Assembly (NCBI GenBank): GCA_002104945.1 | Contig: MCFH01000010.1 | Location: 310,001-374,000, forward strand | Source of the DNA: Piromyces finnis finn | Taxonomy: Eukaryota; Fungi; Neocallimastigomycota | DNA length: 64,000 nt | Direction of reading: 5' to 3' | In this document: piece after piece, positions 1-64,000 of the stretch | How the letters are laid out: each line of letters opens with the position of its first letter | How positions within the stretch are numbered: the first letter of the stretch is position 1 | The notes under the pieces: model-generated | The model's database searches: none | What the model saw: only the letters and a program-made list of their open reading frames with translations | What the model was told of the DNA's origin: nothing | Program-made: the position numbers and the translations under genes

Positions 1-1458
1 TGCCTTTTTTCTAATTATTAAAAAGTTATTTAATGTTAATTTAAATAATTTCTAAATGATATATATATATATATTTATATTATCAGTTTTTAATTACTTT
101 ATTAAATCAGGTTGATCAATCATAGTGATTTCAAATACAACACTTTGATATATTGCTATATAATAATTATTTTATTATATTAAATTATTATTTGAAATAA
201 TCAATATATATTATTTCAAATATAAACATATACTTACATTCATCTAATTGTTGATTTCTATCATTTTCAATATAATCCTGTCCTAACTGAATAATGTCCC
301 CCGGTGTTATTTGAACTGGTTCACTTTTACAACCTGGTTTACTGATTCGTTTACCGTTAATAAATGTTCCACCATTGCTTCCAACATCTATAATGAAAAA
401 CTGGTTTAAAATATGTTATTAAAACCTTTATTATTATATGTATATTAAAAAATAGAAAAACTATATACCTTATTGTTTTCAATAAATATTTCAGCATGAT
501 GTCTGGAGACTACTAAACTATTAAAAACAATAAAATGAGAACGATTTTCATTGTTATTTCTTCCTAAACAATATCTATCTTTTAAATCAATTACTAATGA
601 TTCGAAATTTTTACTTCTTGATAATAATTTAACTTTAGAATTAATAATTGATTGATTTAGAATATTAGGGTCAGTTAATATTATTGTTTTATTTTTATCA
701 TATTCATTATTATTTTCATTATTATATATTTTGAAGTAACATTCATCATCATCATCATTTAAAACATAATTTTCACTTAATTTTGATGGACTATTTTTTT
801 CAGATAAAATTTTTTGATGAAGTGATTCAATATAATCAATTTTTTTACCAGATGTTGAATTTTGATTATCACAAATTTCCTTATTTTCATCTATATTTTG
901 TAATGTTTTGTCAATACTGTTATCACTACTACTGTTAGATCCGGATCCTATAGTAAATTCGATACTATCTTTATTACTTAAAACATTTGATTCATTTAAT
1001 TTATTATTGATAAAAGTATTATCAAGTTCTTGAGCAGTTTGACTTCTTTTTAAATTATTTGCATCTTTTAAACTTATTAATTTATTTTTTAATATTTCAA
1101 GTTCTAAAAGTGAATCATTTATTTCATTATTATCCATATTTAAAAGTGTTTCATTGGAAATACTTGATAGTTCAGAAGAAATTTTATTATCTGGTGATAT
1201 AAAAAATTTATTTTCAAAATGGTTTGGACTTGGTGAAACTTCTTCTGAATTAAAGCGAGAATGCAATATTTTATTATTCATAATATGTTTTACTAAACTA
1301 TCTTCATTTTGTTGTTTTTTAAATAATTCTTGTGGTAAATTTGGACGTAGAGGTGAAAATGATTGTGAACTTGATCTTATCATTCCAACTCCACTAACAT
1401 CAGCCAAATATGTCGGTTGATTAGGAATGGACTCTGGTTTTGTATGAATATTTTCCAT
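1..1458 (-). CDS. FHA-domain protein (Dma1/Vps64-like), multi-exon, 3' end runs off the left edge
   Basis: Long low-complexity N-terminus, then an FHA signature across exons: CLGR..FNSLVVSRHHAEIFIE (445-1458 ORF), then FFIIDVGSNGGTFINGKRIS..GDIIQLGQDY (about 236-400, ending at a GTAAG donor), then SIYQSVVFEI (about 100-147). Any RING domain would lie outside the window. Confidence 0.8.
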
Positions 1459-2255
1459 TTTAAATTCCCTTTATTATAATTAAAGATATATATATTTATG
1501 TTTTTCTTCTTCTATGTTATACAAGTTAATATTAATTTTAAAAGATAAAACATATATATATATAAATTATATATATATTATTTGTTTATTATTTATTAAA
1601 GATGCCTCTAAGAAAATATATAACTACTATCAAGTTATATTTAATCTTTGCTACTAATAAATAATATATTTAATTTTTTTTTTTTTTACTTTATTTCTTT
1701 TTTTGGTTTACATATACTTTTCTCTTTTTAATTTAAATTAAAATCTTGTTATAAATAAAGTTTCTTTATGTATCATTTTTTTTATTAAAAAATACTAAAT
1801 TATAAAATTCGATTAGATTAAACAAAATCTAATTCAATAAATCCTATAATTTAGAATTTTATTATAAATTTAATCTAAAAATAATTGTTTTATTTAAACC
1901 ATTAAATTATTGTATAAATAATTAATAATAAATTATAGTAAAATTATATTTAAAGACAATAAATGATTATTTTTGAAAAATAATATAATATATAATATTA
2001 TAATTTTTTCTTAACTTTTTTTTTTTATTTTTTATTTAAGGTTATAATTTTTCGATGAAAGTTTATTAAATAATAAATACAAATTTGAATTTGAATTTAG
2101 ATATATGAACAATATGAATATAATTTTATATTTTTTAAATTTAAAATAATATTTTTTTACTGTTACAAAAATATGCAATAAATGCCATTTATTTCATGTA
2201 AGATAATATTTATTGTTATTTAGTTTTATTATATAATATAGTAAGATATTTTTAT

Positions 2256-5200
2256 TTAATTTGATACACTTGCTTTTTTTTCATCTGCTTTTTCAACAGT
2301 AATATGTTTATTTTTATATTTCAAAAATTTTTCTAATGAAGGTAATTGTGAAAAATGTTCCCTTGCTGCTCTATGCTTTTGTTGGATTTTTCTTATAAAG
2401 TTTTCTTTATATATATCACATAATCCTAAAATTTCATTTCCATTATCATCCAATCTTCTTGGTTTTTTCGGATCTAATTGATATGCTAACATATCGTGAT
2501 TAATGGCTTCTGATTGTGTTAATAAGATACAGTTCCATGGACTAATAGGTTCGTCTTGATTCCATCTTGTTAAAATAAGATTATCAATATTTGAGCTACC
2601 ACTAATAGCACTACTTTTTTGCCAAATAATATCGATAAGATATCTAATTTCATTTTCTTGTAAAATATTAATGATTGAATATTCAAATGATTCACCTTTA
2701 CTTTTTTGCTTAAATTCTTCTTTTGTTCTAATAAGTTGGAGAATTTCTTCATAGTATGAATCATTTTCACGTCTATTTGCAATATTAGAGTTGTTTGTAC
2801 ATTTTCTACATTTTCCGATTTCCTTCATATTAGTAGTTAAATAGAATTCAGTTGAAGGTAAGTATTGTGTACATCCTTCACAATAGTAAACAGGAATCTT
2901 TTGTTTAAGTATATGGTTTGAATCAAGTAACTAAGGTATAAAAAATTAAAATAATAATTTATATTTTAGTATCAATAATTTTATTTTATTAATTAATTTG
3001 TTGAATAATAAAACTTAATATAATAAAATACTTTAATATGTAATGCAGCTTCAGGATTAAATTCTGGTGTTTTAATAAATTGAAGAAATAAATTTGATAT
3101 TCTTTTTCTTAAACCTAATTTATAATCAATTTGTTAATACTAATTAAATTTTTATATTTTTGTTTCCTATAAAATAATATCTACCTTCTAAACTTTTTGG
3201 TTCTCTTCCTCTACTTATTAGATCCCCTTCACGATCAATAAGCTTTATTATTTCTCTTGATAATGCACAATCAAATTCCTTAATATTTATATTATATGTA
3301 TAAATTGGTAAGTATTGGAAAAAAATATATATTCATATATAATATATAACTGTTTTTAAAAGCTCCAATATTTTCTTACTTTTACAGTGTATTTAACTTG
3401 AAGTAAAACTTTTAATCGTTCATCAATTGATATATTATTTAGATTTAAGGCTTGATATATTTCTTTTAATTCCCTAGCCCTTATTATACTTGGGGTATCT
3501 ACTTCTACAATACCTTTTTTTGTTTGCCATTTTTTAGGTGATGACATCTTATTATTTTTTCAATAAGCAAAAAATGTTAATTTTATGTTTAATTAAGATC
3601 AAGTTATTTTAAAGAATATAGTAATATATTTTCCAATATACCTCATTTAATAAATTATTAATATTTCTCTCATGATTTTCTATATTTGCATCTTGCTTTA
3701 GTTTATCAATTTTTTGAATTAATATAGCTTCTTGATCTAAAAGGTTTGCTAATGCAGCTAATCTAATTGGTTCAGGATAATTTGCATTATTAATTTTGTC
3801 TCTTTCTTTTATTCTCCATGCTTAATATATATTGTTAATGTAATAAAAAAACATTAATATATAAAACATATATTTTTAGTACATTTTATAAATATTTTAA
3901 TAAAAATTACATGAAGAAATTTTACTTAATATTAATTTATCAAATTATTTTACGTTATATATCTAAATACTTAAAATATTATTTATGTTAATGATATTTA
4001 CCTTCAAGACCATTATATAATATCTCGAAATCATTTGTGGTTCTTGGATGTAATCTACTTTGAATTTCTTTCTTTCTTTTTCTTTCTAAAAGTTCTTGTC
4101 TCTTTCTTTCTTTCTCATTTTTCATTTTAATAAATTCATCTCTTTCTTTTCTTAATTCGTTAGCAATTCTAATTGCTTTACATTTCCTGAAAAAACATTG
4201 AATTTTAATAACCTATTGTTATTTTTGGTGTAATATTTTAATATTTTGTGTTTTTATATAATATATAATAAATTATATTTCTTATACATTTTCGGTTATA
4301 AAATTTAAACGTTCTTCCGCTGTTATATACTTTTTTGGATAAATTATTTTATCATGATTACTTGATATATAACATCCAGGTTTTGACTAATATAATGTTG
4401 TAAAATATTTAATATATTATTTGTTGCTAATTTTTATTTTTTATAATTAAATTATACCATTTGCGTAGAATGATCTCTAACTGATTGAGAATATCTATTT
4501 TTCCAAAAATATGTTTGAGTATCTCTATGAAATCTTGGTCCATATCCCTGTTATATATATTTTTAGACAATAAACATAAAAAAATTAATTTTATGTGAAA
4601 TAATCAAAGTATTAAAATAATTACAATACCATTGCTCTCTTTTCTTGTGGTGTCGTTGTTTGTGTACTTGCATGAAAATATTCAACATTAGTAATTTTAT
4701 TACGATAACCTCCAAGATATGGCTTACGATACCATTTTGATAAATCAACATTTAATCCATATGAAAATGGATATTCATTATTACCTTCCTCACTATTTTC
4801 TATTTCTTCATCTTCATCAATTTTTTCAGCTTCATGCTCAGCAGAATTTTCTTCACTATCGTCATCATTGATATAATTTGAACTTCCAAAGTCATAGTCA
4901 TCCTCAATTTGTATATTTTTAGGATTTTTGGTTTCGTCATTTTCGTAAAATTCTTCATTTTCGTTTAATTCATTTTTTACACTGGGTATAGTTGTTACAT
5001 AAATTTCGGAATCTATATTAATTAATTTAGAATTTAAATTGAATACCATATATATAGCATAGTATTCAATTTAGTATAAATATCTAACACCACTATAACA
5101 CTATAACATTTATATATATAAAAATAAATATATACTTTTTATATTATTTTTATTTGTAGTATCAAAAGTAATAGATTGGTTTTTTTCATCATCATCCAAA

Positions 5201-5421
5201 TTGACTTTATTAATATCTTCAGTAATTGGTGGATATGTTTCTTCGGTATTATTGCTTTCTAAGTTTAATTCATTAGTTATATCAATTTTTTCATTAAATT
5301 CCTTTGAGTTAATCTCTTCAATTTTTTTTTTATTTTCTTCTTTATTAATTATCTCACTTTTGTTTTCAACATTATTATATTCATTATCCTTATTAATTAT
5401 ATTAATTGTTGAATCTTCCAT
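2256..5421 (-). CDS. IQUB: IQ motif and ubiquitin-like domain-containing protein (radial spoke / flagellar axoneme protein), multi-exon
   Basis: Exons encode [117 protein letters not shown] and [17 protein letters not shown], all typical of IQUB. The start is uncertain because ATG 5421 is preceded by an acceptor-like TAG. Confidence 0.88.
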
Positions 5422-5485
5422 CTATATAAATATATTATTTATATTTAGTTTTTCTATTATACTGTTATTGTTGTTATTTTTTGTA

Positions 5486-5486
<1 letters not shown>

Positions 5487-5526
<40 letters not shown>
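5487..5526. repeat. (TAT)n microsatellite
   Basis: Perfect trinucleotide run just upstream of the IQUB ATG; it produces the spurious poly-Tyr ORF tail. Confidence 0.9.
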
Positions 5527-5529
<3 letters not shown>

Positions 5530-5951
5530 TAAGTAATATATTGTTAATTATTTTTCTGTTTTTTGTTCCAAAGTATTTACTTTGATTTTATTTTTTGTTT
5601 ATATAATATCAAAACATATAAACTTTAAATAGTAATAAAATATACCATAATAATTTAGAATTATTAAAGTTTAAAAATCATTCATCTATGATACTAGTAC
5701 ATATAGTTATTAATGAAAATCATATGATATATATATGTATTTTTTTTTACCATCATCATTACCCGATTGGAAATTTAATTTAATAATCCCATTTTACATA
5801 ACTTCAATACATTATTTTATTTAACACATATATTAAATAAATGCTACTTAATACATATTTATTTTTTTTTTTTTATGTAATAAAATTTTTTTATTAATTT
5901 TTAATTTTTAACATTTATAGATTTTAAAAAAAAAGAAATTATAAATTTATA

Positions 5952-6413
5952 ATGAAAGATCCAACTAAAGAACCTTGCCCATATAGAATAATTAACGATT
6001 GTGGTAGTTCATTTGCAATGGGTGCCATTGGTGGAGGAATATTTAATGCTTTTAAAGGTTTTCGTAATTCTCCAAGAGGTCAAAAATTCTCTGGAATGAC
6101 TACTGCAATTAAAACTAAAGCCCCGATTAGTGCTGGCAATTTCGCAGTTTGGGGTGGTCTTTTTGCAGGTGTTGATTGTACATTATCTAATATCAGAGGA
6201 AAAGAAGATTCATGGAATTCAATTTGGAGTGGCGCTATTACTGGTGGCCTTCTTGCTATGAGAAGTGGTCCAACTACAGCTTGTGCTAGTGCAGTAATGG
6301 GTGGTGTTCTTTTAGCTGTAATTGAAGGTGTTGGTCATGCTATTAATAATGCTAATTCTTCAATGTATAAACCACAACCAGCAACAATTCCTGAAGAAAA
6401 TAAAACAAATTAA
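5952..6413 (+). CDS. TIM17: Mitochondrial/hydrogenosomal inner-membrane translocase subunit Tim17, intronless
   Basis: EPCPYRIINDCGSSFAMGAIGG..FKGFRNSPRG..KAPISAGNFAVWGGLF..DCTL..IRGKEDSWNSIWSGAITGGLLAMRSG is the canonical Tim17 sequence. Confidence 0.96.
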   Translation: MKDPTKEPCPYRIINDCGSSFAMGAIGGGIFNAFKGFRNSPRGQKFSGMTTAIKTKAPISAGNFAVWGGLFAGVDCTLSNIRGKEDSWNSIWSGAITGGLLAMRSGPTTACASAVMGGVLLAVIEGVGHAINNANSSMYKPQPATIPEENKTN

Positions 6414-7271
6414 GATAAATTATAATAATAATTCAAATATTTATTCGAATAAATACGAAAAGAAATTCAAGATTCATATATTATTTATAAAAATAAAAAT
6501 AAAGTAAAAACAACAATATATAAATTATAAACTTAATCTTAAAATAATTAATTCAATGATGCTCATCAAATTGGAAATAATTTAATTAGAATTATTATAA
6601 TATAATACGAGACATATAAATATATGCATAAAAGGGAATACAAAATCTGCTTATAAATTTCATTTTAAATAGAATGAATTATATTTAATTTTAAAATTTT
6701 AATCTCTAGATTTTTTTTACTTTTACAAACTTAAATATTTTTTAATATAATTCATCATTTATTATTAAATAATAATAATTTAATAATCCAATTCAAATCA
6801 GCTTAATACATAAAACTAATAAATAATGTTAACAAATTAAATACTCATATATTTATAGATTGTGTTTATGAATTGTAATTTAAAAAAAAAAAGAACAAAA
6901 TTATAATAATAAAAAATTGTTAAAAATTGTAATATTTATTTATTTATTATTTTTATTTATTTATTTATTTATTTTATCATTATTCATAAAATATTAAATA
7001 TATTTATTTATTATTTTATTTAAATTATTTTTTAGTGATTTTAAATTTTTATTTTATTTTTCGTTTTAAAAACTATTCTATAATTTTTATTTTCTTTTTA
7101 TTTTCTCAATATATATTATTTATAAAGTATTTCGTTTTTTTTTTATTATTATATATATCAATTTTCTTTTTTCTTTTTCATAGACTTTTTTTTTTTTTTT
7201 AGTTATTTATAGTTTTTTTTTTATATATTTTTAATATTTTTATAAGATTTTAAAAATACGATTTTGCTACA

Positions 7272-8843
<1,572 letters not shown>

Positions 8844-9146
8844 TTTTTATATTTTTTTAATTATATATTTTTTAAACTATTTATATAAAAAAGGTATTTA
8901 TTAAATAAAAATGTATTTATATTTTATTATACTTGTAATTGAATATGTATTAATAAAAAAAATTTAAATAAACATTTATATATTTTTTTAATAAAATTTT
9001 TTTTCAATTTCTTTGTCTCTTATTCTTTCCTCCTCTTTTTTATCACTTCCCTTCCTTTACTTTATTTTTATTTTTTTTTTCAAAATGATTATATTGTATA
9101 GCCTTTGAATATTTTTATTATAGATTAATCCTTCATTTCTTAAGCT

Positions 9147-9160
9147 TCTCTCTCTCTCTC

Positions 9161-9190
<30 letters not shown>
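9147..9190. repeat. (TC)n followed by a poly-T tract in the DPM1/NOP9 divergent intergenic region
   Basis: tctctctctctctctctc followed by about 26 T. Confidence 0.85.
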
Positions 9191-9192
<2 letters not shown>

Positions 9193-9976
9193 TTATATCT
9201 ACATTGTTCTGATACTTTATTTAATGATAAAAAAAACAATAGTTTTAAAACATTTTATTACAAAATGTATATTAATTTCTTTAAATAAACAATTTATTTG
9301 AATAATTCTCAAATTGTTTATTCTATATATAATAAACATTATTTTAATTTTTGAATATTAAATCTTTTTATTTATTGTTCTATATTTATATTTCAATACA
9401 GTTTTTCCTTAATAATAAGTTATATATATCCTTAAAATAATATATCTTAATATATATTAATAATACAAATTCTGCGAATAATTACATTTATATTTTTGTT
9501 AAAAAAATAAAGCTTATTTTAATTATACTTAAAATAATTAAAAGAAAAAAAAAAAAGATATGAAAAATTCACTAAAACAAATGATTTGTTAGGTATGTAT
9601 TGTAAAATTTACATTATTTTATTTATTTATAAATAATGTACATAATTATGTATTGCTTTTAACAAATATTAATTATTAAAAATTTATTTAATATTTTATT
9701 TAAATTCAGTAAATTTAATGTATATATAAATAATATTTAATTAAATTTATAATAGTAATGATTTAAATAAATAATGAATAGAAATAAATTTATTTTATAA
9801 TAAAAATTATTTCAAAAACACATTTCTTTTTAAGTTTTCGATCTTTTAAAGTTTTTGTTAAATATGATTGGATAAAATTAAATGTTTTTCAATTTTTCTA
9901 AATTTTAATATTTTATTTTTTTTTTTTTTTTTTATAATTATTTTATAAGTTATATTAATTTTCATATTGATAAAAC

Positions 9977-12900
9977 ATGCCACACGAAAGAAGGAGAAAA
10001 ACAAGAAGAGCGAAGAAGCAAAAGCAAGTCGAAGAGGAAAATATTGAGCAACCACAAAATACAGAAGAAGAAAATTATGATTATTCTCAAGATAACCAAT
10101 ATGATGAAAATTATGAAAATTACGAAAATTATGAAAGTAATGTAGATAATAAAAAAAAATTATTTGATGTTAATAATTGGGACAATGATGTTCAAGCTCA
10201 CTATGGCCGTCCTTCAACAGATATTCTTCAATATTTTTCAAATATAGAAAAAATGCTTTCAGAACAAGAATTTGAAAATGAAGAAGGTATATTAAAAAAA
10301 ATAATAATTATATATATAATAGATTAATATTGATTTTAAAATTCATCATTTATATATTATTGATTTTAATTTAATACTTTTAAAATTTATTAATATAATA
10401 AAATAGAACATGAAATGTTTTTAAATAATATTTATAAAGAAATTGATGGAAATGAATTACAATTAGCAACAGATAAGGAATGTTCAAGAATTATGGAAAA
10501 AATTTTAAGAGTTTCAAATGATGGTCAAATAAGAGTATTTTTAAATCAATTAAATGAAAAGTAAGAATAAATTAAAATTATAAAAATAAACATTATAAAA
10601 TAATAATTTATAATTATTAATTTTAATTTATAATAAAATTCTTTTAAAAAGATATATTGAATTATTTACTCATCGTTATGGTTCTCATGTATGTCAGACT
10701 ATTCTTGTATTAGGTTCAGATATAATTGAAAGAGAAGTAAGAAAATATATAAATTATTATTTAATGCAAAAAAAAAACTTTTAAAGTGTTAATAATAAAT
10801 TAATTTATTTAAAAAGATTAAAGGAGAATCAGTAGTAATGACTTCTGAAGAAAATCAAAACCCACCACCAACTATGCAAGAATTAGTTATAAAGATGTGT
10901 TCTGTAAGAATAAAATTTAATATATAAATTTAAAGAGAAAATATAAATATAAAATATTAATACATGTGCTATATTGTCATTCAATATAAAGATTTTAGAA
11001 GATTATTGGATTCATTTAATATCAAATCAATTTGGTTCTCATCTTTTAAGAGTAATTTTAATGATACTTTCTGGTCAATATATTACATTAGAAAGTAATG
11101 AAGTTAGAAGTAAAAAATCTAAACAATATAATGCTAAAAATAATGCTAATTTCAAAACTTTTGAAGTATGAATACTAATTTTAATATATATATTAAATAA
11201 TATAAGCATAATTCAATATATAATAATACTTAATAATATTTTATTTAAAAAAACAAAAAATATTATTTAATATTATTAGCAAACAAAAAAGAGACAAAGA
11301 TTAGTCCCTGATACATTTAAAGAAATATTAAACAATATTTTAGAAAGATTAACAAAAGATATGGGTGTAACTGAATTACGTGTCTTTTGTGTTAATTCTA
11401 TTGCTAATCCTGTTTTACAAGTAACTTGTCAATAACTAAAAATTAAAATATTATATATTTATAAAAAAATTTTAAATATTTATTATTATCAATTATCAAT
11501 TATTATTTATTAAATTATTCGTATTTATTAATTTAATTTGCATTTGTTTAAATATAAATTTATTTTTATTTTTTTATTCAATATATATAAAATTATAGTA
11601 CTTAGTTAAAATCCAACATGAAAATGAAAATGAATCTATTATAAATAATTTATTTAGTACTAAAGAAGATGGTACAATAGAAAAAGATACATTTGTTAAT
11701 GATTTATTAAAGCATCCAGTTGGTTCACATTTATTTGAAAAAGTTTTAAAATATTCTTCTGACAAAATGTTCCATCAAATATTTATAACATATTTCCATG
11801 GTAATATGATAGAGTTATGTAGAAATAATATTTCTAATTTTGTTGTTCAACATTTGTTAGAAAATGTTAGAAGCGCACAACAGCTTTTAATTATGATTAA
11901 AGAAATTATTCCTGAGTTTGAATTCTTTTTATGTAGGTGTTGAAAGTGTTAAAATTTATAATAAATTTTATACCAAATAAAATGTATTAAATTTGATATA
12001 TATTCAAAAATTAAATTCTTAAGTTAGAGGACGTTCTGGAGTTATTGTTAAATCTATTGAAGCATGTGGAAAATTCAAAGTACAACAGAGAGAAGTTGTT
12101 AATGCTATTAGTAAGGCATTCCATGCAAGTGATAATAGAAAGATAATGATAAAGTTACTTTTAACTTTAAAGAAATATGAAGTAATTATTTTTAATATTA
12201 TAAATATGACTATGAATATAATTAAATATATTTGATTAAATTTATATAATAAAAAATATTTTATATTAATAACATTTAATATTATTTATAGGATTATCAA
12301 AGGGATAACAAAGCTCCATTTTTAATTCAAGGTGCATTAATGATTGAAACTTTATTATCATATGAAGATGGAAATAATAAATTTTTAATTGAAAGGTATA
12401 GTAATTATAAATATAATTTTTGAATTTAATGAATAAAAAAAATTAAAAGGATGTTGGTTTTAATTAATTAAAATAATATTAAATATATAACAATAGTTTA
12501 ATATCCTTAAGTCATAACGAAATTAAGGAATGGGCTACTGATGCTATTGCATCTCGTGTTATTGAATCATTTTTACAAAGCTCTCAAGTTATATTAAAGG
12601 CCAAAAGAAAAATTTTACATATGTTTGATGGTAATTATGGTGAAATTGCATGTAATCGTTATGGCAGTCACTTAGTAGATAAATGCTGGGCAGTATCAGA
12701 TTTAAAGATGAAAGAAAGTATTGCTGAAGAATTACTTGAAAGTGAAAGAGAACTAAATTCAAATTTCCATGGTAAATTTGTATTAAGAAATTGTAAGATT
12801 GAAAGCTTTAAGAGAAATAGACAAGAATGGATTGAACATGAAAATGGATTAGAAAGAAAGAAACAAATGTTTGAAGAATTATTAAATGATGATACACCAG

Positions 12901-13667
12901 CTCAAAAGAAATCATCAAATAAAGAGGAATCTGAAAATATTAAAGGTTCTGGAATTCTTGATTCTGCTCTTTCATCACTTGGTTTTAATAAAGGTTTAGC
13001 ACCGGTTTCTAAAGATAAGAAGAAGAATAAGAAGAAGACGACTGAGAATGTAAATTTTATATTTTATTATAATAAATTATATATATGTAATATAAAATAT
13101 TTATTATAAAATTAAAAATATATTTATATATTTTATTATTTATTATGTTTTAAACAATAAAAATTAAAATAGATGGAATTAGATGATGATAATCAAGAAG
13201 ATAATGTTAGAGCTAAAGAAGATATTGTTAAAACCGATGAAATCGATAAATTATTTAAAAAGAAGAAACAAATTCAAAATAATGTTAGTATTAATAATAT
13301 TAATTATATAAATATTTGTATATTAATTTCATCAAAAGCATCATATTTTAATATATTTTATTGTATAATTAAAATTAATAAAAATTATTATATATTTATA
13401 TTTTGTTAATTTAAGGCTAATAATAAATCAGATTCGGAAAGTGAAAGTGAAGAAGATGTAGAAGAAGAAGAAGAAGTTGAAGAAAAGACAGAAGAAAAGA
13501 AAAAGAAACATAAAAAGAGTAAAAAAGACAAAAAGGAAGCTAAAGATTTAAATATGGTTCTTGAAGCTATTTCATCTACAAAAAAATCAAAGAAAAAGAA
13601 GCGTTCACATAAAAATGATGATGATGAAAAATCTAAGAAGAAACAAAAAAGAAAATTCATGAGTTAA
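9977..13667 (+). CDS. NOP9: Nucleolar protein 9 (Pumilio-like repeat, 18S rRNA maturation), multi-exon
   Basis: Motifs KEIDGNELQLATDKECSRIMEKIL, THRYGSHVCQT, SNQFGSHLLRVIL, HPVGSHLFEKVL, SNFVVQHLLE, ACNRYGSHLVDKCW and ELNSNFHGKFVLRNCKI, followed by a Lys/Glu-rich tail ending KKQKRKFMS* at 13665-13667. Confidence 0.92.
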
Positions 13668-14229
13668 ATTAATAACAAATAGTTTATTTAAAATTAAATT
13701 ATATTAAAAAATTTATTAAAACTAAAAATATAATGGGAATAATATTTATTATTTATTATTAGATATAATTACAACAACAAAAATAAAAAAGTAATTCTTT
13801 TTATTCTTTTTTTTTTTTTTTTTTTATTATTTTATTATAATTATTATTTTTTTTATTATAATTTTTAGAAATAAAGTCATATTATATATATATTTATTTT
13901 TTTATTATGTAATATCTAAGTTATTAAAATAGTAATTATTTTTTCTTAATAATAACAAATAAAAATCTTTATTTATAAATCATTTCATTTAATAATAAGA
14001 AAATAAGAATATTATCTTTAATAATGAAAGGTTTTTATTAAAAAATTTTCTTATATATTTATTATGCTTTTTATTTTTTATTTATTTATTTTTTTTTCCC
14101 TTCTTACAATTATTTTTTTTTTTTTTTTTTTTTTAATTTTAATTTTTTGATAATATTTTGTTTTATTTTATTTTGTTAATTGGTTTTATTGTTTTTTTCT
14201 ATTTATTTATTTTTTATCAATTTAAATAT

Positions 14230-17200
14230 TTATTTAGCAACATTTTCAGTAAAACATGATGTAATTAATGACATTTGTTCTTGATATTGTGATAATTTAC
14301 TCTTAACATCATTAAGCATTTTAGTCATTCCTTCGGATGATGTGTTTTCATCTAATATTACATTCTTTTCTACTCTTTGATAAATTTGGTTAAGTATTTC
14401 AGTTGTTTTTTCCATTTCATAATTAGTCAAAGTTTGATGAATAACTTCTGTTTCCAAAGTAGCCTATATTAAAAATTTTTAAAAAAAATTAATAATTTGG
14501 AGAATTTCGTTGCTTAAATATTAATTTGTATTATTTATTTACTTGAAGCATTCCAGCAACACTATAATGATCAATTTCTCTGAAAGCTTCTAATAAATCC
14601 TGAACAAGATTTAAAAAAATTTCAGATAACATTGTATGTTGCAATTTTCGTGATATATCAGTAATTTGAGAATGGATTTTTACAATTTCAATAATTAATT
14701 TAGTAATATATGGTGAAACCTCTGTATACAAATATTTATTATATATAATATTTTATTCATTTAATATAATATATATAAATATATAAAAATAAAGAGTATA
14801 TATAAAACATTATTCATTATTTTTACCATGAGGGACTGTAATATAATACCAATCAAAACCACTATATAAAATACCATTTCTAACAATAACACGGATTTTT
14901 ATTAATTTTTTCTTTAGATAATTTTCAAATAATTCGCTATTTAAAAATTTTGATGATTCATATAATTCATTAACTTTTTCTTCGGAGAGACATCTAAATG
15001 AATTTTCATAAAATGTTTTAATTTTTGGGAATATAACTTCATTATAAGCCATAATATTACTCATTATGACTAAAGTTTTGACATCCTATATAAAAAATAT
15101 AATTAAATATTTTTTAATGCTTTTTATTTATTTATTTATTTATAATTAAAACTTATAACTTACATTATTTTTAATGTCAAACTTTTTATTTGGTTTTTTA
15201 TGATGATCGACCATTGTTGTTGCTGAACTAATATTTACTGTATTTAATTCACTACTAATTGAATCATTTAATACTCCAATACTACCAATATCTTCTCCTG
15301 AATTATTTTCATTTGCTTTAACATTTGTTGTACCAATTAATGGGTTATTCAATTTTTCGCTTTCAATAACTTCAAGAATTTCTGATTCCGATGCAACAGA
15401 AAGAAAATGAAAACTATCTAATAATGCAAAATTGGATTTAATAACACAAGTTTCAATTAATTTTATTAACTTTTCGTGTAATTCAATATCATCTTCTAAT
15501 TTATAGAAATCGAAATTAGATTTGGAAGATTTCACTGAAAACATTGAATTTGTTCTTTTACTATTTTTACTTAGATTGTCATTTAAAATGATTGATTCTT
15601 GTGAAGTATGGAGTTTTGTTATAACATTTAATGTTCTTATTATAAATTTAAGGAAGTTATAGAATAATTTAATATATAAAGTTGTATTTGATTTTTCATA
15701 TGTTGTTGATTCTGTTTCTTTTGATATTACTGATATTGGCTTCCTAGTAAGTGTTGATATAGGAAATAATGAACTATCTTCAGATGCTTTTAACCTTAAA
15801 TTAACATATATATCATCATCCATGATCCAATTTTCATACTTAAAGAAAGTTTTAGATTCTTTTTATTAAAAATCAAATATTATATATATATTCAAAATTT
15901 AAATTTTAGGGTTATTTTTGAGTTTTATTTCAATTAAAATTTGTATTTATTATATTATAAAATTTTATTTTTACCTTGAATTGTATTTTTTGAAATAAGC
16001 TCAACTGCTCTTAATTTCAAATTATTAATTAAATCATGTAATGGGGATAAAATAATATCTTCTTTATTATATTTTAAAGCTTTTATTTTATTATATGTAC
16101 TTGAAATATTTTTTAAAATAATACTAAGGAAATAGCATGCAATTAATGGATGAGAATTAACAAATAAAGAACATTCTATAGGAATCATTTGTTTTTTAAA
16201 ATTTACAGAGAAGAGTACTTCCCCATTTTCCAATGAGTATTTTGAATCATTTTTATCAATATCATTTTTATTATCAACTTCATTAATTGAGTTATTTTCA
16301 TTTGAATCTATACTAATATTGTTTAATGAATTTAATTTAATTGGTGATGAAAAAATAGTATAGTCTTTATCTTCATTTTTTCTTATATTATTATTTGAAT
16401 TACTATCTATATTTATTGCAAGACTAGAACTACTTTTTAAATATTCATTACTTTCATCATTAGTAATATCCTTACTTTTACTAATTCCTTTTTCTTTATT
16501 AGCTTCAGCAAAAGCTGCATTACCAATTGAACTCATATGACTAATTGGATTATATAAAATTGATTTGGTTGTAGATGTATCAATAATGATACTATTTTGT
16601 TTTTCCTTTTCTTGTTCTTCGCTCATACCAATTACTCCTTTTCTTTTCTTTTTTTTTAAAGAATTATTTATTTGTGTTTTTTTTACTTTTTTTTCATCTT
16701 CCTTTTTTAATGGAATAACAATAATCTCTCTTTTTCCTTCCAATGAATTCTGACTTTCTAATGTAAATTCATTATCATCATCATCATCATCATCAGAACT
16801 ACTGCCATCATCACTACAATTTGCATAAAAATCACTGAATTTACTTTTTGTTTTTTCTGAGAGTTCTTCAAATGAATTATCCAAGAATAATATTTTAGAA
16901 ATAAGAATTGTGTATAATTCAACCATTTGTCTTATTATTAGTTGACATTTTTCAGCTCTATCATTTTCTTCTTTGGCTTCATTCTTTTTTTTTTTTGAGA
17001 ATGAATCCTAAAATAAATTTATTTAAAATTTTTAGTAAATATTAAATTTATAATTACATTAACTTTAATTAAATTTATCGCTTAAAATTTACCTGGTCAT
17101 ATCTTCCTTCTATATAGTGCATACAAAGTTTCCAATAGTCTGGAAGGAACTTCATTAAAACAGAGGATAACGTTTTAATAACTTTTGACATTTTCACCCA

Positions 17201-19942
17201 TATTTGACAATCATATTCATTTCCTTTTTACAATTATAATTATTAAAATTAATTAAACATTTATATTAAAAAAAATATTATATATATTACACAAAGCAAT
17301 TTTTTAAATACCTATATATGTTTCATAATTATTAATATTTGAATTTAAATTTATTATATCTCGTTGTAATCTTTTTATATCCATCTTTTGATATAAATGG
17401 GTTGGTGGTTTTTCGTTTTCATTTAATAAATCGATTAATATTTCCATAGAAACATTTTTTGTATTTGTTTGAGATTGTGATATATTAAATTTTTCTCCTG
17501 TATTATATATTTCTCTTTTTAGATCTATATTATATAATATATATTTTTAGTTTAAATAATTATAATCATTAAAGAATAAATATATTTTCTATTCGAATAA
17601 TATTAATAAAATAAAATAATTTACCTTTCATTTGAGAAACATGATCTGTAAATATTGATGATAGTAATCTTAAATTCCACTGAAATTGTTGATTTAAATA
17701 AAATGAAACTGGATCCCCTTTTGAATCAAGACTTACTAAATTGCTAGAATATTTATAAAATTTTAATTTTAGTATATATTTTATTTAATATTTATTTTGA
17801 ATAATACTATAGATATTATATAAGATTTCTTGAAATTAAATCAATTTATTATTAAATTTATTATTATTTACAATATATTTTTTTCTTGTATTTTCATTGG
17901 AACTGAAGGATCGGATAATTGGTCATATAAGTATTTATGTATTTGATTTATTGTTATATTTACTTCAGACCAAACTTTAAATTTTATTATATTTTTGTTT
18001 ATAGTAATATAATTATATTATATAAAAATATTTTAATATTTATTATAATCCATTTTACACTATTATTAAATTTGAATATATATAAAGAAATATTCTAAAT
18101 ACCTTCGTCAAATACTTTTTGTTGTCCTTCAGGTATTCTTGATGAACTAACAATTTGATATGATGAATCACTGTCATCTGTAAAAGATTGGATTAAATAC
18201 TTTCCTTTTTTATAATTTTTAACAGCATTGTCAATTTTTCTCTATATTATATTTTATATATTTGATTAAAATCTTAAAAATAAAAATAAAAAAATTATAA
18301 AAAAAATATTTAATTATTTATTACAAGTCTTAAACATTCTTGTAATTTTCTTGGTAAGTCAAAAAAGAATTTCCATCTTTCTAATATATTTAATGTAATT
18401 CTAATCTTTTCTGCTTTATTTCTTCTATCTAAAATAGGACCATATAAATCCTTTGCCATATCAATAACACCTTAATATATATATATAATATTTGTAAATT
18501 AATAAACATTTAATATATAATTTTTTTATTAATATTTCTTATGAATATACTTGATAATTTAGTATTAAATTGTTTGGTTCCCATTTCTTCTGATGATTCT
18601 CGTTTTTGTGTCTTAATATCTAAATAGAATGCTATATATAATAATTTATATTTAATTGATCATAATTTTAAATTTTTAACATAAATAAATTTTATATATA
18701 AAATGAATTATCAAAAACATTATTCAATTAATACAATCAATTGTTGCCTTGGAATTAACAAAATGTTCAAAATAGTTTTTTACTAGATTCTTTAAAATCT
18801 CAGTTCTTTGTTCTACTAAATTTCTTAAATTTTCGGATCCATTTTCTAAATCTCTATATGATGTTCCTCTATGAACTTCTTTTAAAAATAAAATTGGATC
18901 AAATTCTTTTCTTGAAATATTTAATCCTTGTTGATCTTAAATATTAATTATTTATTAATATTATATTAATAAATAATTTATTGTAAAGATATATATAAAA
19001 AAAGACAAATGATAATAAATATAAATGTAAGACTATAAAAAATTAATTTATTTTTAATAATAATAAAGTATGAAGATAAAATTTACTTATAGTTTGATTT
19101 ATATGTGCAAGAGTCTTCTTTCTTTGTATTCTATTACTATAATAATATTAAACAAAAAATTTTGAATGGTTTATTATATATTTTAAATTAATTTTTAAAT
19201 ATTTTCGAAATATTAATATATAATAAAAATAAAGAATATATAAAAAATATATACTTTAATACAGAGTCTTTTATTCCTAAAGGATCAGCATCATCTCCTA
19301 TAGCTACTTGTGTTTGTTGAATATCCTCTGAGCTTGAATTACAACTACCAGATAAATTAAAACTTGAATTGATATCAAATTTATTTAAAAGAATTGATAC
19401 TTCGCTGTCTTCATCATACCATTCCGATGGTGATAACGAATCAAGACTATAAATAATAATAATAATAATAATAATAATAATTAATAATCTATTTAAATAT
19501 ATTTGAATTCTATACTAATTAAATGAAATCTAGCTTTTTATATGGTATTAATATTATTTATATAAAAATTTTATTAATTATTTTATTCATTAACTAATAA
19601 TATTGAATTTATATAATATATTGAATATAAATGAATGTTTCATTTTATTTATATATATTTGATTTTTAATATTGTAATACTTTTAAAAATTCTGAAAATT
19701 GAAATATTTATATAAAAAAAATAATTATTTTCAAAATATGTGGATAGTGTGATATTTGTTATTTATTTATTTACCCATAAAAGTCAAGTATTGTTTCTAA
19801 TTTATATTTATAAATTAACATTATTATTAATTCGTTTTGGGAATATTTTAATTAAAATTTATTTTATTATTATACCTTCATTAAAATCTGTGTAGATTTC
19901 TTTATTATCTAATTCATAATTTGATTCACTATCAGATTCCAT
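14230..19942 (-). CDS. SEC5: Exocyst complex component Sec5/EXOC2, multi-exon
   Basis: Motifs ETILDFYGLDSLSPSEW, DADPLGIKDSV, FDPILFLKEVHRGTSYRDLENG..LKNLVKNYFEHFVNSKATID, LYGPILDRRNKAEKIRITLNILERWKFFFDLP, and C-terminal VAGMLQATLETEVIHQTL. ATG at 19942 (MESDSESNY). Confidence 0.9.
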
Positions 19943-20787
19943 TACAATTAAATTGTTTTCTTTTCATTAAAATTCATTAAATTTTTAATATATTAGATAT
20001 GTATAATAAATTATTTTAAGTATAATAAAAATAATATGTGAGCAATAATTAGATATGATATATGATGTATTAAATGATATTAAATAATCTTAATTTAAAT
20101 AACCGATTTATTATGAATTAATAAATTTAAATTTATAATTTCTTTATTATTTACCTAAATAAAATAGTTTATAGAATACTTTCTAAATATCACACATTGA
20201 ATTATATTCGAATAAAAAAATTTTTTTTAAATTTCTTTTTTTATATTTATTAAATTTATATTCTATTTTACTATTTTGTTCAAATATAAAACTAAATTAT
20301 ATTTTTTATACTATATACACTATATATATGAATTTTATATTTATTTTTGTTATTTTTTTAAAGTAAAAAAAAAAAGAAAAGAAAAAAGAAAAGATATATA
20401 TAAATTTAATTATGTAATAGTAATTTTAAAAATGTTTTTCTATCATTATTAAAAATTATTAATTTTATTATTTTTTTTAAATGGAAAATTTTAATTAATA
20501 AAATTTCATCTTAAATTTTTTTAAAAAACAAAAAAGAAATTTAAAATAAAAATTTATTATTGTTTGACAATTTTAATAAAATTTTTTATTTAAAAAACGA
20601 AAAATGTTTTGAAAATAATAAAATCAAAGATTGAGTAGTGAAAAGGAATAATAATATTAATAAATTAAACAAATATTTTTTATATAATAAATTAATATTT
20701 TATTATATACATTTTACAGTACTCTTAATATAAATTATATTAAAAGCATATTATCACATATTAATTAAAGAAAAAATAATAAAAAAA

Positions 20788-22221
20788 ATGGAGAAGTATA
20801 TTACAAAAACTTTTAAATCATATACTGTTTTAAGAAGTTATTCTACTTTTGTAAATAAAAGTAAAAAATTATTAGATATTATAAAACCTGGTGTAGTTGT
20901 CGGAAATGATTTATATAAACTTTATAATTATGCAAAAGATAATGGATTTGCCATTCCTGCTGTAAATTGTACTTCTTCTTCTACTGTTAATGCTACTCTA
21001 GAAGCAGCAAAGGAATTAAAAGCACCAATTATTATACAATTTTCAAATGGTGGTTCTGCATTTTATGCTGGAAAAGGTTTAAATAATAAAAATCAAGAAG
21101 CCGCAACAATAGGTGCTATATCTGGGGCACTTCATGTACGTCAGGTAGCAAAATCATATGGAATTCCTGTAATTTTACATTCTGACCATTGTGCCAGAAA
21201 GCTTTTGCCTTGGATGGATGGGATGATAAAAGCAGATAATGAATATTTTGAAATCCATGGTAAAAATAGTATATTATAAATAAATAATCCAATTTAGAAT
21301 ATAATTTTTAAGATTTCAAATTTCAAATTATAAATTAAATTTTTATTTATTATTATTGAAAAATTATTTAATAATAATAACTATTTATTTATTTCAAAAT
21401 TTCAATAATAATAATAATAATAATAATAACGTTCTTTTTAAAATTATTTTTTAAAATTACATTTATTAATAATTCATACCATTTTTGCCAACATTAATAT
21501 TATATTTATTAAAATAAATTTTTATATTTTTAATAATATAGGGGAACCGCTCTTTTCTTCTCATATGTTTGACCTTTCGGAAGAAAATAAAGAAGATAAT
21601 ATTAAAACTTGTATATCTTATTTCAAAAAAATGGCCAAAATAAATCAGTTTATTGAAATGGAAATTGGCATTACCGGGGGCGAAGAAGATGGTGTTGATA
21701 ATACAAATGCTAAAAATAGCTCATTGTATACTAAACCAGAAGATATATGGGATGTCTATCGTGAATTTAGTAAAGTTAGTCCATTTTTCACAATTGCAGC
21801 AGCATTTGGAAATGTTCATGGTGTATATAAACCAGGGAATGTTGTTTTACGACCAGATCTTTTGGGAAAACATCAAGAATATATTAGAAATAAAATAAAT
21901 TCTAAAGAAAAGAATCCAGTTTCATTTGTTTTTCACGGAGGTTCAGGATCAACAAAGCAAGAAATTCAAACTGCTCTTCAAAATGGTATTGTAAAAATGA
22001 ATATTGACACAGATACTCAATGGGCCTATTGGTCAGGTGTAAATAATTTTTATAATAAAAAAAAGGATTATCTTCAAAATCAAATTGGAAATCCGGAAGG
22101 TAATGATAAGCCGAACAAAAAATATTATGATCCTCGTTCATGGCTTAGAGAAGGTGAAAAATCAATGGTAGAACGTATTAAAGAAGCGTGTATTAATTTA
22201 AATAATGTCAACATATTATAA
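20788..22221 (+). CDS. FBA1: Fructose-1,6-bisphosphate aldolase, class II type A, two exons (intron 21261-21541), with an approximately 25-aa N-terminal extension
   Basis: AIPAVN, IIQFSNGG, VILHSDHC, the spliced junction HG|EPLFSSHMFDLSEE, EMEIGITGGEEDGV, FGNVHGVYKPGNV, FVFHGGSGS, KMNIDTDTQWAYW and PNKKYYDPR. The Zn-ligand and catalytic motifs are intact. Confidence 0.97.
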
Positions 22222-22608
22222 AAATATACTTTTTCAAAGCATATAGTAATAAAATTGTAACATATATATAATATAAGCAGAAAATATTATAAATATGAAA
22301 ATAATATATAAATTCAACATAAAGAAATAAATTTTTATCAAAATAAATAACTGAAAACTTAATAAATAAATTGATACCGCTTCTAAAAATTATTAGTTGG
22401 ATATTTATTAAAGTATTTTATAAGGTAACACTTACAATTAATTATTATCGTTATTATTATTTTATTATTATTATTATTATTATTATTCAAATAATTTAGA
22501 AATATATATTACACTACATTTAATATTAGTATCTATAAATTATATAAACTTATTAATTTATTTAAATATGATAAATATTATAAATATAAAAAAATTATTA
22601 AAAAACAT

Positions 22609-23598
22609 TTAAATAGCAAATTTAACTCTCTTTGTTTTCTTAGAAGACTTTTCAATTTTTTCAGACTTTTCAGATTCAATTGCTTCGGCAATTATTTTCT
22701 TATTCTAATATTTATATTTATATCAGTAATAAATTTATATAGTATTTGTATATTTAAATATATTTATTTACCTTTTTCTTCAATTTTGATTTTGACTTTA
22801 TTATAGATTTCATTTCCTCCTATTTTAAATATTTGTTATTTACATAAGTTTTTAATTTTCTAACTTTATTTATGTCAATAATTATAAAAATCAAATACCA
22901 ATTTTTGCTTTTTATCATCCTTTCTTTGTTGTAATTTTTGTTCTCTTTGTGAAAAATATTCATCTCTTGCTTTCTATTGAGTTTTTATATTTATATTGAA
23001 GGAAAAAAAAAACATTAATAATAATATAGAATTATAATTGATAAACATTATTAAATTAATAATTACTTGTTTTGTTAATTTCATATTAATTTTTGATTCT
23101 TCAGTATCATTAACAGTATCAATTAATTTTAGCATTGAATCCTTTTTTCCATATATTTTATTATTTTTTTAAAAAAAATGAAAATTATGATTAACAAATA
23201 GGAAATTTATATAAGTTAAAAAATTTTTTGAATATTATAAAATTTAATAAAAAATTTACCTCAGTAATATATTTTCCCTTCTTCTCAACCTTAACATATT
23301 ATAAGAAATTTATTTTTCATTTTAAATAGAAATATAATATTAATATATATTTAATACGAAATATTTATTTCATTTTTTAATGAAAAATATATATTATAAA
23401 TTTTAAAATTATATATTTTAAAATTACTTTTTCATCGTTATTTTTTCCTTTATTCTTTATACTTTTATTCTTTTTTTTATTATTATTTATTTTGCTTTGT
23501 AATTTCTTTTGATCTTTTGTAACTTTTAAATTTTCATCTTCTATTTTTGTTCTTTTTACAATTTCAAAATTATTATTTTGTACTTTTCTTTTGGCCAT
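22609..23598 (-). CDS. LOC1: Loc1-like 60S ribosome assembly/export protein, multi-exon
   Basis: Small basic protein with KVEKKGKYIT..KKDSMLKLIDTVNDTEESKINMKLTK..KARDEYFSQREQKLQQRKDDKKQKL and a C-terminal KKTKRVKFAI*. This resembles the fungal Loc1 pattern KKGK-F..M..I...VN...E..I..K..KAR..EEI. Recognised from memory of the family only. Confidence 0.6.
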
Positions 23599-24640
23599 TT
23601 TACTGTTAACTTTTAAAATTATAAAAAAAAAATGAAGAAATAATATATAATGATATATTTATTGGAAAAATTCCTTATATAAATAATTTGGAAATAAATA
23701 AATAAATGTTTCACAAAAAAAAAAGTTTTGTAATGGCGTATTATACATATTGTATATATAATACATTAAAAATGTTGTACAGAATTGAAATAAAAATATA
23801 ATTATTCACATGTTAATTTTCTATATATAAATATATATTTTTTTTATTTTAATTTAATAATTTATTAATTAAATTTTAAATGTCAACATTTAAAAAATTC
23901 AAAAGATAAAATTTAAAGATTTTTAAAGCTTAAAAAATACTAATCAAGCTAACTAAAAAAATATGTATTTTTTTGGTTAAATAAATAATGTAAAATAACA
24001 TTTCAAGTTATAAATAATATAATCATTTATTAGTAATTACTAAATAAATAAATATCGGAATTATTTGATGAAAGAAAAAAAGAAAATTAACTCTAAATAA
24101 AAGTATACATTAAATAATTCGAAAAATACATATACTTAAGAAGAAATTAGAAATTAGTAATAGCTGTTATATACATTTATTAATTTATTTACATTTATTT
24201 CTTATAATTGTTTTTATTTATATATTTAATATCTTTTATTTATAAAGACTATTAAAAAAAGAAATAAATAATAATAAGGAAAAAGTGTAAAAGAATTGTA
24301 ATAAATTATTATATTTTAGAAATTACTTTTTTTTATGTGAGTAAAAGTACAATATTAAATTTATAAAGTATAATAACAAAAAATAAAAATAAATATAATA
24401 ATAATAAATATATAATACTATTTTATTATTAAAATTGAAACTTTGTATATATATATATATATTTTTTTTTCCATTCATTCATTAAATTCTTTATTTTATT
24501 ATTTATATATTATTTATATTTATATTAATCTTTAATGTAGATATAAATATTTAATGAAATAAATAGTATATATATATATATATATTTAATTATAACTTTT
24601 AAAGGTCAATAATATAATATATATATAATAAAAAGTAAAA

Positions 24641-28293
<3,653 letters not shown>

Positions 28294-28867
28294 ATAAATT
28301 ATTTATATTCAAATTTATAATTTTCATTTATTTATATTTTTCTTTTGAACATTACATTTTCGTTATTTAACTTTTTTTTTAATAAATATTTATTATTTAT
28401 TGCTAATCATTTTTAAAAAAATAATTATAAATTTATTTTTAGAATATATAAATTCTTCTAACAAATAATAATTATTAAATCTAAAACAAAAATATATTAA
28501 AAAAAAAAAAAATTAAAAAAGGCTATCAACATTAATAAAATAAATAAATTAGAAATAAAATTAATAAAATTTTTCTATATATATATATATATTTTTTTTT
28601 TGACTCTATTTATTTTATTTTAATATATTTGATATTGATTTTTTTTAAATATCAAAAATTGAAAAGAAAAATGCATTAATGAAATTAATGTCAATGAAAA
28701 ATCTATTTATTTAATAAAAAGAAGATAAAGTTTTTAAAATTAATAATTACTAAATATTTTCTTATTTTTTACTACATATATATCTAAAATAAATGAATTT
28801 ATATTAAAGTATATTAAAATTATTAAATAAAGATTTTTTTTTCTTTACATTTTTCTATCTTTTTATT

Positions 28868-32654
<3,787 letters not shown>

Positions 32655-33515
32655 ATTAGTATTTATTTTTATTTGCAAATATATATATTTACTTTACTTT
32701 AAATTCTATTTTCAATAAATCAATTTTTATATTTAATAGATATAATGAAATGTTTTTTATTTAAAAATTATTATTTTTATATAGTTTTATAATAAAATAT
32801 TGTTAAATATCTTCGAATATATAATAAAATTTAATTTCGATTATTCTCTTAAAAAACAATAATAAAAACAATTTTTTTTATTCAATGTGGATTCGGAGTT
32901 ATTATTGAAATTAAAATAATTAATATAATTATATTTTATAATGTGAGAACACGTGATATAATGAGTGTATCACCAAAAATTTTTGGAAACATTTTTCTAT
33001 TTTATAGTTATAATTCTTAATAGCCAATGAAACTAAAGTAAAATTAAATTAATATTTTTTTTTCTTTTAATATAATATTCTTTAGGCCAAACAATTCTTT
33101 TTTCTTTATGCCTCCTCTATACTACAACTTATTAAAATTAAATATATGTTATGTTATAATTAAAAATTTTACCTTTCTAAATAAACAACAGAATTTCAAT
33201 TATTTTTGTCATAGCTATTAATGTATTTAATCATATTATATAATTATAATAATATAATATAATAGAGATAATTATTTAATATAAATTAATTGTATAAGCC
33301 ACATATTATTTATTACATTATTATTTTTTGAATATTATTATAAATAACCAAAAGTTTATTTCTTAATAATTATAATTAATTAATAGTATCAATTTTAAAT
33401 TTAATTTTAAAGTTTTAATCATTAAGAATATTTTTATATTTATAGGCCATTTATATTTTTTTTTTTTACTTTTTATTTTGTAGCAATAATAAAAATTATA
33501 TTATATTTCAAAAAT

Positions 33516-35765
33516 ATGAAATTTAATAAAGATAAATTGAAAATTCAATTAAATTTGGTAGGTCCTCGAATGGACATAATTCATAAAAAGAAAGTTTCTC
33601 TTAACATTATTGCTAAAAATGAAATAGCTAATTTATTGGAAAAAGGGAAAATTAATAATGCTCGAATTAAGGTTTATAAATAACATAATTTTTATATTTT
33701 GTATTGGTTTAAAGTTATTCGAAATTTAATTGAAATACTGTTGAAATAGTAATTAATTGGTATATAAAAAATAGGTTGAAACTATAATTAGAGATGATTT
33801 TTATATTGAATCATTAGAAATTCTTCAATTATCATTGGAATTACTAAATTCAAGATATAGCTTATTAAATGAAAAAAAGTAAAAAATAACTATAATATTT
33901 TATTATATATTAAATATATTAATAAAATATATATATATGTTAGTGTTGATGATCTAGCACTTTTAAGCGCAATTAAAACAATTATCTTTGCTGCACCAAG
34001 ATGCAACATTAAAGAAATAACAAAAGTAAGTTCAAATTATAAATAATTAAGTATAAAAATATATTTATATTAATATACATAGTTTTTTATTTTTAAATAA
34101 AAGATTAGTGAAATACTTCAAAACAGATTTGGCTCTAAATTTACAAAATTGGCCTTAAAGAATGCGGATAATGACATTAATGAAAAAGTAAAATAATTTT
34201 AAAACTAAATGCCCCTTATAAAATTTCAATAATAATAAGTTTTTTTTTTTTTCATTATTATTATTGTTGTTGTTGTTTATCAGATTTATCATAATTTCAC
34301 ATTAAAATGTATTGATAAAAACTTAATAGATCATTACTTAGAAGAAATTGCTACAATGTATAAAGTTGATTGTGAACTTACCCAAAAAATACAAGTATTA
34401 TTATATTTTATTATAATCTTTAAATAATTAGTAATTTTAATTTTCATTAATTTTAATTATAACAATTTTTTTATATATAGGAATTTAATATAACAAATAA
34501 TAGTAAAAATAATAATATTAAAAATAACATTAATAATAATGATAATGATAAAAATTTATCTTCACTTGATAACAATTTAAAGAATAATAAATATATTAAT
34601 AACCTTGATTCTGTTTTATTAGATAATAAAAATAATAATAATAATTCTAATAATAACAAAAATATAAAAATAGATGTATCAAAAGATGCTAGAAGCAATA
34701 ATATTAATAAAAATGTAGAAAGAAATATCAATTTCTATAAAGTAGATATTAATAATAGTAATGATGTAAAAAAGATTATAAATGATAAAAAGATTTATTC
34801 TCTCTGGAAAAAATTTAAGGGTATTGAAAGTGATAGTAGTGATGATATTTCCAAAACCAGTATTTCAAAAAAAAAGAATAGTAAATATCATATACATAAA
34901 TATAGTAATACCATATCATCATATAATAATAATATTGATGATAGTAGTGATAGTGATATTAGTAGTGATAAAAATGATTTTACGCATACTATAAATGGAC
35001 ACAATTCTAATAAAAATATAATACATACTAATTGTAACAATATAAACTTAAATAATAGATATGAATTTTTAGATGAAAGGAAATCAAATAATATAAATTA
35101 CTCATTGCCTGACATAAATTCTTATAGAATAAATACATTTATTCCTAACTCAAAAATATTACATAGACTAAATAATACATATAATGATCAAATTGACAAT
35201 TCAATAAAACAACCACCGATTAATTCATATCAAAATTTAATAAATCAATACAATAATTTTCCTCATTCTTCAAATTTAAAAAATAACCATACAAATTATC
35301 CTCATATTAACTCTTATCATCAAAATTATTGTAATAAGCAAGCACTATTAATTAATGATAATTTTATGCTAAGCAATAATAATTATTCGTTTGATTATCC
35401 CAATATTAATTTATTTCATCAAGTTGAAAATCCAACTTTTAAACCATCTCGTAAATCAATTAAAAATATAAATGAGGTATTTATAATATCGAAATTATAA
35501 AAACAAATATTTTGATTTTTGATTTTTAAAATATTAATTACTATCACATTCTCTCTTTTTTTTTTTTTTTAAGTTTATAAATAGTTTTCCATGTACACCT
35601 AAAGAACATGTCGATTATAATGATAATAAAAACTACCTAACAAATTCACATTCTTTAAAAAATTATAATATTAATGATAATTATAACCATCTAAATATAT
35701 GTTTGAATAATGATTGTTTCACCGACTTTAATAAAATTCAAAAAAATATAAATTATTATAAATAA
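33516..35765 (+). CDS. IST1: IST1 (ESCRT-III-like regulator of Vps4) with a long Asn-rich C-terminal region, multi-exon
   Basis: MKFNKDKLKIQLNLVGPRMDIIHKKK..AKNEIANLLEKGKINNARIK|VETIIRDDFYIESLEILQLSLELLNSR..AIKTIIFAAPRC..RFGSKF..YLEEIATMYKVD matches the Ist1 N-terminal domain. An open Asn-rich exon covers 34481-35476; the last exon is about 35574-35765. Confidence 0.88.
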
Positions 35766-36090
35766 ATAATTATATTTGAATTATATTTTAATAAATATAA
35801 AATTTTTATTTCTATTTTTATATAATAATAATAATATTTATTTCTTATAAAAATTTGTTTTTATTTTTTATATAATACAAATTTTTATAATTATAATACT
35901 TTTTCTATTGTAATTGTGATTTATTTAAATTGCTGAAAGTTAAGTTATTTAACTTTAAAAATTTTTAAATAAAAGGTAATTTTAATAAATCATTCTCAAT
36001 TATTGATTTATTGTCTACTAAATATATATATATATATATATATATTTTGCTTATTTAACTTATTCTTATTTATATTATTATTTCGTTTGT

Positions 36091-36123
<33 letters not shown>

Positions 36124-36245
36124 ATGTTTTAATTGGGAGTTTATTTTTAAATATCTCGATTAATTTTAAAAATTTCAATAATATAAATCTGTAAGTTAAA
36201 TAGTTGTAATAACATATTCTTACTAATAGTATTAATTAATGCAAA

Positions 36246-37370
36246 TTATTTATAGTGGAAACCATAATAATCTGAAACATCTTTGAAAATGTATTCCCAC
36301 TTACGAATAGCACGCTTGAAATATTTTGGAAAATCTAACCACACTGCATATGAAAATAAGATATAACAACAAATATTAGACATTGCCCAAAATAATGAAC
36401 GTGGGAATTCCAAGTAAAGGAAAGAAGATATAGCTGATATTAATTTTGAAATAACAAAAAGAATGGAAAAACTATTAATTATTTTAATTTATAAATAAAT
36501 TAAAAATAATATTAAAGAAAAAAAAAAAAAAAAGTTAATTTCAAAATCACATTTCGAATTTAAATTTTGGAAAATAACTTACGTATTTCTAACTAAAATT
36601 GGTACACTTGTTACATAAGAAACTGTTTATTAACATATGTAAAATAATAATAATATTTATTTATTTATTTCTAAAATAAAACATAAAAATAAAATAACTT
36701 AATTAATTAATTGAAGTATAGAGCATTTAATATTTACTGATTACAGCAGCTGCAAATAATGGGAAACTATCAATTAAAGAAATATGTAGAGCTTGAATTC
36801 TACTAACCATAGTACTCTTTTTAATAATTCTTATCCACTATATAAAAACATTATGATTTAATTAAATGTTTATTTAATTTTTTTTAACAAATTAATTAAT
36901 AAATTTCTTTATTAAAAATAGATTGTTAATATTACTCTCATAGATGGGGAATCATCGATTTCACTCTTTGATAAGATTTTTACAATGTAATCAAGAATGG
37001 TGAATACAAAGAAGGCATAAATACCAACCATTGCAAATGCAATGTTTTGCTTGCCTTTAAAATAATAAAAATTATTATTAGTTTTTAATTTTTGAAAATG
37101 GCTTTACCTTCATTTATCTTTAAAGTTTTTATTACATTTTAAATAATATAATAAAAATATGAAATTTTTATTTATTTATTCATTCATTCATTTATTAATC
37201 AAACACTTACCAATATATTTTTGGAGATAACGAACAATTATATTATTAATAACACCTGATGAAGTAATATGAAGTACTAAGCAACCTGCTAATGCATTAA
37301 CTAATGGATATGTTATTAATACTCCAAGTTGAGATAAACCTGTTCTAATAATTCCTCTATTACTACTCAT
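36246..37370 (-). CDS. MAPEG-superfamily-like small multi-pass membrane protein, multi-exon
   Basis: Several hydrophobic helices. DDSPSMR|W..SRIQALHISLIDSFPLFAAAVI resembles the MAPEG/YecN motif N.PR..RA.AAH.N..E.FP.FAAAV. The protein ends YYGFHYK*. Confidence 0.55.
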
Positions 37371-37724
37371 ATTCTTTGTAGATGATATTTTATTGTATAA
37401 ATATATTTAAATATTAATATTTTCTATTAATATATATAGATTTTTATCTATTGTATTTTTATTTCTAATTCTTATTTTATCCTTCGAAATGATTTTTATT
37501 AAATTAAATTTAATATAAAAAAAATTATATAAAATTTCTTTTTATATTTTTTATTTAATATATACTAAATAATTAAATAAAATTTTTATTATTTTAAGGT
37601 ACAGATACATAATATAATTATTGGATATATTTTATATTAAATTAAATTTTAAATAATTATTATATTTTTATATTTTTATTTATTAATTTTGTGTTTTAAT
37701 ATTAAATTTTATTAAATGATAAAT

Positions 37725-40700
37725 TTATTTTTTTGATCTTGAACTAATATGGGTTCTTCTATATGAACTTGAAAAATCTTGTAATACTCTTTGTAATTTT
37801 GAATTACCAATTTCAGCGGAAATTGCCCTATAATTTTATTAAAAAAAAATTTTTATAATCAGGATATATATTCTATAATAATAATAATAATAATAATAAT
37901 AATGTTCTAATAAATGAAGTCATAATAATAATTCTTACTCTTGATATTGTTCTATGAATTGATTAACTTCAATTTCAGAGACTTGATATGATAATAAAGA
38001 TTCCTTTATTAAACCAAATGATAAATCTGGCAAATAAAAAGTATGGTATTTTATTATAATTCCTATAGTAAGTATTTCTTCTCTTGGAAAATCATATAAT
38101 AATCCTTTAATCATTCTTGGAATAAGATTTTTTGAACTTTCTTGCAATATACTAGACATTTTTTGAAGTTCTTGTTCTGGAAGCTTATTTAATTGTAAAA
38201 TATTATGATTATTTTTATTATATTTAATATCAACAGCTATTGAAAAGAAAGTTTCAAAAAATTCTAATACAGATGATAAAGCTTTTGATTCCTCTGTTTC
38301 TAAACAAGCTATTGCACATTGATAAATTGAATTTATTTCAGGCATGTTTATAAATTGAACTGGGCATTTCTCAATCAATTTTACTAGCATTCTATAATAA
38401 TCTTCTACAACTATATAAAAAGTTTTTTTTATTCCATATCAATATAAATAACATTTAATATTTAAAAAATAAATTACTATAATATATATATTCTATAATA
38501 CCATCGGGATATTCAATTAGATTTTCCTTGTATGAAAACAAGGTAAATGATTTTTGACATAAATTAGATATCATTTCTTGTATTACTGGCCAAAATTGAT
38601 TAACGTCTTCTGAAAATACTTCAATAATATACTTCGCTAACCATAAATAACAAGAATAATTATAATTATTGTATAAATTAATTAATTGTTGACCAATTGG
38701 ATTAAGCATTGGAGCCATATATAATTTACACGATTTTAATGCATTAACTAAGCATCGACAAATACTCTCTGATATATTTTGAATATCTGATAAATTTGAA
38801 AATAGATATTCAAATACAAACCATAATGACTTTAATAAAGAAACACAAGGATGTTCATTTAATGTTATTGATTTTGGTTCAACATTTTTAAAGAAAACTC
38901 CTAATTGAGCAAGTAAATCTTTTATTGGAAATATTCATTAATATATATATATATTATTATTATTATTATTACTATATTCTAGTATTTATATATAAATATA
39001 TATATAATGAAAATAAAATTAATATACAATTTATAAGAAAATAAATAGAAATCTTACCTTTTATTTCTTTTGTTATTTTAACCATCTCTGATTCATCTGA
39101 AACTTTACCATTTACAGCAATTTCATTTAATTTTTGAGCTAATGGTAAACAGAAATGTTGAAGATTCTCGAGAAGTTTATCTTCCGGTAATGCTGATAAA
39201 ACATGAGATATAGCTGCTGTCACCTCTAACCTATCTCTTGGTTCGAGTTTTTGCATCATTGTTAAATAGAATGGATGCAATTGTTCTATATAATTAATTA
39301 ATAATACACCACATGATTCACAAATATATTTTAAAGACATAGCTGCCGCGGCTTCACACTCTTCTTCATCGAAACCAGATGTAACATAAGTTAATTGGAA
39401 AGGAATATATTGTGGATGTTTTTCTGTCCAAAAAGAATAACGGCCTATTACTAAGATAGAAGCGTATTTAATTTTAGAATGAGTTATGAATTCTGGAAAT
39501 AGGTCCATTATTTTTGGCATAACTTCATTTTCATCAGCTGATACAACCTTTCCCATTGCTCTTAATGAAAAAAGAGGTGCTTCTAAATTTTGCCATGGTA
39601 AATTTGGATTCTGTTTAGATTCTTGAACAAAGTTATTGATTAAAGTGTATGGAACCATCAGAGATTCCTTACATCCCAATACCATGCAACAATCCTTTAA
39701 TACATCCCCCATATTATGACGGAAATCACTAAATTCATCGCGTTCCATTGATGTCCAATCATTTTGATCCTCTGGATAATGTAATCTATTGATAATAATA
39801 CTAATAAGATTTCTATATATTTCATAAAATTGGGATTTATAAGTACTATACTCAGGTTCATTAATTTTTCTTTGTAACCTATACCAAAAATTATAAGTAA
39901 TTGGAATGATTTCAAATGGAGAACTTGCTGCGCATTCCAATAAGCCTTCAACAATTCCTTTAAATGCATTATAATTCTTGACAATCAATTCTAAGTATGA
40001 TTCTCCAGATTCTGCAAATATTCTACAAATTCCTTTAACAGTTTCTTCATCATCTTTAGATTGAACTAAAAATTCTTGTAATGATACTAAATGAACGTAT
40101 ATAATTTCAATTATTTGTATATTTTCTTGAATATCAGAAGAATTATATATAATTTCTTCTATTAAATCTACTGCCACATCAAATAGTCTAATATTATTAA
40201 TTGAAGAAAATGCCATATTAATAAATGGGGTATTAAGTAAGGACATAACTTTTATATCCTTTGATTTAATCCAGCTTAATAAGCAATTCATAATATTTTC
40301 TTGTAATTTAAAATTCCCCTCTTTTCAAATATTTTAAAATACATTAAATTATTAGTTTATATTATATATATTTAAATTATAAATTCATAACACACCTGAA
40401 TTTTGTAAATATAATGTTAATAGTTGTAATACACTTTCTGAGTTTTGTCCCAATAAAATATCAGCCCTATCATTTAATTCTGAAATCTAAAAATAAAAAT
40501 ATTTTCATATAATGATTTTAATTTTTTAAGTTTATTTTAAAAGGGCTAAATAAATTTCAATTTATTTTACTTATTAATAAATCTACTGTTAAAAAAACAA
40601 TATAAATCAATACCTCCATTGGAATATTTTCATTATATAATATTTCTTCTGGCAATACAATCAAAAATTCTAACAAACAATTAACCATTTCTTCATTATT

Positions 40701-41427
40701 CCCAAAAAGTTCTAATAAGTGTTGAATTGGATTATCCCATGATTTAGTTAAAATGGATAAATCAGCAATTGAAATGCATAATTGAGTTATAATGATTTTT
40801 GGTCCGTTGCGATATAAATGAAGTAATTCTATTAATGAATTAAATAGTGATTGTCTTGCTGTTTCATCAAGTTGTTTGAGATCATATATAATCTATATAT
40901 ATATAAAAGATTGAAATAATCTGAGAAAAAGGAAATAGCAGACAAAATTATAAATATTATTATAAACAACAAATTTTTAATAATTACTTTTTTCTTAAAA
41001 GTTTGAGCAGCAAATATTTTTGCCTCATCATTAACATTTTCACTTCTTAATATTTGATCTGATATTGTCCATGCTTCAGGCTTTATATGTACATTTATTA
41101 AAAATTAAATAATCAATATAAAAAAACGAGAATAAAAATTAATTATTACATTATTATCTTCAATATATAATTTTCAAAATGGATTTTCATTTAATTATTA
41201 ATATAACTATTATTATTATCAATAATTGTAATTACAATTATAATAATAATTATTATAAGATAATTAATGACATTATTATTAATAATATATTATATTGTTT
41301 TAATGAATTAAATTCTAACCAATTTTTGAAAATCTTCTAAATAATTTGTAGCTTCTTTTCTTTTTTTCCTATCTTTGGATTTATACATAGAATCAATGGC
41401 ATCAAAAACTACAGATATGTCATCCAT
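37725..41427 (-). CDS. MTR10: Transportin-3 / Mtr10 importin-beta family nuclear import receptor, multi-exon
   Basis: Motifs REEATNYLEDFQK|PEAWTISDQIL..KIFAAQTFKKK|IIYDL, GPKIIITQLCISIADL, LLEFLIVLPEE, ERDEFSDFRHNMGDVLKDCC, WQNLEAPLFSLRAMG, and C-terminal LQDFSSSYRR. ATG at 41427, stop at 37725-37727. Confidence 0.93.
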
Positions 41428-42244
41428 TCTGTTATATTATTTAGTATATATATGTATATAATGGAGATTTCTAAGGTTCAATACTACAATTAAAAAATTT
41501 AATTTGTCTGGTATTCAATTCTTCAATATAAAATGAAATGACAAGTAATGAATACCTCTAAAACATTTCATTAACTAAAATAATTTTAATTATTTTTTTT
41601 GCCTTCATTATTTATATTCTTTCAATTAATATAATTAATATATATTAAAAAATTAAATTAATTATACAAAATACAATTAAAATATATTACTTAATATATT
41701 TTTTTATTTTAATATAAATCTAAAAAATATTAAATTTTTTAATTATTATTATTAATAAATATTCTCGACAATTTGAGGTAGATAATATTTAAAACTTGCT
41801 AATATTTTAAATATTTAAAAAGAAACTATCACACAATATATAGCAATATTGTGATTTGTATTATAATTTCTATTAAATATAATGATTTTATAATATTGAT
41901 ATTCATACCATAGTATTCATTTTAAAAACAAAATCATTAATTTAAATCTTTCAAACTTAAATAATAATAAAATAAAAAAAAAGGTTACTTCAAAGTGTAA
42001 TATTATCAATCTTGTTATTTATTATAAAATATAAAATTAAATAATATTTAAAATTCAATAATAGTAATTATATTTTGATTTTTGTGAAAAACGAAAAATT
42101 ATAATTTTAACATAATAAAAATTTTAATTATAACACTTTCAATTTTAATACAATTTAACTTTTTCATTCTCGTTTTTTATAAAAAAAAAATTAAAGGAAA
42201 TATAAATGAACACTTAATTTATTTTATAAGAAATAAATTTTTGT

Positions 42245-42279
<35 letters not shown>

Positions 42280-42310
42280 AATAAAAAAAATTATAATATA
42301 TATAGATAGT

Positions 42311-45300
42311 ATGACTTGCATAAATAATAAAAAGGATTATTTAAATAATATCGACAAAAATGACAACCATAATCCTATTCGTAAAATATGTATAACTAGA
42401 AAAAGAAATAGAAACAAAAATGATATTAAATTATTTCTATATAATAAAAATTATGATACATATAATAATATTATGAATATAAATTATCCAAACATTTATA
42501 AAGTCAAATTTTTAAATGAAAATAATAAAAAAAAAGATAATATTATTTTAAGTAAATATGATTTATCATCATTACCAAAACAAGATATATCGAAAGATTC
42601 ATTTATTGAAGATGATGATTATTTTAATGAGTTAATAAAAAAAAAACAAAATAATAGACAACCATTAGAAAGGAGGAAGCAATCTATATCAGGTTAATAA
42701 ATATAATAATTAATGAATATATAAATAGAAATAGATAATTAATAATTTCATTAATACTTAGGTAAAATATATGAAAAAGAATATTATCAAGAAGGAAGTG
42801 ATAAAAAAAGAATTATTAAAAGTAAATATGTCGAGATATTGCCCGAAAAAAAGGACAGTATAAGGTAATAATTCATTAAAATTATATAGTTAAATAACAG
42901 TAATAATAAAGATATTTATACACAAATCTCATTTTTTTATTATTATTATTATTATTTTTATATATGTTAAAGGGCAAAATTGGTTAAATTAAATTATTCA
43001 TCTAGAAAATCACAATCCAATAATAAATATGATTTTTATGGAGAAAACTGTAGTTTTTTAAATAAGAATATTAATACTTTTGATAATGATGCTGATGATG
43101 AATGTCTATATCAAGATAAGGAATTTGTGTCGGAAGTGAAAAGAAGAAACCGTATATATAAAAACAATAATAATAATATTCTCTTTTTAAATACTTCCCT
43201 TTTTAAGAAAAAAATAGATGATGTTCATGAAAAAGAAAACCCATCATTAATGAAAGTCGATGAGTTAGACATTAATAAGACAGAAAAAAAAAACTGGAAA
43301 CAAAATATATTAAAAAAACAATTAGAAACATTAAATGAAGTTAATGATAAAGCTCAAGTATCTAAATATAGAAAAGCCGAATCCCTAGAGAATATAGATA
43401 AAAATGATTATAAATATAGAGAAATACTATCAACAAATAGCAAGTTATCATATAATGATGACATTTTTGATGATGAAAAAATTACAATCTTTAAAAATTT
43501 CAATATTGAAAACAATGATAATGAAATATTTGATAATGAAAATAAATATAGTGTTTCTGAAATAAAAAGCAGAGAAATAAATTTTGACAGAAGTATAAAT
43601 GGGTTAAATATTGATCCTATTATATATAGGAATTCATTTAATGAAAGACCATCTTTAGTAAACCATTTATATCATCATAAACAATCAAAAGAAATATTTA
43701 ATATAAGTAACAAGCCAATTGAAAGAACTATTACTAATAGAAAAGTTTATTCTGACAAAAAAAATGATAATAAAACTTTATTAAATATAAATAGTCGTGA
43801 TTACATCGAAAACCATGAATCTGATATAGATTCTATTGACGAATTTTTATTAGATATTGATATGGAAAATAATATATCTAAATTAAAAGATCTTTCATTA
43901 AAAAATAGGTCTGAAGATTGTATAGATAAAATGCTAATGAATTATCATGACGATATACATCAAAGTAAAATTAGATTTAATTTAGGTAGTGAAAACACAA
44001 TAGATGAAAAACAAAAGAATTTAGAGCTACAAAGTGTTCCTTCAACACCAGATTCGAAAAAAGGACAAAGAGGAAAATCTCCAAAAACAAGTTCAGGAAA
44101 AACTCCAAATCAAAAGATTCCATCTCAAAAATCAACAAAAAAAAGTAATAATAATATTATAACTGAAACTAATGATAAAAAACATAATAATAATGTTATC
44201 ATTAATTTACCTGATCAACATTCAGACAATATAGAATTAAGTAGCAATAATAACAGTAATATAAATAAAACAGTAGAGATACCATTAGCTACTCCAAATA
44301 AATCAGGAATACTTGATTTAGATCTTTTAAAACCAATTAAAAATAAAGAAATAGAATATATTATTAACCTTAATGACAGTATACCATTTAAAGAAAAACT
44401 TATTTCTTTTAGATATTTTCAATTAGAAGTTAATAAGTTAATTAAAAAACTAAAGGAGGCTGAAGATAAAAAGAAAAAAGAGGAAATTTTAAGAAAAAAG
44501 AAAGAGGAAGATATGGAATTGATAAATTTATTAAAAAGAATCCATGATGAACATCAGCAAGATACAGTGATTATTCAAGAGCAAGAAGCATCAAAAAAAG
44601 GCTACAAAAAAATTAAAAGAATACCATCTGATACTCAAGATAAAAAAGGAAATTCAATTTTAAGTCCTAATAACAATAACTTAACTGTAAATTCAAATTC
44701 AAATGGAAATGAGAAAGGTGAAAAAGGACTATCTATAAATAGTGTTTTCCATATAACTATGCTTGTAAGTAATATAAAAAATCAGATTTCTAATAAAGCA
44801 AAAGAGTGTAATGATAATGTAAACAATAAAAATGCAGCTGCAATTGGTAATTAAAACATAAATATATCATTTAAGTTATATAATTAGAGTATATTATTTA
44901 AATTTATATATTAGAAATAAATAACATTTTGAATAAATAAAAAAAAATAAAATTTTTTTAGATGAAATGGAAACTGCAGAAGAAGAAAAAGAAGATGAAG
45001 AAGAAACTTTAAATAAATATTATTTAAAATTAATTGAAGCAAAAAAGAAATTACAATTAGAAGAAAAAAATTTAGCTGTGTTAAAACAATATGATGAAAA
45101 TTTAAAAGAAAAGCTTAAAAATAAAATAAAACAAAATATTTTACAATATGAAGTTTTGAATATAAAAAAGTATTATAAAAGTAAAGATACTATCAATATA
45201 TATAATATGTCTTCAAAACATTCAAATAAAGTTGAATCTAAAATTTTTAAAAATATATCAAACACTGGATCTCTTATAGATTTCAAAACTATTAATAAAA

Positions 45301-45913
45301 TAAATAGTTCACTCCATAATTCATTAGCGAAACCCTCTTATAATGACTATATCATTAAAGCATCCAAAAAAGGTGATAATAAAGCAATAAATTCAAATAA
45401 CTCCAATAGTATCAACAACAATAAAAATAATGATAGTGACAAAAGTAATGATATTGAAAATAGTTTATTAAATTCAGATTTTTATAAAATCTTTTCTAAA
45501 TCACATCCGTCTAAATTTAAAAATCCAATTGAGCAAGTTAAAACAGTTTCTGATGTCACATTGCCAACAATAGCTGATTATAAAAATAAAGTATATTATC
45601 ATAATCATAGAGTAATAGATTTGAATAAAGTAGAAAGTAATTTAATTAGTAATAGTAAAAACAGAGACAATAATAATCGTATAGGTATATATTATCTTTC
45701 TATCCTATATATTATTAATAATAAAAACATTCTAATTTTTTTTTTCATTTTGTTCTAATCTTTTATTATTATCTATATTTAATTAAATATATATAAGAAT
45801 CTTTTGCATTTAATAATGTATATAGAAATAAAAGTATAAAAAGTAATAATAATATAATTAAATTTAGTCCTCAAGAAAACAATATGTTTAAAATTGCTCA
45901 AAGCTCAAAATAA
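42311..45913 (+). CDS. Hypothetical Asn/Lys-rich protein with coiled-coil segments, multi-exon
   Basis: Long open exons (42311-42690, 42970s-44848, 44960s-45684) are joined by plausible GT-AG introns, and a final exon ends AQSSK* at 45913. I recognise no domain. Confidence 0.6.
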
Positions 45914-46585
45914 TCATATTATTTTAAAAATTTTAAAATAAATTATAATATTGTAAGATATAAGATTTATAAATTTATAAATTATATACAATATTTTTTG
46001 ATAATATTACCACTATCTTAACCAGCAATTATTTTTTTATATTGAATAAGAAAATAATAATTATCAATCATAATTATTGCATTATTACTATGATATATAT
46101 TTTTATATCAATTAATAATATATATATTCATCATATAATAAATAAAAGTTTTAGAATTTATAAACCTATCAATATATATGTAAGCTAATAACTACTTAAC
46201 TACTTATTCTTTTTAGTTTTTAATTTTATATATTTGTAAATAATTATTTTATTTATTTATTTATTTATTTATTTATATATCTACAAATATTTGAAATATT
46301 TGATTATTATTCTTTTTTTTTTTTTTTTTTTTTAATATTTTTATTTTATAAAAATTATTTTTTGATGTATAATATATTAAATTTTATTTATTTAGTATAG
46401 TTTACAAATAATGAATAACTTTTATATATATTAGAATTGCTATTTTATTTACTTTAATAGCATTCTTAAATTAATGTGTTGTTTTATAAAATTTTAATTA
46501 TTCAAGTACATTTATTTAAAAATATCATTTAATTGTTGTATAAATTATTATTTAATATATGCATTAATGTTTATTATTAAATGGT

Positions 46586-46890
46586 TTACCAAATATTATC
46601 TTCTTCTGAATTTCTTCCAAACCAAAATACCATTGAACTAAATATATTATATTTATACATATTATTAAAAATAAAGCTAATTAGTGACTGTTATTAATTT
46701 AGTAAAATTTGAATATATTAAATATTTACCTAACAAATATTAAAACATTTTGTATAACAATTGTACTACCACAATATATAGCTTGGCTATCTAAATGTGG
46801 TATTACATACTCCATAATGAAAATTGTCTTTTAAAAAAATATAGTAATTCAATATTTTAATTATAATGAAAACATTTTATGAGTAATTTT

Positions 46891-46929
<39 letters not shown>

Positions 46930-47419
46930 ATATATATTTACTAATGAACTTCCTAAAGCAGCAAGAGCTAAAGATACACCAATGAAAGCACATAATTTAG
47001 CATCTCTTGAATATTCGTAATCTCCATCACCATTTAAAGCTTCTTGATTAATTAAATTTATACTATAATTTATGTTAATTTTATTAAAAATGAAGTAGCT
47101 TCTTTTAATTTTATAAACAAGTTCAAACATACATTATCAATGCTAATGTTGAAATTATTCCAGGTAACCAATCCCAAATACCAATTGAAACATGTTTTTC
47201 ATTTTCAAAATTATTATATTTTGAATAGATAAGACCGTCAAAAAAAAACCACCAACCTACGGTGAATAAAATTCCACTTGTATATCCAACAATTGTTGAA
47301 CGTGAAGGAAGTATATTATATATACAAAAGCAATATTTCGATATATCAAAATTGAACGGTGAAGAATATTCTGTATTGACTGTATTATACATATCTAAAG
47401 GTTGATAACGAGTTGACAT
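46586..47419 (-). CDS. VPS68: Vps68 / TMEM50 (UPF0220) four-TM sorting protein, multi-exon
   Basis: Motifs VGYTSGILFTVGWWFFFDG, DWLPGIISTLALIM, LINQEALNGD..DAKLCAFIGVSLALAALGSSL, IQNVLIF and SSMVFWFGRNSEEDNIW*. Confidence 0.88.
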
Positions 47420-48615
47420 TTTTAACTTTCAGAATTATTATATATGATGTTATCGGTGAAAAAATAAAAATTTAATTTTAATTTATATTAAATGTTTTAT
47501 TTCATAAATTTCCAATATTATTTATTTTAATTTATTTATGTTATATTTAATGACTTTCTATAAAATTATTTTATTTTTTTTTTCTTTTTTTTTTTAAATT
47601 ATTTTTTATCTATAATTATTATCAAAATTTATTCTATATATTGTCCATTTTATCTATTATATTGTTTATACTTACATTTATTAATTTTATATATTATTTT
47701 ATTATTTTTATACTACTTTTTATATTTTTGATTTTGTTGTTGTTATTATTTATTTATTTAAATTTCCTTTTCTTTTTTATTTTATTTTTTATTTTTTTAG
47801 TAAATTAAAATGATAAAAAAGATTTTCACAATAGTTTTGTCTATTTTTTTTTTTTTTAATATAAATTTTATATTGAAAAAAAAAAAATATAAAAAATTTA
47901 ATTTTAAAATGTATAATTTTTAGGGTTTTGAACTTTAAATTATATTAAAAATTACTTTTTCTTAATTAAAAAGTTAAAGTCTATTTTTTCTTTTTTCAAA
48001 AATAATTTTGCTTAAGCTTTGTTTTTTTTTTTTCTTTTTTGAAAAAAAAAAAAAAAATATTTCAATAACACATATTTATATTTCATATTACAATAAAAGC
48101 ATTAATTATCTTTTAGTATAAAAATATAAAAATTAAATATTAAACATAAAATATTTGAAATAAGAATATCTTGGATTTATTAGTAATAACCTTTTATAAT
48201 CTTCATAATTCATAATTCCAACTAAAATAATTACCTTATTTAAATAATTAATATTAAGATTTAAAAATAGTAAATGGAAATATATTATTTCATAACTATA
48301 TATAATTAATATCACATATAGTAAAAGGAAATTATTTTTAATATCTTATAAATTTGAAATAAAATGAATTATTTTATAATTAAATAAATAAATAAATTAT
48401 ATATTTTTGAGGATTTGGATTTTATTTTTATTTTGATATTAAATTATATAATCATTTTTAACTTTTTTTATACTTTATTCATATCATTGGATTAATGATA
48501 ATTAAATATTATTTATATAATTTTAATGTTTTAATATTTATTAGATGAATTTAAAAATTTCATTACTACTAAGAAATAAATAAATACTGAAAAAAAAAAC
48601 ACATTTTAAATTAAT

Positions 48616-50217
48616 TTATTTCTTTTTTTTTCCTTGAGCTTGAGCTGCTTGAGCTGCTTGTGATGATTTCTTTGATTTTTTATCTTCAGTTAATTCGATA
48701 ACATCTTCAGTAATCTTCAAACATTAATAGATATTATATTTTAATTAATAAATATTCCAAATTATACATATATAACTATTTAATAAATTAAAATTTGTAT
48801 TTACATTTTTGTAGTTCTTTAAAATTAACTCCTTAATTTCATCTTGAACATCACCTTGAACAACAATTTCTTCTTGACCAGCTGCATTCTTAGTTACAGA
48901 TGAACCACATGCAAATCTACTAGAGAAAAGCTTAGCAGCCTTCTTTAATTCAATTTCTGATAAATTAAAATTATATCTTTAATATAAGTAATCAAAAAAT
49001 AATTTTTATACCATATATTTAATCATATTACCATAATGATCTAAACCAGTGACGATAATTTGATGCTTTCTCTTAGTACGTTCACATCTCTTAATAGTAA
49101 TTTTAGAGACCTTTTTATAGATTTATTAAATAATAATTGATTATTTGTTAATTAATTTCTTTATAAAAAACTAACCTACATTTTTCATTTATATTATTTA
49201 CCTTATTCTTTTTCTTATCACTTTCATCACGTACCATTCCCTTTCCACCTAAATTATATTTAATAATTGTAATTATAATTTAAATTTATTAATTATTAAT
49301 AACAAATTGAAAATAAAAATAAAGTAAATGTGAATAAACCTCTAGTTTGGTGTTTTGATTCAGTGGAAGAAGATTCTTCAGCATCTTCGTAATAAATTAT
49401 TAATAGAAAATAAAATAATAAATAAATAATACAATTTAAATTTCATTTAAATATAATATTATAGTATTTACTTGCATCAGAATTAACTAATTCTGGATGA
49501 TTTTCTTTTAACCAAACTTTGCACTTTTCCTTTGAAGGAGAAAATTCACAGTACTAATAATTGATATTTACATATATTTGTATATAAAAAAGAAATAAAA
49601 AAAATTAATATTATTATAATTTTCCCCTTTTTCTTTTCCTTTTTTTTTTTTTTTTTTTAGAATAAAGAAAAAAAAACATTGAAATCTTACTTCAACTGGA
49701 AGGTGACAAACTAATAGTATATTATTTGTAACAAGTATTTAGTATAAATATAAATATATGTATATATATAAGAAAATCAATTAATAGAATACTTGAAATA
49801 TTATTATAATTAAATTTAATTTTAAAATAATCAATTGAAATTGTTGATTGGAATCCTTAACAATGATTATTAGCTGTAAATACTACTTTTAACATTATTT
49901 TATCAATAGTCAACAATTCGTTTAAAGTCTTTCTTTTTCATATTATTATCCTTTCTTTATTCTTGTAGTTACTTTTTTTAAAAGAAAAAAAAAAGGTGTA
50001 ATGAAATAAAGATTATTGTACACCACACCTCATAAATATCATAATTTAATTAATGAAATTTATGATTATATTATTTAGTCATATTGATTCCTTATCTTTA
50101 ATTTTTGATTTATCCAAGTTACCAACTCAATTAAAAATAGATTTAAGAATTACCTCCACAATAAATAATATCAGTTACAATTCTGAAATCAGCTGGAATA
50201 GTATTTTCAGTTTCCAT
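48616..50217 (-). CDS. TMA22: Translation machinery-associated protein 22 / density-regulated protein (SUI1 domain), multi-exon
   Basis: Spliced N-terminus METENTIPADFRIVTDIIYCG|VCHLPVE|YCEFSPSKEKCKVWLKENHPEL; SUI1 part ITIKRCERTKRKHQIIVTGL..LKKAAKLFSSRFACGSSVTKNAAGQEEIVVQGDVQDEI. Confidence 0.93.
49836..50065 (-). ncRNA. Candidate structured intronic RNA (possible H/ACA-type) in TMA22 intron 1
   Basis: Three inverted repeats lie in a 443-nt intron: 50030-50037/50058-50065, 49994-50003/50021-50030 (2 G-U pairs on the minus strand), and 49839-49847/49910-49918. An ANANNA (AAACGA) precedes the last hairpin and an ACA lies near its end. No covariance search was possible. Confidence 0.3.
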
Positions 50218-50615
50218 TTTATTATATTTTTATTTAATTTTAAAAATTATATAACAAGAAAATATATAGTGTGTTTTTACTTTAAAATCAAAATTTTTAT
50301 TTTCTTGATATATTATTGGACGACTTTTTATTAGATGAAAGTATTTTTTTTTTATGTATTATCATCAAAGAAGTAAAATGTGGCGCATTATGTTAATTTT
50401 CTAATTCATATAATTCATATTAAAATAAATTTTAATTAATTAAATATACGATTAATTAAGATTTACTTCTTCAAAATTTTAATAGCATATTTTAATAAAA
50501 TAAAAAAGAAAAAGATATAAATTGTTTGGAAAAAATAAATTAAAGAGAAAAAGGTTTTATTTTATTAAGATAATTTAAAGTAATAAAATAATTTATAAGA
50601 AATTCATAAAAAGTC

Positions 50616-56628
<6,013 letters not shown>

Positions 56629-56851
56629 AAATACAATAAAATATAAAATAATTTATATAGTATTGGATAAAATAACAATAAATAAATAAATAAAATAAAA
56701 ATAAATTAAAAAAAAAAAAAAAAAGTAATTTTATGTATATATTCTATTTTTTAATAATAAAGCATTTACAAATAAACCTATAAATTTAATAACATACATT
56801 ATTATAAAAATTTTAAAATAAAGAATTTTATTTTATTAACTTTATATGTAA

Positions 56852-56888
<37 letters not shown>

Positions 56889-57140
56889 AGTTTTTATTTT
56901 CATTTAAGAAAAAAATATATATATAAATGACAGTAGATAAATAGGACTCTAATATAATTTAGAAAAAAAATAAAAAAATAAAAAACTATAATATTTTTAG
57001 ATAAAACTTTATTGTTATTATTATTGCTATATGATAAATACCGTTTTAATTATTTTAATATTTGATTTTTTTTTTTAATGTTTTATTAATTTTATCAAGA
57101 GAATTATTTATTTAAATATAAACAAATACTTAGATTATAA

Positions 57141-57365
57141 ATAGCTTTATAAAAATTTTTTTTTTTTACTTTTTTTTTTTTTTTTTTTTTTGGATATTAT
57201 TACTATTATTACATTTTTACTATTACTGTTATTATTAATTATGTTTCTTTACTATAGCTTTATAAAAATTTTTTTTTTTTACTTTTTTTTTTTTTTTTTT
57301 TTTGGATATTATTACTATTATTACATTTTTACTATTACTGTTATTATTAATTATGTTTCTTTACT
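57141..57365. repeat. Tandem duplication of an approximately 113-bp unit between the TBCD and CK1 3' ends
   Basis: atagctttataaaaatt..tggatattattactattattacatttttactattactgttattattaattatgtttctttact occurs at 57141-57253 and 57254-57365, apparently differing only in homopolymer length. Confidence 0.9.
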
Positions 57366-57834
57366 AAACTAATTTTATAATAATTATTATTATTATTAAG
57401 TATTATTATAATTAATATTAATTAATTCTTTATTAGCGTAACGTTTCTTTTAGTATTGTTATTGTTATTATTTTTATTATTATTATTATTATTAATATTA
57501 TTGTTATTGTTATTAATTTTTAGATGATTATAAATTATTTATGTAATCCAGTGATTTTATTATCACTGATTATTTCATTTTAATGATTATTATGATTTTT
57601 TAATTATCGGAAATTATTAAGAATTTGTTTTTGATATATATATATATCTAAATAATTTTTGATTTTTATATTTAATACTTTTTTATTGTTATTTTTAACA
57701 AAATTACTTAAAAAATAAACTTCTATTCTAATTATATTATCAAAGCATTTTTCCTTTAATATTATTTAAATTAAATGAAAATCTTTGATAATTAATAATA
57801 GTTGTTGATTATATCATCTATTATCTATTATTCC

Positions 57835-59877
57835 TTATTTATTATTGGTATTTTCTTCTTCATTTGAATTTATACAACAGCCAAATATTTTACTAAAAAC
57901 ACCTCTTTTAGGTTTTTGATTTGGTGTTAAATTATAAGGGTTTTGACATTGATAAGATGTTTCATTTGGTAATGGTTTATTTATATCTATAGCTATTTTT
58001 GATGGTTGTTCATCTATGTATTTACTATTATTACTATGTATATTTGAGTTTTCATTTCTCAATAAAAGAGATGATCTATTTGGATCAGTAACTATGCTTT
58101 GTTTCATTGCAATATTACTACCAGATAAATTAGCTTGTTGAGTTCGGGAAAGATGTTGTTGTTGCTGAGCAATAATTCCTAAATTTTGTAATACAGAAGA
58201 ATTTTGCAATGCTCTTTGAGATTCAATAGTAGAACTGGAAATATTTCCTGAATTATGCATTTGCTCATTATGAGAATGACGTGCACGTCTAGCTCTTTCT
58301 CTTCTTTCCATAACAATCATCCAATCATATACACCATCATCAATTTCACCAATTCTAGCAAGAACCTTATTAAATAGACTTCTTAAATAATCGTAATCTG
58401 GCTCTGCTTCAAATTCTAAATTTCTTACATATTTCATGTAGGTGGCAAATTCCTCTATTTTATTTAAATAATATTAGAACATATAATAAAATAAAATTTT
58501 TTAGTTTTTTAAAAGAAATTACCTGGATAGCCTGCACAAAGATCACTAATTTTTGTTGTTTGTTTCTTTTCTCCTATTTTTTCATATTTTTGTTTATTTG
58601 TAGCTGCTTTTAATCCTTGCCATGGTAAACTACCACGAAGGAAATACATAAATACATGTCCTAAAGATTCTAAATCATCACGACGACTTTGTTCTCTTCC
58701 TAAATGGGTATTTATACTCATATAACGAGCTGTTCCACTTAAACTTTTCTTTTCACGATATGGAATATGTTTCTTAGTATGTGGATCACGATAGAGTTTA
58801 ACCATACCAAAATCAATCATATAAATTCTTGAAGCTGGATGAGGATGAGTAGCTGTGTGATTTTTAAGAATTGAAAAAGGATCGTTTGGTGCTGAAAGAA
58901 CAAATGATGAAAATGAATTACTTGATATTGATGAACGATTAGAATACGTTGAAAGATGGGCTAATTCATTATGATGAGGTAATCTTCCAACTAAGAAATT
59001 ATCTGGTTTGATATCTCTGTAAATTAAATTATGTTCATGAAGATTTTGGACTCTTGTAATCTAGAAGATGGTTTATTGCATTATAACAATTAATAATGTA
59101 TGTCTAATAAAATATGTGTTTATAAAATAATAATAATTTATTATTATTTATTTACCATTTCCTTTGCAACCATACACACAGTCTTTACACTGAACCTTCT
59201 TTTACATAAATCAAACATATCTTCTAATGAAGGACCTAATAAATCTATACATAATATATTATCAGGACCTTCTTGTCCGAAATAGTAAGCATTTGGCACT
59301 CCCTCTATTGTATTTAATAATATATTGAAAATTTTATTAATTAAATTATTTTTTATTATTATAAAAAAAATACAAAAAAAAAAAATCATATCTACTGAAT
59401 TTAAACTTACCAACACCACTCAAAATTTTATAAGCTCTATATTCATCTCTAAGTTGTGGGGTTTCACTTTTTCTGGATTCAAATTTTATGGCAATTGGAC
59501 AATTATTTAATAAATTTATACCTATTGATTTTTTATTTAATATAATAATATATTAACAATTATTTCTTTTTTATTATAATGATAGTATTTCATAAAATTT
59601 TACCTTCATAGATAACCCCAAAACTTCCTTCACCAATTTTTTTACCAACTTTGTAATGAACACCAACAATAAATGGTACTTTCTGATGATATGATTTTGA
59701 AGAATAATGACTATTACTATATCTTATTTGTTGATTTTTCTTTTGTTGTTGTTGTTGTTGAAAGTGTTGATTTTGTGTTTGATTAGTAATTTGACCAGAT
59801 TGTTTGTTTTGAGAATATTGCTTTTGAAGCGAATTTCTATTATTGCTTCTATCAACTTGAGCTTCAGCAGAAAGCAT
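57835..59877 (-). CDS. Casein kinase I, Yck1/2-Cki / CK1-gamma type, multi-exon
   Basis: Motifs [113 protein letters not shown] and C-terminal KIFGCC. Confidence 0.96.
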
Positions 59878-62428
59878 TATTTAAATTAAACAATTCAATT
59901 AAAAAAGTGTATATTGAGATGAAAAGAAAATAGATTATACAATTTTGAAAGCAATTTATTTTAATAAGCTTTTATAATATTTTTGAAACTCAAATAATAT
60001 TATTGTATTGTCTGAATAAATAAAAAGTTTTGCTTTTCCTTCTTATATGATACTGTAAAAATTATAAATAAATAATATATATATAAACATTCAGTTATTT
60101 TTTTGATAAGAGTTAATAATTATTGTTCATTAATAAACTATATTTTTTTTTATTTATTTATTTATTTATTATTAATAGAAATATAGAGTGTGTGTGATAA
60201 AAAAATTAATATTTTTTTTTTTCATTTCTATTTCGTATAGATTGTCAAATTTTTGTTAAATTAAAACTATAACATTTTATTTCTTTTTTAATAATAATAA
60301 GAAAAAAGTCTTACTTGAAAGATATTACTATGAATAATAATTATTTGTTATTAAAATATAATATATATAAAAATAACTTTAAAATAAATGTATAAATAAT
60401 TTTAAGAATTTGTATTATTGAAATTCAAATGCTTTTTATTTATTCATTCAAGCATGTATTTATGAACATTTATGTTGTTCTTTTTATTTATTTCTGTTAT
60501 TTTAAAAGTATTAATATATATTAACAACTTTTTTTTATATAGATAAAAAAAAAGTAATTTTCACAACTATCTTTTTTTTTTTATTAGTATTATTTTTTAA
60601 AAAAAAAAAAAAAGAAAAGCAGAAAAAAAAATTTTGTAAAAAAAATAAAGGAAAGAAATTACTATATTAAATAATAGTACAAAAAAGTTTATTCTAAACA
60701 ATAAGAAATTTTAATTAATGATAGAATAATCAATGTCAATAATTCCTAAGCATCACCATTTAATTTATTTAAACTATAGTTATTTATTCATTGATTTATT
60801 TTCATTGATTTATTTAATAATTTAATTATTTGCTCATTTATTTATTTTATCTAGTTTTACATTTCTTTTAATATTTGAGTATTAAATAATGAAATATAAT
60901 TAATGATATATTAAAATATATTATTTTATATTCAATCATATATAAATTAATTAAGAAGCAGAATTTGTACCTAGAGAACTTTTTTAATTATTATAATTTA
61001 ATTATTAAATAAAAATTAATAAATAGTTGAAACATAATATTAATATATGGCTATATATATTTGAAATATATTGGTGATATATAAGTATTATACCATTGAA
61101 TTCTTTTTTTCTTTTTTTTTATATTTATTAAACTAAATCCCTTGATTAATTAAAATAATATAAAGAATGAAAGTTTATTATATATTATTTTCGATTAATT
61201 AATATTATTCCATTGATAGAATTAATTAAGTATTACAATTTTTAACAATTTTAATATATAATTATAATAAAAATTTTAATTTCAAAATAATTATTAAATA
61301 AAATTATATATTTTGCAATATATTAATAATATATTCTTGTAATTATTTACTTCATTGTTACAAGATGAATCACAAAAATACTACAGTCACTTTAGATTCA
61401 TAGAATATATAGGATAATATATTAAAATGGTGAATGAATAAATATGAAATAAAAAATGAATGTAGCGATTTATTTATATTAAATTTAAAATTTTCCAGAA
61501 TTTTAAACTTATTTGTTTAAATACGGATTTAAAAATGTAGTACATTCATTATTTAATGTAATATAAAATGTAAATTAAGAAATAACTTTATTTTTAAAAA
61601 GAATTAAGTAGGTACCACAAAAGGAAAAACAATCACCATCACAAATAACTTTAAAGTTTTTATATTAATATCATTGTAGCAAAAAATATTTTAAAAAAAA
61701 AACCATTTAAAACCTCATATTTTTAATAATATAATTTATAGATTTTAACGTATAATACTTTTTTTTTTTTTTTGTTTTAATATGAAGTTTTATTTTTTGT
61801 TTTTGGTAAAATTCTAATAATTATAAAATATAAATTTTAAAACACTAAATACTAATTTATTATGAGAATATTAATTTAATAAATAAAAGGTTAGCACTAA
61901 ATTTTAAAAATATTAGTAGTTTCTTTATATAATAAATAACTTTATTTTATATGAAATTATCTATTTTCTTTCTGTAACTATTTCTATTATAAAGAAGTGT
62001 TAAGTGTTTACAAAAAAAAAAAAGGTTTATGATAATAATAATTATAATGTTCTTATATTATTAATAATAATTTAATAATAATATATAAATAAATATAAAA
62101 ATTAGCAATATAAGAAACTTTTTTTTTTTAATTTTTTAACAATATGACTTTCAAAACTCTACGTATAAACATTCTATATTTTTTTTTCTATTAAATATAG
62201 GTTTCTTTCTCGTTAGAATTGATGTTTACAATCATCAGTTATTGTCTGATAAAATGCAAATATACAAACATTAACATATTAATTATTGATACAAAATAAA
62301 AAATGTTTTAAAAAATATAGTTTATTAAGAAATATTATTATAATAAGAATTAAATAGATATATATTTTTATATTATTAATACTTTTTGAATAATTATTTA
62401 TATTGTGAATTCTTTTTCTACATGTTTT

Positions 62429-62530
62429 ACTTATATATATATTAAAAAAACTTATTCTATTTCCTAAGAATATATTAATACTTATATATATAATAAAAAA
62501 ACTTATTCTATCTTCTAAGAATATATTAAT
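62429..62530. repeat. Imperfect tandem duplication of an approximately 51-bp unit
   Basis: acttatatatat..aaaaaaacttattctat(tt/ct)(c/t)ctaagaatatattaat occurs twice back to back. Confidence 0.8.
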
Positions 62531-63548
62531 AAAATAATTATTTTTATATTTATCACAATAACATTAAAATTTGAATTAACTTTATTATAATTTAATTATA
62601 AAGTAAATACATTTAAAATATGAATATTAACATTAATCATTATTAAAATAGGAAGAGTTTGAGATTTTTTATTTTATTTTATTTTATTTTTTTTTAAAAA
62701 AAAGTGATAGTAAAAAAAAAACTTGAAATATGTATTAAATTTATTCTATAATTTAACATTTCATTTTTCTTTTTCTTTTTTTTTTTTTTTTTCTTTGAAA
62801 AGTTATATAAAAATTATAAATTATAAGTAATCATTATGTATTTACATTCATAACACTCATTCATTATATAATTATATAATGATACAATAATACATTGATA
62901 CATTTTTTACTTTAAAAAAAAAATAAAAAGTATAGTTTTTTTTCTTTTCAATTAGTAATAATTAATTTAAAAATATTATTTATATATTAAAATTTTAAAT
63001 TTTTTTTTATTAAATTAAGCATTCATTTATGGAATTCTTTTTTTTTTTTAAAAAAAAAAAGAAAATATATAAAAATAATTTTAATATTATGATGCAAACA
63101 ACCATTTTGATATATGTGTCATATAATTAAAATAAAAGAATAAGAAAATCTTTTCAACGAGATAATATCGAATCATTTTTTATAAATGAAAGATTAAAAT
63201 ATATAATTTATAAGAAATAAATTTATTTATGCAAATATTTATTAATTAAAAAAGTTTTATAAAGTGTCACTTTAATTTTTAAGCATAATAGAAAATAATA
63301 AAAATTATAAAAAATTGTAATTTTATAATCTTATTAACAATATAGAATATCTTAGATACATCATTATATCATTATATATAGCAAGAAAAATCAATTTCCT
63401 TTTTTTTTTTATTATTAATAATTATTTAATTTTTGTTATAAATAATAGTAACAATAATATAAAATAGTAACATCAATAACAACAATAAAAAATAACAACA
63501 ACAGCAATACAAAACAATAGAAAACAAGAAAGATAAAGCAAATAGAAA

Positions 63549-64000
63549 ATGGCAAATATATCATCATCAAATATAATACGAATTTCAATATTAATTGCAA
63601 TCATTATAATATTTATGGTACGAGAAGTTTATCATGGATATTTGATTGAATTGGATAGATTTCAATCTTCTACTGTTCTACAAGGTAATATAGCTACACG
63701 TTGGATTTTAAATGAAGATAAGTTAAAATGGTTTAAAAGAAAGGAGGATAGTAAATATGTAAGTTTTCAATGAAATTTCAGTATACCAATAATTTTGAAG
63801 TTGTTTGTCCATTTTTAAACTTTATCCATTTATTTTATTTATAGTATAATGTGTTGCATTTAGGTTGTGGTACAGGTGATAAGCAATTAACGTATAGACC
63901 ACCTTTAGAAGCCTATAAATATTATAAAAAACACTTATCAAAATATGCAAAGGATAAACCTATGAGATTAATTGTTTTTTCAGATAATGAACGTTTTGCA
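63549..64000 (+). CDS. Type II membrane / signal-anchor protein, possibly transferase-like; 5' part only
   Basis: N-terminal hydrophobic segment IIRISILIAIIIIFMV. GTAAG donor at about 63769 and TAG acceptor at about 63844, then YNVLHLGCGTGDKQLTYRPPLEAYKYY..RLIVFSDNERFA open to the window end. Confidence 0.6.

Follow-up and report, generated by a model that had tools for sequence, protein, structure and literature searches.

A second class II fructose-1,6-bisphosphate (FBP) aldolase gene of anaerobic gut fungi carries a conserved N-terminal extension, and the best-conserved internal motif of this extension recurs in the leaders of organelle proteins encoded in the same genome. The most likely reading, which we hold to be somewhat probable on the basis of sequence comparison, is that of a catalytically intact aldolase paralog imported into the hydrogenosome by means of a cleavable presequence of the R-3 type. 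We describe the gene in Piromyces finnis, where it lies in a window of 64,000 nucleotides (contig MCFH01000010.1, positions 310,001 to 374,000), and all positions below are those of the window.

An extended class II aldolase gene

The gene is found on the forward strand at 20788-22221 and consists of two exons that encode a product of 383 aa. Exon 1 (20788-21259) encodes residues 1-157 and ends with the first base of codon 158, and exon 2 (21542-22221) holds residues 158-383 together with the TAA stop at 22219-22221. Between them lies a GT..AG intron of 282 nt (21260-21541) with a G+C content of 8.5%. The nearest upstream in-frame stop, a TAA at 20731-20733, is located 57 nt before the ATG and bounds the open reading frame (ORF), which from the ATG at 20788 reads MEKYITKTFKSYTVLRSYSTFVNKSKK followed by LLDIIKPGVVVG. 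The spliced product matches P0001 at every residue (383 aa; exon 2 is 100% identical). This entry is NCBI ORX54718.1, named 'fructose-bisphosphate aldolase, class II [Piromyces finnis]'.

Both exons match Pfam family PF01116 well above the cut-off of 25.5 bits: exon 1 over positions 3-97 of the family (80.1 bits, E 2.6e-22) and exon 2 over positions 96-274 (189.1 bits, E 1.5e-55). Residues 2-358 of Escherichia coli FbaA (PDB 1B57) align collinearly with residues 27-383 of the window protein (E 5.7e-145). Since residue 2 of 1B57 pairs with residue 27, about 25 N-terminal residues (1-25) are extra. We define the N-terminal extension, a candidate organelle-targeting presequence, as codons 1-27 (20788-20868, forward strand). 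The next methionine after Met1 is residue 143, so that no shorter form could start close to the core. The first-pass annotation, made from the letters of the window alone, had described an aldolase ORF with an extension ahead of the core, a next methionine more than 130 residues downstream and no short form starting near the core; this observation is confirmed in every detail.

The active site is intact. D133, H134, E196, E198, E205, E206, H250, H289, N311, D313 and R356 (P0001 numbering) are invariant in 24 aligned sequences, 13 of them extended orthologs and 11 canonical fungal aldolases; the E. coli residues used as reference for zinc binding and catalysis are D109/H110, the E174/E182 loop, H226, H264, N286 and R331. 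The AlphaFold2 model of the protein contains a confident TIM barrel (mean pLDDT 83.9). From the conservation of these residues together with a dN/dS of 0.05-0.12 in the core, we infer that the protein cleaves FBP and that the gene product would be a catalytically competent class II FBP aldolase.

A second aldolase paralog of anaerobic gut fungi

A search of the P. finnis assembly (56.46 Mb, 232 contigs) identified two aldolase genes, the window copy and one on contig C57. The C57 gene encodes a canonical aldolase of 358 aa (P0032) which starts MGILDIVPPGVV (MGILDIVPPG), without extension, and its intron interrupts the same codon as that of the window gene. The window protein is 73% identical to P0032 and shares PF01116 with the canonical class IIa FBP aldolases, represented by P0032, E. 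coli FbaA (1B57) and the Candida albicans enzyme (7YVA). It differs from them by its roughly 25 additional N-terminal residues, which both the canonical paralog and FbaA lack, by a long stem branch and by low codon bias.

Because an unextended canonical aldolase is encoded on C57, the window gene is a dedicated second paralog and not the sole aldolase of the fungus; the C57 enzyme can supply the cytosolic activity. The two genes also contrast in GC3, with 0.419 for the C57 aldolase vs 0.151 for the window aldolase, which fits a highly expressed housekeeping gene on C57 and a second copy of low expression in the window.

In a maximum-likelihood tree of 43 aldolase sequences, the extended aldolases form a clade with support of 100/100 and the canonical gut-fungal aldolases another with 95/93. 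The two are sister groups, joined with 100/97 within the fungal aldolases. The stem branch of the extended clade is long (0.33 vs 0.062). Sister clades and a long stem branch together indicate a duplication in the stem of the anaerobic fungi, followed by a burst of change and later by conservation. The second paralog, represented by the window aldolase, is specific to the lineage of the anaerobic gut fungi.

Conservation of the extension

Extended aldolases of 381-384 aa are found in Anaeromyces robustus (ORX85394.1), Neocallimastix californiae/lanati (ORY82848.1), Pecoramyces ruminantium and Piromyces sp. E2, and many JGI and Logan transcript contigs contain the same extended head. We compared 14 distinct orthologs and found that the extension has a common length and a common character in all of them. 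Such agreement argues that the extension is no chance prefix of the ORF.

Mean identity among the 14 orthologs is 0.62 in the extension vs 0.85 over the next 33 residues. Pairwise dN/dS is 0.20-0.56 for the extension, above the core values given earlier. The extension evolves faster than the core, yet under constraint.

Among the best 120 fungal hits, restricted to proteins of at least 340 aa, P0082 is the one other sequence in which more than 12 residues precede the PG(V/I) of the core. This protein, from a Logan contig, has a hydrophobic head which looks like the result of a mis-called start.

The extension resembles leaders of organelle proteins

Across the orthologs the extension has a net charge of +4 to +6, a single acidic residue (Glu2) and a Ser+Thr content of 14-30%. 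In the window gene it contains LRSYST as codons 15-20 (20830-20847). The basic, Ser/Thr-rich composition, the single acidic residue and the LRSYST motif, all read off the window gene at first pass, hold up in this comparison. In the AlphaFold2 model residues 1-22 have a pLDDT below 50 and are assigned no secondary structure, helix included. The maximum hydrophobic moment (0.56-0.69) is matched by 5-37% of shuffles and is not distinctive; the NuoE and IscU leaders do no better than the extension, their moments being lower than that of the canonical aldolase N-terminus, and the measure does not discriminate. We also sought PTS1, PTS2 and a signal-peptide core in 13 orthologs and found none. Hydrophobic stretches do not exceed 2-3 residues, and the C-terminus of the extended orthologs, NVN(V/I)L, is like that of the canonical enzyme. 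A presequence-like extension is supported by charge, disorder and evolutionary rate.

The best-conserved internal part of the extension is the motif [R/K]16, x, Y18, S19, [S/T]20, which is present in 14 of the 14 orthologs with Y18 and S19 invariant. In the window gene it reads R-S-Y-S-T (codons 16-20; 20833-20847, forward strand), which makes it a candidate R-3-type site of processing (R-x-Y|S). Shuffling the extension reproduces the motif in its R-form in 1% of cases.

SCS, NuoE and IscU are well-established organelle proteins. NuoE, for example, is part of the hydrogenosome-fraction proteome of C. churrovis (PMC13556243). Among the SCS-alpha database proteins compared (P0140-P0144, with leaders in P0142/P0143), that of P. 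finnis has the leader MISGNVLTKTSVSTCKRLYSTAYDATLKNLL / MISGNVLTKTSVSTCKRLYSTAYD, with KRLYST at residues 16-21 and the arginine at 17; the A. robustus leader is nearly equal to it. The R16-S-Y-S-T of the FBP aldolase (FBA) extension of the window gene (MEKYITKTFKSYTVLRSYSTFVNK) has the same form as the R17-L-Y-S-T of SCS-alpha and lies at about the same distance to Met1, one residue closer. Other P. finnis leaders end similarly: NuoE (MFALKPTTSLLSKSILPKASLLAARSLSSTP) with ...LLAARSLSSTP, IscU (...SANLLKRSYHENV) with ...LLKRSYHENV, and SCS-beta (...QTAQKRFLSVHEY, exon 1 being left out) with ...KRFLSVHEY. The N-termini of malic enzyme and Cpn10 do not enter this comparison. The R-2/R-3 type motif that had been noticed in the window gene thus matches the leader ends of SCS-alpha, NuoE and IscU of the same genome. 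At the equivalent place, SCS-alpha precursors of aerobic chytrids have ARSYAT, ARSYTV or ARSFST. Based on these chytrid precursors, we take the R-x-Y-S-T of the FBA extension to be a mitochondrial-type R-3 processing site.

Like the FBA head, the leaders of SCS-alpha, NuoE, IscU and SCS-beta are N-terminal, 18-40 residues long, basic and hydroxylated, and they end in R-x-(Y/L/F)-S-(S/T/V). The FBA head differs from them, in a comparison made by sequence alone, by its invariant Glu2, by being richer in Lys than in Arg and Ala, and by a conserved KNKK after the motif. The P. finnis genome has an MPP beta-like ORF with HFLEH as well as an MPP alpha-like ORF.

The imported-paralog reading would work as follows. 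Translation of the precursor would start at the first AUG of its mRNA, and the basic, disordered head would carry the protein into the hydrogenosome. An MPP-type peptidase would then cut the head at R16-S-Y|S-T, perhaps with trimming by one residue as at R-3 sites, and the mature enzyme would begin about 9 residues ahead of the canonical N-terminus. Cytosolic glycolysis would be served by the canonical, highly codon-biased paralog of 358 aa.

Alternative roles of the extension

Other features of the extension fit import less well. Glu2 is invariant in the 14 orthologs and atypical of matrix presequences, which counts against import; the reference organelle leaders start MF-, MN- or MI-, none with an early acidic residue. 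The G that the Glu2 codon places at +4 may be part of the reason why Glu2 is retained. The MEK(Y/F) block is invariant in the orthologs, and KNKKLLDI, which follows the putative cut, is very conserved, beyond the needs of a mere spacer. This is a point against a simple presequence.

The same features favour the principal rival explanation, in which the extended aldolase is a cytosolic or structure-bound isozyme of low abundance, perhaps specific to a stage (for instance zoospore or flagellum), and the extension is a tether or a regulatory tail. The invariant MEK(Y/F) and KNKKLLDI would then represent a sequence-specific constraint exceeding what import needs, and the Glu2, atypical of presequences, also speaks for this explanation. 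The GC3 of the window gene suggests low or conditional expression, as might be expected of such an isozyme, and no targeted copy accompanies it for the other glycolytic steps examined (TPI and GAPDH). A flagellum-related ORF nearby is a weak indication and probably irrelevant. Nonetheless we regard this explanation as unlikely. The best-conserved motif of the supposed tail is exactly the R-x-Y-S-T with which the SCS-alpha leader ends, at about the same distance to Met1, the tail is basic, almost devoid of acidic residues and predicted to be disordered, and a search of the extension for known tether motifs found none.

A comparable arrangement exists in mammalian sperm, where isoforms of aldolase A, a class I enzyme, have N-terminal extensions and the tail tethers the enzyme to the fibrous sheath. 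The likeness consists of an extra N-terminal tail, a duplicated aldolase and a flagellated cell type. If the tail of the gut-fungal protein marks a stage-specific cytosolic isozyme, the result would be a modest finding on isozyme specialisation.

Targeting could also be weak or dual, with import being partial or the enzyme attaching to the surface of the organelle; it would then be mostly cytosolic and its organellar pool minor or incidental. The extension is short, with 18 residues ahead of the proposed cut, its Glu2 does not vary, and partner enzymes are lacking. Moreover, Lys takes the place of Arg16 in two species, Pecoramyces and Piromyces sp. E2, which counts against import as such. We consider weak or dual targeting distinctly improbable. 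The extension is older than the split of the sampled genera and has been retained with dN/dS below 1, which argues for selection, whether import is full or partial.

Transcripts and gene models

Eight intron-less contigs, obtained in two Logan runs and six JGI samples, contain the whole ORF of orthologs (L005, L006, L007 and L034-L038). Since the intron is spliced out of them we take the contigs to be transcripts, the sample types not being stated. Their 5′ UTRs are 139-199 nt long, with about 10% G+C and in-frame stops, and the start codon has an A-3/G+4 context. No upstream AUG was found in these 5′ UTRs, and the AUG of the extension comes first. The extension is present in the mature mRNA of the orthologs.

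For P. finnis, four sequencing runs from three studies, whose run type is our guess, contain 0.70-0.78 of the words of 20600-22300. This coverage is weakly consistent with spliced mRNA lacking the intron, which makes up 17% of the stretch. Confirmation of the 5′ end by RNA, one of the checks proposed in the first-pass annotation, was therefore obtained for spliced ortholog mRNAs, with the extension included and its AUG first, and in P. finnis itself is limited to the word content of the four runs.

Two sequences appear to depart from this pattern. The 370-aa model of Piromyces sp. E2 (OUM65485.1) does not contain the central motif; the genomic DNA reads MEKYITNSFKLNNFSKSYSTIANKNKKLLDIVKPG uninterrupted, and the annotator had cut out 39 nt as a false intron. 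The head of P0135, a protein from a metatranscriptome, is different, and the underlying contig is a chimera in the part preceding codon 9.

That the extension is an artefact or a neutral prefix, from a mis-called start or an unselected 5′ addition, is hardly credible, for the two sequences that would favour it, the E2 model short of part of the extension and the divergent P0135 head, are both artefacts themselves, while the protein has no methionine between Met1 and residue 143, the AUG of the extension is the first in eight mRNA contigs, and the extension has a dN/dS of 0.2-0.56.

Metabolic context

Published schemes of what the hydrogenosome of anaerobic fungi metabolises begin at malate or pyruvate and include no sugar-phosphate step (PMC8561657, PMC9026988, PMC13556243). 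Our literature search found no paper linking aldolase to the gut-fungal hydrogenosome. Aldolase in the hydrogenosome is absent from the main texts on the DeepLoc-based genome-scale model of N. lanati and on the proteomics of C. churrovis (PMC13556243), and the supplements of PMC8561657 have no aldolase entry. That the N. lanati model does not list an aldolase in the hydrogenosome counts against import.

We tentatively suggest, as a possibility somewhat short of probable, that gut-fungal hydrogenosomes contain an active FBP aldolase and that sugar-phosphate chemistry (FBP to DHAP and GAP, or a related aldol reaction) takes place inside the organelle. If this is true, a mitochondrion-related organelle of fungi hosts sugar-phosphate chemistry, which would require a novel kind of transport, with FBP or triose phosphates crossing its membrane. 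A conserved and selected aldolase paralog with an organelle-type address would add both a class of substrates and a transport requirement to the hydrogenosome. The organellar claim is directly testable: the protein is defined, orthologs are available in all sequenced genera, and a data set on the proteomes of hydrogenosomes and whole lysate of C. churrovis exists (PXD073882 / MSV000100685).

A known parallel is the mitochondrial glycolysis of stramenopiles, in which an unbroken series of enzymes of the pay-off phase is targeted (Rio Bartulos et al. 2018, PMC6198282). The likeness lies in a cytosolic glycolytic paralog that gains an N-terminal presequence of mitochondrial type, a candidate presequence in the case of the gut fungi. 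The two systems differ in that the aldolase alone is extended in P. finnis, with TPI and three GAPDH proteins unextended, and in that the organelle is the fungal hydrogenosome. An imported gut-fungal aldolase would mean that a glycolytic enzyme was retargeted independently of the stramenopiles, and would be a second example in a descendant of the mitochondrion.

Other glycolytic paralogs with presequences, which the first-pass annotation had suggested looking for, were not found for TPI (a single gene) or GAPDH (three genes) in P. finnis. The GAPDH proteins start MVIKVG, MTIRVG and MVVKIG (M(V/T)(I/V)(K/R)(V/I)GINGFGRIGR). Because TPI and GAPDH start canonically, the steps just downstream of aldolase have no targeted copies; PFK (three genes) and GPDH (one gene) were left out of this survey. 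Partner enzymes do not bear out a triose/hexose-phosphate step as part of the metabolism of the organelle, and the interpretation placed on the extended aldolase at first pass is partly supported. With no targeted TPI or GAPDH, a role of the aldolase in the organelle would need FBP or triose phosphates to be exchanged across the membrane. Alternatively, if it is in the organelle, the aldolase would act in a different aldol reaction or have a function outside glycolysis. The TPI protein starts MARKFFVGGNWKMNG, without presequence, and the reading frame of its gene is open beyond the TPI stop.

Corrected aldolase models in related fungi

Two N-termini among the orthologs of the window aldolase turned out to be artefacts. 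The public model of the Piromyces sp. E2 protein (OUM65485.1) has 370 aa, but the underlying DNA (KZ150833.1) encodes an aldolase of 383 aa. According to our reading of this DNA, the model falsely treats 39 coding nt as an intron (positions 1549-1587 of the fetched stretch L024), and SYSTIANKNKKLL is thereby lost from the model. The second case is the N-terminus MNLVILQL of the JGI contig L033, which is also false. The first 110 nt of this contig (L033:1-110) have a higher G+C content and are unrelated to the aldolase 5′UTR found on the intron-less ortholog contigs L034, L036 and L038. The contig is chimeric, and this 5′ end is the source of the false N-terminus.

Intron and upstream region of the window aldolase

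The intron of the window aldolase (21260-21541) has a length of 282 nt compared to 98 nt for the intron found at the identical codon of the canonical paralog. It has a G+C content of 8.5% and contains an (AAT)n run. Upstream of the gene, the genomic DNA carries a two-codon mini-ORF (ATG TTT TGA, 20604-20612), whose ATG, at -184 from the aldolase start, is the sole ATG within the 300 nt upstream of that start.

Genes of other metabolic enzymes

Two SCS-alpha genes of P. finnis (L017 and L018, on contigs C24 and C210 of the assembly G000) have a near-identical exon structure and carry KRLYSTAY(E/D) junctions. The genome also has two malic-enzyme genes (L015 and L016, on G000:C198 and C211); the protein encoded on C198 begins MYINEKYISIGTSF, and a presequence is not evident. 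For the single TPI gene (L008, minus strand of G000:C201), the frame beyond the TAA stop runs on without another stop for at least 30 codons (SQDQSASSALNNESKPTNSEPVIGSSSLSC...).

Other ORFs in the window

On the minus strand, two neighbouring ORFs (15146-16926) encode 225 and 323 aa; neither has a match in a Pfam search. The ORF at 12621-13109 (+) matches the C-terminal end of a NOP9-like PUF domain (PF22493, E 1.3e-15). It probably represents the terminal exon of a longer gene. Finally, we also found a peroxin-type ORF in the genome of this anaerobic fungus: the 297-aa ORF at 26889-27782 (+) has a match to PF06398 (E 2.3e-15), the Pfam family of Pex24p, which is an integral membrane peroxin of peroxisomes.
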